Both the position numbers and the translations under genes were made by a program. The notes under the pieces are model-generated. The model worked only from the letters and a program-made list of their open reading frames with translations, ran no database searches and had not been told where the DNA came from. Shown here in pieces: positions 1 to 62,666 of a stretch of DNA of 62,666 nucleotides (positions are counted from its first letter, which is position 1; each line of letters opens with the position of its first letter). The DNA lies in the NCBI GenBank assembly GCA_030603385.1, contig JAUVXW010000027.1:1-62666 (forward strand). The letters are read 5' to 3'. This DNA comes from Promethearchaeota archaeon. GTDB lineage: Archaea; Asgardarchaeota; Lokiarchaeia; Sigyniarchaeales; SOKP01.

Positions 1-641
1 GAGTTGTTTGCTATCTGTTCTAATTTTATATCAATTAGCTCATTAAAAATTTCAAATCCCATTTCACCACTAGAGGAAAAATGATCATACCCCACTTTGG
101 AACCACTTTTCGCAAAAGGGTAAATTAAGAGCTTCACGCGAGGAATTACTTGTCTTAATCTGCTTCCCTCATTATTAACGAAAATACGCGTAGTGTATGT
201 TTCTCTATATGATATTCTAGTTAGAACAATTCGTTCATCATAATTTTGAATAAAATCATAAATTTGCCTAATCTTATCTATTTTCTCCTCAATCGGTATG
301 TCTGAGGGAGGAATTTTTGGTACAATTTCTTTATTAAATTTCCAGCCCTTATATTCAGCAATTTCTTCTCCCTTATTTATGGCTAATGGTAATCTATTTT
401 TAACTTTTTTTAAATCAGATAAATCATCAAATGCTACTTCATTCCAAGTACCATTGAAGGTTCTTGCAACAATTCCAGATTTTTTTAAATTAACAGATAT
501 ATTCTCAGCAGAAGGAGATTTGCTTATCTTGAAAGAGGAAAAAGAATCATATAAGATATCAAAGTACTGGTTTTTTCTATTGAAATTATTTGATATTTCT
601 TCAAAATTAGAGAATATCTCGTCGTAGGATTTCTCACTCAT
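1..641 (-). CDS. TldD/PmbA family metalloprotease subunit, N-terminal part (runs off the window)
   Basis: Not in the ORF track. Open minus frame from ATG at 641 (MSEKSYDEIFSNFEE...SGIVARTFNGTWNE...SSSGEMGFEIF); the G-x-x-G-F-E and G-I-x-x-R motifs resemble the TldD N-terminal region. Confidence 0.65.
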   Translation of the reverse strand, partial: MSEKSYDEIFSNFEEISNNFNRKNQYFDILYDSFSSFKISKSPSAENISVNLKKSGIVARTFNGTWNEVAFDDLSDLKKVKNRLPLAINKGEEIAEYKGWKFNKEIVPKIPPSDIPIEEKIDKIRQIYDFIQNYDERIVLTRISYRETYTTRIFVNNEGSRLRQVIPRVKLLIYPFAKSGSKVGYDHFSSSGEMGFEIFNELIDIKLEQIANN

Positions 642-685
642 AATGTTCCACTCGAAACTGCATTAAAAAAATTCTTTAAATTCTA

Positions 686-2131
686 TTATTCTAAGTCTAA
701 TATTTTTTTTACTAGTTTTTTCTTTTCTTCAAAATCTGCTTGTCGTGATATCATAATTCTCTGTGCTTGAGGTGAACCTGCTCCGTGCATTGATTCTGTT
801 TTATAGCTAACAGATGATACGCCCATGGATAGATTTTCAATAAACCGTAAAACTCGATAACGATCTTCAGCGCATAAGCCTTCACAAGTAGTAAGATATT
901 TCTCCAATAAAGATCCAATTTCTTCTGATTTAAAATCTGCTTCAGAAGGTAAAGTACAAATAATTCCTCCAGCTATATCCTCGGCTAGTCTTCCAATTTC
1001 ATATGGAAATCTAGTCACATTTTGTTTACATACATTGGCTAAGAGCATATCCATTTCGTAATTTCCTGCTTCTCTCTGGAAACCTAAAGAACTACATGCA
1101 ATTCCACAACTATAGAGAGTTTCATTTAGGTGAACCATCTCAACAAGTTTATCCCTGATATGAGATGCTTTATCGGTACCGTTGTATTCTGAAATTAATG
1201 CAGCAGCGCCAATAAGTACGTCTCCAACCCCTACTTTACATCCTCCATAAGATTGACGATGAAATCCACCGAACCGGTTAACTAACTCACCGGAGAATTC
1301 AACTTCTCCTTTCATGAAAATATTTTCTTTCGGTACAAACACATCTTCAAAAATCACAAAAATCTCTTGTCCTCCATATTTATAATTACCAATATCTAGC
1401 TTTCCATCTTCTAGTTTACGAGTATCACATGACTGTCTTCCGTATACAAGAGTTATTCCTTTTGTATTAGCATCAATTCCGAAACTTACCGCATATTCCT
1501 CTTCACCTGGTCTTAAAGCTAGTGTAGGCATTACCATTACTCTATGAGAATTTAAAAAACCTGTTTGGTGAACTTTTGCTCCTCGAACTATAATCCCTTG
1601 ATCATTTTCATCTACAATATGTAAATAAGCATCAGGATCAGGTTGTTGACTAGGTCTCTTACTCCGATCTCCTTTCGTGTCTGTCATTGCACCATCTACC
1701 ATCAAATCTTGATTTTGTACTTCTACCCAATATTTTGTGAACCTTTCATGATAATTGGTATCATACTTTTTATCCATCTCATAAGTAACACTGTAAAGAG
1801 CATTAGCCCCATCAAAACCTACGCATCGTTGAAAACAGCAAGCGGTATGCTGCCCTAATAATCGTTGCATTTGCACTTTTTTTATTAAATCATCAACAGA
1901 TTGATGGATATGTGTAAATCTGTTTATATTTTTGCCTGTGAAATGAGATGTAGTCGTCATTATATCTTTATATTCATCCATTTGTGCTAATTCATATATT
2001 TTCATTACTGTATTAATTGAGGGTCTGATGATGGGATGATTCCAAAACTCTTTCACCTTTTCACCAAACATATACAAATTAACTGGTTTTTTTATTGATT
2101 CAAGATATTCTTCTGGCGTTTTTAATGGCAT
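686..2131 (-). CDS. abfD: 4-hydroxybutyryl-CoA dehydratase / vinylacetyl-CoA isomerase (HpaB/AbfD family)
   Basis: CFQRCVG and HRQSYGGCK Fe-S ligand motifs, GAMTDxKGDRS, ESMHGAGSPQAQ; 481 aa. Confidence 0.88.
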   Translation of the reverse strand: MPLKTPEEYLESIKKPVNLYMFGEKVKEFWNHPIIRPSINTVMKIYELAQMDEYKDIMTTTSHFTGKNINRFTHIHQSVDDLIKKVQMQRLLGQHTACCFQRCVGFDGANALYSVTYEMDKKYDTNYHERFTKYWVEVQNQDLMVDGAMTDTKGDRSKRPSQQPDPDAYLHIVDENDQGIIVRGAKVHQTGFLNSHRVMVMPTLALRPGEEEYAVSFGIDANTKGITLVYGRQSCDTRKLEDGKLDIGNYKYGGQEIFVIFEDVFVPKENIFMKGEVEFSGELVNRFGGFHRQSYGGCKVGVGDVLIGAAALISEYNGTDKASHIRDKLVEMVHLNETLYSCGIACSSLGFQREAGNYEMDMLLANVCKQNVTRFPYEIGRLAEDIAGGIICTLPSEADFKSEEIGSLLEKYLTTCEGLCAEDRYRVLRFIENLSMGVSSVSYKTESMHGAGSPQAQRIMISRQADFEEKKKLVKKILDLE

Positions 2132-2240
2132 TTATTTTATCACTCCTAAATAAATTTACTTAGATTGAATTTGAGTATTATAAAAATTTAAGTTTTTAAT
2201 ATTTAATTATAATAATGAATAATCCAGTTAATTCATAGGA

Positions 2241-3176
2241 TTATTCTCCTTGCAGTGATTCTCTCTCTCCATCATGATCGAGATTAATTGGATGAGGGAG
2301 TATCCTAGAATTTTCTTCTAAATAGCTTATCCTTTTCTCTAATATTGTCATTGTTTCTATTATGTTATTAAGAATTTTATTTGATTCTCTGATTTCAAAT
2401 TGAAGATCTCCTAGTTGATTAAGAATAAAAGTTGTAATTTTGGATTCCTTTACGGGTTCGATTAGCCAGTTGATAATGTTTTCAATAAATTTTTGATTAT
2501 CTAATGCATTTAAGCCAATATTCGAATCAGAAGTAAAAATGTCAATGTCGCCAATTGCTACTACCTTACCTTTTCCGAATTCTGTATAGGCTGCTATAAC
2601 GTGTTCTTTATCCTCATCCTCTTTTATCCATTGTTCAGTTGAACTATTAAAAACTTCTGACCAAGAAGATTCATTAGTTTGTAATAATGGTTTGGCATCT
2701 TTGCTTAAGAAAAGGGAACAGGATCCTCCTATTTTTATCTCCCTTAGACGATTCGTTATTTGATGTTTTAAAAAATTACAAATATGCAGTGTACTAATAA
2801 AATTCTGATTTGCTTGATTGGCTTCTTTTATAAGGTTTTTTTCAAAATTAATACCAAATTTCCCAGAAATGTCATTCAGGTTAGTTTTTTGTAAATAATC
2901 AGAACCATATTCGCTCAATAGTAGTAATCCTCCTCCAGATCTTACAAAATCTATAACTAGTTTTACTTCAATACTAGAAAAGAAATCATCAATTGGATTT
3001 CCGATAACTAAAAGATCTATCTTTTTTAACACTTCTGATTCAAGTATTTCATTCTCATTGTTTTTCACGATTACATCTATTCTATTCAATAGGTTTAAAA
3101 ATGCAGTAAACTCTTTGTCTTCATTATTCAACATTTCGTTATGAGTCGAATCGAATAAAACGGTTCTTTTCTGCAT
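2241..3176 (-). CDS. GIFT (GldG/IFT52-like, DUF4350-like) domain protein with C-terminal coiled coil
   Basis: VLFDxxHNE start, FVRSGGGLLLL, GKGKVVAIGDIDIF, NQKFIENIINWL; heptad-rich tail. Confidence 0.65.
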   Translation of the reverse strand: MQKRTVLFDSTHNEMLNNEDKEFTAFLNLLNRIDVIVKNNENEILESEVLKKIDLLVIGNPIDDFFSSIEVKLVIDFVRSGGGLLLLSEYGSDYLQKTNLNDISGKFGINFEKNLIKEANQANQNFISTLHICNFLKHQITNRLREIKIGGSCSLFLSKDAKPLLQTNESSWSEVFNSSTEQWIKEDEDKEHVIAAYTEFGKGKVVAIGDIDIFTSDSNIGLNALDNQKFIENIINWLIEPVKESKITTFILNQLGDLQFEIRESNKILNNIIETMTILEKRISYLEENSRILPHPINLDHDGERESLQGE

Positions 3177-3401
3177 CTTTCAGATTTTTTAAAGAAGGTT
3201 AATTTATAATGAGTTTGAGTGATTATTAAGAGATTATTACAGCATGGTTATACATTTAAAGAAAATTCAAATATAAAAATCATTACGTATCTATTTTATT
3301 TCCGTTCTTGCTAACCAAAAATTTTTAAACGGTTTATAATAATCTTTTTTGGATAAGATCAACTGAATTAATTTTTAAAAATTATGAGTGGAAAATGAGA
3401 T

Positions 3402-4703
3402 ATGAATAATAATGTCGCCATTTTTGGATTGTCGTGGGGAGATGAAGGCAAAGGTAAATTTGTTGATTATTTTGCTCAAAGAGCAGATATTGTCGTGAGA
3501 TATAATGGGGGAAATAATGCAGGACATACGATTAATGCGGATGGAATAAAATATAAATTTAAAATAATGCCAAGTGGTGCGGCATTAGAAAAGGAATGCA
3601 TTATTGCGAATGGATGTGTTGTTGATCCTAAAGTTTTACTTGAGGAAATTGACGATTTAAAAAAATTAAACAAAAAAATAAATTTAAAATTGAGCTCGAC
3701 TGCACATGTAATATTTCCATTCCATCGTACTTTAGACGCTTTAGAGGAAGTAATGAAAGGTAAATATAGTGCAGGTACAACCAAAAGAGGCATTGGACCG
3801 ACATATTCTGACAAAGCCTCTCGTTGGGGTCTTAGAATTTTTGATTTGATAAATCCAGAAATAATGAGACCAAAATTAGATAAACTGCTTAGTATTAAGA
3901 AAAAGCTAATCAAAGTTTATGATCCAGACTGGAATGATAATTTAGAGTCTATTTTTGAAGAGTATAAATCTTATGGTGAACTGTTGAAACCTTATGTTAT
4001 AGATACAGCTTATTATTTAAATAAATTAAATGATTCAGGAAAAAAGATTGTTTTTGAAGCCGCACAAGATAATCTATTGGGATTAGACCACGGTTTTTAT
4101 CCCTTTGGTACGTCATCTAACTCTAACGCATTGGGAATCTCAGCGGGAACGGGAATTCCCCCAACAAAAATAAATAAGATATTTGGCATCATTAAGGCAT
4201 ATACATCAAGAGTAGGTGAGGGAAAGTTCCCAACTGAACTAGTTGATGACACCGCTGAAAGGATTCGAGAACAAGGTCATGAATACGGTACGGTAACAGG
4301 AAGACCAAGAAGAGTTGGATGGTTGGATCTTTTTAATATTAAGTATGGTATAATGATTAATGGTGTTGATAAAATTATTTTAACTCTCTTAGATGCTTTA
4401 GAAGGTATTGATCCTATAAAAATATGTACGGGTTATGAATTAAACGGCAGAATCCTCGAGAGTTGGCCAATCCAACATGAAATAATCGAAAAATGTATCC
4501 CTATATATAAATCATTTCAAGGATGGAAAGCTAGAACCAGAGCTGAATGGTTAGAAATTGCACAAAAGGGATATGATGCTCTACCTGAGACGATGAAAAC
4601 ATATATTCAATCGATTAAAGAAGAATTAGGTATGGATATTGCATTTCTTTCAATTGGTCCAGATAGATTAGAAACGATAGTTTTAGATAATGATATCTTT
4701 TAG
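3402..4703 (+). CDS. purA: Adenylosuccinate synthetase
   Basis: WGDEGKGK, GGNNAGHT, GTTKRGIGPTY, EYGTVTGRPRRVGWLD. Confidence 0.97.
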   Translation: MNNNVAIFGLSWGDEGKGKFVDYFAQRADIVVRYNGGNNAGHTINADGIKYKFKIMPSGAALEKECIIANGCVVDPKVLLEEIDDLKKLNKKINLKLSSTAHVIFPFHRTLDALEEVMKGKYSAGTTKRGIGPTYSDKASRWGLRIFDLINPEIMRPKLDKLLSIKKKLIKVYDPDWNDNLESIFEEYKSYGELLKPYVIDTAYYLNKLNDSGKKIVFEAAQDNLLGLDHGFYPFGTSSNSNALGISAGTGIPPTKINKIFGIIKAYTSRVGEGKFPTELVDDTAERIREQGHEYGTVTGRPRRVGWLDLFNIKYGIMINGVDKIILTLLDALEGIDPIKICTGYELNGRILESWPIQHEIIEKCIPIYKSFQGWKARTRAEWLEIAQKGYDALPETMKTYIQSIKEELGMDIAFLSIGPDRLETIVLDNDIF

Positions 4704-4760
4704 ATAATCATTTTTTTCATATTTCATTCATTTATCCTATAACTCAATCAAATGTTAAAT

Positions 4761-5282
4761 CTAGGATGTTTCAGCCTTTTTCAATGTAAACTCTTTACCA
4801 CAAAAGAAGCAAAACGCAACTCCTCTTTCGTTCAGAAGTGTATTCAAAGATTCTGTTATTTTTTGTCCACATTCTGTACAATAATATGGAATTTTTTTTT
4901 CAGTTATTTCTTTTAAATGGGAAATGTGTTCAGATGATTTTATTGATTCCTTAGATATCGGGGGTATATTCTGATCTTTTTTCCCAGGTTTACCAGAAAT
5001 CCCATAATATAATCTGTCAAATAACTTAGATAATCCCATGTAAATACCTTTAAAGAGGTAATACAAACCTTTAAAAAGATAGTATAGTAAATAAGCAACG
5101 CCTTTTAAGATATAATAAACCAAAACAAGAATAGTTATAGCAATGGCTATTAATACAATAACAATTAAAATTTGGACGATTAAAGAAAACCCCAAAAACC
5201 AGCCAATTGGATCATTCCATATTATATCCCAATTTGTTGTTAATGTTCCCAAATCGATAATGCTGTCGAAGTAATTATTCAT
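4761..5282 (-). CDS. Membrane protein with C-terminal zinc ribbon
   Basis: Long hydrophobic segment; CTECG...CFFCG. Confidence 0.7.
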   Translation of the reverse strand: MNNYFDSIIDLGTLTTNWDIIWNDPIGWFLGFSLIVQILIVIVLIAIAITILVLVYYILKGVAYLLYYLFKGLYYLFKGIYMGLSKLFDRLYYGISGKPGKKDQNIPPISKESIKSSEHISHLKEITEKKIPYYCTECGQKITESLNTLLNERGVAFCFFCGKEFTLKKAETS

Positions 5283-5368
5283 TTTTTCATCTCTATAAAA
5301 AAATAAGTAAAACCTTAATTAAAAGAAAATGGGATCCAATTTTTTTGTTAATTTTTTAGGAGATTGAA

Positions 5369-5929
5369 CTATTTGAAGCATATTAATCCAAAACGATACA
5401 CAAAGTTAACTGGTGGCCATTCAATATTTACGTTTAAATTTTTAACCGTGTCTGTAACATTTATTCCAACCGCTTCCATTGCATACTTTTGTTTATGAGG
5501 ATACCTACACGGTTTACCACTATCGTAAGTACACCCTTTATCAACCTTGTTATAACAAGTTCGACAGAACCCAGCCCATAAAATAAGTCTCTCTTCATAA
5601 TCCTCATGGTGATTTTCAAGAAACTTATCGATTTCGTTTTCTAAATTATTTTTGAAAGCGCTATCTGTATATGCTTGATTTCTTATTTTTTCCTCACTCA
5701 AATTTGGATTTTCTAGTTTTTTCTTTTTTATATATTCATTTAAATTGACTTCGTCATAGATGAGATAAAAAGATTTAAACTTTGATACAGTGTCTTCCAT
5801 ATACGGTGCTTCAGGAGGACAAGTCCAAGAATGTCCGTAACTCGGACATTTGTAAGTGGGAGTTGAACAATAAGATTGTACCTTTGGATCAAATTTTATA
5901 TCCTTTAGATTTACTTTAAGAGATGGCAT
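5369..5929 (-). CDS. DUF2284-type Cys-rich metal-binding protein
   Basis: CPSYGHSWTCPP, GFCRTC, PCRYP, MEAVGINV. Confidence 0.8.
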   Translation of the reverse strand: MPSLKVNLKDIKFDPKVQSYCSTPTYKCPSYGHSWTCPPEAPYMEDTVSKFKSFYLIYDEVNLNEYIKKKKLENPNLSEEKIRNQAYTDSAFKNNLENEIDKFLENHHEDYEERLILWAGFCRTCYNKVDKGCTYDSGKPCRYPHKQKYAMEAVGINVTDTVKNLNVNIEWPPVNFVYRFGLICFK

Positions 5930-6086
5930 AAAAATTCAAATTGTAAAATTATACTTTAGTATAATGGTCTTTCCATTTTAACTTGATTCCCTTTATAACC
6001 GAAGTAAAAATACAATTTTTTTTAAGAAATAAATGATAAGTGTGACTATTATATCCTCTTGGATTAAAAATTAAGTAATTCTTGAT

Positions 6087-6749
6087 GTGAATAAAATGAA
6101 GTTAAATTTAAAAAAAGATAAGAGAAGTCAACTACTAAATGCAGCAAATGATTTTCAGTCAGAAGTTGTAAAAGGTTCACGCTTACTCCACGATTGTATC
6201 AATGAACTTATTAGTGGTAAGCTAGATAAGAGTAAAATAGATAAAGTAATTCAATGTGAACATAATGCGGATCGTGCTAAAGAAAAATATATAGATCTTC
6301 TTTATAAAGATAAGCGAGCACTTCCTTTTTTAGTTGAAGATCGTTATCGATTAATAAAGTATTTAGATATTATTTCAGATAACTCAGAAGAGCTGGCATT
6401 GGGACTAAAAGTATACCCATTCGAAATCTTTGATGATATAAAAGCAGAAATGAAAAAACTTAACGATTTATATCAAGAAGCAATTGAAAATTTAGTGGAA
6501 ATGGTAAACCTTATGGAAACAGATTTTAAAACCGCTTATAAGAAGAGTTTCCACATCGAGACCCTAAAGAGAAGTGCTCGTGAAGCCAAATTTCAAATTT
6601 TAGATTTGGTGTATCAAAAACCACAAGAAAAATCCCTTCGAGTATATCTAACTTCAAAAATATGCATAAAAATATTCGATATGGTTGTCAGAGCTGAAGA
6701 GATTAGTGATTTTCTAAGAAGTTTAATTATAAAATATCCAACTAAATAA
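6087..6749 (+). CDS. DUF47 / PhoU-like phosphate transport regulator
   Basis: All-helical; EHNAD and LPFLVEDR motifs; directly upstream of a PiT gene. Confidence 0.8.
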   Translation: MNKMKLNLKKDKRSQLLNAANDFQSEVVKGSRLLHDCINELISGKLDKSKIDKVIQCEHNADRAKEKYIDLLYKDKRALPFLVEDRYRLIKYLDIISDNSEELALGLKVYPFEIFDDIKAEMKKLNDLYQEAIENLVEMVNLMETDFKTAYKKSFHIETLKRSAREAKFQILDLVYQKPQEKSLRVYLTSKICIKIFDMVVRAEEISDFLRSLIIKYPTK

Positions 6750-6765
6750 ATTAAAGGCGATTCAA

Positions 6766-7722
6766 ATGGCTTTTTCAGTTATATTATCTATATTTTTAAT
6801 TATAGTAATTATAATCTCATTTGGAATAGGCGCGAACGACGAAACATTTGCGGGGATCTACGGTTCTAGAATTCTACCCATGAAACAAATTCTGATTTTG
6901 GCTACTATTTTCGCAATAACAGGTGCACTTTTATTAGGCGAAGCAGTGAGTAAAACTGTTGGTAAAGGTATTTTAGTTAATCTCAATGATGCAATCGTCA
7001 TAACTATTTTAATTTCTACTGCTATTTGGTTAATTTTATCATCTGCGTTGGGTTTACCCATATCAACTACTCATGCAACAATCGGAGCTGTTATAGGTCT
7101 CGGAATAGCAATTAATGCTAATCTTAAGTGGCTGCAGATTCTCGAATTAAGCATCTGGTGGGTGTTCTCTCCAATTATTGGTTATATTGTTACATTTTTT
7201 GTCTTTAAACTTATGCAGAATTATAAAATAAAACATCTTAACGGCTTTCAGAGTTATGAAAGAACAGAAAGATTATTTTCGTATATAGTTCTAATAGTTA
7301 TCTGTATCACTGCATTCTCAAGATCAGGAAATGATTGCTCAAATGCGGTAGGGATTGTTATTGGTATAGGAGATATTCAAATAAATCTTCTTCTTTTAAT
7401 AACAGGCTTAAGTTTAGCAGGAGGATTATTGGTCTTGGGACGAGGGGTTATCAAAAGTGTCGGAAGAATCACAGAACTATATCCAAGTACCGCTTTTGCG
7501 GCACAAATTCCTACAGCTGCGATTTTATTTCTTGGTACAGCATTAGGGATTCCATTATCAGGATCTCATATGTTAGTAGCGTCTTTTGTAGGATTATCTA
7601 AGGCAAATCATGCGCCTGTTAAGAAAGGTTTATGGAAAATAGTGTTAATTTGGTTTTTAACCTTTCCTATAGCTGGACTTCTCTCAATCGTTCTGTATTT
7701 TCCGATTAGTGCCGTCATGTAA
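6766..7722 (+). CDS. pit: Inorganic phosphate transporter, PiT family
   Basis: GANDE, GLPISTTHATIGA, GNDCSNAVG, GIPLSGSH signatures. Confidence 0.9.
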   Translation: MAFSVILSIFLIIVIIISFGIGANDETFAGIYGSRILPMKQILILATIFAITGALLLGEAVSKTVGKGILVNLNDAIVITILISTAIWLILSSALGLPISTTHATIGAVIGLGIAINANLKWLQILELSIWWVFSPIIGYIVTFFVFKLMQNYKIKHLNGFQSYERTERLFSYIVLIVICITAFSRSGNDCSNAVGIVIGIGDIQINLLLLITGLSLAGGLLVLGRGVIKSVGRITELYPSTAFAAQIPTAAILFLGTALGIPLSGSHMLVASFVGLSKANHAPVKKGLWKIVLIWFLTFPIAGLLSIVLYFPISAVM

Positions 7723-7730
7723 TTTTTTTT

Positions 7731-8762
7731 TTATTTCTCTTTCCAAATATTTTCTGTATTACAGGGTACAGGAAGATCCTTCATCGTTAGTAGCCCAGTC
7801 CTTGCATCTATTACTTTTGGTATTAAGTTTGCTACAATCGCTGAAGTGCCCAAATCACCATGAACTCCTCCAATAATTTTCTGGTGAATACTTGGGATAC
7901 CCTCAATTAATACACTGTCATATTCATCATGTTCTCCTGCATATGCTACAAAATCTAAAAGAATTATTTCTTTTCCTTCCTTTTTAGCATATGCTTTGCT
8001 TTGTAACCCGCATACATAGCCTTCTGGTACAATCTCTCCATAGGATGTTGTGAATTCTTTTTTAGCGATTATTTCTTGTGGGGGTAATTCAACAATTTCA
8101 TCATACTCAATACCTAAAGCTGAAACAATCATTTGAATTGATTGGGTTATGCCTACGTGGCCAGTTATTTCTTTATTACTAATTTTTTTATGAAATTCAT
8201 CAACACTTAAACCAGTTCCTATCTTTTTTTGGAAAGATACTCTTCGTTTAGTTGAATTCATCATTCTCGTCACTTTAATTGACTTAACGCTCTGACATGG
8301 GGCTGTAAGCACAATGGGAAGTAAATCCATAAGATACCCCGGATTAATACCTATTCCGACAATTGTGACGTTATTTAATTTCGCAAGTACATCTAATTTT
8401 TTACTACGTTCAGCATGATATTGAAATGGATAAGATAGTTCTTCACAGATAGATATCACATTACTTCCGGATTTAACGGCACTTTCAATAGTTGGAACTA
8501 TTTTTTCTAAAGAAGAAGAAGTAGCTATTATAACAACATCAGCGTTCTCTCTTGAAAGAATAGAATCCAAATCAGATTCAATAGTTAAGTCTAACTTTTT
8601 TTCAATATCAAGTACCTCACTTAATTCTTTACCAACAAGTAAATGATCTATATCGATAACTCCTCTCAAACTAATATTTTTCCGTTGGAGAAGAAGTTTT
8701 GTTATAATTTTTCCCATAGGTCCAAGTCCTACTTGAATTATATCAAACTGCTTTTTCATCAA
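7731..8762 (-). CDS. NAD(P)-dependent amine dehydrogenase / 2,4-diaminopentanoate dehydrogenase-like (DapB-like N-terminus)
   Basis: GLGPMG Rossmann motif, NVISICEELSYP, GINPGYLMD, GHVG, GGVHGD. Confidence 0.75.
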   Translation of the reverse strand: MMKKQFDIIQVGLGPMGKIITKLLLQRKNISLRGVIDIDHLLVGKELSEVLDIEKKLDLTIESDLDSILSRENADVVIIATSSSLEKIVPTIESAVKSGSNVISICEELSYPFQYHAERSKKLDVLAKLNNVTIVGIGINPGYLMDLLPIVLTAPCQSVKSIKVTRMMNSTKRRVSFQKKIGTGLSVDEFHKKISNKEITGHVGITQSIQMIVSALGIEYDEIVELPPQEIIAKKEFTTSYGEIVPEGYVCGLQSKAYAKKEGKEIILLDFVAYAGEHDEYDSVLIEGIPSIHQKIIGGVHGDLGTSAIVANLIPKVIDARTGLLTMKDLPVPCNTENIWKEK

Positions 8763-8831
8763 ATATCCCTTTTTTAAGCACTACTTCTGAATAATTTTTA
8801 AAATATCAATAATACTTTATCTTTTTCGAAT

Positions 8832-10172
8832 TTACCCTATTTTTGATTGGGAAACTGGTTGAGCGATTTCCTCAACAACTTCTTGAATTCTTAGTATATT
8901 TTCGTGAGTATGAGCCATGGATATTGAACCTAAACCATGCAATCCTGAAATATTTCGATTAAAAAGAGCCAATTGAAGTAAGGCTTCCCGTTTTCTATCT
9001 TTAAATAAAGATATATCTCGCATTGAAGGTTGTTCAATCCATTTCGAAAGAGCATGGATCATAACCATAGATTTATATCCTATGGCTATAAGTTGTGATT
9101 TTATTTCTTTAAAAAATCGATTTAAATTATTTAATAAAGAATCTCCTTCTTGGTTTATCCGATTGTAATCTTGATGAGAATTTTTCAAAATTTCCAAGGT
9201 TTTTAAACCAGCTATCATACTGAGTGGATATCCAGAAAAAGTTCCACCACCAATCAATACCTGATTCGCTACACCAGGACTTGATTGATCAATAATGTCT
9301 TTTCGACCACCCACAGCACCAATTGGCATTCCTCCACCAATAATTTTTCCCATAGTAGTTAAATCAGGTATTACTCCCACTTTGTTCTGAAATAGACTAT
9401 CTGTAAAACGATATCCAGTAATAATTTCATCAAATATTAAAAGGATTCCATATCGTTCAGCATCCTCTTTCAGCCTTTTCAAGAATTCTATTTTAACTGG
9501 AAATCCCCCGCCACCTCCTAAAACAGGTTCCAAAATTATTGCTGCTAGATTTTCAGAATTTTCTTTTATTAAATCAAACGTACTCTCATCATTGATCTGA
9601 AATGTTAAAACTCCTGCTTGTTCAGCTTTAAGTAGGCCTGGAGAGGCTTCTCCACTAACTATACTTCCTATATCGTAAGATAATGTATCATTTGCTCCAT
9701 GCCATCCCAATTTGGCTTTGGCTATTAGTCTCCTCTTTGTAAATGCTCGAGCTAATCGTGAAGCATACATAGTTGCTTCTGTCCCAGATACGCAAAACCT
9801 AATCTTTTCAATCCCAAGATTATCCTTAACGATTGTACTCGCGAGCTTCACTTGATACTCAGTATTCGTGCCAAAATGCCAACCCTCTACTAAATATTCC
9901 TTTATCACCTTTTGAACTTCTGGAGGATTATGTCCTAAAATCATCGCAAAGTGACCATTCCAACAATCTATGTATTCATTATCATCTACATCTTTCAATT
10001 GTGCTCCTTTACTTGATTTAATAAAAACGGGAAAACCTCCGATTAAATGTAAACCAAATGTTCTAATATTGTGAGATATTCCACCCGGTAACACTTCAAG
10101 TGCTTTTTGCCAAAGTTCTTTCGATTTTGGCCTATCTTTCTGAAATTTCTCTAACTCTTCTTTAATAAACAT
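8832..10172 (-). CDS. Class III PLP aminotransferase, glutamate-1-semialdehyde aminomutase-like
   Basis: SGTEATM, FDEIITGYR, PDLTTMGKIIGGGMPIGA, GGTFSG; divergent C-terminus, so hemL not assigned. Confidence 0.8.
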   Translation of the reverse strand: MFIKEELEKFQKDRPKSKELWQKALEVLPGGISHNIRTFGLHLIGGFPVFIKSSKGAQLKDVDDNEYIDCWNGHFAMILGHNPPEVQKVIKEYLVEGWHFGTNTEYQVKLASTIVKDNLGIEKIRFCVSGTEATMYASRLARAFTKRRLIAKAKLGWHGANDTLSYDIGSIVSGEASPGLLKAEQAGVLTFQINDESTFDLIKENSENLAAIILEPVLGGGGGFPVKIEFLKRLKEDAERYGILLIFDEIITGYRFTDSLFQNKVGVIPDLTTMGKIIGGGMPIGAVGGRKDIIDQSSPGVANQVLIGGGTFSGYPLSMIAGLKTLEILKNSHQDYNRINQEGDSLLNNLNRFFKEIKSQLIAIGYKSMVMIHALSKWIEQPSMRDISLFKDRKREALLQLALFNRNISGLHGLGSISMAHTHENILRIQEVVEEIAQPVSQSKIG

Positions 10173-10226
10173 TTAAAGGACAAACCTTCTTTACATAATT
10201 AACCTAATTATTGAATAATTAATACA

Positions 10227-11009
10227 TTACTCTTTAATTTTTGTCCTCTCGATCTCTTGTCTTAGTTTCTCTTTTTCAATCTCTGGTCCCACTTCGACTA
10301 ATTTACCATTTACATAGATTCCTCTAGAAAGACCATGTTGTTGTAGATTTGATAGGTTATCAACAGAAAATTCATTAAGTACAACTTTACCTTTATATTC
10401 TAGAACCACATCTCTTACTCTTTGTGCTTCCACATCGCTAGTCAAACAAAAAGTATTCCAAAATAGATCTACAACGACTTTTCCTTGTACTGGTTGAAAT
10501 TCATAATTTACTTGCCTAAATTGAGGTGATTCAGCACTAGGATCAAATTGTTTCCATAGTATTGCTACTTCACCTCTTTTGGTTGCTATTTTATATCCAA
10601 GTTTAATAAAGAATTTAGCCGGCATAAACCAAAAATCCCAAAAATATCCAATTGTTGCAATACCTTTACGTTGTTGTTTTAGAGTTTCTTCCTCTGCCGT
10701 TTTGATTAATTGTTTTCCCACACCTTTTAGGGAGAACTTGGATTGCGAAACTAAACATGGAAAAACCATTAATTCTTTCCCTTGGATTTGCCATGGATTT
10801 ATTTCAATAGGCATAACATATATGAAGCCTGCATGAACATCATCTAATAAAGCCACTTTTGTTCTCAAACCATGTTGTTCCATGCGTTTAAGCCAGGTTA
10901 ATCGACGAGGAGCAGACATTTCATATTCTTCGTTATTTTCATTTACATGAGTACATGTACCAACATAATATTCATCATTCTTGGTCATATCTCGAATAAT
11001 TACACCCAC
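10227..11009 (-). CDS. GNAT N-acetyltransferase with C-terminal thioredoxin-like (YoaP-like) region
   Basis: AGFIYVMP, KGVGKQLI acetyl-CoA motif, FFIKLGY, GIYVNGK. Confidence 0.7.
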   Translation of the reverse strand: MGVIIRDMTKNDEYYVGTCTHVNENNEEYEMSAPRRLTWLKRMEQHGLRTKVALLDDVHAGFIYVMPIEINPWQIQGKELMVFPCLVSQSKFSLKGVGKQLIKTAEEETLKQQRKGIATIGYFWDFWFMPAKFFIKLGYKIATKRGEVAILWKQFDPSAESPQFRQVNYEFQPVQGKVVVDLFWNTFCLTSDVEAQRVRDVVLEYKGKVVLNEFSVDNLSNLQQHGLSRGIYVNGKLVEVGPEIEKEKLRQEIERTKIKE

Positions 11010-11221
11010 TTATTTCACCATGATAAGTATACAGCTTATATAATTAAATTAATATCTCTACCATTGAAAAATTTATCATTAAAGTTTATTAGTGAACTTA
11101 ATTAAAGTAGATGATTTCCATTGAGACAAAATAATTGAATTCTTGAAAGTCTTGAGAGAATATGCTTTTACCATGAAAAAAGAATTTAGTGCAGTAAAGG
11201 AAACTAATAACATGTTGATTT

Positions 11222-12514
11222 TTAATCGACTTTAGCTCCGCAAATTGGGCAGTTATTAGTATTTTGGAGTGTAGTACCACAGATTTTACATAATTTAATT
11301 GATCCTACTCCTCTTTTTCTTGGTGGTTTTAAAGTAGTAATGGAAACTGGCTTTTCCACCCCTTTAATCGGTTGTTGAGTTTCAGCTGTAGGTTTCGACT
11401 CCTTTTTCAACTTAATCTCAATTTCCTTACCAAAGAATCCTCCAACTTTTAATTTTGTTGTGGCATCTGGGGGAGGAGTAGGTGGTTTTAATCCTTCTAG
11501 ACTGACTTCTTCTTCAAGCTGTTCTTGTTCGTATTCTACTTCTTCAGATTCGGGTGGAATCACTCTTTCTGTTTCGATCTCTGGGTATTCTTCCTCTAAT
11601 TCTTCTTCATAGATCATATTGACATATTCCTCATCTAATTTTAACAAAGTTTCACATTGAGGACATCTGTATATATGTTTAAACCCTATATTCTTAGCAA
11701 GCGAGTATCTTGCGGCACAACAACTATGAAACTTAGCACTACAGTTAAAACACTTATGTATCTCATCAGAATGAGCCTCACAAATAGGGCATAATTCTTG
11801 TTCACATATTGTACATATTTCTTCATCATCAGGTGACAAACTTATAAGATCAACTGCAAGTCGTTCATAAAATACCTTATCTTCTGCTAAAACATGATCT
11901 ATTTCATCGGTTTTTATCACTTTAAATTCTTTTTTATTTTGAACTAGGGCCCCTAAAATATTTTGCAAGAGTTTTTCATCTTGGCAATAGAACATGCCAC
12001 CATGGGTTTCACTAGAAATAATCTTGAGTTTTACATCATCTTCATAAAACTTTTCATTTCCGACTCGAATTATGTCAATAAAAGCAGAAAATTTTTTCGC
12101 TTTAATTAGTAAATCGTAAAGCGCGTTATAATAATCTTCAGATAATTTACTAGGTGTATCTGAAATAATAATAACACGATAATTTTTCCTAGATTCTCTG
12201 CTTTTTCTAAAAATATAGGCTAGGATTTCATATAATCCATTCTCTAAATAACTTTGAGCTGTTTCTCGTGTGCCCCATGCGTCATTAATTGCATTTAATA
12301 CGCTGTCAGAATCTTTTATATCATATTCATTTATTGGATTTTCATTCTTTTGGAAGATTACAACCCCATAGGAACTTAAAGCGTTAAATTTATCTTTTTC
12401 TTTAATGAAAGAATTAATTGCTTTCATTAACGATTTTTTCTTAAGAAAATCTGAGATAAGATCGATATAAAATATGAATTCCTCTGAATTTATTGAGTCC
12501 GAACGGGTTAACAT
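11222..12514 (-). CDS. vWA domain + RING/PHD-like zinc finger + C-terminal zinc ribbon protein (paralog A)
   Basis: FYIDL, VIIISDTP, IDIIRVG, ETHGGMFY (vWA pattern); CxxCx4CxxC...CxxCxxxFHxCC...CPxC; terminal CKIC...CPIC. Confidence 0.7.
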   Translation of the reverse strand: MLTRSDSINSEEFIFYIDLISDFLKKKSLMKAINSFIKEKDKFNALSSYGVVIFQKNENPINEYDIKDSDSVLNAINDAWGTRETAQSYLENGLYEILAYIFRKSRESRKNYRVIIISDTPSKLSEDYYNALYDLLIKAKKFSAFIDIIRVGNEKFYEDDVKLKIISSETHGGMFYCQDEKLLQNILGALVQNKKEFKVIKTDEIDHVLAEDKVFYERLAVDLISLSPDDEEICTICEQELCPICEAHSDEIHKCFNCSAKFHSCCAARYSLAKNIGFKHIYRCPQCETLLKLDEEYVNMIYEEELEEEYPEIETERVIPPESEEVEYEQEQLEEEVSLEGLKPPTPPPDATTKLKVGGFFGKEIEIKLKKESKPTAETQQPIKGVEKPVSITTLKPPRKRGVGSIKLCKICGTTLQNTNNCPICGAKVD

Positions 12515-12670
12515 CTTCGTATCTAATTATTATTATATGAGTCTATGAAAAATATCCTTAAATTATAAAGAAATAATGTTAGAAGTTGTATTTATTTTTA
12601 TTTATTATATTTCTGATTTACGTTAAATTTTATTTAACAATAGTATTATCAAAAATTTATTATTAAAACT

Positions 12671-14020
12671 TCATAATATCCTAAACCCACAATTCGGACA
12701 TTTTTTCTCTTGGTTAGGATTTACTTGTGTTCCACATTGTTGACAAATTACAAAATTAGGTAGTTTTTTTGTTCTGTTAGGAGAAGGTCTCACAATTTTT
12801 AATTTACCAGGACTTGTGGTATTAGATTTGAAAGTCGCTTGTTTTGACACTCTTTCATAGACAATCTTATCACCAATTTTTTTAACTGTGTATGCTTTCC
12901 CAAAAAATCCCCCAATATGGAGTGTTTTTATGACTTCACCTTCAGTATCAAAATTATTAGTGCCCGGTATTGAATTTAATTTTTCACTTTCAATTTGTGT
13001 AATAGTAGAGGTAGATTTTGGTAGGGGTTTCACTTTAGAAAGTCGTTTAGGAATTTGATCTAATACCTCTTTTGCCATGAAATCTTTAACTGTTTTCACT
13101 TCTACTTCCCCAGAAACTTCAATAATTTCATCTTCATCTATTTTAATGAGTACATCGCATTTTTTATTAGGACAACGTAAAATATTTGGAATGCCAATAT
13201 TGTGGTTTATAGTGTAATTTGTAATGCAACAATTGTGAAAACTAGTATTACAATCCTCACAAATTAATGGTATATCATATATATCAGTGCAAATTGGGCA
13301 TAATTCCTCATTACAAAAGTGACACACTAATTTTTCCATCGTTGCTTCCGATTTTTTTAAGGATTTAGCCAAATGGTTATAAAATGCATAATCTTCCTTA
13401 CTTATCATGATACGATCTGGTTGATCAACAAAAGTGCTTGTAAATTGTTTGGATTTTACTAATTTTCTTATAATATCAGTAAATTCCTTTTTATCCCTGG
13501 TATAAAATATTGATCCACGAGTGTCAGCCGCTAGCATATTTAATTTTACATCATCGCTGAAAAATCGTGTATCACCTTCAGAAATGCGAATAATGTCAAT
13601 AAATGTTGGGAAATTTTTTATTTTTGAAACAAGACTAAATAGAGCTTCTTGGTAGTCTTCCGACAAATCAGATGGAGTATCTGTTATTACTATTATTCTA
13701 CTAAATTTAGATTTTTTTCTAACTGTCTCAGCTATGTAAGAAAAAATATAGAACAAACCATTTTCAAAGAAACTTTGCTTTTTTGGTCGAAGTCTCCAGT
13801 TTTCTTCAATAGAATTTGTAATTATCCCAGCATCTTTTTTATCAGTAATAAATATTGGATTCCCTTCTTCTTGGAAAATAAGCAGAGAATAATGGCTATT
13901 TATATTTATTTTATTTTTCTCCTCAATGTAATATTTTATAGCTTTTACAATTTCTTTTTTTTTAAGTAGATCTTTTGTTAAATCTAAGTAAAAATACACA
14001 TCTTCTTTCATTTTCTTCAC
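12671..14020 (-). CDS. vWA domain + RING/PHD-like zinc finger + C-terminal zinc ribbon protein (paralog B)
   Basis: Same architecture and shared motifs as 11222-12514 (ENGL, DTPS, IDIIR, DDVKL, ELCPIC, FHxCC, GGFFGK). Confidence 0.7.
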   Translation of the reverse strand: MKKMKEDVYFYLDLTKDLLKKKEIVKAIKYYIEEKNKININSHYSLLIFQEEGNPIFITDKKDAGIITNSIEENWRLRPKKQSFFENGLFYIFSYIAETVRKKSKFSRIIVITDTPSDLSEDYQEALFSLVSKIKNFPTFIDIIRISEGDTRFFSDDVKLNMLAADTRGSIFYTRDKKEFTDIIRKLVKSKQFTSTFVDQPDRIMISKEDYAFYNHLAKSLKKSEATMEKLVCHFCNEELCPICTDIYDIPLICEDCNTSFHNCCITNYTINHNIGIPNILRCPNKKCDVLIKIDEDEIIEVSGEVEVKTVKDFMAKEVLDQIPKRLSKVKPLPKSTSTITQIESEKLNSIPGTNNFDTEGEVIKTLHIGGFFGKAYTVKKIGDKIVYERVSKQATFKSNTTSPGKLKIVRPSPNRTKKLPNFVICQQCGTQVNPNQEKKCPNCGFRIL

Positions 14021-14082
14021 ATTAAATTGATAAAAATCCGGAGAGAACAGTTATTTTCTTATTGATCATAATAATAAAACCT

Positions 14083-14133
14083 CCTTAAAATTTTTTTGAA
14101 AAGATAAAAACCTTAAAATTTTTTAGAAAAGAT
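14083..14133. repeat. 23-bp direct repeat x2 (1 mismatch, 28-bp period) in a divergent promoter region
   Basis: ccttaaaatttttttgaaaagat (14083-14105) and ccttaaaattttttagaaaagat (14111-14133). Confidence 0.8.
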
Positions 14134-14176
14134 TAAGAAAAATATAATATATGTGAAGTATGTTGGTGATAAATAG

Positions 14177-16162
14177 ATGGAGGATTTTTTAAAAAAATTA
14201 CAGCTTTCTAATCAAGCAATCAAGATTTACCTAAAATCATTAGGAAAATCTCCTCTTACATATTATGAATTATACTCAATAATTCCAAAATTATCTCAAG
14301 ATGAATTTGAAGAAAATCTGACTCAGCTAATAAATGGAGGGTTATTAATTCAATTAATTCCTCAAAAACAAGAGATATTATTACATTATTTAGCAATTCC
14401 CCCAATTCTTCCGATCATAAATTACTATGAAAATATAAATGCAAATTTAGATGGTATAAAAGAAGCAATTCGAGAATTATTGGTTAAAACTGTAAATCAG
14501 ACTTTTCAGCAAAATAATGTTATCCAATTAGATGCAATTCTTAATTCATTCCAAGAATCGAGAAAAGATATTGAAGAAGATACAATCATTCAAAAGCAAG
14601 AAATAGAAGATATTGTAAAAGGAATGGAAGAATTAAAAAATTTAAGTAAGGATATCTCCGAATTAGATCAGCAAATAAAAATAGTAACACAAACTAATTA
14701 TGCTAATTTAATGAAAAAAATCTCAGGGATTAAATCAGAAATAACTAGTGAAATCAACGCATTAGAATTTAAAAAGCATAAAGAAGAAGTTATCATTATT
14801 ATTGAGCAAACTTTTAAAGAAAAACTAGATAGAATGGTGCAAGAGTTTTCTATGGAATTGCAGGAGTCAATTGAAGAAAAATTTGCAACAACCGCTAAAC
14901 CAATAGAAAAATTGATAAATGCTACATTCCAATATCGTGATGATTTTAAATTGATTCTTCTTAACATGTTAAATAATTTTGAAACTAAAATGAATAAAAT
15001 TCACGAATTGATTAAAGAAAATAAGGATTTCCTTTCTACAGAAATGAATAATCTTGAAATAAAGTTGAGTGAAAATTTAAATACAGTTATTCAAAATTCA
15101 ATAAATGAAGTTTCAGGTTTGAATAGACCTGTAGAAAAACTCATGAAAGAATATTTCCAAGAGATGAGGTCTTCTGAAAAATTACAAATAGAAAATATTT
15201 GGTCTGTCAATAGCCTTACAAAAATTAATGAAGAAATACAAAAAATTATTACGACTACTAAGGAGGAATTGACAATCATAATTCCGCAACTTGAGAATCA
15301 TCTAGCAGTTGAACAGTTTGAAAAAATCCCAAGAAGTTTAAAAATAAAAATTGCATCATCAGAACCACATACAAATAGCAGTGTTAAGAAATTCAGTTCT
15401 ATTACAAATGTAATATATAAAACTCTCGAAAACGAGAATTTAATCGCTTTAAAGGGTGATGACACTCAAATTACTATTGGTGTTATTCAACAAGACGCAA
15501 AGGATACGTTAAATGACTTTATTGGAATAGGTAGCAATTTCAAACCATTAATAGAATTGTTAAGTCCAATAGTACAAAAAGCATGGGAAAATGCCTATTC
15601 GGATACATTCTATGCTTCACAGAAAGCCCAAACTCCTGTAAGTAAGCCTAAGGCTGTTAAAAAAGCAGAATCAGAAGCATTTAAGAAGATTAAACCAATA
15701 ACAACGCCTAAATTTCAATCTGTAAAGACAGAACAAAAACCAGCTAAAGTTAAGGATGGAAAATCTCTAAAAACTGAAAAAGGAACTATTACTGTACCAC
15801 AAACAATACCATCCAGTTTATCTAAATCTCAAGAGCAAATTGAAGAAATAAAACAAAAATTACAGGAAAAAATTAAATTTGTATCAGCAACCACCAGAAA
15901 AAAAGGAGATGAAGCTGGTGTATTAATCAACACTGCCTTTAATAACTTGGTTCAAAAATTACATAATATAAAAGGAGAACAATTTAGTGAAGAACTCCAA
16001 AAAATCGCTGATCTTGTTCTTGAAAAAAGAGGATTTTCTGTTACTTTACATAAATTAAGAAGCTTAATAAATCAATATAGATTCAGTGACAATTCTTTAA
16101 ATGAAAACGATACAAAACAAATTATCGAGAACATAGAAAGCTGGAAGGAAAAACTGATTTAA
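14177..16162 (+). CDS. TrmB-like wHTH + long coiled coil + PLD-like (TrmB effector-type) domain protein
   Basis: N-terminal LQLSNQAIKIYL...LINGGL...YLAIPP (TrmB wHTH pattern); coiled coil; EELTIIIP...KIKIASS domain; low-complexity linker. Confidence 0.6.
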   Translation: MEDFLKKLQLSNQAIKIYLKSLGKSPLTYYELYSIIPKLSQDEFEENLTQLINGGLLIQLIPQKQEILLHYLAIPPILPIINYYENINANLDGIKEAIRELLVKTVNQTFQQNNVIQLDAILNSFQESRKDIEEDTIIQKQEIEDIVKGMEELKNLSKDISELDQQIKIVTQTNYANLMKKISGIKSEITSEINALEFKKHKEEVIIIIEQTFKEKLDRMVQEFSMELQESIEEKFATTAKPIEKLINATFQYRDDFKLILLNMLNNFETKMNKIHELIKENKDFLSTEMNNLEIKLSENLNTVIQNSINEVSGLNRPVEKLMKEYFQEMRSSEKLQIENIWSVNSLTKINEEIQKIITTTKEELTIIIPQLENHLAVEQFEKIPRSLKIKIASSEPHTNSSVKKFSSITNVIYKTLENENLIALKGDDTQITIGVIQQDAKDTLNDFIGIGSNFKPLIELLSPIVQKAWENAYSDTFYASQKAQTPVSKPKAVKKAESEAFKKIKPITTPKFQSVKTEQKPAKVKDGKSLKTEKGTITVPQTIPSSLSKSQEQIEEIKQKLQEKIKFVSATTRKKGDEAGVLINTAFNNLVQKLHNIKGEQFSEELQKIADLVLEKRGFSVTLHKLRSLINQYRFSDNSLNENDTKQIIENIESWKEKLI

Positions 16163-16198
16163 AAAATCTTACCAAAATCAAAGATTATTCTTATCGAT

Positions 16199-16972
16199 TT
16201 ATTTTTTGGATATTCTCCTTTTTTGAGAATATAAAAAGAATCCTCGTATGATAAAACTCAGAGCAATTATGAAAGTTATTAAAAAGAAAACAGAGACAAT
16301 CATTGAAATTAAAAAGTCAGGATTTAAAATCCCAATAATACCAAAAATTGGGCATAGGGGGGCAATAATTAGAAAGAGGGTATAAATAGTTTTATCTTTT
16401 TCACCGAAATTGATATAAGTAGTAATATTAAACCATGCAATCAGAATCATAAAAATAGGGATTAAATATGAAGCAAATTCTGGAAAAGGATATGTGATAC
16501 CTCCCATTCCAAAAGCATAAAAATAATTGGCATAGAAATATACAATTAGTAGTAAAGCACTAATAGGAGTTGGCACTCCCGTGTATCCAGGAACTTCAGA
16601 TATATTGAATCGTGCTAATCTAAGTATTGCTCCAATAGCAAAGCAAATTGCACCAATTATTAGAATTATATCAAATAAACTATCAGTTTTAAAACTTTGG
16701 TAAGTTAATACTGCTGGTGCGATACCGAATGTTAATGAATCGCTTAATGAATCCAACTCCTTTCCTAATTGGTTCACTGTGTTTGTTTTACGAGCAATAT
16801 AACCATCAATCATATCTGTACCTGTTGAGATAGAAATTAAAAAAAAACCTAAAGAAAGTATGGCACGATCACCAATACATGCACAAATTAACGCAATTAT
16901 TCCAAGACTTGTTCCTATAAAAGTTATATAGTCTTTTAGTTTTAACAGCTGTGGAATCTTAATACTTGACAT
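16199..16972 (-). CDS. pssA: CDP-alcohol phosphatidyltransferase, PssA-like (archaetidylserine/phosphatidylserine synthase)
   Basis: DMIDGYIAR...GKELDSLSDSLTFGIAPA, LRLARFN, GVPTP. Confidence 0.8.
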   Translation of the reverse strand: MSSIKIPQLLKLKDYITFIGTSLGIIALICACIGDRAILSLGFFLISISTGTDMIDGYIARKTNTVNQLGKELDSLSDSLTFGIAPAVLTYQSFKTDSLFDIILIIGAICFAIGAILRLARFNISEVPGYTGVPTPISALLLIVYFYANYFYAFGMGGITYPFPEFASYLIPIFMILIAWFNITTYINFGEKDKTIYTLFLIIAPLCPIFGIIGILNPDFLISMIVSVFFLITFIIALSFIIRGFFLYSQKRRISKK

Positions 16973-17128
16973 TCTCTTTTCCTAATTGTTTAATATTAAT
17001 ATTAATATTAAATAAACCTTATTCAATTAAAACATTTTGATAAGAATAACCGCAAAATCTTTTTTCACTAAACTTTATTAAAATAAGTCACTATTTTTAC
17101 CATAAATAAATTAAAAAGAGATGATCAA

Positions 17129-17884
17129 ATGTATTGTAAGGATTGTGGTGCTGAAATAAAAGATCCGGAGCATCAGAAATTTTGCGAAAAGTGTGGTTCA
17201 ACAATATCCTCTAATCAGAGACAGAGTGAAGATGTTTCTACACCATCAACAACGGCACCATCAACAACGGCACCATCAACAACTCTGGGTTTTCAACCAT
17301 ATGATCGCCCTGGTGGATTGTTTGATATTAACCGCAGCTATTATATTCTCAAAGAGAAATACTGGGATATTTAAATCCTCTCCAGATTTAGACCCAAATG
17401 GGGTAGCGGTGATATCTTAGATGAAAATAATCAAGTAATAGGAAAGATGAAAAGAGTTATCTTAAGCATAAGACGCAGAGTCGAATTACTTGAATTAGAT
17501 GGCACTATTGCAGCTACTATTCACTCCAAGATTATATCAGCTCGAGGTGCGCAGGATTTAAAAGATCCGTATGGAAATATGATAGCAAGAATTAAAAAAA
17601 AAATAACTTCCATTTTCCGTCCGAAATTTTTCTTGGAAGATGTTAATGGCAGGAGATTTTTCGAAGCTCAAGGAAAATTTATGGGTTGGTCTTATAAAGT
17701 AACTGACATGTCTGGGAAATTAATCGCAGAAATTGAGAAAGCTGACAGGTGGAGAGATATTTTTCTTGGCGGATTATTGGATTATAAGGATACATATGCA
17801 TTAAGGATACTTGATAACGAGACAGATAGAAGGATCTTGCTAGGATTTGTGCTCTCTATTGATAATGTTCTTCATGACTACTGA
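17129..17884 (+). CDS. Zinc-ribbon + LURP-one/scramblase (tubby C-like) protein; predicted spliced product 241 aa (exons 17129-17368 and 17399-17884)
   Basis: Track ORFs 17129-17374 and 17447-17884 share one frame. Removing 17369-17398 gives YYILKEKYWD|WGSGDILDENNQVIGKMKR, a typical LURP-one first strand; C-terminal DTYAL...LGFVLSID. Confidence 0.8.
17241..17283 (+). repeat. 15-bp coding tandem repeat (PSTTA), about 2.9 copies
   Basis: caccatcaacaacgg caccatcaacaacgg caccatcaacaac. Confidence 0.9.
17369..17398 (+). other. Candidate 30-nt bulge-helix-bulge (BHB) mRNA intron
   Basis: UGGG(17363-66)/CCCA(17393-96) 4-bp helix; 3-nt bulges AU^A and AA^U; 8-bp intron stem UUUAAAUC/GAUUUAGA; contains in-frame TAA. 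Confidence 0.8.
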
Positions 17885-18119
17885 TTAATTCCAACATTTT
17901 TTTTTTAACAATTAAAAATGAATTGTTCTACCGAAAAATTATCAAAAAACAATGTACTTCATACATACTAATTTTGTTTTTTCGCTAAATTTTTATAAAT
18001 GTAATTTATATTTTCTTTAATTAACTCATTTGAAAAGAAATTTTGAATAGAATTGAATAAATTTTCATACACTTATTAAACTTATAAAAAATACCAATGA
18101 ATATCCACATTGTAGAAAA

Positions 18120-19280
18120 ATGACAGAATATGAAACATTTATGGTTTATGAACTGGATGATTCCGGAGATAAGAATAAAATAAGTATGGCAGAAGAAGAA
18201 CTTCAATCCAATCTGCATCCAGAACAAGTACTTGTAATAGTACGTGAAGATTTAAGAAGAATTTTCATTTGGAAGGGACCAAAATCCCCAGTTCGAAAGA
18301 GATTTATTAGTTCTAGAGTGGCTCAAGAACTCCAAGAAGAGTTAAGGAAGGATGCGAGTTATCACAGATGTAAAATCGTTTCCGTGGATGCCGGTGATGA
18401 ACCTATTGAATTTTTAAATGCGTTTCAATTAGAATCCATGGAAGTGACTGAACGATTGGCTGATATGCGATATATCCGGAACATAGAAAGGGAAAAAATG
18501 AATGAAGCAGTTATTACAGATGTTGCTCCAAAGGTGACTGAAACAAAAGGAGAAGAATATTTCTCTCCTGCTTTACAAGATACTACCAGCAATGTAGTTA
18601 CATCTTCCTTTACATCCAGTGTCTCTAAATCTACAAGTCTTCCTAAACCAAGACCTAGAACTCAATACCCGACGCAACCTATGACTAAAACCCCAGCTGG
18701 CCTATCAAAAGAGGACCAGGAAAAAATTAAAGATAGAATTCTAAAAAACGATATTACTGATAGTTATAAAAGACTAAATCTAATTTTAGGTCATACCCTA
18801 TTAGCCGCAGTTTCAAAAACAGCTAAAGTCTTCGGAGAAGAAGTTGTAGAAACTACGTGGGAACCTGTTAAAAAAGTTCCAAAAGATATCATTGAATTAG
18901 ATAATCATGTATTAAGGATATATTTTAATGAAACAAAAGGCATTGTAGAAGCTGTAGAAATATTAGAAAAAGAAGAAAAACCTAAGAGTGCTCCAAAAAA
19001 GATGACCACTGCAAAATCCACAGCAAAGTCATCCTCTTTAACTCCAATGCCAACCAAACCAACTTCAATGGATACACCCTCAATAAAGACTGCTTCTAAA
19101 AAAAAAACGGATTTTAATTCTATGACTGTCAAAGATCTTAAAAGTTACGCCGAAGAAAAAAAAATAGACTTACCTACTAATGCAAGAAAAGCCGAAATAA
19201 TAGAAATTTTAGAGAAATCTAAAGAGAATATACCAAGTGGTCGAAGACAATTACCAAAAATTCCTAGTAAGGACGATTAA
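18120..19280 (+). CDS. Gelsolin-like domain protein with low-complexity linkers and C-terminal Rho-N/SAP-like helical module
   Basis: VLVIVREDLRRIFIWKGPKS...VDAGDEPIEFLNAF (gelsolin repeat pattern); FNSMTVKDLKSYAEEKKI...KAEIIEIL. Confidence 0.7.
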   Translation: MTEYETFMVYELDDSGDKNKISMAEEELQSNLHPEQVLVIVREDLRRIFIWKGPKSPVRKRFISSRVAQELQEELRKDASYHRCKIVSVDAGDEPIEFLNAFQLESMEVTERLADMRYIRNIEREKMNEAVITDVAPKVTETKGEEYFSPALQDTTSNVVTSSFTSSVSKSTSLPKPRPRTQYPTQPMTKTPAGLSKEDQEKIKDRILKNDITDSYKRLNLILGHTLLAAVSKTAKVFGEEVVETTWEPVKKVPKDIIELDNHVLRIYFNETKGIVEAVEILEKEEKPKSAPKKMTTAKSTAKSSSLTPMPTKPTSMDTPSIKTASKKKTDFNSMTVKDLKSYAEEKKIDLPTNARKAEIIEILEKSKENIPSGRRQLPKIPSKDD

Positions 19281-19356
19281 AATCTTATCCGAATAAAAAT
19301 CCTTCTATATATTAAAATTAAAAGATAGGAAAAAATATTATACTTTTTAAAACCTA

Positions 19357-19716
19357 TCAAGTATTACTTTCTGGATCGTTTAATAAAACAAATGTGAGAA
19401 CACCTAAAACTTTAATTTCTCCAAAATCTCCTAAAGTATCAATAGCTTCTTTTCTGACTTCAGCGTCGGGATCAGTAACAGTTGTTATTGCTAATTGTTT
19501 TGAGATTTCATCAGAATTACCAATAGGTTCAATTGCACTGAGATCAACTCCGCAATACTTACAGAAATTATGTGAAATTTTTATTGCTTTTCCGCATGCG
19601 GGACAAACTCTTTGTGTATTAAAATCAATAAAGGCTCTCCTATTTATAGATGGTGATTCCTTTATCTTATAAGGATTTAAATTAGGATCAGGTCTGAAAT
19701 TCTTATCTCTTCTCAT
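19357..19716 (-). CDS. Zinc ribbon + HEAT/PBS-lyase repeat protein, probably C-terminally truncated
   Basis: CPACG...FCKYCG; DPDAEVRKEAIDTLG; stops right after the NDP that starts the next repeat. Confidence 0.6.
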   Translation of the reverse strand: MRRDKNFRPDPNLNPYKIKESPSINRRAFIDFNTQRVCPACGKAIKISHNFCKYCGVDLSAIEPIGNSDEISKQLAITTVTDPDAEVRKEAIDTLGDFGEIKVLGVLTFVLLNDPESNT

Positions 19717-19815
19717 AATATTCCTGTGAAGAAATTCTTCTTTAGTATCAATAATGTAATTTATATTTTTAATTTTAATTTAAAAAAAAGAAGAAAAAAA
19801 GATTGAAAACTTTTA

Positions 19816-20877
19816 TTATGCTAAAGTGATTTCTTTAGATAGATATACATCTTGAACTGCGTTGAGTATTTTAATTCCTTCTGGTGTAGGTTTTTTAAAT
19901 GCCTTACGACCAAGGATCAATCCCATACCTCCAGAGCGTTTATTAATAACTGCAGCAGTTATAGCATCTACTAGATCATTATCACCAGAAGCGCCTCCGG
20001 AATTAATTAGACCAATGCGTCCCATATAACAGTTGGCGACTTGGAATCTATTCCATTCTAATGGGTTGTCCACAGCTAATTTTTCATAAACGAGTTTATC
20101 AGTTTTTCCAAAATTTAAATCAAGAAAACCTCTATTAGTAGTAGATAACTTTTGTTTAATGATATCCGCTTCAATAGTTACTCCGAGATAATTTGCTTGG
20201 CTTTCTAAATCGTTTGCAGTATGATAATCCTTTCCATCCTTAATGAATTCATCAGTATTTCTCAAGTAAGTCCATAATATGGAAACTAAACCTAATTCAT
20301 GAGCATATTTAAAAGCTTCACTAATTTCCTGAATTTGACGCCTACAATTAGGAGACCCGAAATATATTGTAGCACCTATTCCAGCAGCACCCATATCCCA
20401 TCCTTGGTCAACATTAGCAAAGAGAGTTTGATCAGATAAATTAGGTTTAGTAAGAAGTTCATTATGATTAATTTTTACTATAAACGGAATCTTACGAGCA
20501 TATCGTCTTGAAACTGATCCTAATACTCCGAGAGTAGAGGCAACAGCATTGCATCCTCCCTCTATTGCTAGTTTAATGATATTTTCAGGATCAAAATATG
20601 ATGGATTGATCGCGAAACTTGCTGAAGCAGTGTGTTCAATGCCTTGATCCACGGGTAAGATTGAAAGATATCCTGTTCCAGCTAATCTACCTCTCTGATT
20701 AAAGAGTCTCCCCATATTATTCAATACTAAATTATTTCTATCTGTATGTTCAAAAACTCTATCAATATAATCAGGACCAGGAGCATGAATCATTTCCTTT
20801 GGAATACCTACACATGTGTGATTCAAAAGCTCATCTGCTTTAGAGCCCAAGAGATTTTTAATTTCATTATAATCCAT
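19816..20877 (-). CDS. fbaB: Class I fructose-bisphosphate aldolase (FbaB/DhnA, long form)
   Basis: [21 protein letters not shown] Schiff-base Lys, [15 protein letters not shown]. Confidence 0.93.
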
Positions 20878-21035
20878 TTTATAATCTCATCTAAATAATT
20901 ATTACTAAATTAAAATTAATGAAAAAATAAGAGTCCAAACATATAATATTTTTGCTTATAGTTCTTTGTTTTTTTTTGTACTATAAACGAAATTTAGTTT
21001 GTTATATTGATTTTTAACTATTCAAGATAAAATCA

Positions 21036-21395
21036 TTACTTCTGATTATTATTTCCCTTGAAAAATTCTTTTAAAAGCTCAGAAAGGAGAATATAATTAC
21101 TGGAATTTACACTAGAACTGCTACTTTCTAATTTCAAAGAAATTTTTCTTGTTTCTTTTCCTGAAGATTCTAATTTTATTAATAGCTTTTTTTTTTCATT
21201 CTTAAATTTGCCTGCATATGAAGAATTATTATTCCATAAGTTATCGATTTTATTTGCAACTTTCTCCTTGCTTGTAAATGGTTCAATTTTAGCTCCATTC
21301 AAAATTTTAGGTTTTTCCATATTTACCCAACTTTTCAGAAATTTCTTGTTGCTCAAATTCCTATAAAACCTTATTAATTTATCTTTAAAAACCAC
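21036..21395 (-). CDS. Hypothetical protein
   Basis: 119-aa ORF filling the gap; no motif recognised; start uncertain. Confidence 0.4.
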   Translation of the reverse strand: MVFKDKLIRFYRNLSNKKFLKSWVNMEKPKILNGAKIEPFTSKEKVANKIDNLWNNNSSYAGKFKNEKKKLLIKLESSGKETRKISLKLESSSSSVNSSNYILLSELLKEFFKGNNNQK

Positions 21396-21443
21396 AAGTA
21401 TCTTTGAGGCAAAACTTAATTGTTATGAGTCTTTGTCAAAGAT

Positions 21444-21776
21444 ATGCCTGATGAATTTGATTTTAAAAACTATGAATCAATGGAAGAGTATGGTAAAACA
21501 GTAGAAGGGACAAAGTACTTACACTCTTTATATCTTAAAGCAGTAAATCACCCTACTCGACGCGAAATTCTAAATATAGTTAATAAGGCTAAAAAAATTT
21601 CTAAAAAAGAATTGTTAAAAGCTCTTTTAGATAAAAACTTAATAAATGATGAATCTTCGCTTAATTACAATATGGACTACCTAGTTAAAGCTTTTTGTGT
21701 TAAAGAAATCGAAGAAGACAATATTATTTATTTTGAAATCACTCAAAGTGGACAAGTAGTAGAGTACTTAGGATAA
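21444..21776 (+). CDS. ArsR-like winged-helix protein
   Basis: KAVNHPTRREIL, LNYNMDYL, FEITQSG. Confidence 0.75.
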   Translation: MPDEFDFKNYESMEEYGKTVEGTKYLHSLYLKAVNHPTRREILNIVNKAKKISKKELLKALLDKNLINDESSLNYNMDYLVKAFCVKEIEEDNIIYFEITQSGQVVEYLG

Positions 21777-21790
21777 GACTTTTTTTTCTA

Positions 21791-22237
21791 CTATTTTTGC
21801 ATCATTTTTTGATAACAATCGCAGCAAGGTATTCCAAAATTAAGGTTATAACTTTTAAATTTCTTATTCTTAACATTTATGAATTTTATTAATGTTTCTA
21901 TAAGACTCTTTTTACTTTTATCAAAAAATAATTGTTTCAAGTTAAAATAATGATTAAATCCTCCGCAAAGGGGACAGAGAGAATAAAACTTGATAAATTT
22001 CTGAAATTTTTGTTTTTCTCCCTCTGATAAAGCTTCTAATTTAAAATCTGGATTACTTTCGATTATTGTTTTTAAATTATCTAATTCATTTAGCATTGCA
22101 TCTCTTAGAAAATTAGTATTATAATTATTTTCGCTAACAGTTTCATTTGATAAAATGTCTTGAGAAGTAAATTTATCAAAATATTCTATAGCTTCATTAA
22201 AAAATAATAAATTCTTGTTTTTACTCTTCTTATTCAT
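21791..22237 (-). CDS. Hypothetical Zn-binding protein
   Basis: CPLCG...GIPCCDC. Confidence 0.6.
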   Translation of the reverse strand: MNKKSKNKNLLFFNEAIEYFDKFTSQDILSNETVSENNYNTNFLRDAMLNELDNLKTIIESNPDFKLEALSEGEKQKFQKFIKFYSLCPLCGGFNHYFNLKQLFFDKSKKSLIETLIKFINVKNKKFKSYNLNFGIPCCDCYQKMMQK

Positions 22238-22318
22238 TTGTTACAACACTAACATAGGTCAAATTTTTTTTTGTTTCTCTTCAAATAAGAAGTATTCATA
22301 TCATCCAAAAAAATTTTA

Positions 22319-23605
22319 TTATAGAAATTTGAAAAATTTTTCATTTTTACTAAATAGGTCATTCTTATTTTCACCGGTTAATCTTCTAAAGTCAATAATC
22401 CTTGAAGGAGCAAAATATTCAAAATCAAATTCAACTTTATCACCCACACTTCTTCCAGGTATTGGCATTAAACGAGCTGTCAATGGCTTATTCAGTCTAA
22501 CTGAAATAGTGCATAGATCTAATAGAATATAAAATAATTCTTGTTCGGTAATATCCCCTGGCAATGGGACAACATCTAAACCTGCACCACACATAGTAGT
22601 ATATAATAGAAGTGAATCCAAGTTAAATTTATTTTCAGACAATCTTTTTGATAAAATATAGTCTTCTAAAATAGGTTGAAAAAAGCCTGAAAACCCAATA
22701 ACTTTCTCTTTATCAACCGGTATTGAATTTTTTATTAATGCAACTCCGGTTAGAGTTCCAATAGCTCCGAAATATTCAATTCCCAACTTTTCTATTGCAG
22801 TCCCAATACTTTTATTCGCCTCTGGAAAAGGTGCAGGAGAAAGATCAACTCCCTTAAACTCAATATCAAATTTTCGTCCAAATTTCTCCCCAATTTTTGT
22901 AATGTCATCATAAATTTGATTAAATTTTGATAATAAATTAAATTGCACCTCTTTTAAACTATTTGACTTTTCAATTGCATCAATTACTTCGTCTGCCATT
23001 TCCAACGCAAGAGAAAAAGCTGGTTTATCTGAAAAATGATATGCCGCTGGAAAAAATGGGAAATTAGGTCCTACATTGGCAGATACACAAAAATTTAGAT
23101 TTTTAAATGGGTCTGGTTCAGATAATTGCTTTATTATTTTAGCACCAGATTTTATAGCCGATATATTTAATCCATCTCGTGTGGATGCTACTGGTAAAGA
23201 AGTAAAGAAATTATCCGTATTTTTAATAAAAGTTGGCACTTCATTTAATAAAAGTCTTTCAAAGATTCCTAGCTCCGGAAGTTGGTGCGTAAGCATCATA
23301 CAACACGCAAAATAGTCAAATCCATAGTCTTTAAACATATCTTGTAAAAATTTTAATTGGTTTTTTATATCAACTAAAGTCTCTTTTAAATTTTTTTCAT
23401 AAAACAATTTATTATCATAGCTAAACATTGGTTGTGAGCAAAATCGCTTAGTTTGAACTTGTATTCCGATTTCCTCGAAAGCATTAATTAGCTCATTGTT
23501 TAAGTTCGAAAAATTGTGAAGGTTTTCTTGCATGAAGGTTAAGATCGTCTCATTTCGGTATAGGAAAGGAATTATCTGACCATTTGTGATTGCTCTTATT
23601 CGCAT
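22319..23605 (-). CDS. DUF711 family protein
   Basis: MRIRAIT, PFFPAAYH, GVDLSPAP, GFSGFFQPILED, CGAGLDVVPLPGD, KPLTARLMP. Confidence 0.85.
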   Translation of the reverse strand: MRIRAITNGQIIPFLYRNETILTFMQENLHNFSNLNNELINAFEEIGIQVQTKRFCSQPMFSYDNKLFYEKNLKETLVDIKNQLKFLQDMFKDYGFDYFACCMMLTHQLPELGIFERLLLNEVPTFIKNTDNFFTSLPVASTRDGLNISAIKSGAKIIKQLSEPDPFKNLNFCVSANVGPNFPFFPAAYHFSDKPAFSLALEMADEVIDAIEKSNSLKEVQFNLLSKFNQIYDDITKIGEKFGRKFDIEFKGVDLSPAPFPEANKSIGTAIEKLGIEYFGAIGTLTGVALIKNSIPVDKEKVIGFSGFFQPILEDYILSKRLSENKFNLDSLLLYTTMCGAGLDVVPLPGDITEQELFYILLDLCTISVRLNKPLTARLMPIPGRSVGDKVEFDFEYFAPSRIIDFRRLTGENKNDLFSKNEKFFKFL

Positions 23606-23732
23606 TTTTAATTTGTGTTTCTAAAATATATTCTCTTAATAAGAATTATAAGAGAAATATCAATAAAAAATTAATATTTCTAATCATTGAAATTTTATTT
23701 AAATTCATTTATATCTTTAATTGAAATATCGA

Positions 23733-26141
23733 TTAAATTTCATCTAATTTTGCTTTTCCTTTTCTTTGCTTTTTAGATGATAAAGGTTTTGTATATTCAT
23801 TTGGTTTAATGGGGCCAATTTTATCCAATTGTTCCTTAAATTCTTTAACTGCTTTAGCATATTTTTCTCCTTCACCAGCAGCTATACTTACAATTTTCAC
23901 ACGTTTCTCATTTATTCCTGTCTCAATTAACACTTCTCTAATACTTTCATATCGAGATTTTGCTTTAATGAATCCTTCTTGATAGTGACAATCTTGTGGA
24001 TAACAACCTGCAATTAAAACTCCATCTGCACCATAGAAGAAGCTTTCAAATACTAAAGATGGATTAAGCATTGCGGTACACATAACATGTATTGTTCTTA
24101 TATTTGTGGGATAGGTTAATTTACTTGTTCCAGCAAGATCGGCTCCGGTATAGGAACACCAGTTACATAAAAATGCGATGATTAACGGGGATTCACTTTT
24201 CTGTTTTAAAATAGATTGAATTTGAGCTGATATCTGCATTTTTGTAAACCCTGGAATATATAAAGCATCAGAATGGCACATTGCAGCACATGCACCACAT
24301 CCAGTACAGTTTGCTTGAGTGATTTTTAATTGATTACCTTCGATTTTTAATGCATTAAACATGCAGATATTTTCACACAATCTACATAAGTCACATTCTT
24401 CTGGATTGAAATAAACTACATGGGGATCTAATTCAACTTTTCCCATAGATATTAGAGAAATTACCTTCGCGGCTGAACTTTCTGCTTGAGCAATACTAGT
24501 CGGTATATCCTTTGGTCCTTGTATTGCACCAGCTAAAAAAATGCCATTAACCGAAGTTTCTGAAGGTCTAACCTTTAAATGTTTTTCTAATAAAAAGCCA
24601 TTCGTATCTTGAGATATGTTCAAAATTTTACTTAATTTATTCGTATTATTTGCAGGTTCAATACCTACTGCCAAAACAACTAAATTTGTTTTATTTTCAA
24701 ATAATTTATCTTCAATTACATCCTCACCACGAACAATTAATTCATCTGACGTATCACTTTTTAACACTGCGGAGATATTACTTTTTATGAATCTGATTCC
24801 AAAAGTTTCACGAGCTCTATTATAAAATTCTTCACAATTTTTACCCGTTGCTCTAATGTCATTATAGTATACATTTATTTCTGTTTCAGGATGTTCTTTT
24901 TTAATTAACACAGCTTGTTTTATTGCCACATTACAACACACTTGACTACAATATTCATGATGAATTTGTTTATTACGAGATCCAACACATAAAATAAATG
25001 AAACCTTTTTGGGGGGTTCACCACTTGAAGGAATTATAATCTTTCCATGAGTAGGTCCATCATTGTTAAGTATTCTTTCCATTTGCAATGTAGTTATGAT
25101 ATCTGGATATTTAAGATAATTGTATTCTCCAAGTAAAGAGGGATCAAAAGTTTTTAATCCTGTTGCAACAATAATTGAGCCGACTTTAATATTAATAATT
25201 TCTGGCTCTTGATTGAAATCTATTGCATCTCTATCACATGCTTGAGCACATACTTTACATCCAATACAATATTCTTCTAAAATGTTCGGAAATAGAGGTA
25301 TTGCTTGAGGATAGGGAACATCTATAGCCTTTCTTGGAAAAAATGTATCTTCTACATCAATTGGACATACATCTCGACAAATGTCAAAACATCCAACACA
25401 ATCTTCTTCTTTTATAAAGCGAGGGTTTTTTTTTATTGTGATCTCAAAATTGCCAATATATCCATCAACATTTTCAACCGTAGAATAAGTAAGAAGCTCA
25501 ATGTTTGGATGATCTTTAACCTCCGTCATTAAGGGGCCAAGTATGCAGATTGAACAATCTAGAGTAGGAAAAGTTTTATCGAAAAGAGCCATATGTCCTC
25601 CTATTGTTGGTTCTTTTTCCACTAAATATATTTTATAGCCCGCATCTGCAATTACTAATGCTGCTTTTATTCCAGCTATACCTCCACCAATGACTAAACT
25701 AGATGGTAGAACATTTGAATATTGAACATCTAAGGGGTTTAAAAGCCTGACTTGCTCTATAGCCATGTTAATTTGATCAATTGCTTTTCTCGTTGCTTTT
25801 TCTGGCTCATCAGCATGAACCCATGAATTTTGTTCTCGGATATTAGCAAAAGATATCAGAAATCGATTAATTCCTGCTTTCTCAATAGTTTTTCGAAATA
25901 ATAAACCATGCAATTTGAATGAACAGGCGGCTATTACAACTCTATCTATTATTTTCTCTTTGATCTCATCAATAATCTTGTTTAACCCTAATTCAGAGCA
26001 TAAATATTGGTCTCTTAACACATACACATCAGAGTATTTGCTAAAATATTCAATTAATTCTTCATTATTAATAGTTCCACTGATATTTTTCCCACAATCG
26101 CATAAAAATAAACCAATTTTCAAATTAACACCACTTATCAA
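23733..26141 (-). CDS. hdrA: Heterodisulfide reductase subunit A fused to MvhD
   Basis: FLCDCG, NIREQNSWVH, GGGIAG, KTFPTLDCSICIL, CVGSR...CSQVCC, ferredoxin motifs; C-terminal FLCNWCSY...GADGVLIAGCYPQDCHY. Confidence 0.93.
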   Translation of the reverse strand: MISGVNLKIGLFLCDCGKNISGTINNEELIEYFSKYSDVYVLRDQYLCSELGLNKIIDEIKEKIIDRVVIAACSFKLHGLLFRKTIEKAGINRFLISFANIREQNSWVHADEPEKATRKAIDQINMAIEQVRLLNPLDVQYSNVLPSSLVIGGGIAGIKAALVIADAGYKIYLVEKEPTIGGHMALFDKTFPTLDCSICILGPLMTEVKDHPNIELLTYSTVENVDGYIGNFEITIKKNPRFIKEEDCVGCFDICRDVCPIDVEDTFFPRKAIDVPYPQAIPLFPNILEEYCIGCKVCAQACDRDAIDFNQEPEIINIKVGSIIVATGLKTFDPSLLGEYNYLKYPDIITTLQMERILNNDGPTHGKIIIPSSGEPPKKVSFILCVGSRNKQIHHEYCSQVCCNVAIKQAVLIKKEHPETEINVYYNDIRATGKNCEEFYNRARETFGIRFIKSNISAVLKSDTSDELIVRGEDVIEDKLFENKTNLVVLAVGIEPANNTNKLSKILNISQDTNGFLLEKHLKVRPSETSVNGIFLAGAIQGPKDIPTSIAQAESSAAKVISLISMGKVELDPHVVYFNPEECDLCRLCENICMFNALKIEGNQLKITQANCTGCGACAAMCHSDALYIPGFTKMQISAQIQSILKQKSESPLIIAFLCNWCSYTGADLAGTSKLTYPTNIRTIHVMCTAMLNPSLVFESFFYGADGVLIAGCYPQDCHYQEGFIKAKSRYESIREVLIETGINEKRVKIVSIAAGEGEKYAKAVKEFKEQLDKIGPIKPNEYTKPLSSKKQRKGKAKLDEI

Positions 26142-26311
26142 TATGAAATTTTCGCAATTCTATGTTAATTATAGATTTGAGTTTTTATTAATTATTCCAA
26201 ATTGTTTAAAGAAGTTAATATTATCTCTTCCTAAGTATAAAGGAGCATTTAATTTTTCTTATTAACCATTATTTCTACAAAGGAGTAGAATTATTCATTT
26301 ACTTATTTAAT

Positions 26312-26692
26312 TCATGATATATCTTTATTACCAGAAGTTCTCGAGACTTGCTTAAAAAAAGTAGGAAGCATATCAATAAAGTTATCATCTTCTAAATTTT
26401 TTAAAATGATCTGAGATATTTCGTTTAAAGCCTCTTCGTAGTCATCAGGATCTTCAAGTGAATCTAGTTTTAATACAATGAAATAATCTGTATCCGAACC
26501 AGAATAATATGTTACAATATTTAGGTTTTCTATAGTTAAGCTTGCAATTCCTGCTTGTTTGCTAAATTCATGCATATTCAAAATATGCATTAAAGTACTT
26601 TCCTGTAATTTCATTGATTCTTCGGGATAGTTCGCCTTTATAGCTATCCCGCTCTTATTATTATATTTCATTACTATTAATCCCTCTGGCAT
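26312..26692 (-). CDS. Small longin/uDENN-like domain protein
   Basis: GLIVMKYNNKSG...NYP start, beta-rich core, LEDPDDYEEAL helix. Confidence 0.5.
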   Translation of the reverse strand: MPEGLIVMKYNNKSGIAIKANYPEESMKLQESTLMHILNMHEFSKQAGIASLTIENLNIVTYYSGSDTDYFIVLKLDSLEDPDDYEEALNEISQIILKNLEDDNFIDMLPTFFKQVSRTSGNKDIS

Positions 26693-26694
26693 GA

Positions 26695-27294
26695 TTAAGC
26701 CTCTTTTTGAAGCATTTCTTTTGGTAAAAACGGATATACCTTTAGAATATCAAAATTGTGTTTTTGCATCTCTAAAAAGTAGTTCTTCTCTATTTCATAT
26801 TCATCTTTTGCCCAATTTAATATTTCCTCTCGTGAGTAATATTTACCCTTTAATACTTGTAAACCTTTACACTTTTTTGTGTATCTCTCGAAGTTATTCC
26901 GATTTGAAACCATCATTTGCCAAAATGGGAATGATCTACACTGAAAGGGACGCATTTCATGAACACTACACTTATTATCCTTTAAAAAATGACAATGTTC
27001 ATCTTCTCCCGTGAATCTAAAACCTAATGTTTTAAATCTGTATGTTTTACCTCTTTGAGCATCGGGATCTTTCCAAAAAAAGCTATCATTAATTACTTTC
27101 ACATATTTTTTAGCAAAATTTCTTAAACCTTTCATCCCAGTTATGTTCAAAAATTTAGCTAATCGAAGAATATCATCTTTATAAAGATACACTTCACCCG
27201 CCTCAAATCCTCTACAACAATCACCACACATTTGGCACGAGAATTTAATTCCATTTTCAAGATTTTTTGAGATCTTGATTTCAGTAGAAGTCAA
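26695..27294 (-). CDS. YkgJ family (CxxCxxCC) cysteine-cluster protein
   Basis: CQMCGDCC, CHFL, CSVHEMRPFQCRSFPFW. Confidence 0.88.
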   Translation of the reverse strand: MTSTEIKISKNLENGIKFSCQMCGDCCRGFEAGEVYLYKDDILRLAKFLNITGMKGLRNFAKKYVKVINDSFFWKDPDAQRGKTYRFKTLGFRFTGEDEHCHFLKDNKCSVHEMRPFQCRSFPFWQMMVSNRNNFERYTKKCKGLQVLKGKYYSREEILNWAKDEYEIEKNYFLEMQKHNFDILKVYPFLPKEMLQKEA

Positions 27295-27410
27295 GTTTAT
27301 TGCTAATTATTAAGAATATAAATTAATAAATTATATTGAAGAATTTAATTAATATTTAAATATTAATTCATTGATTATATTAGGTAATCAAGAGAGAGGA
27401 GCTTTAATTT

Positions 27411-29666
27411 TTGGTCAACAGATTAGTTAATAGCACAAATTTTGATTTGGATTTTCATTACATTAATGAGAGAATTATAGAGTTAGAAAAGGTCTTATCT
27501 AAGTATGATATATATAATGAAAATAAGTTTAGGGAATGGTTTAAAGATTTTAGAAAAATATATGGTAAAAATGAGACAAATTTACGATTATATATTGTTT
27601 TTGCTTTAATCTATTTTGTAGGACTAGTTTTCGTAGCTAATTATATTCTTAACGAAAAGAGTTTTATTTCTAAATATAGTAAATCAATAATTAAAATAAA
27701 AGAATTAGAAGAAAAAATAGAAAACAAATTCAGAATACTTAAAATTGGTGAGATTAATTATTTTGCTCCAATTATTTCACTTTCTGAGAGAGAAGATCTA
27801 CCATTTTTTGATGAATTGATTAATAGAATCTCTAGCACCCTATTTAAATCAAATATTAATCCAGAATATATTTTTGATTATTTTATTCAAGAAATAGTAT
27901 CTCCAATTTTTAGACATAAATCAGGGGAATATTATACTCCCCCATTTTTAGTAAAGAAAATGGTCGATGAAGCTTATTCTTTTGGAGAAAAAACCCTTGA
28001 TCCTTGTTGTGGTTCAGGCAATTTTTTGGTTGGGATTATAAAATTTATATTGTCTCAAGAAAGAAGCGAAGAAGAGAAAATTTCCGCAATTAACAAGATT
28101 TATGGTTTTGATATCAATCCAATTTCTATTTATCTATCAAAAATTAATATATTATTTTTATTAAAAGATATAGCCTCTGAGATTAGTCTAAACTTGTATG
28201 CCTTTGATTTTTTGTTTCAAATAAGAAATGATTTAAATGGAAAATTTGATTTAATAATCGGAAATCCACCATGGTATACATATAGAGATGTGGATTCTAT
28301 AGAATTACAAGAAAAACTAAAGAATTTAGCAGAGAGACTAGAAATCAAACCACGCCCAAAAAATATCTTAAATCTGGAAATATCTACTTTATTCTTTTTT
28401 AAAGCAAAGAAATCTTATATGAAAAATAAAGCAAAAATCTTTTTTGTAATTACTAAGGGAGTAATTACAGGTTCTCATGCCTCTAGATTTCGTAATTTTA
28501 AAGGTTTTGGAGATATAAGGATTTGGGTATTCGATAAAAAAATCGAAAAGATATTTAATATTGATTTTATTTGCCTTTACGCGCAAAAATCACAAATTTT
28601 AGAGGAACCTTCTCTTTATGAAATTCCAGCATACCATTTTGCTTTAGAGCATAATGATATCAATATGAATAATTACAATACAATAGATTTAAAATTGAAG
28701 AAAGAAGAAATTCTTGTCCCGTTCTCAATTGAGCAAAAAGGAGAGAAAGTTTTTATTAAAAAATTAATTTCAAAAGAGAAATTGGGTGATCTACTACCAT
28801 TAAAAGAAAGTTACTATAAAGATCTTTTCCATAAAGGTGCTGATTTAAATCCAAGAAATTTAATATTTGTAAAATTTCAAAATGTTAATGACTTATTAGT
28901 GAAAATCAACCCTGATGATAGGATTTTTAAAAGAGCTAAAGCTCCATGGAACAAAAAAGAATTTGAGGACGAAATCATCGAAAAAAAATATTTATTTAAA
29001 GTACTTAAAAGTACAGAATTAGTTAAATTTCATGTATATAATTATTATGATGTATTCTTACCCCTTTTGAAAAACAATTTGAGCTTTAACTATGTTAATT
29101 TAGATAAAAATTCTAAGGAATTTTATAATAAGATTAACAATTTATACCTAAGATATAAAAAAGAGACTACCACTCATAATTCTTTGATGGAAAACTTGAA
29201 TCGTTGGTCAAAATTGATTAATTCAAGACAGACATCAAAAATCAAAGTAGTTTATAATAATTCAGGCTCAATATTAAACTCAGCAGTAATACAAGGAGAT
29301 TTCCTAATTACAGGAGACTTAAGTTTTTATAATACCACCAATCTTAATGAAGCTTACTACTTATCGGCGATCCTAAATTCAAACATTTTGACGGAACAAA
29401 TTAAAATCATGAAAAGCTCAAGGCATATATTTAAACTTCCATTTAACATTTCTATTAGAAAGTACAATTTAGAAATTTTTACTCATCAAGAGCTAGCAAA
29501 ATTGGGTAAAAAGGGGCAAGAAATTGCACTTTCTACAAGTAAAAATGCTCTCAAAAAGAATAAAGATAAGTTCTCGAAATATAAAATTCAAAATATTTTA
29601 AAGAAAGAGTTAAAGTCTGTTTTAAATCAAATTGATGAGCTTTTAATTAAAGAATTGAAACTGTAA
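27411..29666 (+). CDS. N6-adenine DNA methyltransferase with C-terminal target-recognition region
   Basis: GEYYTP, LDPCCGSGNF, GFDINP, IIGNPPW; YYLSAILNS. Confidence 0.88.
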   Translation: MVNRLVNSTNFDLDFHYINERIIELEKVLSKYDIYNENKFREWFKDFRKIYGKNETNLRLYIVFALIYFVGLVFVANYILNEKSFISKYSKSIIKIKELEEKIENKFRILKIGEINYFAPIISLSEREDLPFFDELINRISSTLFKSNINPEYIFDYFIQEIVSPIFRHKSGEYYTPPFLVKKMVDEAYSFGEKTLDPCCGSGNFLVGIIKFILSQERSEEEKISAINKIYGFDINPISIYLSKINILFLLKDIASEISLNLYAFDFLFQIRNDLNGKFDLIIGNPPWYTYRDVDSIELQEKLKNLAERLEIKPRPKNILNLEISTLFFFKAKKSYMKNKAKIFFVITKGVITGSHASRFRNFKGFGDIRIWVFDKKIEKIFNIDFICLYAQKSQILEEPSLYEIPAYHFALEHNDINMNNYNTIDLKLKKEEILVPFSIEQKGEKVFIKKLISKEKLGDLLPLKESYYKDLFHKGADLNPRNLIFVKFQNVNDLLVKINPDDRIFKRAKAPWNKKEFEDEIIEKKYLFKVLKSTELVKFHVYNYYDVFLPLLKNNLSFNYVNLDKNSKEFYNKINNLYLRYKKETTTHNSLMENLNRWSKLINSRQTSKIKVVYNNSGSILNSAVIQGDFLITGDLSFYNTTNLNEAYYLSAILNSNILTEQIKIMKSSRHIFKLPFNISIRKYNLEIFTHQELAKLGKKGQEIALSTSKNALKKNKDKFSKYKIQNILKKELKSVLNQIDELLIKELKL

Positions 29667-29839
29667 TGTAACCTAAAATCAATAATAAAAATTAAAGCAT
29701 AACTTATTTGGCTTCACTAGATTGTATAATAAATGTTAAAAATTGAAGGGTAGAAAATTTAGACGTACTAAAATAAATAGGAGTCTTAATTTTTATAACA
29801 TATTATATACCTATTCACAAATAATTAAAATAAAAACAA

Positions 29840-30358
29840 ATGCGTAATTATTTATTTAAAATATTACTAACTGGTGAAGGTGGAGTAGGAAAAACTTCAC
29901 TCTTAAGAAGGTACGTAGATGGTTTTTTCGACGATAGTACAATTATGACAGTTGGCGTAGAATTCTTTATCAAAGAAATCACCTTCGATGACGTTCACTG
30001 TTCATTGCAACTTTGGGATTTAGGAGGGCAAAAAAGATTCAGATATCTCCTTGAGAATTATGTCATGGGAGCTCGAGGTGCACTCTTGCTATTTGATTTA
30101 ACTAGAATGCCAAAAATCGGTGTTATACTTGAATGGGTTAATATCGCTAGACTTCATGATATAAATTTACCAATCATATTAGTTGGGTCTAAAAACGATT
30201 TAGAAGATTTAATGGCTGTAGATGATGAAAGTGCTCTTCATATCAAGAATGCGTTTAATATGATTGATTATATAAAAACATCGGCTAAATCGGATTATAA
30301 TGTCGAATTACCTTTTGAAATTTTAGCTAGAAAATTAATTGATGTTAGTAGATATTAA
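29840..30358 (+). CDS. Rab-like small GTPase
   Basis: GEGGVGKTS, TVGVEF, WDLGGQKRF, SKND, SAK; no C-terminal Cys motif. Confidence 0.92.
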   Translation: MRNYLFKILLTGEGGVGKTSLLRRYVDGFFDDSTIMTVGVEFFIKEITFDDVHCSLQLWDLGGQKRFRYLLENYVMGARGALLLFDLTRMPKIGVILEWVNIARLHDINLPIILVGSKNDLEDLMAVDDESALHIKNAFNMIDYIKTSAKSDYNVELPFEILARKLIDVSRY

Positions 30359-30382
30359 GCTAAAAATTATTTTTACATAATC

Positions 30383-31189
30383 ATGAAGGATGAAATTGTC
30401 ATACTTGGATCTGGTGGAGGAAGGCATCATATCCGAACTCAGCATCGTGCTACAGGGGGTTTCTTATTTAAATTCAATGGAATACAAGCTCATATAGATC
30501 CTGGACCTGGAGCAATGGTTAGACTCACTCAATATAAGGAGGATCCTGTTAAAACTGAGCTGTTTGTCGTAACTCATGCACATGTAGATCATTACAATGA
30601 TATTAACGCAATTATAGAAAGTTCAAGAGAAATAATACATGATAAGAATTATAACTACTATAAAAAGGGAATATTAATTACCACTCTTGAGGTGATTAAT
30701 TTAATCCAAGAATATCATCTGAATATGCTTGAACAAATCGTGAGATTTAAAGCAGGTGATAAGCTGAATTACAAAGGTGTTGAAATTGTTGGAACTAAGG
30801 CTATTCACTCACCCGTTAATGAAAGTTTTGGCATAAAATTTAATCTTAAAGAATATTCTTTAGCTTATACTAGCGATACTAAGGTATTTGAGGATTTTTC
30901 GAACCAATTTTCAGGTGTAAACATTCTTATTCTCAATCTTTTACGTCCTGATTCTATAACTTGTAAAAGGCATTTATGTACTGATGAGGTTATTCCTTAT
31001 TTAAATAAAATCGATCCACCATTAGATTGTCTGATTATAACTCATTTTGGCTCCTACATGGATGGTCCACGCTCAAAAAGGAATTTTGTTCCAAGTCAGG
31101 TAAACAAATTGCAGGAACAAACAAATATCAAGAAAATAATTGCAGCTGAAGATGGGTTAAAATTAAAAATAGATGAGTTAATAATCTAA
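30383..31189 (+). CDS. MBL-fold metallo-hydrolase
   Basis: LGSGGGR, IDPGPG, THAHVDH, YTSDT, ITHFG. Confidence 0.88.
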   Translation: MKDEIVILGSGGGRHHIRTQHRATGGFLFKFNGIQAHIDPGPGAMVRLTQYKEDPVKTELFVVTHAHVDHYNDINAIIESSREIIHDKNYNYYKKGILITTLEVINLIQEYHLNMLEQIVRFKAGDKLNYKGVEIVGTKAIHSPVNESFGIKFNLKEYSLAYTSDTKVFEDFSNQFSGVNILILNLLRPDSITCKRHLCTDEVIPYLNKIDPPLDCLIITHFGSYMDGPRSKRNFVPSQVNKLQEQTNIKKIIAAEDGLKLKIDELII

Positions 31190-31259
31190 TCTACAAAGTC
31201 TTCTTCTTAATTCTTAAAGGAATTGCCATCATCTAAGAGAAGTATATTTTAAAAGAAAA

Positions 31260-31410
31260 GGCAAGGGAAAATAGAAATCCGCGCCAAATTAATAAAATCA
31301 GGGAGAGAATTAAACTCAAGAGAGTTTAATAGAGGGCATAATCAGAGCCGAGAAATCCGGACTCTTGAAATCCAATGTTTACGCAGATTATCTAGTTAAA
31401 TTTCCCTTCC
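31260..31410 (-). ncRNA. Candidate ~150-nt structured non-coding RNA
   Basis: 5'/3' ends pair (AAGGGAAA/UUUCCCUU, UAGA/UCUA, AAUCUGCGU/GCGCGGAUU); two internal hairpins; upstream TTTTTAAA; downstream U-tract. Confidence 0.6.
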
Positions 31411-31432
31411 TACATTTAATTAGGATTTCTAC

Positions 31433-31440
31433 TTTAAAAA
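31433..31440 (-). promoter_or_regulatory. Putative TATA box of the ncRNA candidate
   Basis: TTTTTAAA about 23-30 nt upstream of the predicted 5' end; weak in an AT-rich background. Confidence 0.4.
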
Positions 31441-32049
31441 TCAACTGATTATATTTTATATATGTTCTTATATAACGTAATATGAATATACACAAAAAGA
31501 AATGGTTTTTATAACAAATAATATTCCAAAATTATTATCGCCATTAGTTCAAATTACGACAAAATCTAATTTAATTTCTTTAGTATATTGATTTTTATTT
31601 TGAGTTATACAGAGATTTAATTGTTATGATATAAATATAGTAAACATTTCAAAATATTATTCAGCAGAAATCCAGTGGCGACAAACGATACATTGAAGGA
31701 TTTGTTGAAATTCAATTTCATTAGAATTGTTAGTACGAATTTTTCTCGTGATCATTACATTGCCGCACTTATTACATATAGTTAGGTCTTTTGGTTTTAA
31801 TTTAGGTGCGGACACGTATCATACCACAGTTATCTGATTATTCGAATTAAAAATTCAATTACAAAATTTACCTATTAAAATATAGTTTTGCCGATAAAAC
31901 AACCCTTATTTAGAATATTAATAACTTTTTAATTATTTAAATATGTTTTTTAGTAAAAATTTTTAGATTTCCGTATATATTAAGTTTTAAATTATACTAA
32001 AAATGAGTCAAAATGAAGATTCTATGCAAATTCAAACTATTTAACTTGT

Positions 32050-32967
32050 TTAAATTGAAATCTCCTTATTTTCTTCTGTATTATTCGTATTTTTAAAAAC
32101 GGTTATAAGAATTGCAACAAAAATCAACCCACAACCTACCCAACCAAATGCTGATAGGATTTCATTTCCAATAAGGAATCCAAATAATGCAGCAAAAACA
32201 GGTTCAAGAGAAAATATGATTGCTGTTTGACTGGGCCCGACATGTTGTTGACTCCAATTTTGAAATAGGATTGTTAATGTCATAACTCCAATTCCCATAT
32301 AAGTCATTACATACCAAAAATCAGGAGAATATGAGAATGACCCATAAGATTCTTGAATCAAAAATGAACAGATAAACCCTGTAGAACATATCACGGCAAT
32401 TTGAACAATCGAATAATTATAGATATCTACAAGCCGAACGAATTTATCATTATAAATAATATAAAATGCCCAAAAAAATGCACAAATTAAGACTATTAAA
32501 TCGCCAATAATTATTCCAGAGGCACCTTCTAATAATAAAAAGGCCATACCCCCAATAGATAAGATAACAGCTGCCCAAATTCTTTTGTTTAGTGGCTTTT
32601 TAAATCCAAGCCATGCAATAAAAGGCACAACAATAACACTCAAGCCAGTAATAAAGCCTGTTTTCCCTGCTGTTGTCGTTTGAAGCCCAATTGTTTGAAT
32701 CGCAAAACCAAAAAAATAAAGCATTCCAGTTCCCAAACCCATTAAAAGAATCCTCTTATTAAGGTATTTTAGGTGAGGGAAGAATGGTATAAAGCCTATA
32801 AGAGCAATTGCGAATCTTAGGCCTATATAAAAAAAGATAGGGACATCTTCAGTAATGTTTTTCGTGATAATAAAAGATGTACCCCATAATATTGTAGTCA
32901 TGATCAATAAAAATATCGCAATTTTACTTCGTTCAGACGACATCTTAGATTTTGTACTTTCTGCCAT
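32050..32967 (-). CDS. DMT/EamA family transporter
   Basis: LWGTSF, GLQTTTAGKTGFITGL, GDLIVL, IIFSLEPVFA; about 10 TM segments. Confidence 0.9.
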   Translation of the reverse strand: MAESTKSKMSSERSKIAIFLLIMTTILWGTSFIITKNITEDVPIFFYIGLRFAIALIGFIPFFPHLKYLNKRILLMGLGTGMLYFFGFAIQTIGLQTTTAGKTGFITGLSVIVVPFIAWLGFKKPLNKRIWAAVILSIGGMAFLLLEGASGIIIGDLIVLICAFFWAFYIIYNDKFVRLVDIYNYSIVQIAVICSTGFICSFLIQESYGSFSYSPDFWYVMTYMGIGVMTLTILFQNWSQQHVGPSQTAIIFSLEPVFAALFGFLIGNEILSAFGWVGCGLIFVAILITVFKNTNNTEENKEISI

Positions 32968-33251
32968 AACGTATTTAATTAAGCTTTAGGTAATTGTTGA
33001 AAACAAAATAAGAATATAAATTATTCTGAATATCTTCTTTAATTGAAAGTTAAAGTAAAATATTATGTATCTTCTTCCATTTCTCTTGAAAGAGGATAAT
33101 TTACCATAAGATCTTACTTAAGCTCGGGAGAATTCAACTAATCGAAGTATGGATAAAATGAAAAAAAAGTATAACTAAAGTAAAGAAAACACGAGGAAAC
33201 TTTTTTGATTTTTTTAATTATATGAATGCTTCTGAGAGGATTTACTATTGG

Positions 33252-34136
33252 TTATTGATTTTCATAAAGGGAAGATCCTGCTTTCATAAAACGATTCAGG
33301 TGCCGCATTGAAGCTATTTTTTTTCCAGTCTCTTTTTCTTCTAAAAAAGTATCAATCCAGTAGTACTCTGTCTTGCGACTTACACCAACACAGGCAATTT
33401 TTCCAGTTGCTATATATGGAATTCCAACCATTGCTGGTCCTGCAATATTTTTCACTTCAGTAGCTCCGTAAAAAGGCACAGCATTACTTCTTGCGGTATC
33501 TAATGTATTAGAACCTAGAGACATAACACCAAACATGGCAGTAGGTGATAATATAGAATTCCCCCATGGTGATTCTCCTTTATAATAATCCAGATGATCT
33601 GTTATAGCTTTTAATCCTTTATCTGCAACATCTTGAGTTACTAATACACCTTGTGATATAAGATCATCTCCTACCTTAAATCCTGATAAAATACGTAGAT
33701 CCTCAGGTTTACTGTTTTTAAGTTCTAAAGCACGTATGTAAGATAAATCCTCTGGTTCTCCCAATGCTAATGTTCCCGTAGCAACTACTTTGCCATCCCG
33801 CATCTCTATCCGAGCTTCAACCTGAATGTCTTGAGCACCCTCAGGTGGCATCTTAACAACTGCCCTTACTTCTTCTTTGTCAGTTGTAGCAAATGTATAA
33901 TACAGACTTAACGATCCCTTCTCAAACCATCTATCCCCAAACATCTTGAGAGCTACAGGTGCGAACAAACTTAAGTGGATTGTTCCCGGAATCGTACCGC
34001 CACGCATACCAACCTTTTTCGCTACGCTATCATCGTGAATTGATGTTGTCATACCTCTCCACAGGTTTTCTGGTGCTCTCCAACCACCATACATCCATCC
34101 TTCTTTAATTGTTATATCATCCATTATATTCATCAT
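33252..34136 (-). CDS. Probable double hot-dog (MaoC-like) fold protein
   Basis: SIHDDSVAKKVGMRGGTIPG hydratase-like motif; second half SPWG...P. Confidence 0.6.
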   Translation of the reverse strand: MMNIMDDITIKEGWMYGGWRAPENLWRGMTTSIHDDSVAKKVGMRGGTIPGTIHLSLFAPVALKMFGDRWFEKGSLSLYYTFATTDKEEVRAVVKMPPEGAQDIQVEARIEMRDGKVVATGTLALGEPEDLSYIRALELKNSKPEDLRILSGFKVGDDLISQGVLVTQDVADKGLKAITDHLDYYKGESPWGNSILSPTAMFGVMSLGSNTLDTARSNAVPFYGATEVKNIAGPAMVGIPYIATGKIACVGVSRKTEYYWIDTFLEEKETGKKIASMRHLNRFMKAGSSLYENQ

Positions 34137-34367
34137 CTTTTTATCATATGATAAATACCCTAATAAGTTTTTTGATAAATCCTATTCACATTGAAAGCTT
34201 AAGAAATAGATCTTCTTCCCCAACCTCTTTAAATATTGTATCAATAAATCATACTCCAATTAAATATTGAACAAATATATAAAGTCTTAAATACTAAAAA
34301 AAAGAATTTTTATTTTAATATTTAATTTAATCCAATTTGTAATTTCATTTATTAAATTGAAACTAAG

Positions 34368-35051
34368 GTGTCAAAGTTGAAAAATATTAAAAAAGTAATA
34401 ATAGGTTTGTTTATCGTTTTGTTATTCATCCCGTTTTTTAGTCACAATGCGATAGGTGCTACTACTATAGGAGCTACAACCTTTCCAGCTGATGTTGGAA
34501 AAACATATACATGGAAATATACTTATCCTACTCAAGTTAAAGGCGCGAAACTTACCTTTAAATCCGAATCAATAGAGCAAGGTGTATATCTTTCTATAGA
34601 TGCATTAATTGTATATTTTACAATGAGAGGATATATGCCTGGGATGGGATGGCTAACTGTTGTAGATAATGAATTATATTTGGCTGCTAATAACACTCAA
34701 AATTATCTTGCCTTTGGAGATATCATTATCATGCACGCAGTTGTAATACCAACACCTATAAATCTAACATTAGTAGCTGAAGTGCTTGAAAGCATGGAAT
34801 ATGCTGATAGCTCTTCTATTGTTGGTAATACAATTATTTTAGACTATTGGGGTGGAGATACAATAAATTTTACCTATAATACTAATGGTTTTTTGACTTC
34901 ATATGAATCGATATGGGATGGAGAACTAGAGATGAAATTTGTCTTAGATACTGGTGGTGATGCTGCAGTTCCTTTTGGGAATTATTTCTTAATTTTTATG
35001 GTCATCAGTGTTATAGCATTAGTATATCTTAAAAAGCAGAAAATTAAATAA
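34368..35051 (+). CDS. Secreted surface protein with C-terminal sorting signal (Loki-CTERM-like)
   Basis: Signal peptide; ends VPFGNY + TM helix + KKQKIK. Confidence 0.7.
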   Translation: MSKLKNIKKVIIGLFIVLLFIPFFSHNAIGATTIGATTFPADVGKTYTWKYTYPTQVKGAKLTFKSESIEQGVYLSIDALIVYFTMRGYMPGMGWLTVVDNELYLAANNTQNYLAFGDIIIMHAVVIPTPINLTLVAEVLESMEYADSSSIVGNTIILDYWGGDTINFTYNTNGFLTSYESIWDGELEMKFVLDTGGDAAVPFGNYFLIFMVISVIALVYLKKQKIK

Positions 35052-35347
35052 TTTTTTTTTTTTTAATTTAAAAGATTTTTAAGAATCTTTTTTTAAAGGA
35101 TTTTAGATTTCCGAAATTTTATTTTTAGCCAAATCTAATACCTCTAATCTTATGAGATTTTCTAAACCTTTTATCTCTGTAATCTCGTTTTTTGTATCAA
35201 AAATATACAATTTTAGTATATTTTATGCGACTCATGCATAATTACTATATTTAATATTTATATTGGAGATATTCATATTAAAAACAATTGTATAATTTAC
35301 GCAAAATATGCCCATGAAGCATATTATAGGAAAAATTAGGTGATATT

Positions 35348-36820
35348 TTGACTAAAACATATACAGAAATTAATGAAAAAATTAAAAATGGGGATGTAGT
35401 GGTATTAACTGCTGAAGAAATGGTAAAATATGTGGAAGATAATGGAGTTAAAGTGGCTGCTAAGGAGATCGATGTTGTAACAACTGGAACTTTCGGTCCG
35501 ATGTGTTCTAGTGGAGCATTTTTGAATTTTGGGCACTCTGATCCTCCTATTAAATTTGAGCATTTATGGTTAAATGATGTACATGCATACCATGGAAATG
35601 CTGCTGTTGATTGTTATATTGGTTGCACTAGAATGTCAGATGTAAAGCGCTTTGAATATGGTGGTGGTCATGTGATTGAGGATCTTGTTGCAGGGAAGCC
35701 TATACGATTAAGAGGCAATTCTTATACAACGGATTGTTATCCCCTCGCAGAAGTAGATACACAATTTACTATAGACGAAATAAATCAGGCAATTTTATGT
35801 AACCCGAGAAATGCATATCAAAGATATGTTTGTGCTGTGAATAGCTCTGATAAAACTTTATATACATATATGGGCAAATTATTGCCTCATTATGGAAATG
35901 CTAATTATGCTGGAGCAGGATGCCTAAGTCCATTAAGTAACGATCCGGATTATGAAACTATAGGAATTGGAACTAGAATATTCTTAGGTGGGGGAATTGG
36001 ATATATAATTGGCGAAGGTACTCAACATAGCCCAACCAATCAATTTGGAACATTATTTGTCAAGGGTGATTTAAAACAAATGAGTGCTGAATATTTACGA
36101 GGTGTATCTTATGAAAATTATGGCACGTCTTTATTTGTAGGTCTTGGAATACCAATCCCTATTTTAAATGAAGGCTTAGCTAAAAAAACTGCAATTAGTG
36201 ATGAGGAACTTTTTACTGATATCGTAGATTATGGAATACCAAGGAGAGATCGCCCAAAACTGAGACGAATTAACTATAAAGAATTGAGAAGTGAATATAT
36301 AGAATTGGATGGTAAAAAAGTAAAATGTTCATCGTTATCTTCATTTTATCATTCTCGTAAAATAGCAAATACTCTCAAAAAATGGATTCAAGATGGAAAA
36401 TTCTATTTAAATCCTCCTGCCGAAACACTACCAACGGATACAGTCTTTAAACCAATGAAACAAATTATAAAATTAAAATTTGTAAAGGATTTGAAGAAAA
36501 AAGCAGAAATCTGCTATGAGGATTGTGATATTAAAGTAGTTGCCCAAAAAATAATTAGTGGAAATGTTAACCATATTGTAATCACTGATAGAGAGAATAA
36601 CTTAAAAGGGATTGTAACAAGTTTCGATATTACTAAGGCAATTGCGAATGAAAAAAATGATTTAAATTCAATTATTACTAAACGTGTGGTTACAACATTT
36701 AATGATGAGCCAATAGGAAATGCTGCAAGAAAAATGAGACAAAATAATATTTCTGCGTTACCTGTTATTGATAAAAACAAAAAAGTAGTCGGAATAATCA
36801 CATCGGAGGAGTTGATGTAA
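35348..36820 (+). CDS. L-aspartate semialdehyde sulfurtransferase (homocysteine biosynthesis; DUF39 + CBS pair)
   Basis: DVVTTGTFGPMCSSGA, YGGGHVIEDL, NPRNAYQ, GTQH; C-terminal CBS domains. Confidence 0.9.
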   Translation: MTKTYTEINEKIKNGDVVVLTAEEMVKYVEDNGVKVAAKEIDVVTTGTFGPMCSSGAFLNFGHSDPPIKFEHLWLNDVHAYHGNAAVDCYIGCTRMSDVKRFEYGGGHVIEDLVAGKPIRLRGNSYTTDCYPLAEVDTQFTIDEINQAILCNPRNAYQRYVCAVNSSDKTLYTYMGKLLPHYGNANYAGAGCLSPLSNDPDYETIGIGTRIFLGGGIGYIIGEGTQHSPTNQFGTLFVKGDLKQMSAEYLRGVSYENYGTSLFVGLGIPIPILNEGLAKKTAISDEELFTDIVDYGIPRRDRPKLRRINYKELRSEYIELDGKKVKCSSLSSFYHSRKIANTLKKWIQDGKFYLNPPAETLPTDTVFKPMKQIIKLKFVKDLKKKAEICYEDCDIKVVAQKIISGNVNHIVITDRENNLKGIVTSFDITKAIANEKNDLNSIITKRVVTTFNDEPIGNAARKMRQNNISALPVIDKNKKVVGIITSEELM

Positions 36821-36823
36821 AAG

Positions 36824-37219
36824 ATGACGATTATTAATATATCGATTCCCTTCGGATTAGTTAAGGATATTGATGATTATTCGAAAATTGTCAATGACAT
36901 TCTCAAGCACGATATCACTTTTAATATTTTAAAATTTTCCACAGGTTCAGCGGGAATAAATGTGTTATTGGATATTCCTGAAGAAAAAGTAGCAGCAATA
37001 ACTGAATCACTGATAAAAGGAAATATTATTGTAAACAAAAAAGGTCGGGTAATAGTTGATATTGAGATGTGTATTGATTGTGGAGCCTGTATCTCTCTAT
37101 GTCCGACAGACGCTTTACATTTTAATAAGGAAGAAAGGTTAGAGTTTTCATACGAGAAGTGTATTGGTTGTCTTTTATGTTTAGACTCATGTCCAAGGTA
37201 TGCTATTGAAGAAATGTAA
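36824..37219 (+). CDS. NIL domain + 2[4Fe-4S] ferredoxin, partner of the sulfurtransferase
   Basis: CIDCGACISLCP and CIGCLLCLDSCP; starts 3 nt after the DUF39 gene. Confidence 0.85.
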   Translation: MTIINISIPFGLVKDIDDYSKIVNDILKHDITFNILKFSTGSAGINVLLDIPEEKVAAITESLIKGNIIVNKKGRVIVDIEMCIDCGACISLCPTDALHFNKEERLEFSYEKCIGCLLCLDSCPRYAIEEM

Positions 37220-37363
37220 AATTTTCTTTCTTATTATTCTTTTGATATGATTTCGAATTAATAAAGGAATTATTAAATATCTACAAATCAAATATATTAG
37301 AAATGATATAGTAAAAATTATATCTTTTTGGAGAAATAATTTAAAAGTGAAATCATTGTGAGA

Positions 37364-38640
37364 ATGAAATCAATAATAGGTTTTTTTTTTCTAATCCTTT
37401 CAATACTCTTTACTCTAAGTATTTTCGATGTGCCTGATTATTATCAAGGAGAAGAGATGAAAGTCTTAAATACTAGCGATGATGGAAATGAAATAATCCT
37501 ACCAGTAGGAAGATGGCCACATGGTCTTTTCGTAGCAGATTTGAATAATGATAGCTATAATGATATTGTTACTAGTAATGAGGATCATAACAACCTTTCA
37601 ATATACCTTTGGGATGATTCAATAAATAGTTGGGGCTCTGAAATAAAAAAAAAGTAGGATCCTCTCCTTATGATGTGTGTGTTGGAGATGTCAATAATGA
37701 TGGTTTCAATGATATCATTGCTGCAGATTTTGGTGATTCTAATATTTCCATATATCTATGGAATAACTCGATTAATGACTGGGATCCTGAAATTAAAATA
37801 TATATCGGTTCTAGTACTAGACCTTGGAGATTATTTATTGGAGATGCAAATAATGATGGATTTAATGATATTGCAGTTGCAGACAATGCACAAGATGTTA
37901 TATCATTTATTTTCTGGAATGATTTAAATAAACAGTGGGATCCAGTACTACAAAAAGCCGTTGATACTATGCACTACTGCATCGCTATTGGAGATGTCAA
38001 TAATGATGGATTTAATGATTTTGTTAGCGGAAATCTATGGGAAACTAATGTGTCAATTTATATATGGGATAATTCTTCGGAAGATTGGCTACCTAAAGAA
38101 GAGGTGGTCACAGGAGCGGGTCCAGCTGAGATTGTTATCGATGATGTAAATCATGATGGATATAATGATATAATAACAGTAAATAGACTAAATGCTAGTG
38201 CTTCTATCTTATTATGGGATAATACTTCTAATTATTGGGATCCAGAAATAAGGTTAAACGTTGGCGAAGAGCCTATTTGTGTATTTGCGGGAGATATTAA
38301 CAACGATGGATATGAAGATATTGCATCAGCCAATGCAAGCAATAACACTATTTCTATATTTTTATGGAATATGACAACTACTAGCTGGGAGTCTGAAATT
38401 CGAAAAGAAACCGGAAACCGTCCTTCGGAAGTATTTGTAGCAGATGCTGATAATGACGGTGATAATGATATAATAGTATCAAATACAAATAGTCATAATA
38501 TTTTAATAATATTATGGCCATGGACATCACCCGATTCAACAACCCCAACTATTTGGGGCTATGATTCTTTTCTATTAATAGCTATCCTATTAGGAATCTC
38601 AGCATTTCTATTAAAATTTAAGAAAAAAAATAAATTTTAA
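37364..38640 (+). CDS. FG-GAP/VCBS repeat surface protein with C-terminal sorting signal, split by a -1 frameshift at A9 (37645-37653)
   Basis: Signal peptide and first ADLNNDSYNDIV repeat in frame 1; further GDxNNDGxxDI repeats and IWGY+TM+KKK tail in the -1 frame. Confidence 0.8.
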
Positions 38641-38901
38641 TTTTTTTTTTTCCTTTTTTTAGACTTTTCATACGAAAAATGTATACAATAGAAGAAATGT
38701 AAGAGTATTGGTTTATTCACATATATTGACTTAATATGTTTGTGGTAAAAAATAGATTGTATTTTTGTTATAATAATAATAACAAAATTGTGTAAAATTG
38801 GTAAGGTTTAAATACTTATTTTTTCTTTTTGTATACGAATATATAGATTTTATAACAAATTACTTTAAAAATTATAATACAAAAGGGAGTGATAAATCTT
38901 T

Positions 38902-39039
38902 ATGGAAGGAATAACCGCTACGGTTTTTTATCGTAAAAGAAAAGAGATAACACAGAAAGAATTGGAGGCTTTTCTTGGTTTCTGTGAAGAATTTTTTTGG
39001 ATTGACCATTTTAATAAACTTATAGTTAAAGAGAAATAA
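38902..39039 (+). CDS. Small hypothetical protein (45 aa), below the ORF-track cutoff
   Basis: MEGITATVFYRKRKEITQKELEAFLGFCEEFFWIDHFNKLIVKEK; GGGAGTGAT SD-like site upstream. Confidence 0.5.
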   Translation: MEGITATVFYRKRKEITQKELEAFLGFCEEFFWIDHFNKLIVKEK

Positions 39040-39307
39040 GTTTTCGAGAAACAGAAAATTTTTTCATAATTCCTCCATTGTTACTTCCCACTAATTATTT
39101 TAATTAATCCTGTGTTATAATATCAAAAATTCTTCTACTTTCAAATCGTCCACATCATGAAAATTTATAAAGGTTGTTCTTACAAAGTTGCTAATATTGA
39201 TTTTAAGTTTCAACTTAAAAAGTATTGAGTAAAAGATTAAAAAAGAATAAACTATATTTAATTTGCAAATTAAAATTCTAAAATTAGAAGATAGAGGATT
39301 TAAAACA

Positions 39308-40105
39308 ATGAAAATTATTGAGATTGAAGGCATTGGGGAAAAATATGCTAAAACATTAGAGAAAGCAGGTTATGCAAATACAGAAGATTTAATACCTTTA
39401 AAATGGAGAGAAGTTAAAGAACTTGCTGAAAAAACAAAAATTTCGCTCAAATTGCTTGAGAAATGGCAAGATCAAGCAGAAATTATGGTGATCAAGGGTG
39501 TCGGTCCTGAATATTCTGAAGTCTTAAACAAGGTTGGCATTGATTCCACTCTAGAACTTGCTTATAGAAATCCAAAAAACACTCTAGATAAAATAATTGC
39601 ATTCGATAAAGAACAACCTGACGTTATAAGAAAAATTCCGAAAGTTGAGGATCTTGAAGGTTGGATTAGCGAAGCAAAAAGTATGCATGAAGAAAAGAAA
39701 GCTAAAACAAAACCTAAAGAAACTCCGATTATTGATATCGAGGGAATTGGTTCAAAATATAGCAAAACAATGGAAAAAGCCGGTTATTTAAATGTAGAAT
39801 CATTAATTGGATTAGATAGAAACGGGATAAAAGAGTTAGCAGAAAAAACAAAGATTTCGGAAAAATTACTTGATAAATGGGCAGAACATGCCGATTTAAT
39901 GAGAATTGGTGGTGTTGGTCCTGAATATGCTGAAGTGCTTAATGAAATTGGAATTGATTCAGTTAAAGAGTTTGCTCAACGAAACGCTATTAATACATTA
40001 GATCGGATAATGACGTTAGATAAAGAAAAACCTGATGTATTTAGAAGACCTCCAACATTAAAAATGGTGGAAGAGTGGGTCGAAGAAGCCAAAAAAATTA
40101 AATAA
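39308..40105 (+). CDS. Tandem DUF4332 (helix-hairpin-helix) protein
   Basis: Two ~130-aa repeats: IxxIEGIG...L.KW...A.LM.I.GVGPEY.EVL; ATG at 39308 preferred as start. Confidence 0.85.
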   Translation: MKIIEIEGIGEKYAKTLEKAGYANTEDLIPLKWREVKELAEKTKISLKLLEKWQDQAEIMVIKGVGPEYSEVLNKVGIDSTLELAYRNPKNTLDKIIAFDKEQPDVIRKIPKVEDLEGWISEAKSMHEEKKAKTKPKETPIIDIEGIGSKYSKTMEKAGYLNVESLIGLDRNGIKELAEKTKISEKLLDKWAEHADLMRIGGVGPEYAEVLNEIGIDSVKEFAQRNAINTLDRIMTLDKEKPDVFRRPPTLKMVEEWVEEAKKIK

Positions 40106-40172
40106 ATCTTTTTTTTTTATATTTCATTAATTATAAGAGAGGCCCCATTTTAAAAATTCAATTTAATTTTTT

Positions 40173-41186
40173 TTATTCTTCTGTTATTATATCAAAAATT
40201 TCCTCTATTCGAGGCGTTTTTTGCTTAAGAGAAATACAACGATCTTCTTCACAACCTCTTAGTATTGCTATTAATTCATTGAGATGAATTGTGGGAATAT
40301 CTAGCTTTTCTCCATACCATTTATGGATTTTTTCTCTATATTCAGGTTTACTCAATGTATATAAACAGGTTGGACAGGGAGTTACCATAAAGTCAGCGCC
40401 TACTGTTTCTGCACTTTTTAATTTGTTGAAAGTTATTTTAAGTGCTTCTTTGGTATTAATCAATACTTGTGAAGCACCCCATCCACAGCAACTTTCTTTT
40501 TCTTGATATTCTACAGGATTTCCACCAAATAATTTTACCAAATCGTCTAATTTAGTTTTATCCTTTAAATATGGTTCGACAGTTCTTTTATCTCTCGATA
40601 AATTTAAGTAGTGGCATCCATAGTGAATAGCTACCTTGAGATTTTTCAAATCATACTTTAAAGAGTTAAGCAAATCATTTCTAATTAAATACAAGAAATC
40701 TAAATCATGTACTAATTTAAGGTTAAAATCATCCAAAATTTCATATTTACCAGGATAATTTTTACCAATTCCCTTTTCTTTTAATCTATTTAGAATTTCT
40801 TCAGTTTTTTTCATTACTTCGGGAGTTTTTAAAAATTCTCTCCCTCTTAGAAGACTGTTATAACACCCATTACAGCTAAAAAACACAATATCCGCTAATT
40901 GATTCATTTCATTTAGATTTCTCTCATTAATTGCAGCAAATTGAGCTCTTGTAATTAGATTTCTTTGGAAAAAAGTTCCACTACAACAAGACTGGGCAGC
41001 GCAAGTTCTTACGTCTAAGTCAAGTTCTTCAAGTAAATCTTGAATCCCCCACCTAACTCCAGGGAAATATTTTTCGAGACACGCTTTAAACAAACTTAGT
41101 CTCTTTCCTCTAAAAAATTCTAAAGGATTTTCAGGATAAGTTTTCTCTATTTCATCTAAATCTAAAGATAGATTGATTTTTATCAT
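40173..41186 (-). CDS. hdrB: Heterodisulfide reductase subunit B-like (CCG domains)
   Basis: SCCS, CNGC, VAIHYGCH, SCCGWG, TPCPTC. Confidence 0.8.
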   Translation of the reverse strand: MIKINLSLDLDEIEKTYPENPLEFFRGKRLSLFKACLEKYFPGVRWGIQDLLEELDLDVRTCAAQSCCSGTFFQRNLITRAQFAAINERNLNEMNQLADIVFFSCNGCYNSLLRGREFLKTPEVMKKTEEILNRLKEKGIGKNYPGKYEILDDFNLKLVHDLDFLYLIRNDLLNSLKYDLKNLKVAIHYGCHYLNLSRDKRTVEPYLKDKTKLDDLVKLFGGNPVEYQEKESCCGWGASQVLINTKEALKITFNKLKSAETVGADFMVTPCPTCLYTLSKPEYREKIHKWYGEKLDIPTIHLNELIAILRGCEEDRCISLKQKTPRIEEIFDIITEE

Positions 41187-41201
41187 GTTAAGTTGATTAA
41201 A

Positions 41202-41744
41202 TTAAGATTTTTTCTTTTTCTTTTTATTCTTATTGATATTACTTGCCTTAAACACATATTTTATTCGAGCAAAATTACATATTTCAATTAATTCATCAAT
41301 CCTTTCTTTTGAAAGCGGTTCCCCTAATGGTTCTTCAACCACTACTCCTGTTGTCAAAAAACGCTCAGACATTTCAACAAATTTTCTCAAATCATTATAA
41401 CGTGGTCCAAATCCCTTTTTGAAGCTTTCATTCCTCAAATTAATTATGAGTAGTGGAATATTTATATTGTCTTTTGGGCAAACTCTTTTACAGCGTTCAC
41501 ACAAATAACAATACCAGATATCAGAATCTTTCAAAACACTTTTATCCCCTCGAAGTACTTTTCTGATAATATTCCTTATGTTAAAGTTCGATATTTTAGC
41601 AGCGGGGCAATCTCCTACGCATTTTCCACAATTGGAACAAGCAATAATATTTTTATTTTCCTCTACGTCTTCTACAAGCTCTTTATAAAAATCCCAATTC
41701 CAGTCAGAGTCAGAATCTACATCCATGATTTCGATTTTTTTCAA
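41202..41744 (-). CDS. hdrC: Heterodisulfide reductase subunit C-like
   Basis: CSNCGKCVGDCP, IWYCYLCERCKRVCP; adjacent to hdrB. Confidence 0.82.
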   Translation of the reverse strand: MKKIEIMDVDSDSDWNWDFYKELVEDVEENKNIIACSNCGKCVGDCPAAKISNFNIRNIIRKVLRGDKSVLKDSDIWYCYLCERCKRVCPKDNINIPLLIINLRNESFKKGFGPRYNDLRKFVEMSERFLTTGVVVEEPLGEPLSKERIDELIEICNFARIKYVFKASNINKNKKKKKKS

Positions 41745-41914
41745 TTTATAAAATAATTTCTTATCCTATTTGAAAATCATTCTTCATTGTAAAAAAGATA
41801 TTGTATTTGAAAAAATAATTTTAATGTACAAAATCTTTAATTTTGAAAAGTTTTATATATTCTTTAGGCATATTTTTTCGAGTGAAATTTACTTTAAGAT
41901 CTGGAGATTATTGA

Positions 41915-42607
41915 ATGGTTCAATACAAAGATGGTAACATCTTTCTTAAGATTGTATACTATGGTATGGCGGGATCAGGAAAAACTACTATTTTAGAAAC
42001 TCTTTACGATTTAACTAAGGATGGTAAGAGAGAAATAATTCCTGTAAGTGATTTACAAAAAATCGATAGGAGAAGTGGTGCGACACTTTATTTTGATCGA
42101 GGAATTTTTCAATCAACTAAAAAGAGGAAGGTATATTATAGAGTATATACAGTAGCAGGTCAAAAAGGTTTCAGTTCATTAAGAATTAAAGTTTTTAATA
42201 AGCTTGATGCCGAAACTGATGCTGTAATTTTTGTGGTTGATTCCCAAATTAATTTTTTTGAAGATAATATTGAATTCCTGTTAGAATTAAAAAACATAAC
42301 AAAAGGTAAACTCATCAAAGAAATTCCTTTTATAGTTATGCTAAATAAAATAGACCTTAAAGAAATAATCGACCATGAAGATTTTATCCAAATTCTAAAA
42401 CAAGAAAAATTATGGTATGGACCTCAACATGAGTTAAATCTGTGGAATCCCTTAATTTATAAAACTTGCGCATTGATTGATCAGGAAAAGGATATCTTTC
42501 GTAGTTTTTTGGAGATAGCACGAAGAACTGGATTATATCATATATATGGAGATGGTAAAGCTCCAGTTGATAAAAAAGTTTCAGATACTTCGATCTTAAC
42601 CATCTAA
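41915..42607 (+). CDS. MglA-like small GTPase
   Basis: KIVYYGMAGSGKTT, TLYFD, YTVAGQ, IFVVDSQ, NKID. Confidence 0.85.
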   Translation: MVQYKDGNIFLKIVYYGMAGSGKTTILETLYDLTKDGKREIIPVSDLQKIDRRSGATLYFDRGIFQSTKKRKVYYRVYTVAGQKGFSSLRIKVFNKLDAETDAVIFVVDSQINFFEDNIEFLLELKNITKGKLIKEIPFIVMLNKIDLKEIIDHEDFIQILKQEKLWYGPQHELNLWNPLIYKTCALIDQEKDIFRSFLEIARRTGLYHIYGDGKAPVDKKVSDTSILTI

Positions 42608-42646
42608 TTTAATTACTGGTTCTTATAAAAATAAGGAAAAAAAAAA

Positions 42647-43399
42647 TTATTCTTTTTTCATAAAAATTTCTTTCATCCACCTTGGTAAAAGGAAGCCACC
42701 ATAAAATTCCAGAGCACTAAAGATCAATAATATACGAACAACTACAACCATAATCGCTAAAAGCGGATCGGTAGGGTCCTCGAATATAGTTCCAAGAAGA
42801 GAATCAAATATAGCCGCTACGGCGAAAGTAAGAAAAGCAGCACGGAGTAATTTACCCTTGAGCCTCACTTCTCTATCATCAGATTTAACTGATTTTTGGG
42901 CAAAAATTACACCAGTTACTACCATTACCAAGATAATCATTAATAAATAGATCGTTATAAAAATTCCAAAATCAACAGTAAAAGGTCTATCAGGATTAAT
43001 GGTACCTATCAAATCCATGTCTATAAAGAACAGAATAAAGAATACAATTTCAAATATAATTGAAAGAAGAATAGTAATTATTATTACTTTCTTTTGTGCT
43101 TTTCTTTTTATCATATCTGTATATGCTGTTAACCAAGTTAAAAGAGCAATAGGGAGAAATACATTTCCAATGAAAAAATACCATCCTTTTGGTAGCGATC
43201 GTTGTACAATAAGATTCATTAAGAAGCTCGTTGAATCAGGAACCCAGGGTATACAAATACCAATCCATGATACTCCGACCAAAATAAACAATCGATTCTT
43301 ATGTTCAAAGTATTTCGAGAGAATTGTTAATCCTATAATTAAAGAAATAACTACAAATATAAGAGAAAAACTACCTTGTAATACATCGACTAATTCCAT
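42647..43399 (-). CDS. Multi-pass (about 7 TM) membrane protein
   Basis: About seven hydrophobic segments; ends GFLLPRW. Confidence 0.75.
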   Translation of the reverse strand: MELVDVLQGSFSLIFVVISLIIGLTILSKYFEHKNRLFILVGVSWIGICIPWVPDSTSFLMNLIVQRSLPKGWYFFIGNVFLPIALLTWLTAYTDMIKRKAQKKVIIITILLSIIFEIVFFILFFIDMDLIGTINPDRPFTVDFGIFITIYLLMIILVMVVTGVIFAQKSVKSDDREVRLKGKLLRAAFLTFAVAAIFDSLLGTIFEDPTDPLLAIMVVVVRILLIFSALEFYGGFLLPRWMKEIFMKKE

Positions 43400-43504
43400 T
43401 TACATTCCTCATTTTAAGTATCAATTACAAATAAGTTTAGACTTATGCATATATATATTTTTATTTTCTGTAAATAATATCCAGAATTGTCAAAGAGATA
43501 TCTA

Positions 43505-44590
43505 TCATACAATTTCATAATCAATAGAAGTAGGACTCTCTATATGCTCATTTAATAATTTTAAATGAGCCAGATATTCATTTAAAGAAATATCCTGGTT
43601 TTTATATCTTTCCACTAATCTTTCGATTATGAAATACGGTTTAAATTTTATAAATCGAACATCTGAAAAAAGATATACAAATCCCTTAGCCTCAAATATA
43701 AATTTCTTTTCTAAAAGTTCATTTAAAAGCTCTTGCTTGTTATTTAAAATACTTAAGCAATCATTAACAGAAACTCTTCCTTCTCTTAAAGTTTTAATTA
43801 GAGAAAACACATCTTTATCTAATAATACTGTCTGTATTATTGTTCTATTTTCTATATCAGAAATAATATCATAATTAAAATAGAAATTTTCTAATGAATT
43901 TTTATATTTTCTTAAAAGTATAGCATCATTTTTATCGACTGGTAAACTTTTAGGTGGAATTCTTGTGTATGATAAATCATTTGTCAAAAAATAACATTCT
44001 TTGCTTCCTGGTACATTCTTTTTAATTATTAAGTTCTCACGTATGAATGATATCAGTATCAAATCAATATTTACAGTTGAAAAACCATAATCATGTCTTA
44101 ATTTGTTAGTTAAATCTGATTTAGAGATTACTCCATTTCTAAGAATTTGTAGGATTGTGTTCTTTAGTTTATCTTGAAAAAAGTTTTTCAAATTTTCTTC
44201 TTCATCCAATTTGGAGTAATTTTTAATTGTAGTATAAGCTTCAGAGATAGCTCTTGTAATTTTATTTGTATTAATTAATTCTACTAAATTTTTACTCATG
44301 ATAGCTAATATATCAGGAGATTCCTTGATTAGATTTTGCTTCTTATTTTTTTGACTATAAACTAAAATAAAGTAAGTTTCTCCTTCAAATTGTTGTATTA
44401 TTGATATAAAACTATTCTCACTGTCTTCAGGAGTAAATTCTATCATTGTATTTTCTTTATCTAACTCATGTTTAGCCCAAATTTTCAAAAAGAGATCCTT
44501 GGGTGGAAAAGGTTTTTCAGGAGGGTATTGAATTATTGGTTCCGGTCCAGTTTGTTTGTTCCAATGCACAATTAGGAGTCTTTCTATCAT
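43505..44590 (-). CDS. uDENN/longin-like N-terminal domain + winged-helix-like region
   Basis: LLIVHWNKQTGPEPIIQYP resembles the F/W-x-x-x-x-GP-x-x-x-x-Q-x-P opening of uDENN/NPR2-type longins; ILQILRNGVISKSDL. Confidence 0.55.
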   Translation of the reverse strand: MIERLLIVHWNKQTGPEPIIQYPPEKPFPPKDLFLKIWAKHELDKENTMIEFTPEDSENSFISIIQQFEGETYFILVYSQKNKKQNLIKESPDILAIMSKNLVELINTNKITRAISEAYTTIKNYSKLDEEENLKNFFQDKLKNTILQILRNGVISKSDLTNKLRHDYGFSTVNIDLILISFIRENLIIKKNVPGSKECYFLTNDLSYTRIPPKSLPVDKNDAILLRKYKNSLENFYFNYDIISDIENRTIIQTVLLDKDVFSLIKTLREGRVSVNDCLSILNNKQELLNELLEKKFIFEAKGFVYLFSDVRFIKFKPYFIIERLVERYKNQDISLNEYLAHLKLLNEHIESPTSIDYEIV

Positions 44591-44900
44591 ACATCACCAG
44601 GTTGTGTTATACATGGCGTTCCATAGAATAACGCTCTCATGTATATAGCCTCATTAAAATAATAAGGCTTCTTTTAATGAATAATACAATTCTAATTATA
44701 TGATAAATAATACTAAATCTCTCTTTTTAAATATGCGCCTTGTTCTTAAAAGAATTTTGGTTTCTTAATTTACCTTGAATTTAGCTGTAATAGCTAATCT
44801 AGTTAAAAGTGTGATAATATTAATAAAATATTACAAGAAACGTATTAGATGAGGTTTTAGTTGAATCTAAGGAATAAAGGAATATAACATATAAATCCAA

Positions 44901-45158
44901 TTAAAAGAATTCTGGAAATTGTTTTTCGATTCTGTTTAAGGTTATTGCTAATAAATTAATTAATTCTTCACTTTTGTTTGTTTTGATATTATCAATTACA
45001 TTATCCAAAATTTGGTTTCCTATTGAAATATCGTCTTTTGTATAACAGTGCTTAAGCATTTTTTGTTTAAATAAAAACTCAAATTCTTGCAAAAGCCATC
45101 CTAATTCATCTTTTAAATTATCCTCTAAAATCTTTTCATAATCTCCGCTAAGATTCAT
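44901..45158 (-). CDS. Small helical hypothetical protein
   Basis: 85-aa ORF with ATG start and normal composition. Confidence 0.6.
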   Translation of the reverse strand: MNLSGDYEKILEDNLKDELGWLLQEFEFLFKQKMLKHCYTKDDISIGNQILDNVIDNIKTNKSEELINLLAITLNRIEKQFPEFF

Positions 45159-45402
45159 AATAAATCCGATTAATTAATTATATTATCTTATACCTTTAAG
45201 CTAAAAATAGTCTTCAGATATATAAAATTTCTTCAATCGTAAAATTTTTATATTAATGAAACGAACAACATGAAATCGCAAAAAATAATTTTATGGTTTT
45301 TAGCTTTAAAACAAAATTTTAATAGATATAGTAGTTGCTCTTTTGTTTAAATAGTCGTACATATATAAAAAGGAATTAAGTTAAAATATGTAAAAAAAAT
45401 CT

Positions 45403-45624
45403 CTAATTATCTAAATTCTTAAAATGATATCTCGTAATAATTTTTGAGAGTTGATAGATGGATTGAATATTGCTGTGTTCTATTGCTTTGTTTAATTCCT
45501 TATAAAACTCAGGTAAGTTCATTTCAAAATGACCTTTAAACCATACTTCTTGTGATGGTTTTTCCTTTTCATTCATGTGATGAAATATTAAAATGACTAT
45601 TAAAAAAAGAAATAGTATCACCAT
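45403..45624 (-). CDS. Small hypothetical protein
   Basis: 73-aa ORF; start uncertain (a second ATG gives MNEKEKPS). Confidence 0.4.
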   Translation of the reverse strand: MVILFLFLIVILIFHHMNEKEKPSQEVWFKGHFEMNLPEFYKELNKAIEHSNIQSIYQLSKIITRYHFKNLDN

Positions 45625-45689
45625 AATACAAATTAATCAAAAAGAGGATTTAATAAAATTTATAATAGAATTAAATAAATTCTGATAAA

Positions 45690-46547
45690 TTATTCAGGTT
45701 TTTGACTTCTTTTTTTCTCCAATTTTTTGATCAGTATATAATAGAAGATTATCATTAATGCTAGAGATGCTAAAATTATCATAAGAATAATATTGAAATA
45801 ATTCGATTGGTCTACTATAACACTTAGTGGCAAAGTATCAAAATCTAAGGGAAGTTCGAGATTATATCTCATAAATAATAATGCTCCTAATGTAGCATAG
45901 AAAAATGCCCTAAAAATTGAACCAATTAAAGTACCTATTGAATATTTTTTTACATCTATATCAACTAATCCTGATGTATAGGATATTACATCAAAGGGTA
46001 TGAATGGTATAAACCTTGTAATTATAATTGCCTTCATACCATGTTTTCCAATGAAATTATCAGCAATATCAATAGCTTTGGTACCTATAAATTTTTCAGC
46101 TAAAGGTCGTCCTCCGCGTCTACTAATATAGTAGCATAATAAAGCCGCTGCCATGGAGCCAATAATTCCCATTATTCCTCCGTAGAACCACCCCCAAATC
46201 ATTCCCGTCCCTAATAACACAATTTCAGAAGGAAGAGGGACAATAAGCCCTTGAATCGCCATAATCGCTATAAACAGAAAGATGCCAATAATTCCCAATT
46301 TATAAACAGGATTTACAAAAAATTCCACCACAAATCGATAAAGGATTGTGTTATCTACAAAAAATATAAAAAATAATAAGATCAGAGAAGCTATAATTAA
46401 AACTATAAATAAAATGATATATAGAATTGTTTTAGTATCATAATTTGAGAAGTCTAATAGGTTTTTAATATAATTTTTTATCCTTATTGAAAAAGCTTGT
46501 TTTTCATTATTAACGGACGTTTTATTCTTTTGTTCCATTCTTATCAA
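45690..46547 (-). CDS. TVP38/TMEM64 (VTT/DedA) family membrane protein
   Basis: IVPLPSE, YISRRGGRP, TRFIPFIPFDVISY, GTLIGS. Confidence 0.88.
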   Translation of the reverse strand: MIRMEQKNKTSVNNEKQAFSIRIKNYIKNLLDFSNYDTKTILYIILFIVLIIASLILLFFIFFVDNTILYRFVVEFFVNPVYKLGIIGIFLFIAIMAIQGLIVPLPSEIVLLGTGMIWGWFYGGIMGIIGSMAAALLCYYISRRGGRPLAEKFIGTKAIDIADNFIGKHGMKAIIITRFIPFIPFDVISYTSGLVDIDVKKYSIGTLIGSIFRAFFYATLGALLFMRYNLELPLDFDTLPLSVIVDQSNYFNIILMIILASLALMIIFYYILIKKLEKKRSQKPE

Positions 46548-47017
46548 TATTGAGAATAAATTAAAAAGTTTGAAAATAAAATATTTTTAATAAAATTAAT
46601 TTAGATTCTTATTAAAAGAATGGTATATTGAACATTTTCTCAAGGAGAATGTATCATTAAAAAATAAATATAGGGGCGTTACTCTTAATCCAATGGATAA
46701 AAGATAAAAACAAAATTTAATGAAATTAAAAAATGTTAAATATTCTTTTATTTAATAAAAAGGCTATTTATGTTTCTAATAAAAAACTAATACTTATATA
46801 TCTATTAATCTTATTATATATACGGTTGGACTAGTTGTTTAAGCTATAAGAAAAATTAAAAACTATTCTTAAATTATTATAAATTAGAAAAGAGAATAGA
46901 TTTATAATATTTTTATGTGATTATGGTAAGTTGTGCAAACAGAAAGTAATATTTTGCAATCTAATTCATACCTCTTTATCCCGAATTTAAAGCTCTCGAT
47001 GGAAGAGATAGATCTAA

Positions 47018-47872
47018 ATGAGGAATAATAACAATTTTGAAGGTTTAATTTTGGCAGCAGGTAATTCTAGCAGATTTAAATTTGCTGATAGAACATCTAA
47101 AAAATATTTTCTAAAATTTCGGAATTCCAATATTTTAGGATATATTATCACTGGAATGATTAAAACAGGAATAAGAAAAATAAAAATTGTGACTAGTAAT
47201 ATAGTTAATAATACAAAATACAAGAAAAAGGTTTTAAAATCAATAAATCGACGTTGGATTGAATTATCAAATCTTGAGATAGATATTATTGAAAATAAGT
47301 TTCCAGAGAGAGAAAATGGATACAGCCTTTTCTTGGGTCTTAATAAAATTTCTTCAAAATATACAATATTATCGATGGCTGATCATATTTTTTCACAAAA
47401 TGTTTTTTCTATTATGATTGACAATTATGAAGAAGATGATATTCTTTTAGCAACCGATCCAATGTATGATGAAGGATATTACGATAAGGAGGATGCTACA
47501 AAAGTATTTGGAAAAAAAAAATTTATTATTAATATGGGAAAAAGTTTAAAAAAATATAACCGACTAGATATGGGTGTTTTCATATTAAAAACTAAAATTA
47601 TTAAAAATATATGTAATAACGTTGAATCAAATTTTAATAAATTTGGTGTTACAAACGTTGTTCTATCAGCACGGGATTCAGAATTGAAGGTTGATTGTTA
47701 TGATTTTCCAAGTACAGTTTGGCTAGATATTGATAATTATAAAAAATATTACCAACTAAAAAGACTTTTCAATAAATCTTCTAATATTCATCCTTTTGGC
47801 CTGATTTCTAATGAATACGTTACTTATTACCATAAGAAGAGAATATATGAGGATAATTTTAAGTCAAAATAA
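47018..47872 (+). CDS. Nucleotidyltransferase, inositol-1-phosphate cytidylyltransferase (IPCT)-like
   Basis: ILAAGNSSRF, PERENGYSL, MADH, EDATKV, DMGVF, WLDID; directly upstream of MIPS. Confidence 0.72.
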   Translation: MRNNNNFEGLILAAGNSSRFKFADRTSKKYFLKFRNSNILGYIITGMIKTGIRKIKIVTSNIVNNTKYKKKVLKSINRRWIELSNLEIDIIENKFPERENGYSLFLGLNKISSKYTILSMADHIFSQNVFSIMIDNYEEDDILLATDPMYDEGYYDKEDATKVFGKKKFIINMGKSLKKYNRLDMGVFILKTKIIKNICNNVESNFNKFGVTNVVLSARDSELKVDCYDFPSTVWLDIDNYKKYYQLKRLFNKSSNIHPFGLISNEYVTYYHKKRIYEDNFKSK

Positions 47873-47922
47873 ATAACAAAAAAAATAAAATATTTTTAAC
47901 TCAAAAATTATAGAGGTGAACA

Positions 47923-49080
47923 ATGATTAGTAAAATTAAAATTGCTATTGCTGGACTTGGTAATTGTGCTAGTTCTTTAATACAAGGAATCCAATATTAT
48001 AAAAAAAAATCAAGAAAAAATGCTATTGGCTTAATGCATTGGGATATCGGGGGATATCAACCAAGTGATATTGAAATAGTTGCAGGTTTTGATATTGATC
48101 AAAGGAAAGTTGGAAAAGATGTATCTAAAGCTATTTTTCAACCACCTAATTGTACTAAAATATTCTTTAAAGATATTCCTAAAACAGGAGTTGTTGTTAA
48201 AATGGGAAAAATTTTAGATAGTTTCGCAGATCATCTAAACCACTACGATAAAGAGTATACATGTATTTTGTCTGATCAAAGAGAATCGACACAAGAGGAA
48301 ATAATGAAAGAACTTAAAACTTCAAAAGCTGATATGCTTATAAATTATCTTCCGGTAGGGTCCGAAAAAGCGGTAAATTTTTATGCTGAGTGTGCTTTAA
48401 AAGCAAGAGTAGGTTTCATAAACTGTATGCCTGTATTTATTGCCAGCAACCCAACTTGGGCTCAAAGATTTAAAAATAAAAATGTACCAATAATAGGGGA
48501 TGATATTAAGTCTCAAATAGGTGCAACAATAGTACACCGAGTATTAACAAATCTTTTCAAAAAACGAGGTGTAAAACTTAGGCGAACATACCAACTTAAT
48601 ACAGGAGGTAATACAGATTTCTTGAATATGCTTGACAGGCATAGGTTAGTATCTAAAAAACTATCAAAAACGGAAGCTGTTCAATCACAGACAGCAGTTA
48701 GATTGAAAAATGAAAATATACATATTGGTCCAAGTGATTGGGTTCCTTGGCAAAAGGATAATAAGGTATGTTTTATTAGAATGGAGGGAAACATATTTGG
48801 AGATATTCCAATAAATCTCGAATTACGACTTTCAGTAGAAGATTCTCCTAATTCTGCGGGAGTAGTAATAGATGCAATAAGATGTTTAAAAATAGCGCTG
48901 GAAAGAAATCAAGGTGGTGCTTTATATGAACCTTCTTCATATTTTATGAAACATCCACCAATACAATATAGTGATGATATAGCCTATCAACTAACAGAAG
49001 AATTTATTGAAGGTTTTTCAGAAGTAAGTATACAATCAATTGATAAAATGATTAAGCAAAATCCACAAGGCGCCGATTAA
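47923..49080 (+). CDS. ino1: myo-inositol-1(3)-phosphate synthase
   Basis: GLGNCASSLIQG, NYLPVGS, GDDIKSQIGAT, YQLNTGGNTDFLNM, EDSPNSAG. Confidence 0.95.
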   Translation: MISKIKIAIAGLGNCASSLIQGIQYYKKKSRKNAIGLMHWDIGGYQPSDIEIVAGFDIDQRKVGKDVSKAIFQPPNCTKIFFKDIPKTGVVVKMGKILDSFADHLNHYDKEYTCILSDQRESTQEEIMKELKTSKADMLINYLPVGSEKAVNFYAECALKARVGFINCMPVFIASNPTWAQRFKNKNVPIIGDDIKSQIGATIVHRVLTNLFKKRGVKLRRTYQLNTGGNTDFLNMLDRHRLVSKKLSKTEAVQSQTAVRLKNENIHIGPSDWVPWQKDNKVCFIRMEGNIFGDIPINLELRLSVEDSPNSAGVVIDAIRCLKIALERNQGGALYEPSSYFMKHPPIQYSDDIAYQLTEEFIEGFSEVSIQSIDKMIKQNPQGAD

Positions 49081-49433
49081 AAATTTCAAGAGACTTTTAA
49101 TTTTGATATAATGTGTCAAGAATAGAAATTATAAGAAAAATTATTTATTTTTATTTTCGAAAAAATTATATATTCTAATTTTTTTTAATGATATAGATAT
49201 AAACATGATTTGATATCCTTTAATCCCAATTGTAACTTTAAATTAACCTGAATATCAAATGAGATATTCAAACGGAAATATAATTTAAAAATTGTTGTTT
49301 TATTGTTAGGGTTTTTTAATTTGAATTGGTTAGTTTAATGAAATAATTAATTGTAGATTAAAATTAATAAGTGGTTAATATCCTTAATTCGATTTAAGGT
49401 AAAATTAGAAAAGTTTATATCAAAGGTGGTGAA

Positions 49434-49685
49434 ATGAATAAACAAGAAAATTTTATAAAAAGAGTGTATGAAATTGTATCAGAATTAAAACTTCCCTTGA
49501 TAGATGATAGGGTTCAAGATAATGTTAAATTTAAATCAAATAATGCAACTGTTACGTTAAAATTACTTTTTGAGGAAGATGAATCAGTAATACGTGGATT
49601 TCTAGGATTAGCCGAATATTTTCACACTGTTATTATAAAACGAAAAGATACATTTTTCATACCTCATGACCATAAATTGTTTTAG
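49434..49685 (+). CDS. Small hypothetical protein
   Basis: 83 aa; AGGTGGTGA SD upstream. Confidence 0.6.
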   Translation: MNKQENFIKRVYEIVSELKLPLIDDRVQDNVKFKSNNATVTLKLLFEEDESVIRGFLGLAEYFHTVIIKRKDTFFIPHDHKLF

Positions 49686-49810
49686 AAAGCAGCTAATGAT
49701 CCTCTTGTCATTTCTCTAAATCTTTTACAAGATTAAACGAAATTTCAAAGTTAGAATTTCTAAAATTACTATAGAATTGTAAAAAATTTATCAAGAAACT
49801 CGGGATAAAA

Positions 49811-50068
49811 ATGCATAAATATTATTGTACAAAATGTAAAAAACATCATCATAAAGGCAAAATTTATAGAGAACATTTGAAATTTAAAGAAGAGAATAAA
49901 AGTACGAACACTATTGATGACGAAAATATAAGAGTTGATCTTGAATCTCTTAGACCAATTGCAAAACGACAACTTAATAGATTGCTTAAAAAGATGGATA
50001 AAACAGGTAATCATGAGCTTTATAAAAAGGAAATTATTAATTTAATAAAAAAGGAAAAGAGGAGATAA
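49811..50068 (+). CDS. Small protein with N-terminal C2H2-like Zn motif
   Basis: YCTKCKKHH...IYREH. Confidence 0.6.
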   Translation: MHKYYCTKCKKHHHKGKIYREHLKFKEENKSTNTIDDENIRVDLESLRPIAKRQLNRLLKKMDKTGNHELYKKEIINLIKKEKRR

Positions 50069-50070
50069 AG

Positions 50071-50700
50071 ATAACAGATATAAAAAATTCTCACGAATTA
50101 AATGAAAATGAAATTATTTTAGATTATAAAGTTAATAATATTGTGGCAACAGCAAAATTAGATCTTAAAGAAAAGTTAGATCTTGTTAAATTAACGCGAA
50201 AATTATATGATGCGGAATATCATCCTGAAAGGTTCCCCGGTGTTATTTTTAGACAGGATAATCCTCGAGCCACATTTTTAATTTTCTCAACCGGTAATAT
50301 AGTTGTTACTGGACTCGAAATTTTTCAAGATGCAGAGAAAGCAATCAGCAAATTATTAAAAAAGATAAAAAAGTTTGGCATTAAATCATCTAATCCTGAA
50401 ATCGTTATTCAAAATATTGTTGCTAATGGTGATTTACATACAATTATAAATTTAAATAAAGCAGTTTTGTTGATGGAATTTGTCATGTATGAACCTGAAG
50501 TCTTTCCAGGATTAATATATAATATGAAAAATCCCCGTGCTGTGTTTTTAATATTTTCAACGGGTAAATTTGTTTGTACAGGAATTAAAGAAGAGAAAAT
50601 TTTAGAAAAAGCGATTTTAAAGTTAAATCGGGAGATTAATGATATGGATATAACTAATGAAATAGTTATCGAAGATGAATTTGAGTTAACATTTCTATAA
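50071..50700 (+). CDS. tbp: TATA-box binding protein; probable start ATA at 50071, upstream of the track's GTG
   Basis: Two TBP repeats (NIVA...YHPERFPG...LIFSTG; NIVA...YEPEVFPG...LIFSTG); acidic tail; conserved YKVNNIV lies upstream of 50143. Confidence 0.9.
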   Translation: MTDIKNSHELNENEIILDYKVNNIVATAKLDLKEKLDLVKLTRKLYDAEYHPERFPGVIFRQDNPRATFLIFSTGNIVVTGLEIFQDAEKAISKLLKKIKKFGIKSSNPEIVIQNIVANGDLHTIINLNKAVLLMEFVMYEPEVFPGLIYNMKNPRAVFLIFSTGKFVCTGIKEEKILEKAILKLNREINDMDITNEIVIEDEFELTFL

Positions 50701-50740
50701 AAAAATCAGTATCTATAAAAAATGTGAAAAATGGTTAAAA

Positions 50741-50953
50741 ATGGTTGAATTTTGTGAAAAGTGTGGGGGAATGATGCTTCCATCTAAAGATAAGGATAAA
50801 AAAATTCTTGTATGTAATTCATGTGCTCAAATTAAACCTTTAGAAGAGGATTTTATTGATTCTTATACATTTCATACTGAAATATCTCATCCACCTGGAG
50901 AAGAATTCAAGAATTTAGAAAAAATGAAAGATTGGAAAAAAAAATTCACTTGA
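50741..50953 (+). CDS. RpoM/TFS-like N-terminal zinc ribbon only
   Basis: MVEFCEKCGGMMLP...LVCNSC; no C-terminal TFIIS ribbon. Confidence 0.7.
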   Translation: MVEFCEKCGGMMLPSKDKDKKILVCNSCAQIKPLEEDFIDSYTFHTEISHPPGEEFKNLEKMKDWKKKFT

Positions 50954-50993
50954 TTGATTTCACAAATTATTGATTAAAACAAAAAAATAAATC

Positions 50994-51449
50994 TTGCAGT
51001 ATATGAAATTTATATCATGGAAAAAAGTAGAATCATGGAAATGTATCTCGTGTGGAATGTGTTGCCATTCTTATGATATAATATTGGAAAAAAATGAATA
51101 TAAGAAAATGTGCAAAATGTTTGGGAACGAGATTTTTAATTATAACAAATATCCAATTAAATATTTCCTTAAACGAAGAACAAATGGAAGCTGTATCTTT
51201 CAAAATATTTCAGAAGGGAAATCTAAATGCAATATACACCAAATTAAACCTATAATATGTAAAATTTTCCCCTTTTTTATCTTGAGTTCATATAATAAAA
51301 AGTTATCCTTTCTTTATAGAAAAAAGCGATATAACATATATTTAGAAAGAAAATGCAAAGGAATAAAGTTAGGTAATCCTTCTAATGAGTTTATTTATGA
51401 AACTTTGCCTGAAATTATTAATATAAGTCTAAATCCAATCTTAAAGTGA
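50994..51449 (+). CDS. YkgJ family cysteine-cluster protein
   Basis: CISCGMCC, CIF, CNIHQIKPIICKIFPF. Confidence 0.8.
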   Translation: MQYMKFISWKKVESWKCISCGMCCHSYDIILEKNEYKKMCKMFGNEIFNYNKYPIKYFLKRRTNGSCIFQNISEGKSKCNIHQIKPIICKIFPFFILSSYNKKLSFLYRKKRYNIYLERKCKGIKLGNPSNEFIYETLPEIINISLNPILK

Positions 51450-51635
51450 ATACAAGAATTTTATGGAATAAAAAATATGATTCTTCTTAAGTTATTGATT
51501 TGAAAGCTTGGATGTGATACTTTTCGATAATTCAATATTCAGAATAAACTAAAATAATTCATTTTGATACGAATTCTTTTTCATAAACTGAAATTTTATA
51601 TATTATCGTTTATTATAGTGATAGTGATTAATTAA

Positions 51636-52011
51636 ATGTTAGATGCAATTGATCTTACTATTTTAGAAGAATTGAAAGAGAATAGTAGGAAATCATATAG
51701 TGATTAAAAAGATGATAAAGAATAATATTATCGACAAGTTTACAATTGATTATGAAGTAAATAAACACTCAAAAGTTCATGCTACTGTAAAAATTGAACC
51801 CGACTTTAAAGATATTAAGAGAATTATAAAAGGATTGAACCAAATTGAAGAAATAAAAAATATTTAGAGATTATCCGGTGACTGTAGCCTGTTAATAAAA
51901 CTAAAGATTTCTTCAATTGAAGAATTCAACCCTTTAATTGAGGGAAAAATTTCTCAAATTAATGGTATTAAAATTGTAGAAACATGTTTCATAACAGATA
52001 TTATTAAATAA
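51636..52011 (+). pseudogene. Lrp/AsnC family regulator pseudogene
   Basis: MLDAIDLTILEELKENSRKSYSD* then, in another frame, IKKMIKNNIIDKFTI...IKNI*RLSGDCSLLIKL...VETCFITDIIK; HTH helix missing, internal TAG at 51865. Confidence 0.8.
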
Positions 52012-52124
52012 ATCTGTTCTTATCAATTTAAATTAATAACAAATATAAGAAATTAAAATATATCTATAATTTCTTTAAGTTAATAATATCTAAAATTTCA
52101 GTTAATAATGTAAAATAGATTTTC

Positions 52125-52379
52125 ATGAGTGTAAAGAGAAGATACCATCCAAAATTGCAAACTATTGCTTTTATTGGTAATTATATTCCACGTCAATGTG
52201 GTATTGCGACTTTTACAAACGATCTTTTGCAAGCAGTTTCAAATGAATTACCAAAAAGTAGTTGCTGGGCATTAGCAGTGAATGATACACCTAAGGGTTA
52301 TCCTTATCCTAATCAAGTTCGCTTTGAATTAAATGCTAATCGATTGAAGGAGAACAAAATCATTGTTATTTATATCTAA
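52125..52379 (+). pseudogene. N-terminal fragment of a GT4-type glycosyltransferase
   Basis: IAFIGNYIPRQCGIATFTNDL...YPYPNQVRFE, then ends at 84 aa. Confidence 0.75.
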
Positions 52380-52513
52380 GAATCCCTAATTTTTATTTCT
52401 TTTCGGTAAAAAATAGATAAATATTCCTAAGTTATCAATGGCGAAATTTGTTTTTATAATTTCATAAATTATCAACTATTCTAAATATTGAATTAAAAAG
52501 TTGATAAAGTATA

Positions 52514-53143
52514 TTAGTCCAAATCCTTGCGTTTTCTAATTTGATTGATTCTTAAAATAACAGATCCATGAGTTAGAATTGAAATTAAGATTAAGCATAT
52601 TGGAATCGCCCAACCTGAGAAAGTTGCACAAATTCCCGCTAAAAACACAATAAATAGTCTTGTATCACGTCCTTGAATTGTTCTAGAAAAATTAATGTCT
52701 TTTTTTAACTCAACCTTAGCAGCAGTATAGCTTATTGAATAGGCACCAGTTATAGCTATTATTCCTAATAAAAATGCTTGTGTAATCAAAAGAACTCTAA
52801 GAGAATAAAAAGTAAGACCTACAAATATAAAAACATCAACATAACGATCCATTACAGAATCAAAGAAACCTCCAAAAAAAGAAGTTCTACCATTAGCACG
52901 GGCTACTTCACCATCGGAACCATCAATTATACTTGATAATTGAACAAAAATCCCTCCCAAAAAAGGAAAATTTATGCAGAATAAAATTGAACCAATAATT
53001 CCAGTTAAAGCTGATATAATAGAAATTATATTAGGGTTACAATTGGGCCAAAAATGTAATGTAAATTTAGTTATTTGATGAGATACAGGCCTGTTTATGT
53101 AATTTGAAACTAAACCATCTCCTTTTGAGGGCATTTCTATCAA
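52514..53143 (-). CDS. CDP-alcohol phosphotransferase, di-myo-inositol-phosphate-phosphate synthase (DIPPS)-like
   Basis: GDGLVSNYINRPVS, PNIIS, DGSDGEVAR...GGFFDSVMDRYVD, GRDTR. Confidence 0.75.
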   Translation of the reverse strand: MIEMPSKGDGLVSNYINRPVSHQITKFTLHFWPNCNPNIISIISALTGIIGSILFCINFPFLGGIFVQLSSIIDGSDGEVARANGRTSFFGGFFDSVMDRYVDVFIFVGLTFYSLRVLLITQAFLLGIIAITGAYSISYTAAKVELKKDINFSRTIQGRDTRLFIVFLAGICATFSGWAIPICLILISILTHGSVILRINQIRKRKDLD

Positions 53144-53200
53144 TTTATTTTTAGTCTTAATTCCTAAAATTTTTTATGATTTATTATTTTTTATAGTAAT

Positions 53201-54007
53201 GTGTTAGGAATTTCAATTCGTGCTAATTGGGATTTTGAGAAAGTAATAAATTTAATAATTGACCTAAATATCGATTTATGTGAAATTCAGTTAGATAATA
53301 CAATATTTAAATTCCAAGAGGATCGGAAGAAAACAATAAAACTAATTAATAAACTATACTCATCAGATTTACAACTTTCTTTCCATTTATCATTTATTGA
53401 TCTGAATATTGCCTCATTAGACAATAAAATACGTTATTATACAAGTAAATTATTAAGAAAGGAAATAATGTTCGTAAAGAAATGGAATCCTTTCTATATT
53501 GTTGTACATACGGGAAAAATTAGTAACACTTTTTATGAAGTACCTTCAGTAAAAGAAAAAGCCCATAAACAACAAATTAAAACAATATCAGAATTAATTA
53601 AAATATCTAACATCTATTCAATACCATTTGCTATTGAAAATCGTCAAAAATCTAGTACTTCTGGTTTGATTCAAAATATAAATGACATACAATATTATAA
53701 CCAATTATTCCCCACTCTACAATATGTACTTGACATAGGACATCTTAATACCTTTTATACTGATCCTAATGCATTGTTAGAAGAGATTAAAGTTATATGT
53801 GATTTTCCCATAATTGCAATCCACTTATCAAATAATTTTGGGAAAGATACGCACGGAAGCTTGGAAGACGGAACAATTCCAATTAAATCATTATTCTCAA
53901 AAGTACCAAGTTTAAAAGAAAAATGTCTAATTATTGAAAATAAATTATTTAAAAATACTTTAGAAAGTTTAGATTTTTTATATAATCTGATTATAGGGAA
54001 AGCATAA
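53201..54007 (+). CDS. Sugar-phosphate isomerase/epimerase (AP endonuclease 2 TIM barrel)
   Basis: SFH...DLNIAS, VVHTG, AIEN, LDIGH, IHLSNN...H...G. Confidence 0.82.
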   Translation: MLGISIRANWDFEKVINLIIDLNIDLCEIQLDNTIFKFQEDRKKTIKLINKLYSSDLQLSFHLSFIDLNIASLDNKIRYYTSKLLRKEIMFVKKWNPFYIVVHTGKISNTFYEVPSVKEKAHKQQIKTISELIKISNIYSIPFAIENRQKSSTSGLIQNINDIQYYNQLFPTLQYVLDIGHLNTFYTDPNALLEEIKVICDFPIIAIHLSNNFGKDTHGSLEDGTIPIKSLFSKVPSLKEKCLIIENKLFKNTLESLDFLYNLIIGKA

Positions 54008-54274
54008 AATAGACTATATAATAATATCTCTTTTTCACATTTTTATTAATATATTCAAATAATCTCATAAGCTTTTTAATTTAACTACTAAAATCTAAAC
54101 ATTCTTAATTATGCGATAACCAATTCTATGCTTACTATATTATACTGATTATCCTGATGTACTTCTTAATCTAATAATGAAACAGTTTAAATAAGAAAAT
54201 ATATAATTTGAAATATTGCACAATTTCTTTTTTCATTAATTACTTGATTAAACTTGTTCAACTTGTGAATATGG

Positions 54275-55084
54275 ATGCTTGAAAATTTTAAACAATCTGC
54301 AATTGGGAAACTACTTTTGAGTATAATAATTGTGTGGGTGATCCTTGCTATAATTTTTGGTTTCACGGATTTAGCAATTTCAAAGGTAGTTGTTGATGAA
54401 AATTCACTATGGGGTATTATTGGAAGAGAATATGGTGAAGCTCCGGGGTATGGATTAATTGCTATTGCTTTGTCTGCTTTAATTGGAAGTTATAATGACA
54501 ATTTAGGGAAGCAAAAAAATCCAGCGTATGTCATAATAGCTATTGGAGTTATTCTAGTTGTCTTAGGAATCATATTTAATTTTCAAGCTTTAGTTATTGA
54601 TGGAGCAAGCGTTTTCATATGTGTGTTAATATTTCTTGTGATAACATTCAATAAAGATTGGAAAAATTATAGAAAGATTTCAGCAGTTGTCATTATTTTA
54701 GCAGTCATAAATCCGTTATTATTTGTGCAAATCACTAAGATTTTGACTGGAAGAATAAGATTTAATAATTTAGCTCCTAGTTTTACTGATTACACCGCAT
54801 GGTTCTTACCCCCTGGACCATTTTCAGGAGGAGATTCCTTTCCATCAGGACATACAGGTATATCATTTATGTTTTTACCCTTATTGATACTATTAAAAGA
54901 ACGTAAATTGAAAGATCCCATTCGAATCTTAATTACATTTTTAATTTTAGGATGGGCTATATTTGTTGGGCTATCTCGAGTAATAATTGGTGATCATTTT
55001 GCTTCAGATGTTTTGTTTTCAGCAGGAATGGCTTCTGTTATTACAATTCTATTATATGAAAAAATATATGTTAAAAAAGAATAA
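54275..55084 (+). CDS. PAP2 family membrane phosphatase
   Basis: KILTGRIR, SFPSGH, SRVIIGDHFASDV. Confidence 0.9.
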   Translation: MLENFKQSAIGKLLLSIIIVWVILAIIFGFTDLAISKVVVDENSLWGIIGREYGEAPGYGLIAIALSALIGSYNDNLGKQKNPAYVIIAIGVILVVLGIIFNFQALVIDGASVFICVLIFLVITFNKDWKNYRKISAVVIILAVINPLLFVQITKILTGRIRFNNLAPSFTDYTAWFLPPGPFSGGDSFPSGHTGISFMFLPLLILLKERKLKDPIRILITFLILGWAIFVGLSRVIIGDHFASDVLFSAGMASVITILLYEKIYVKKE

Positions 55085-55108
55085 TAATTAAAGAGGATTA
55101 GATGAGTT

Positions 55109-55756
55109 ATGAAAGAAGTTTTCAAAGATGTATATCATGTAGGAGATTCTGGTTGTTCTGTTTTTTTAGTCGATACTCATAGTGAAGATGGACTTGTTTT
55201 AATTGATTGTGGAATGAGTTTGGGGATGATTAAAAGAATCAAGAAAGGAGGTTTGAATCCTATGGATATCAAACATTGCATTCTTACTCATTATCACATA
55301 GATCACATAGGAGGATGCGCAGATCTTAAAGATTTCAATAAAAAAGTAAAATTTTATGCCCATGAATTAGATGCTGATCCGATAGAAGAAAGAGGACATG
55401 AAAGAGAAACTGCTGCGAGGTGGTATGGAGTTAATTATAAACCAGTTAAGCTTGAAAAAAGATTTAAAGGAGATCTTGAAATCTTAGAATTTGGAGAATA
55501 TGAATTCCAATGCATCCATACTCCGGGACATACTCCAGGTTCGATTTCTATAATACTAGAAATAGATGATACAAAAATTCTTTTTGGTCAAGATTTACAT
55601 GGTCCAATGATTCCAGGAATTAGTAATTTTGCAGATTATCAGAATTCTCTCCGGAAACTTTTAAACTTGAAGGCTGATATATTATGTGAGGGGCACTTTG
55701 GTATATATCAACCTGCTAAAAATGTAGAACGGTATATAGAAGGTTATATTGAATAG
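55109..55756 (+). CDS. MBL-fold metallo-hydrolase (glyoxalase II-like)
   Basis: LIDCG, THYHIDHIGG, HTPGHTPGS, EGH. Confidence 0.9.
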   Translation: MKEVFKDVYHVGDSGCSVFLVDTHSEDGLVLIDCGMSLGMIKRIKKGGLNPMDIKHCILTHYHIDHIGGCADLKDFNKKVKFYAHELDADPIEERGHERETAARWYGVNYKPVKLEKRFKGDLEILEFGEYEFQCIHTPGHTPGSISIILEIDDTKILFGQDLHGPMIPGISNFADYQNSLRKLLNLKADILCEGHFGIYQPAKNVERYIEGYIE

Positions 55757-55788
55757 AACTTTATGAAAGTTTTTTGATGTGTTACCTT

Positions 55789-57534
55789 CTATTTCTTATT
55801 TAAATTAGGGTTGAGTTCAAGTTCTAATGCACGCTCATCAGCATCAATTGCTTTCAAGAATTCACCTTTATCTCGATAGATTGATGCAAGATCTCTCCAA
55901 ACATATATATTTTTTGGATCAATTTCAAGAGATTGTAAATACGCTTCAATAGCGTTATTAAATTTTCCTAATTTTTTAAAGTTGTATGCAAGATTGCTAA
56001 ATAGAACAGCCGTATTAGGTTCAATATCAATAGCTTGTCGAATTGCTTCGATAGCTTTGTCGTATTCTCCTTTTTTATGGTATACATCACTTAAGTTACT
56101 CCATATTAATGAATTAGATTCATCAAGATCTAAAAAAGTTTTAAAAGCGTCTTCTGCTTCTTCATATCTTTCTTCTTCTATATAAGCTATGCCAAGATGA
56201 TACCAAGCATATTTATTTTGGGGATAAACTTTCAATGATTCCTTGCATTCTGTTATAGCATCATTAAATTCACCTTTTTCTAGAGACTTTTGCCCAATTT
56301 TATACCATCTTAAGCTTAATAATGAATTTTCAGAAATATCATTTTCATCAAGATCCAGATATTCTAGTCTTCTTAGATTATTAATTGTCTCTGGAATAGA
56401 TTTGATTCGATTACCATATAAATTTACATATCTGAGAGAACTCAAATTACCTACACATTCAGGAAGATGTTTAATAAAAGAGTCAGGTAATTCTAATTCC
56501 TCAAGAAATTTAAGGGTACAAATTTGCTCTGGAAATATCCCAATTTTGGAGCTTTCATTTTTGATATATATACCGATTATATTTCCGTTGTCATTTATTT
56601 TATAATTTAGGGCCGTATTCCATTGAGTAACATCATTACTTTGTTCTACCTTTTCTAATTTCTCACCTAAGAATACTTCTAATAACGCTAATGCTTTGAC
56701 ATCAGAGGATATAACACCTTCATTTAAATATTTCTTGGAATATTGTTTACTTGAAAATTCAAATAACCAATGGGGTGATCTGGTAATTTTATTTCCATTT
56801 AGGTTAAGATATTTAAGATTTGATAAATCTTCTATAGCTCCAGGTAAAGATTTTAACTCTAAATTTGATAAATTCAAATATTGTAATTCTGATAAAAACC
56901 TGATTGATTCTGGAATTTCATTAAATTCCCAACGACTAAGATCTAATGCCCGAATATGATAATCTCTTACAACATAATTGAAATGAGAAGTATTTCTTAA
57001 TATATTTATATCATCTGTTCCGAATTTTTTAAAATAACCAGCTTGAATATCAAGTTCCTTTACGACATTGATTTGAGTAGCTTCTAAATCTATAAAAAAT
57101 TGACATTCTTTAGAACTAATATTATACATATTTTTATATTTTTCAATTAGATAAGTCTTTAAAATTTTAGATATTTCAGTGGTTTGAGTAGTTAAGAATC
57201 CATATAATTGTGTTAAAAATAAGGCAGAAGATTCTCTTTGTATTTGATCTCTTAAGAGAATTTCACAATTTTCTGAAAAATTAATAACGACTATTTTCGC
57301 TATTGTCAATGTTGTTATTGGCTTTTGGCTACTTATCAGAAGACTGGAGATGATATTAAAAATTTCTTTATACTGTATACTTAATTTATTAAAAATCCTT
57401 TTGCAATCAGATATTATATTGTCATTTTCACTCTCTTGTAAAGAGTGAATTATTAATTGAATTCCCTTTTTGATATTGATTTTATTGTTTAGTATCTCGT
57501 TATATATTACTTCCGGAGTCTTCAAATCACTCAA
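55789..57534 (-). CDS. Leucine-rich repeat + TPR protein
   Basis: Two LxxLxLxxN blocks; about five C-terminal TPRs (AWYHLG, IWSNLS, LFSNLA, VWRDLA). Confidence 0.88.
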   Translation of the reverse strand: MSDLKTPEVIYNEILNNKINIKKGIQLIIHSLQESENDNIISDCKRIFNKLSIQYKEIFNIISSLLISSQKPITTLTIAKIVVINFSENCEILLRDQIQRESSALFLTQLYGFLTTQTTEISKILKTYLIEKYKNMYNISSKECQFFIDLEATQINVVKELDIQAGYFKKFGTDDINILRNTSHFNYVVRDYHIRALDLSRWEFNEIPESIRFLSELQYLNLSNLELKSLPGAIEDLSNLKYLNLNGNKITRSPHWLFEFSSKQYSKKYLNEGVISSDVKALALLEVFLGEKLEKVEQSNDVTQWNTALNYKINDNGNIIGIYIKNESSKIGIFPEQICTLKFLEELELPDSFIKHLPECVGNLSSLRYVNLYGNRIKSIPETINNLRRLEYLDLDENDISENSLLSLRWYKIGQKSLEKGEFNDAITECKESLKVYPQNKYAWYHLGIAYIEEERYEEAEDAFKTFLDLDESNSLIWSNLSDVYHKKGEYDKAIEAIRQAIDIEPNTAVLFSNLAYNFKKLGKFNNAIEAYLQSLEIDPKNIYVWRDLASIYRDKGEFLKAIDADERALELELNPNLNKK

Positions 57535-57684
57535 AAAATACTTTCTTTTAAAATTATATAAATCTTATTTAATCTTTAACCATATTTAATAAGTAAATTT
57601 TACTCATTAAAAACAAGATAGTAATATAAAAAATTCATAAATAATTATAATAGAGAAAAACAATAACATTGATACGAGATAGTA

Positions 57685-58470
57685 ATGAATTTAGAAGAGC
57701 GTCAAAAAATACTTGCAAATTATAAACATATTTTCGACAATGAAAAAAAATATTATGGTAAAAATATCACTGGTTCTAGTGGTGACCATGATTTAGAACG
57801 TGAAAGTTTCTTTCGAAAGGCAAATTTAAATTTTAAAAAAATTTTAGGCGATATTAAAAATAAAAAAATATTAGATGTTGGATGTGGAATAGGGTCACTC
57901 TCTTTGTATTTAGCTAAAAGAGGTGCGAATGTTATAGGAATAGACCTCTCTAAAAATCTAATCGAATTTTGCAGGGAGGAAGCCAAAAAAAAAGAAATAT
58001 CAATTGAATTTAAAGAAATGAATGCTCAGATCCCAGATTTTGAAGACGAATCGTTTGATATTATTACAGGTTCTAGAGTAATACATCATTTACCTAATAT
58101 TGAGTTATTTTTTAAAGAATGTAGGAGATTACTAAAACAGAAGGGATATATTGTTTTTATTGAACCACTTAAAAAAAATATAATTGTAGAATTAAATAGA
58201 AAATTCTTTGCTCCTCAAAGAAGAACAAGACATGAACATCCCCTATTTATTTCAAATGTGTTATTAGCAAAATCAGTTTTTGGGAATATTGAACACAGAG
58301 AATACTTTCTTCTATCTCCTCTCGCAATATTTTTTAGAGATTTTGTAAAAAACGCAACACTTTTCAAAGCTCTTTATAAAGTCCTTAATATCATAGAAGC
58401 ACCCTTAACTAGAATAAAAATTTTAAAGCAATATTGCTGGCAAACAGTTTTTAAAAGTATTAAATCCTAA
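57685..58470 (+). CDS. Class I SAM-dependent methyltransferase
   Basis: ILDVGCGIG, GIDLS, SFDII, HHL, LKQKG. Confidence 0.9.
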   Translation: MNLEERQKILANYKHIFDNEKKYYGKNITGSSGDHDLERESFFRKANLNFKKILGDIKNKKILDVGCGIGSLSLYLAKRGANVIGIDLSKNLIEFCREEAKKKEISIEFKEMNAQIPDFEDESFDIITGSRVIHHLPNIELFFKECRRLLKQKGYIVFIEPLKKNIIVELNRKFFAPQRRTRHEHPLFISNVLLAKSVFGNIEHREYFLLSPLAIFFRDFVKNATLFKALYKVLNIIEAPLTRIKILKQYCWQTVFKSIKS

Positions 58471-58940
58471 GATTCTGCTTTCTCTTCCTTGCCTGAAATT
58501 TCATTTATATCTAATCTCAACAGTTCCAAGTTTTCATATGTTTCATCTTTTTTAAAAAGTTTATTTTTAATTGTACTAGGATCATTCTCTAATTGGTTTA
58601 ATAACACATCAAATCCAATTTTTTTTTCATGTAAATCTTCCACAATAATCATTTTACCCCTAAATACTACTGAACGATAAGCTTGAACACAACCATCTTT
58701 ATAACCATTATCTTCAATAACTGTGCCACACACGAAAGGGTTAGATTTTATAAAATCTATTTTTTTTCCTTCTTTAGCACAATGGAAATATAGCGCGTTT
58801 TTAGACTCATCATATCCATAACTTAAAGTTACTAAGTATACTTCATTTTCTTTGCACATTGAGATTACAGTATATTTTCCGCCTTTTAATATCATAGTTA
58901 GGTCACGTTTTTCAGAGATTTCTTTTTCAACTCTTCTCAT
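58467..58940 (-). CDS. Pyridoxamine 5'-phosphate oxidase-like FMN-binding protein (NimA-like)
   Basis: MRRVEKEI, LYFHCAKEGKKID, YRSVVFRG, SGKE. Confidence 0.85.
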   Translation of the reverse strand: MRRVEKEISEKRDLTMILKGGKYTVISMCKENEVYLVTLSYGYDESKNALYFHCAKEGKKIDFIKSNPFVCGTVIEDNGYKDGCVQAYRSVVFRGKMIIVEDLHEKKIGFDVLLNQLENDPSTIKNKLFKKDETYENLELLRLDINEISGKEEKAES

Positions 58941-59057
58941 ATGATATTTAGTTATATTAAACTACCTCAATTTCGATTTTTTTATCTTCTTAATGTAAAC
59001 AACTTATCTTATACAATCATTATTTTTATCTTAATTTAAATATTATATTTATTCAAG

Positions 59058-59909
59058 ATGATATTAGAAGATTGGCATAGCCATAACGAGGGATGCCGCC
59101 ATGCCAAAGGTTCTATAGAGGAATATGTTAGGGCTGCGATAAAATTCAAATTACGGACAATAGGGGTAAGTGATCATTTTCCTTATGAATTTTTAGAAGA
59201 TATTGAAAGAATTCCTTATGAAGAATATGCAATTACATTGCCTGAAATTGAAAGATATTTAACAACCTCAGAAGACTTAAGAGAGAAATATAAGGAAGAT
59301 ATTAATGTCAGGATTGGTTTTGAAATAGATTATTTTAAAAATCAAGAACCTGTATTAAATACCCACTTAACACCCGTTAAAAAAAGATTAGATTTCATCT
59401 TAGGCTCAATCCACATTTTAAACTTTTTTAATGGAAAGGGAGCTTGGGGTTTTGACGATTCCCGATTTAGAAAAGATTATGATTTTTATGGGGTTGATGA
59501 AGTTTACATGTTTTATTACCAGTCTTTACAAAAAATGGTAAATTCAAACAAATTTGATTTCGATATAATCGCTCATTTCGATCTACCAAAAAAGTTCAAT
59601 GATATCCCTACTGATAAGGAAGTAGTTGATAATGAAATGATGAAAACTCTTGAACAAATTAAGAAAAGAGATGTAACAATGGAAATAAACACAGGTGGAT
59701 TAAGAAAAGATTGTAAAGAACAATATCCAAGTGTACAAATTATAAAGGAGATGTATTCTCTTGATATACCTATTTTAATGGGGTCAGATGCTCATAAACC
59801 AGAAGATATTGCTTGGAAATTTGATAAAACAATAAAAATATTGAAAAAAATAGGATATAATAAATTAGCGCATTATAACAGAAGAAAAAGGAATTTTATA
59901 GAAATTTGA
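59058..59909 (+). CDS. Histidinol-phosphatase, PHP (HisJ/HisK) family
   Basis: DWHSH...CRHA, SDH, GFEID, GSIH, AHFDLPK, EINTGG, GSDAH. Confidence 0.88.
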   Translation: MILEDWHSHNEGCRHAKGSIEEYVRAAIKFKLRTIGVSDHFPYEFLEDIERIPYEEYAITLPEIERYLTTSEDLREKYKEDINVRIGFEIDYFKNQEPVLNTHLTPVKKRLDFILGSIHILNFFNGKGAWGFDDSRFRKDYDFYGVDEVYMFYYQSLQKMVNSNKFDFDIIAHFDLPKKFNDIPTDKEVVDNEMMKTLEQIKKRDVTMEINTGGLRKDCKEQYPSVQIIKEMYSLDIPILMGSDAHKPEDIAWKFDKTIKILKKIGYNKLAHYNRRKRNFIEI

Positions 59910-59982
59910 TAACTCAGCAGTTAATTTTAGAAGAAAAATGCCCTATTTTTTAGGGAGGGATAGTAATATAAAGATGGAATGT

Positions 59983-60786
59983 TTATACTTTCCTACTCCG
60001 TATCCAAGATTCTGTTATTAAAGAATTTAATAAGCGGATATGTTTTGAGTCTTTGGTGTGGAAAACTAAATGATTATTTTCGGATCTACCTATAACTGCA
60101 ATGAATAATTCTTCTGCATCTCGAATGACGCCATATCTATCTCTTTGCTCATAATTTTTAATTGAAATATTATCTAATGACTCGAATTCCTGAAGAAGTT
60201 CAGAATGCTCATCGATTCCGGTATTAATTGAGCAGGCGATATTCATAGAAACAGACGATCTAAGCTCATATAGATAGAGTTCCGTTAAATCTTCAATACT
60301 AGGAACAACAATCGTTACATTAGCCATCGCATTATTTTGTAATACTTCTTTCATTTTCTCGAGAATCTCAGATTTAGTGATTTGTACGTTTGTAAAATCA
60401 ACAATTTTTTCTGTAGAACTAGAATTAACTTTTCTCAGTTTCTCATTTTCAAGTTCTAAACTCTCCAATTCTTCATCTGCTTTAGCTAACTCACCATTAA
60501 GTATTTCTAGTTCCTTTTCAAGTTGCTCAATTTTCTCGCTTTTATCTTTTAGAGCACCCCGATCTATTGAAGCAGAATTTAATTTTCTGATTTCATCATC
60601 TTTAAGCTCAATTGTTTTCTCTAGAGTTCTGTCTTTTTCATCTTTAATTTTTAATGAATACTCTAACGTTTTTATTTGCTCATCCTTCCATTTTAATGAG
60701 TTTTCCAGGGTTTCTACTTGTTCATCTTTTAAGCGAAGGAGATTATCTTTTGTCTCTAATAGTTTTTTCCATTCGTAGTCATCCAT
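59983..60786 (-). CDS. Coiled-coil protein (14-aa repeats) with C-terminal PLD-like/TrmB-effector-type domain
   Basis: LxxKDEQxxTLExS repeats; NVTIVVP...RDAEELFIA. Confidence 0.65.
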   Translation of the reverse strand: MDDYEWKKLLETKDNLLRLKDEQVETLENSLKWKDEQIKTLEYSLKIKDEKDRTLEKTIELKDDEIRKLNSASIDRGALKDKSEKIEQLEKELEILNGELAKADEELESLELENEKLRKVNSSSTEKIVDFTNVQITKSEILEKMKEVLQNNAMANVTIVVPSIEDLTELYLYELRSSVSMNIACSINTGIDEHSELLQEFESLDNISIKNYEQRDRYGVIRDAEELFIAVIGRSENNHLVFHTKDSKHIRLLNSLITESWIRSRKV

Positions 60787-60928
60787 ACCAAAATCACAAT
60801 ATTTCTTATTTATAATATTTAGTATAATAAGTAATGTTTAAAAATTTATGATTTCTAAATCTTTTTCATTATTTCTTGTTATAAAACACTCTTTTGCTCG
60901 AAAATTCTCTGGCAACTCTACATTCTCA

Positions 60929-61753
60929 TCAATCATTTAAAAACCTATTATTCATTTTGATAATATCCTCTAAATTAGTTAGATGAAATTTTCCTATATT
61001 GCTGATGGTAATCAAATTTTTAATTATTCTTATTCCCCTGATATTCTCACCTTGCGCGATTGCATTTTTTATCGCATCTTGAAATTCTTTCTCTCCTCGT
61101 TCAGAAACTCTTACTGTTTTTAAATATTTAATAATTTTTTGATTTACTAAATATAAAGGCAAAGAATAGTAGTCGCTTAAAATTTGATGAACTTTAGGTT
61201 TCTCAATGATATCAATTATCTGTAGTCCTTGATTACAATCTAAATCCATTGCCAGATCTGAACTCTCAGCTATTTTAACATTTCCATGCCCCCTTGCTAT
61301 ATTAATATCATTCGATTTCATTAAACTTAAAATCATATCTGCATGTGAATTTTTAAAAAGGTTGTACATTTTCAATAATTCTTCTTTGGTAAAAATAATG
61401 TCGGTAGCTGTAATGAAATAATTATAAATTTCTTCATTACTCTGATTTTGATTAATTCTTTTAATAGCCACCTCTATAGCATTAGCCATTCCCGAGATTT
61501 CTTTTTGTTCTGCAATCAGGATTTCAACATTTTTATTATTAAGGATTTCTTTTATTAATAACTCCTTTTTGTAGCCTACAATAACACAAAATTTATTAAA
61601 TCCAGCTTCTTTAAAATTCGAGATGATTCTGGAAATGATTGTTTTTCCATTAATTTCAATTAATGGTTTAGGGATTTTATTTGAGATTGGTCGTAATCTT
61701 GTAGCAAATCCCGCAGCTAATATAATTACATAAAGATTTGGTTTTAATTCCAT
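60929..61753 (-). CDS. Sugar-phosphate nucleotidyltransferase (RmlA/GlmU-like)
   Basis: IILAAGFATRLRP...PKPLI, EQ..GMANAI, IIEKP, SERGEKEF. Confidence 0.88.
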   Translation of the reverse strand: MELKPNLYVIILAAGFATRLRPISNKIPKPLIEINGKTIISRIISNFKEAGFNKFCVIVGYKKELLIKEILNNKNVEILIAEQKEISGMANAIEVAIKRINQNQSNEEIYNYFITATDIIFTKEELLKMYNLFKNSHADMILSLMKSNDINIARGHGNVKIAESSDLAMDLDCNQGLQIIDIIEKPKVHQILSDYYSLPLYLVNQKIIKYLKTVRVSERGEKEFQDAIKNAIAQGENIRGIRIIKNLITISNIGKFHLTNLEDIIKMNNRFLND

Positions 61754-61849
61754 AGATTGGTATTTTCAATTAATTTTCGTATATATATTCTAAAATTATT
61801 ACTTAATTATTAGGTATATCTTTTTATTTTCATATTCTAATATTCATGC

Positions 61850-62590
61850 ATGGAAGACCAAGATAAAATTATTGAGGAACTAGAATCAGATGTATCTGAA
61901 TTAATCGAAAAAGAGCTTGAATCTGCTGCAGCTATAATTGGTATTAATGTGGGAACTCCAGAGGGCACTAAAATTACAAGTAGGTTTAAAACCCCCATTA
62001 ATATGACAATAGGTGAAGTTACTGCTGCGAATAGTAGTCTGGTATTTTTATCTTCTAAAATGCTTAAAGATACTTTAAATCAGGATGTTGGTTATAATTT
62101 AATTACGGGTAAGGATAAAATTGTCCTTTCTATATTATCGGAAAATATAACTATGATCGCCTATCTCAATCGAGAATTAGCCGAACTTGAAGGATTAGAC
62201 ATGTACATAAATAGATTACAAAAATTGGCACTACAAATTTCAGCAATAATAGAAACTTCTGATATACTAAAAGAAGAAATATTCAAGGGATTAAAAAGAG
62301 CAATTCCTAATACACTTGTACTTGCGATTATTACTAAAGATGGATTGCCTATAAAAATTCAATCAACGATGCCTGAGCCAATCCTATCTGCTATGATTGC
62401 CGCATTATATAATTTATCCGGAGTTTTATTGGAAAGTGGGATGGAATATTCAATAATTGGAGGACAAAATGGTTCTGTTATCATTCATGAATTAGACGAG
62501 AATCGAATTCTTGCACTCGCAGTCCCAGAATCGGATGAGAGGAAACTGGGAAGCTATATTGCTAAAATAAAGGCGATCATTAAAAGTTGA
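61850..62590 (+). CDS. Tandem roadblock/LC7 domain protein
   Basis: Two repeats: GTPEGTKI...TAANSSL and ITKDGLPI...SAMIAAL...IIGGQNGSVII. Confidence 0.8.
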   Translation: MEDQDKIIEELESDVSELIEKELESAAAIIGINVGTPEGTKITSRFKTPINMTIGEVTAANSSLVFLSSKMLKDTLNQDVGYNLITGKDKIVLSILSENITMIAYLNRELAELEGLDMYINRLQKLALQISAIIETSDILKEEIFKGLKRAIPNTLVLAIITKDGLPIKIQSTMPEPILSAMIAALYNLSGVLLESGMEYSIIGGQNGSVIIHELDENRILALAVPESDERKLGSYIAKIKAIIKS

Positions 62591-62666
62591 GAATTTATAT
62601 AGGGTTCCAAAAGACCAAATTGATAGTGAACTTATATAAATGAAAAAGTGCGACAAGAAGTTTTAC

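What the first reader, a model, noticed from the sequence alone, without database searches (positions are those of the whole stretch)
17324..17416. Candidate bulge-helix-bulge intron in a protein-coding gene of an Asgard archaeon
SEEN: ORFs 17129-17374 and 17447-17884 share one frame and are separated by a single TAA (17372-74). That stop lies in a 30-nt stretch, 17369-17398 (ATTTAAATCCTCTCCAGATTTAGACCCAAA). The RNA folds as follows: central 4-bp helix UGGG(17363-66)/CCCA(17393-96); 3-nt bulge AUA (17367-69); 8-bp intron stem UUUAAAUC(17370-77)/GAUUUAGA(17385-92) with a 7-nt loop; second 3-nt bulge AAU (17397-99) closed by C17362-G17400. The helix outside this second bulge is weak (relaxed BHB/BHL form), but the exons can also pair further out: GAUAUU-A-ACCGC (17324-35) with GCGGUGAUAUC (17406-16). 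KNOWN: archaeal splicing endonuclease (EndA) cuts after the second nucleotide of each bulge and RtcB ligates. The well-known archaeal mRNA example is the short cbf5 intron of crenarchaeotes. RESULT: these rule-based cuts (17368^17369 and 17398^17399) remove exactly 30 nt, delete the stop, and give KEKYWD|WGSGDILDENNQVIG, a clean LURP-one/scramblase strand. Structure and protein reading give the same boundaries independently. INFERENCE: this lineage splices non-cbf5 mRNAs with tRNA-type machinery, a possible prokaryotic parallel to non-spliceosomal HAC1/XBP1-type splicing. Automatic annotation would miss it as two ORFs or a pseudogene.
Basis: partly seen in the sequence, partly recalled or inferred. 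Interest (0 to 1): 0.96.

Follow-up and report, generated by a model that had tools for sequence, protein, structure and literature searches.

The report
tRNA-type mini-intron in Asgard scramblase-like gene
A 30-base insert carrying a stop codon splits a healthy, conserved gene of a Loki-type Asgard archaeon; it has the shape, cut sites and evolutionary behaviour of an intron removed by the tRNA-splicing enzymes, a kind of mRNA splicing that published work confirms for only one other archaeal coding gene (cbf5).

Summary
Window 17369-17398 is a 30-nt insert with an in-frame TAA inside a Zn-ribbon + LURP-one/scramblase-like gene. All 19 aligned full-length homologues read YWD|WGSGD with a 10-residue gap exactly there.

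In the same genus, 10 species carry a 30-nt insert at this site. Eight more carry a 27-30-nt insert 9 nt upstream, three of them not a multiple of 3.

All 18 inserts share one design: a 4-nt exon strand, a 3-nt bulge, a roughly 9-bp stem, a 4-nt partner strand and a 3-nt bulge.
- The central helix pairs in 18 of 18.
- 12 of 14 pairs show compensatory changes.
- Cutting after the second bulge base restores KEKYWDWGSG in 18 of 18.
- Exons evolve under the same purifying selection as in intron-free orthologues.

The genome encodes two EndA paralogues and RtcB. I found the same design in three more of its genes: a MoxR-like ATPase, an AMP/thymidine-phosphorylase-like gene and uL11.

Two things are missing: RNA evidence (the metatranscriptome contigs did not cover this gene) and a strong helix closing the 3' bulge, so the motif is of the relaxed form.

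This scan has already noted such mini-introns on other DNA and elsewhere in this genome. The papers I searched report no such intron in Asgard coding genes.

The parts
17129..17368 (+). Exon 1 (80 codons): Zn-ribbon, Pro/Ser/Thr linker and the first strand of the LURP-one (LOR) barrel, ending ...KEKYWD
   Evidence: Zn_Ribbon_1, below cut-off; aligned to full-length homologues
17369..17398 (+). 30-nt BHB mini-intron, absent from intron-free orthologues; layout 1 + stem + loop + stem + 4 + 2
   Evidence: boundaries are unambiguous because shifting by 1 nt changes D or W
17372..17374 (+). In-frame TAA inside the intron; unspliced mRNA would stop after 81 residues
17399..17884 (+). Exon 2 (161 codons plus stop): the rest of the LOR/scramblase-like barrel, starting WGSGDILDENN
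   Evidence: (PF04525, E = 7.9e-8, profile positions 32-186)
17363..17366 (+). Central-helix 5' strand UGGG (exon 1)
   Evidence: 100% paired in 18 of 18
17393..17396 (+). Central-helix 3' strand CCCA (intron); CUCG, CUCA or CCUG in other species, all still pairing
17367..17369 (+). 5' bulge AU|A; predicted cut after 17368
   Evidence: unpaired in the minimum-energy fold; the cut rule is stated in PMC2738675
17397..17399 (+). 3' bulge AA|U; predicted cut after 17398; closed only by C17362-G17400 (relaxed side)
   Evidence: closing pair can form in 18 of 18; probability 0.002
17370..17392 (+). Intron hairpin: 8-bp stem 17370-77 with 17385-92 and a 7-nt loop (9 bp and 5 nt in most relatives)
   Evidence: 5 of 9 stem pairs with compensatory changes
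17324..17335 (+). 5' strand of the long-range exon-exon helix (GAUAUU-A-ACCGC)
   Evidence: 93.6% paired; CG/GC swap 5:5; probability 0.999
17406..17416 (+). 3' strand of the long-range exon-exon helix (GCGGUGAUAUC)

Best explanation

Proposed mechanism:
1. The last bases of exon 1 (UGGG) pair with the intron's CCCA to form the 4-bp central helix.
2. The rest of the intron is a hairpin.
3. A long-range exon-exon helix (17324-35 with 17406-16) holds the two splice sites together.
4. The archaeal splicing endonuclease cuts after the second base of each 3-nt bulge (17368|17369 and 17398|17399). This genome has two EndA paralogues, which fits the broad-specificity (alpha-beta)2 form.
5. RtcB joins the exons, giving an mRNA for a 241-aa protein.

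Shown here: the insert, its exact boundaries, the conserved and covarying structure, purifying selection on both exons, and the enzyme genes. Inferred: the cleavage and ligation themselves, and which enzymes carry them out.
For: 1. All 19 aligned homologues lack exactly these 10 codons, and the flanking residues W79, D80, W91 and G92 are invariant.
2. Of 130 genomes of the order with the gene, 18 have an insert, all in the window's genus. Ten are at this site (always 30 nt). Eight are at a second site 9 nt upstream, with lengths 30, 30, 30, 27, 30, 28, 29 and 29. Lengths that are not a multiple of 3 rule out read-through.
3. Structure counts support the fold.
   - Site-A alignment A2: 96.4% of cells paired, against 29-53% when partners are slid; 19 cells with double changes; 0 of 500 shuffles reach this.
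   - Both sites, A3: 93.9% paired; central helix and closing pair 100% in 18 of 18; 12 of 14 pairs with double changes.
4. The BHB cut rule gives an open frame reading KEKYWDWGSG in 18 of 18.
5. pN/pS is about 0.14 in intron-bearing genes and 0.16 in intron-free ones, on both sides of the insert, with synonymous sites saturated.
6. The 16 codons between the intron and the next ATG stay conserved, so they are translated.
7. The genome has two EndA paralogues and RtcB. Asgard EndA is reported as (alpha-beta)2 with the L1 loop that gives broad specificity (PMC5829648).
8. The same design occurs in three other genes of this genome.
   - MoxR-like AAA+ gene: 32 nt, DEIDKAD|IEFPNDLL, contiguous in about 40 congeners.
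   - AMP/thymidine-phosphorylase-like gene: 30 nt, DKHS|TGGVPGNK, interrupted in 21 of 48 matches across 46 genomes. Its central helix changes CAGU/GCUG to UAGC/GUUA along with synonymous exon changes.
   - uL11: 37 nt, UGGG/CUCA.
Against: There is no RNA-level evidence for this gene.

The helix closing the 3' bulge is a single pair with negligible predicted probability, and the strict BHB is 3 kcal/mol above the minimum-energy fold. Cleavage therefore depends on an enzyme that accepts relaxed motifs, which I did not test here.

The core hairpin alone is no more stable than shuffled sequence.

The species are related, so the counts across them are not independent events.
Confidence: 0.9

Rival explanations
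1. Programmed translational bypassing, as in phage T4 gene 60 or the yeast mitochondrial 'byps': the ribosome takes off before the hairpin and its stop codon, then lands 30 nt downstream, so the insert stays in the mRNA.
For: The insert is a short hairpin with a stop codon close to its 5' end. At the upstream site B, the insert is flanked by matching AAA codons that could serve as take-off and landing sites. Lengths that are not a multiple of 3 are compatible with hopping.
Against: At site A, the take-off codon GAU/GAC differs from the codon before the landing point (AAA, GAA) in 9 of 10 species.

The phosphorylase-gene insert lies inside a codon (AC|N), which hopping between matched codons does not explain.

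Bypassing does not require a 4-bp helix between exon and insert flanked by 3-nt bulges in a fixed register. That helix is kept in 18 of 18 and 12 of 12, with compensatory changes.
Confidence: 0.03
2. The gene is a pseudogene or a split gene. A small insertion broke it, and either nothing or two separate products are made: the 81-aa Zn-ribbon stub and a 145-aa fragment starting at ATG 17447.
For: Taken at face value, the DNA gives two ORFs. Automatic annotation would call them so.
Against: The insert persists in 18 species whose synonymous sites are saturated. Both exons nevertheless evolve at the same pN/pS as intact orthologues.

The 16 codons upstream of ATG 17447 are conserved.

The insert's structure covaries.

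The single-copy uL11 gene carries the same kind of insert.
Confidence: 0.02
3. The insert is removed from the RNA, but by something other than EndA and RtcB: another nuclease-ligase pair, or a small self-cleaving element.
For: No enzyme assay was done. The 3' side departs from the strict BHB.
Against: The anatomy and the register of the cuts match the EndA rule exactly at four sites in four genes. Thirty nucleotides is too short for known self-splicing introns. No Rfam family matches in the window.
Confidence: 0.04
4. Assembly or sequencing artefact in this metagenome-assembled genome.
For: The genome is a 58-contig assembly with about 7% estimated contamination.
Against: Independent assemblies of nine other species carry a homologous 30-nt insert at the same place.
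Confidence: 0.01

Closest known systems
BHB intron in the cbf5 (pseudouridine synthase) pre-mRNA of Crenarchaeota (Watanabe 2002; Yoshinari 2006; Yokobori 2009, PMC2738675)
   Same: A short BHB-type intron inside a coding sequence, often with a relaxed motif. The cuts fall between the second and third bulge residues. It is linked to a hetero-oligomeric EndA. It is gained and lost among related species.
   Different: A different gene (LOR/scramblase-like, not cbf5) and a different phylum (Asgard). Two alternative insertion sites lie 9 nt apart in one gene. The uniform ~30-nt hairpin design is shared with several other genes of the same genome. cbf5 splicing was confirmed by cDNA; splicing here was not.
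Archaeal tRNA and rRNA BHB introns cut by EndA and joined by RtcB
   Same: A 4-bp helix flanked by 3-nt bulges, with half of the motif built from exon sequence. The enzyme genes are present. Asgard tRNA genes are reported to be heavily interrupted (bioRxiv 10.64898/2026.10.13.758758).
   Different: The host RNA is an mRNA, so the exon half of the motif is also constrained by coding. Synonymous sites coevolve with the intron.
46-nt BHB intron in the 5' UTR of Haloferax volcanii HVO_1309 (PMC7714728)
   Same: An EndA substrate in an mRNA, shown there by circRNA-seq and in vitro cleavage.
   Different: It lies in the untranslated leader, not in the reading frame, so its removal is not needed to restore a protein.
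HAC1/XBP1 unconventional cytoplasmic splicing (IRE1 plus tRNA ligase/RtcB)
   Same: A non-spliceosomal cut-and-ligate removal of a short intron from an mRNA that changes the protein made, with an RtcB-type ligase in metazoa (from my own knowledge).
   Different: The nuclease is IRE1 acting on twin stem-loops, not EndA on a BHB, and splicing is stress-regulated. Nothing here shows regulation. This is an analogy, not homology of the intron.
Translational bypassing elements (T4 gene 60; Magnusiomyces mitochondrial byps)
   Same: Short, stop-containing hairpin inserts in otherwise intact genes (from my own knowledge).
   Different: Those need matched take-off and landing codons. That is not met at site A or in the phosphorylase gene.

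Membership tests
Archaeal BHB intron (EndA/RtcB-spliced) | 4-bp central helix between an exon strand and an intron strand, with a 3-nt bulge on the 5' side | tested here: met
   UGGG/CCCA plus AUA in the window. The central helix pairs in 18 of 18 orthologous inserts at two sites, and 3 of its 4 pairs show double changes.
Archaeal BHB intron (EndA/RtcB-spliced) | Second 3-nt bulge on the opposite strand, closed by an outer helix (strict hBHBh') | tested here: inconclusive
   The closing pair can form in 18 of 18. It is a single pair with a predicted probability of 0.002, and the minimum-energy fold pairs these bases elsewhere. A strong exon-exon helix lies further out. This is a relaxed form.
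Archaeal BHB intron (EndA/RtcB-spliced) | Cuts after the second base of each bulge give the functional junction | tested here: met
   The cuts restore YWD|WGSGD as in 19 of 19 homologues. 18 of 18 rule-spliced genes are open. The same holds for the MoxR-like, phosphorylase-like and uL11 genes.
Archaeal BHB intron (EndA/RtcB-spliced) | Structure maintained by compensatory change | tested here: met
   slid-partner controls give 21-65% pairing, against 94-98% observed.
Archaeal BHB intron (EndA/RtcB-spliced) | Host encodes the splicing endonuclease and an RtcB ligase | tested here: met
   Two PF01974 ORFs of about 200 aa (99 and 71 bits). One RtcB (558 bits). I did not examine the subunit type or the L1 loop here; they are taken from PMC5829648.
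Archaeal BHB intron (EndA/RtcB-spliced) | Spliced RNA or excised intron observed | not testable with these tools
cbf5 pre-mRNA intron family | Intron lies in cbf5, at the codon of the catalytic Asp, in Crenarchaeota | tested here: not met
   The host gene is Zn-ribbon + PF04525 in Promethearchaeota-type genomes. It works like the cbf5 intron but is not a member.
Programmed translational bypassing element | Matched take-off and landing codons flanking the gap | tested here: not met
   Site A: GAU/GAC against AAA or GAA in 9 of 10. The phosphorylase insert splits a codon. Site B does have AAA on both sides.
LURP-one-related (LOR, PF04525) / scramblase-like Tubby-C fold protein | Match to the family profile across the whole barrel | tested here: met
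   Exon 2 matches profile positions 32-186 of 187 at E = 7.9e-8, above the cut-off. 473 homologues carry PF04525, many with PF13240.

The most novel reading that the evidence does not exclude
These ~30-nt hairpin introns may be a rapidly turning-over, possibly mobile intron family that populates many protein-coding genes of this Asgard genus.

In this one gene, intron presence and site (A, B or none) are scattered over the gene tree no better than shuffled labels. Well-supported sister species differ. All three states occur within the window's own tight clade.

If so, the closest archaeal relatives of eukaryotes would have an active cycle of intron gain and loss in mRNAs that depends on the tRNA-splicing machinery. 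Splicing could also gate expression: the 81-aa stub against the 241-aa protein.
Probability: 0.35. Interest if true: 0.92.

Novelty: new member of a known kind. Interest (0 to 1): 0.82.

Why it matters
In the papers I could search, splicing of an archaeal coding sequence by the tRNA endonuclease is confirmed for one gene only (cbf5, Crenarchaeota). Introns in other protein genes were only 'predicted' (PMC2738675, PMC7714728).

Here an unrelated gene of an Asgard archaeon needs such splicing to be read. The comparative evidence is strong, and at least three more genes of the same genome share the design, among them the single-copy ribosomal protein uL11.

Three consequences follow.
- Gene callers mis-annotate these genes as split or as pseudogenes.
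- EndA and RtcB would be part of ordinary gene expression in this lineage.
- Interrupted protein genes and their gain and loss can now be studied in the prokaryotes closest to eukaryotes.

Tried and rejected
RNA evidence. The look-up of sequencing runs listed 14 DNA runs holding at least 54% of the sampled words, and four runs on record as RNA holding 8-17%. Contigs of those four (X15, X16, X18, X19) lie only on 18012-19216, the neighbouring gelsolin/HeH gene. Nothing lies on 17129-17884, so this says nothing for or against splicing.

Database scans. The Rfam scan and ARAGORN found nothing in the window.

Covariance model. Model R1, built from the 18 inserts, found only the window's own intron in the genome (E = 1e-8). 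All other hits had E above 0.4. The introns share a shape, not a sequence.

My own BHB plus ORF-fusion scan of the genome.
- A hairpin filter left 16, of which 2 are real.
- A relaxed pass gave 309 candidates and a filtered set of 16, of which 3 are real.
- False positives recognised by eye include vapB-vapC, purS-purQ and a gene upstream of RFC.
- The scan missed uL11 and the other introns noted earlier for this genome, so it undercounts.

Other items.
- The first dN/dS run was inflated by a one-codon indel. I repeated it on the indel-free part.
- The Arg-codon/Ser-codon covariation of the outer helix is also partly present in intron-free genes: all 5 pairs form in 8 of 24, against 9 of 10 at site A. 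It is only weak extra support.
- The stop reported inside the G021 match lies upstream of the gene and is not an intron.
- I considered a MITE-like DNA insertion and set it aside as an explanation for how the gene is read. There is no target-site duplication, and the gene is still under selection.

Full report
**1. The observation**

The sequence is as described. ORFs 17129-17374 and 17447-17884 are in one frame, and a single TAA at 17372-74 lies between them.

The minimum-energy fold of 17320-17420 contains these elements:
- the 4-bp helix UGGG 17363-66 with CCCA 17393-96;
- the 3-nt bulge AUA;
- the 8-bp stem 17370-77 with 17385-92 and its 7-nt loop;
- the outer helix 17324-35 with 17406-16.

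That fold is -25.4 kcal/mol with z = -2.4.

Two caveats apply. The core alone is not unusually stable (z = -0.44). The second bulge is not formed in the best fold: the closing pair C17362-G17400 has probability 0.002, and a fold forced to hold the BHB costs 3 kcal/mol more.

**2. What the gene is**

Exon 1 is a Zn-ribbon plus a Pro/Ser/Thr linker. The part after the stop matches LURP-one-related (PF04525) from profile position 32 onward, so the domain begins upstream of the stop.

A search with the read-through protein (TAA read as X) found 473 homologues, nearly all 230-245 aa. Sources name them LURP-one-related proteins of Promethearchaeota, Loki-, Hod- and Hermodarchaeota. The best is 241 aa against 251 for the read-through.

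In an alignment of 19 of them, every one reads YWD|WGSGD, with a 10-residue gap that equals window 17369-17398. W79, D80, W91 and G92 are invariant.

The boundaries are unambiguous at the DNA level. Moving the deletion by one base either way changes D or W.

**3. Relatives with the insert**

I searched 154 genomes of the order with the intact orthologue. The gene was found in 130. About 19 matches had stops inside, nearly all in the window's own genus. Fetching them and reading the junctions showed two sites.
- Site A, between YWD and WGS, in 10 species including the window. The insert is always 30 nt.
- Site B, 9 nt upstream between KEK and YWD, in 8 species. The lengths are 30, 30, 30, 27, 30, 28, 29 and 29 nt.

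No species has both. The stop reported in the one other-genus genome (G021) lies upstream of the gene. Inserts whose length is not a multiple of 3 cannot be tolerated by read-through.

**4. One design, with covariation**

All 18 inserts have the same layout:
- a 4-nt exon strand;
- a bulge of 2 exon bases plus 1 intron base;
- a roughly 9-bp stem with a roughly 5-nt loop;
- a 4-nt intron strand that pairs with the exon strand;
- a bulge of 2 intron bases plus 1 exon base.

On the site-A alignment (97 columns), 96.4% of cells pair, against 29-53% when partners are slid by 1-3 columns. Six pairs and 19 cells have changes on both sides, and no shuffle of 500 reaches the observed score. The stem switches between AUC/GAU, AGG/CCU and AGC/GCU. 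The exon strand UGGG is fixed by coding, and its partner varies as CCCA, CUCG, CUCA or CCUG, always pairing.

On the 43-column core of both sites, 93.9% of cells pair. The central helix and the closing pair form in 18 of 18, and 12 of 14 pairs show double changes.

These sequences are related, so the counts are not independent events. Even so, the hairpins at site B differ almost completely in sequence while keeping the shape.

**5. The cut rule and selection**

Applying the rule 'cut after the second base of each bulge' to all 18 genes gives open frames that read KEKYWDWGSG. The same rule is stated for cbf5 in PMC2738675.

Over the indel-free part of the gene, pN/pS is about 0.14 among site-A genes and among site-B genes, and 0.16 among intron-free genes. 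This holds on both sides of the insert, with synonymous sites saturated. So the insert has coexisted with a functional gene for a long time.

The 16 codons between the intron and the next in-frame ATG are conserved, so they are translated. That argues against two separate products.

**6. The machinery**

The genome has two ORFs of about 200 aa with the EndA catalytic domain and one RtcB. Asgard archaea are reported to have the (alpha-beta)2 EndA with the L1 insert that confers broad substrate range (PMC5829648). In the cbf5 work, relaxed motifs in mRNA were tied to that enzyme type.

ARAGORN finds only 18 tRNA genes in this 3.9-Mb genome. That fits the report that Asgard tRNA genes are heavily interrupted (bioRxiv 10.64898/2026.10.13.758758).

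**7. Other genes in this genome**

I wrote a scan of the whole genome for this motif, combined with a test that the cut fuses two open frames. It recovered the window's intron and two others.

- **MoxR-like AAA+ ATPase, G000 C26:16566-16597, minus strand, 32 nt.** It separates DEIDKAD from IEFPNDLL, with central helix GCAG/CUGU. About 40 congeners have a contiguous 285-288-aa frame. G098 and G099 share the insert.
- **AMP/thymidine-phosphorylase-like gene, G000 C10:126771-126800, 30 nt.** It sits inside the Thr codon of DKHS-T-GGVPGNK. Of 48 matches in 46 genomes, 21 have the short 340-aa frame and 21 a contiguous frame of 511-528 aa. The junctions are shown. Its central helix is CAGU/GCUG in four species and UAGC/GUUA (GCUA in one) in nine, so synonymous exon changes are matched by intron changes. 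98.1% of cells pair. Pfam places exon 1 in Glycos_trans_3N and exon 2 in Glycos_transf_3 plus PYNP_C.

A 37-nt insert at C41:68091-68127 (minus strand), with central helix UGGG/CUCA, has to be removed to read VTGGSASGGPPIGP.

**8. Rival explanations**

- **Translational bypassing.** This is the most serious rival, because the insert is a stop-containing hairpin and site B is flanked by AAA on both sides. But site A lacks matched codons in 9 of 10 species, the phosphorylase insert splits a codon, and bypassing does not predict a covarying 4-bp exon-intron helix with fixed 3-nt bulges.
- **Pseudogene or split gene.** Excluded by the selection data.
- **Assembly artefact.** Excluded by nine other independent assemblies with the same insert.
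- **Another RNA-level mechanism.** It cannot be excluded without an assay, but nothing points to one.

**9. Distribution**

On a tree of the spliced coding sequences, the states A, B and none need 16 changes, the same as shuffled labels. Strongly supported sister pairs differ: G069 none with G055 B, G094 none with G063 B, G092 none with G060 A, and G082 none with G068 A. The window's own tight clade contains all three states.

The site-A introns resemble one another, so repeated precise loss, allele exchange or mobility are all possible. I did not resolve this.

**10. RNA data**

No RNA evidence was obtained for this gene. Details are under Tried and rejected.

**11. Literature and earlier notes**

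Searches of the held library found no paper describing BHB introns in Asgard coding genes. A 2020 paper still lists cbf5 as the only mRNA case besides the Haloferax 5' UTR intron it reports, and a 2025 paper cites only the cbf5 work.

This scan has noted the same kind of mini-intron many times on other DNA: 846 notes fit the look-up words, in at least 126 genomes, and the eight shown all describe such introns. It has also noted them elsewhere in this genome, in histone, moxR, uL11, alba and other genes. One note reports environmental RNA showing exact removal in another genome; I did not check that.

**12. Verdict**

This is a new member of the known kind 'BHB intron in an archaeal pre-mRNA', in a new gene and a new phylum, with strong comparative evidence but no direct RNA evidence.

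Noticed in passing
L006, L008, L012, L034, L036, L041-L043 (orthologues of window 17129-17884): A second intron site lies 9 nt upstream of the window's site, between KEK and YWD. Its central helix is AAGG or AAAG with CUUU or CCUU, and the inserts are 27-30 nt. No species has both sites.
   Followed up: yes
Gene tree of 42 orthologues: Intron state (site A, site B, none) is scattered over the tree like shuffled labels, and well-supported sister species differ. This suggests fast gain and loss, allele exchange or mobility.
   Followed up: partly
G000 C26:16566-16597 (minus); locus L047:967-998: A 32-nt BHB mini-intron splits a MoxR-like AAA+ ATPase just after the Walker B motif (DEIDKAD|IEFPNDLL). 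G098 and G099 share it; about 40 congeners lack it.
   Followed up: yes
G000 C10:126771-126800 (+); locus L079:1272-1301: A 30-nt BHB mini-intron sits inside the Thr codon of the DKHSTGG motif of an AMP/thymidine-phosphorylase-like gene. It is present in 21 of the 48 matches found in the genus, with compensatory exon-intron changes.
   Followed up: yes
G000 C41:68091-68127 (minus): The only uL11 gene has a 37-nt insert with central helix UGGG/CUCA near its 5' end. Removing it restores VTGGSASGGPPIGP.
   Followed up: partly
whole genome G000: ARAGORN calls only 18 tRNA genes in a 3.9-Mb genome that is 94% complete. Many tRNA genes are probably hidden by non-canonical or multiple introns.
   Followed up: no
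window 18120-19280 (+): The neighbouring 386-aa gene has a C-terminal HeH/LEM-like motif (Pfam, below cut-off) and, by eye, an N-terminal gelsolin-like repeat. RNA-library contigs from four runs (three studies) lie on it at 90-99% identity, probably from relatives.
   Followed up: partly
window 16199-16972 (-): A CDP-alcohol phosphatidyltransferase (PssA-like) gene is divergently oriented to the scramblase-like gene, across a 156-bp spacer. The pair may act together on membrane lipids.
   Followed up: no
window about 17238-17285 (+): The linker of exon 1 holds a tandem PSTTA repeat whose copy number differs among close orthologues.
   Followed up: no
window 17324-17335 and 17406-17416: The third base of the Arg codon (C or G) and the Ser codon family (AGY or UCN) covary so that the exon-exon helix is kept. 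All 5 pairs form in 9 of 10 site-A genes, against 8 of 24 intron-free genes.
   Followed up: partly

Follow-up and report, generated by a model that had tools for sequence, protein, structure and literature searches.

Bulge-helix-bulge (BHB) introns are known from the tRNA and rRNA genes of archaea and from the crenarchaeal cbf5 pre-mRNA. Among small RNAs, sRNA41 of Methanosarcina mazei masks ribosome-binding sites, and the 6S and CsrB-type RNAs act as decoys that sequester proteins. Asgard archaea are the closest prokaryotic relatives of eukaryotes. To our knowledge almost nothing is known about their regulatory RNAs, and we know of no 6S RNA in any archaeon.

The locus described here belongs to a Promethearchaeota archaeon (assembly GCA_030603385.1, contig JAUVXW010000027.1) and was analyzed within a stretch of 62,666 nucleotides, called the window below. 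It contains a real, uncatalogued small RNA (sRNA) gene that is kept by most of the genomes searched in one family of Loki-type Asgard archaea. Judging from its sequence, the sRNA probably needs splicing in this genome before it can work. An Rfam scan, proposed in an earlier note on this DNA that was made from the sequence alone, was run on the window and matched no family. In the whole window nothing scores above threshold in Rfam 15, and at E<=10 there are only chance matches, to sau-13 and RT-7. A literature search found no published description of the sRNA.

The gene, its locus, and its relatives

The gene lies on the minus strand, and its parts in the window are the following.

31433..31440, minus strand: TATA-like box TTTTTAAA, read from the sequence, its center about 26 nt upstream of the RNA 5' end
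31261..31411, minus strand: precursor RNA gene, 151 nt, with limits from the covariance model (model R1; 137.6 bits, E 7.7e-26)
31367..31411, minus strand: exon 1, comprising the 5' strand of each of P1 and P2 and the initial part of the invariant loop (AAACAUUGGAUUUC), with the junction taken from intron-less copies
31338..31366, minus strand: predicted intron of 29 nt, BHB (HBh') type, site B, from comparison with intron-less copies
31261..31337, minus strand: exon 2, holding the remaining loop (GCCCUCU), P3, the pyrimidine-rich 3' loop strand, and the 3' strands of P2 and P1
31401-31410 with 31260-31270, minus strand: stem P1, GGAAGGGAAA with UUUCCCUUGCC, read from the sequence
31381-31394 with 31272-31284, minus strand: stem P2, UAGA-U-AAUCUGCGU with GCGCGGAUU-UCUA, read from the sequence
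31309..31330, minus strand: P3, a 9-bp hairpin AUUAAACUC-UCUU-GAGUUUAAU, invariant in the genus
31285..31308, minus strand: 3' strand of the internal loop (UCUCUCCCUGAUUUU...), always pyrimidine-rich, with a sequence that differs across genera
31251..31259, minus strand: oligo-T tract UUUUCUUUU, a likely archaeal termination signal

The ends of the precursor are placed by the model, the distance from the TATA-like box, and the T-run. P1 pairs the purine-rich 5' end of the sRNA with its 3' end, and P2 has two G-U pairs on the minus strand that are A-C mismatches on the plus strand. The stems, the 9-bp hairpin, the pyrimidine tracts, the TATA-like box, and the T-run had all been described in the earlier note, and a check of the sequence finds them as stated. 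The note had also assigned the RNA to the minus strand, which folds better (-41.6 kcal/mol, z -3.1) than the plus strand (-35.8 kcal/mol, z -2.5). The GC-richer stretch that it pointed out is present, but the rise is modest, with 0.36-0.38 versus about 0.2 in the flanks. A stretch of 13 nt between the TATA box and the RNA 5' end (GUAGAAAUCC..., 31423-31435) is complementary to the 3' strand of P2 (31268-31280). It may compete with P2 if transcription starts further upstream, or the match may be due to chance.

The predicted fold of the mature 122-nt form is a rod (P1-P2) followed by a large two-sided internal loop and the 9-bp hairpin P3. Its folding z is -4.36, which none of 300 shuffles reaches. 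Both pyrimidine tracts are unpaired in this fold, and the unpaired probability of UCUCUCCC is about 0.9. With relatives included, the structure goes far beyond what chance would give: among 97 distinct copies, each of the 27 modelled base pairs varies in both partners. Paired cells amount to 95.4% in these copies, compared with 82.8% in shuffles (0/500 reach the observed value) and 32-59% with slid partners, in an alignment that was fitted to the model and thereby favors the structure. In distant copies P3 is swapped for unrelated hairpin sequences (for example L149, L147, and L162).

The sRNA has a genuine stand-alone gene, which is presumably transcribed from signals of its own. A TATA-like motif is found at -36..-19 in 85 of 96 distinct family copies, compared with 16 of the 96 at -60..-43, and the upstream block is conserved in the genus alignment. 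The 3' stem is followed by a T-run in 75 of the 96 copies, with a T fraction of 0.64 at +1..+12 versus 0.35 at +19..+30. At the syntenic locus the order is a Ras-like GTPase, an MBL-fold hydrolase, the sRNA, a 52-aa Zn-ribbon gene, and an EamA transporter. Each genome has one copy of the sRNA at this locus, across the genus and into other genera. The sRNA sits between convergent genes, and since no co-oriented gene follows it in either orientation, it is not a leader or UTR. The cassette runs in the same direction as the MBL gene at 28 loci and in the opposite direction at seven, among them the window. The inverted cassettes (7 of 35; L009, L010, L015, L016, and L030-L032) fall in at least three separate groups of relatives. 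Compared with the nearest relative, the inverted segment in the window is about 330 bp long (31190-31520) and comprises the promoter, gene, and terminator. No convincing inverted repeats were found at the borders of the flipped cassettes. The occurrence of the cassette in either orientation at the locus argues against a cis role for the neighbors. An independently transcribed small RNA on the minus strand, as the earlier note had proposed, is supported by the conserved promoter and terminator signals, the covariation, the synteny, and the cassette found in either orientation.

Two of the neighbors deserve comment. The MBL-fold hydrolase gene (30383-31189, plus strand) is the most persistent neighbor of the sRNA across genera. 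Its identification as RNase Z was rejected, since there is weak N-terminal likeness only (43 bits versus a cut-off of 293). The Zn-ribbon gene (31657-31815, minus strand) lies in a gap of 860 bp that had been taken to be free of open reading frames. It encodes 52 amino acids with a CxxC...CxxC pattern and has 61-100% amino-acid identity across the genus and beyond. The gene is confined next to the sRNA to one genus and a few relatives, and a general role as neighbor or partner was rejected because none of the 61 other sRNA copies adjoins it.

As far as searched, the sRNA is confined to one taxonomic family of Loki-type (Promethearchaeia) Asgard archaea. The covariance model, built from 16 copies, detects the sRNA in 12 of 13 genera and 86 of 101 genomes of the family, with one to six copies in each of these genomes. 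When genomes were drawn from the whole class, 87 of 102 in this family had the sRNA, and 0 of 18 in five other families did. The earlier suggestion to collect homologs and look for covariation has thus been followed with a positive outcome on both counts (homologs in 86/101 family genomes, covariation in 27/27 pairs). By BLAST, relatives are present in nearly all genomes of the same genus. At least 119 DNA stretches of public genomes contain an 18-base core of the loop, and nearly all of these stretches are labelled Promethearchaeota or Promethearchaeia. About six bacterial matches to this core among public genomes are as many as chance predicts, and there are none in viral contigs. The family is ready for Rfam, with covariation support, clear gene boundaries, a syntenic home locus, and retention by most of the searched genomes of a large group of uncultured archaea.

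In some genomes extra copies are arranged in tandem and have flanks in common, unlike dispersed insertions; contigs break there because of the arrays. Intron-less secondary copies share flanks in several genomes (L098-L101 in G012, L112-L115 in G018, and L102-L107 in G082 and G093), which suggests that they repeat head to tail about every 330 nt. In G012, four contigs end exactly within an sRNA copy, so copy numbers from draft genomes are underestimates. Truncated copies with the 3' half only lie 1-2 kb from the intact syntenic copy in two genomes (L041:419-562 in G005 and L116:101-240 in G107). One of these two retains the 3' part of the intron, and both look like decayed duplicates. The genome of the window has a second, shorter copy, found by BLAST at C54:78638-78761. 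Upstream of this copy is a gene for a small membrane protein with a C-terminal zinc ribbon (C54:78181-78477), which is repeated with its 3' flank on the same contig without the sRNA (C54:72850-73166 and 65725-65937). Overall, the orientation flips and tandem arrays point to an autonomous cassette whose dosage varies between species.

The insert in the loop

The loop reads CAUUGGAUUUCGCCCUCU without interruption in 55 of 101 copies. Inserts of 29-52 nt are found in 33 distinct interrupted copies, at two sites that are 3 nt apart: after GGAU in 23 copies and after GGAUUUC in 10. When the junction is placed according to the intron-less copies, all 33 form a central helix with 4 of 4 bp and 3-nt bulges on both strands. 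Among control junctions slid by 1-8 nt, 3 of 528 (0.6%) give the same central helix and bulges. The intron side of the central helix covaries, reading CCAA, CUGA, or CCGA at one site and GAUU, AAUU, or GGUU at the other. An inner helix of at least 2 bp abuts the bulges in 24 of the 33 copies. It is offset by 1 nt in seven introns at the upstream site (site A), and two introns are without a clear inner helix. The outer helix of the full hBHBh' motif is formed by neither exon side. The remaining arrangement corresponds to the HBh' class, which was reportedly defined by Marck and Grosjean. This class is counted as canonical BHB, and scoring rules for it have been given (10.64898/2026.10.13.758758).

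In the window copy, the central helix pairs exon GAUU (31369-31372) with intron GAUU (31340-31343) through two A-U and two G-U pairs. The bulges are UC/A and AU/G, with the slash at the junction, and the inner helix AGAG(U)CCG/CGGCUCU lies directly beside both. Removal of the insert joins GGAUUUC to GCCC and gives the 18-mer that is uninterrupted in 55 of the 101 copies. A precise intron-less allele exists in G060, and the exons are otherwise nearly identical in G111 and G088. The genome of the window encodes two EndA paralogs (PF01974) of about 200 aa (C44:18795-19019 and C9:36254-36502). A pattern of two paralogs has been linked to an (alpha-beta)2 enzyme with broad specificity, described as common among Asgard genomes, and the pair found here is consistent with such an enzyme (10.64898/2026.10.13.758758).

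The insert thus has the marks of an archaeal BHB intron, namely the central helix with its bulges, a flanking helix, a restored sequence, and a host endonuclease, and we infer that it is spliced out. The hairpin AGAG-U-CCG/CGG-CUCU, earlier described as part of the RNA, is instead predicted to be the inner helix of this 29-nt intron (31338-31366). The earlier length of about 150 nt agrees with the precursor (151 nt) but not with the predicted mature RNA: because the inner hairpin would belong to a tRNA-type intron, the mature form should have about 122 nt. If this sRNA is spliced, the substrates of the archaeal protein-only splicing pathway include a small non-coding RNA as well. Splicing might act as an on-switch, given that the intron interrupts the functional loop and that two sites there are used independently. 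An intron-bearing sRNA would also be a compact substrate for studying the specificity of Asgard EndA.

Mode of action and rival explanations

In at least 12 genera the 19-nt loop strand ACAUUGGAUUUCGCCCUCU is constant, in contrast to the stems, P3, and the opposite strand of the loop, and the loop therefore appears to be the working part of the sRNA. The explanation that we prefer, with moderate confidence, is a stand-alone sRNA that is spliced from a precursor with its own promoter and acts in trans through the invariant loop. In this genome a TATA promoter would drive a precursor of about 151 nt, in which the invariant single-stranded loop is broken by the 29-nt BHB intron. The archaeal tRNA-splicing endonuclease (the EndA paralogs) and a ligase would remove the intron to give the 122-nt RNA. 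The 19-nt strand of the mature RNA would base-pair with other RNAs, with assistance from the pyrimidine-rich opposite strand. The unspliced precursor would be inactive, since the GAUU of its loop would be tied up with the intron. The gene with its fold and conservation, the promoter and terminator signals, the geometry and junction of the intron, and the presence of EndA are observations, and transcription, splicing, trans action, and pairing are deductions.

Among candidate partners, the tRNA T-arm is the class that scores best, ahead of ribosome-binding sites. Read as its reverse complement, the loop resembles a ribosome-binding site followed by AUG, and GGAGG is enriched 5.6-fold upstream of starts in the same genome. 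Strong duplexes with start regions number 281, 95, and 25 at three energy cut-offs, compared with up to 240, 78, and 30 for shuffles; the advantage of the real loop over shuffled ones is marginal. The strongest two candidates among start regions, C48:27000 and C33:19067, were discarded, as neither is a conserved core gene. No long antisense target for the loop was found in the genome. The best 14-nt match, near C34:28054, was set aside because it lies inside a DUF362-like coding sequence, downstream of the likely start. A two-strand target in H/ACA style (GGGAGAG..AGAGGG) gave one irrelevant match in the genome. Complementarity to the RNase P and SRP RNAs is unremarkable. One match to 16S h44 (-19 kcal/mol) is at background level; the rRNA of this genome is unassembled, and that of its relatives is largely masked.

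The match to the T-arm is post hoc, as one of several target classes tried, and it is a lead rather than a finding. A 13-nt core of the loop is nearly antisense to T-arm positions 49-54 and 57-62, with U55-C56 left out. For 18 tRNAs predicted by ARAGORN the mean duplex energy is -13.3 kcal/mol, compared with -8.1 +/- 1.6 for shuffles (2/400 reach it). For 50 T-arm-like sites it is -11.0, compared with -7.2 +/- 1.0 (0/300 reach it), and this weakens to 9/300 when the C-run is kept in the shuffles. Pairing in a fixed register averages 9.5 of 12 positions over the 50 sites, compared with 5.1 +/- 1.15 for shuffles (0/2000 reach it). These values would fit a general anti-T-arm RNA in which the core GGAUUUCGCCCUC pairs with positions 57-62 and 49-54, U55-C56 is bulged, and many tRNAs or pre-tRNAs are bound simultaneously. 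The loop U residues would then face tRNA positions that alternate between A and G. We consider such a role quite unlikely. It would require the T-stem of a folded tRNA to open, and it leaves the invariance of ACAUU unexplained; a protein-binding site would explain the full invariance equally well. If it is true, the sRNA might keep the T-arm open while interrupted pre-tRNAs are processed, or it might sequester tRNAs or mark them. Control of its activity would then lie with the splicing enzyme that also matures tRNAs, and the sRNA would be an unprecedented kind of tRNA-directed RNA.

The invariant loop might also dock a lineage-specific protein instead of acting as antisense, either to sequester it or as part of a small ribonucleoprotein, a reading that we regard as possible but unlikely. 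Nineteen absolutely invariant nucleotides over at least 12 genera exceed what a base-pairing seed usually needs, no convincing RNA target was found, and the rod, with its large two-sided bubble and apical stem, recalls the general outline of 6S RNA. Against this reading, no candidate partner gene co-occurs with the sRNA: the Zn-ribbon gene is absent beside the 61 other copies, and TROVE is absent from the 13 genus genomes searched. C/U-rich unpaired tracts around a hairpin are, moreover, typical of pairing RNAs. It is improbable that the insert is a lineage-variable extra hairpin kept in the mature RNA, which in the window would then work at about 151 nt. Against retention, the BHB geometry is exact at both sites, 3 nt apart, and both restore one joined sequence; this is so in 33 of 33 copies versus 0.6% of slid junctions. 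A retained insert would bury four invariant loop bases, precise alleles with and without the insert exist, and 29-52 nt is a typical length for archaeal mini-introns. Retention gains some credit from the commonness of expansion hairpins among structured RNAs, from the two G-U pairs and the missing outer exon helix in the window copy, and from splicing being a prediction. A spliced RNA that acts in trans through its loop is the reading that we prefer to both.

The remaining explanations are much less probable. The earlier note had likened the sRNA to Y and vault RNAs, and the size, the paired ends, the pyrimidine-rich internal loop, and the Asgard host would suit a component of a eukaryote-type ribonucleoprotein. 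The comparisons made here do not support this likeness, which is extremely unlikely to reflect kinship. There is no Rfam match even at E up to 10, TROVE/Ro60 is found in 0 of 13 genus genomes by a search that detected the positive control (Deinococcus), and the Vault repeat PF01505 is likewise found in 0 of 13 by a search with no positive control detected either. The conservation pattern is also inverted, with an invariant loop and terminal stems that covary freely. A non-autonomous mobile element (MITE-like repeat) or its remnant is very improbable. Up to six copies in some genomes, several at contig ends, truncated copies near the main copy in two genomes, and at least three inversions of the cassette could be read as signs of mobility. 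However, one copy stays at a syntenic locus across genera, compensatory changes keep the RNA fold on one strand, the promoter and terminator are conserved, and viral contigs have no matches. A count of copies, proposed earlier as the way to exclude a MITE, gives one to six per genome; the extra copies are in tandem arrays with shared flanks rather than dispersed, and the borders of the cassette have no terminal inverted repeats. The position between two convergent genes and the recurrence of the same neighbors would suit a cis-acting element of one of these genes, such as a leader, a riboswitch, or part of a 3'-UTR. This too is highly unlikely, since the sRNA has no co-oriented gene downstream in either orientation, has its own TATA box and T-run, and occurs at unrelated loci and in tandem arrays.

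Known classes of RNA were also considered. The earlier note had held that the RNA is not a tRNA, 5S rRNA, SRP RNA, RNase P RNA, or C/D guide, and none of these identities withstood testing. The mature RNA has the same length as 5S rRNA, but it is a rod with one hairpin and not a three-way junction. Genes resembling 5S, with CCGAAC and GGGA motifs, lie elsewhere in this genome (C27:49161-49336) and at separate loci in G024, G023, and G006. The RNase P and SRP RNAs were rejected because they lie elsewhere in the genome, on C26 and C15. ARAGORN finds no tRNA or tmRNA in the window. A box C/D guide was rejected for want of a C box, and the CUGA of this genus is CUAA, CUCA, CUUA, or UUAC in other genera. 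There is no ACA after P2, as an H/ACA guide would have, and a K-turn (UGGAU with CUGAU) was rejected because its GA is not conserved. In this genus the 5S and SRP RNAs, with scores of 25-32 and 58-76 bits, fall short of the Rfam gathering thresholds. ARAGORN finds 18 tRNA genes in the whole 3.9 Mb genome (G000), none of them within the 62-kb window, and many probably escape detection because of non-canonical introns.

Comparison with known systems

The sRNA resembles Y and vault RNAs in its length class (about 100-150 nt), paired termini, and pyrimidine-rich interior. It differs from them in having an invariant loop and variable stems, with no Ro60 and no Rfam match. Like 6S RNA, it is predicted to fold as a rod that opens into a large, two-sided bubble at its center and bears a stem at its apex. 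The sRNA is much smaller, its bubble strand is invariant in sequence, and the likeness is one of outline.

LhrC1-5 of Listeria, RsaE of Staphylococcus and Bacillus, and sRNA41 are also small stand-alone RNAs with unpaired C/U-rich tracts beside a hairpin. Like them, the sRNA is multicopy and tandem in some genomes, and its tracts contain CCUC and CUCC, which are complementary to the GGAGG core. It has no sequence or Rfam relationship to any of them, and its host is an archaeon, in contrast to those of LhrC and RsaE. The introns and the invariant stretch of 19 nt also set it apart, and its enrichment for start regions is marginal.

With the archaeal BHB introns, the insert shares a central helix of 4 bp that is flanked by two bulges of 3 nt, one on each strand. 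It also shares an intron-internal flanking helix, a length of 29-52 nt with no ORF, and EndA paralogs in the genome. A limited literature search found no published case of a BHB intron in a small regulatory-type RNA. The host here is an RNA of that type instead of a tRNA, rRNA, or mRNA, and the predicted intron is without an outer helix between the exons. A further difference is that the intron occupies either of two sites, 3 nt apart within one invariant loop, with the same predicted product.
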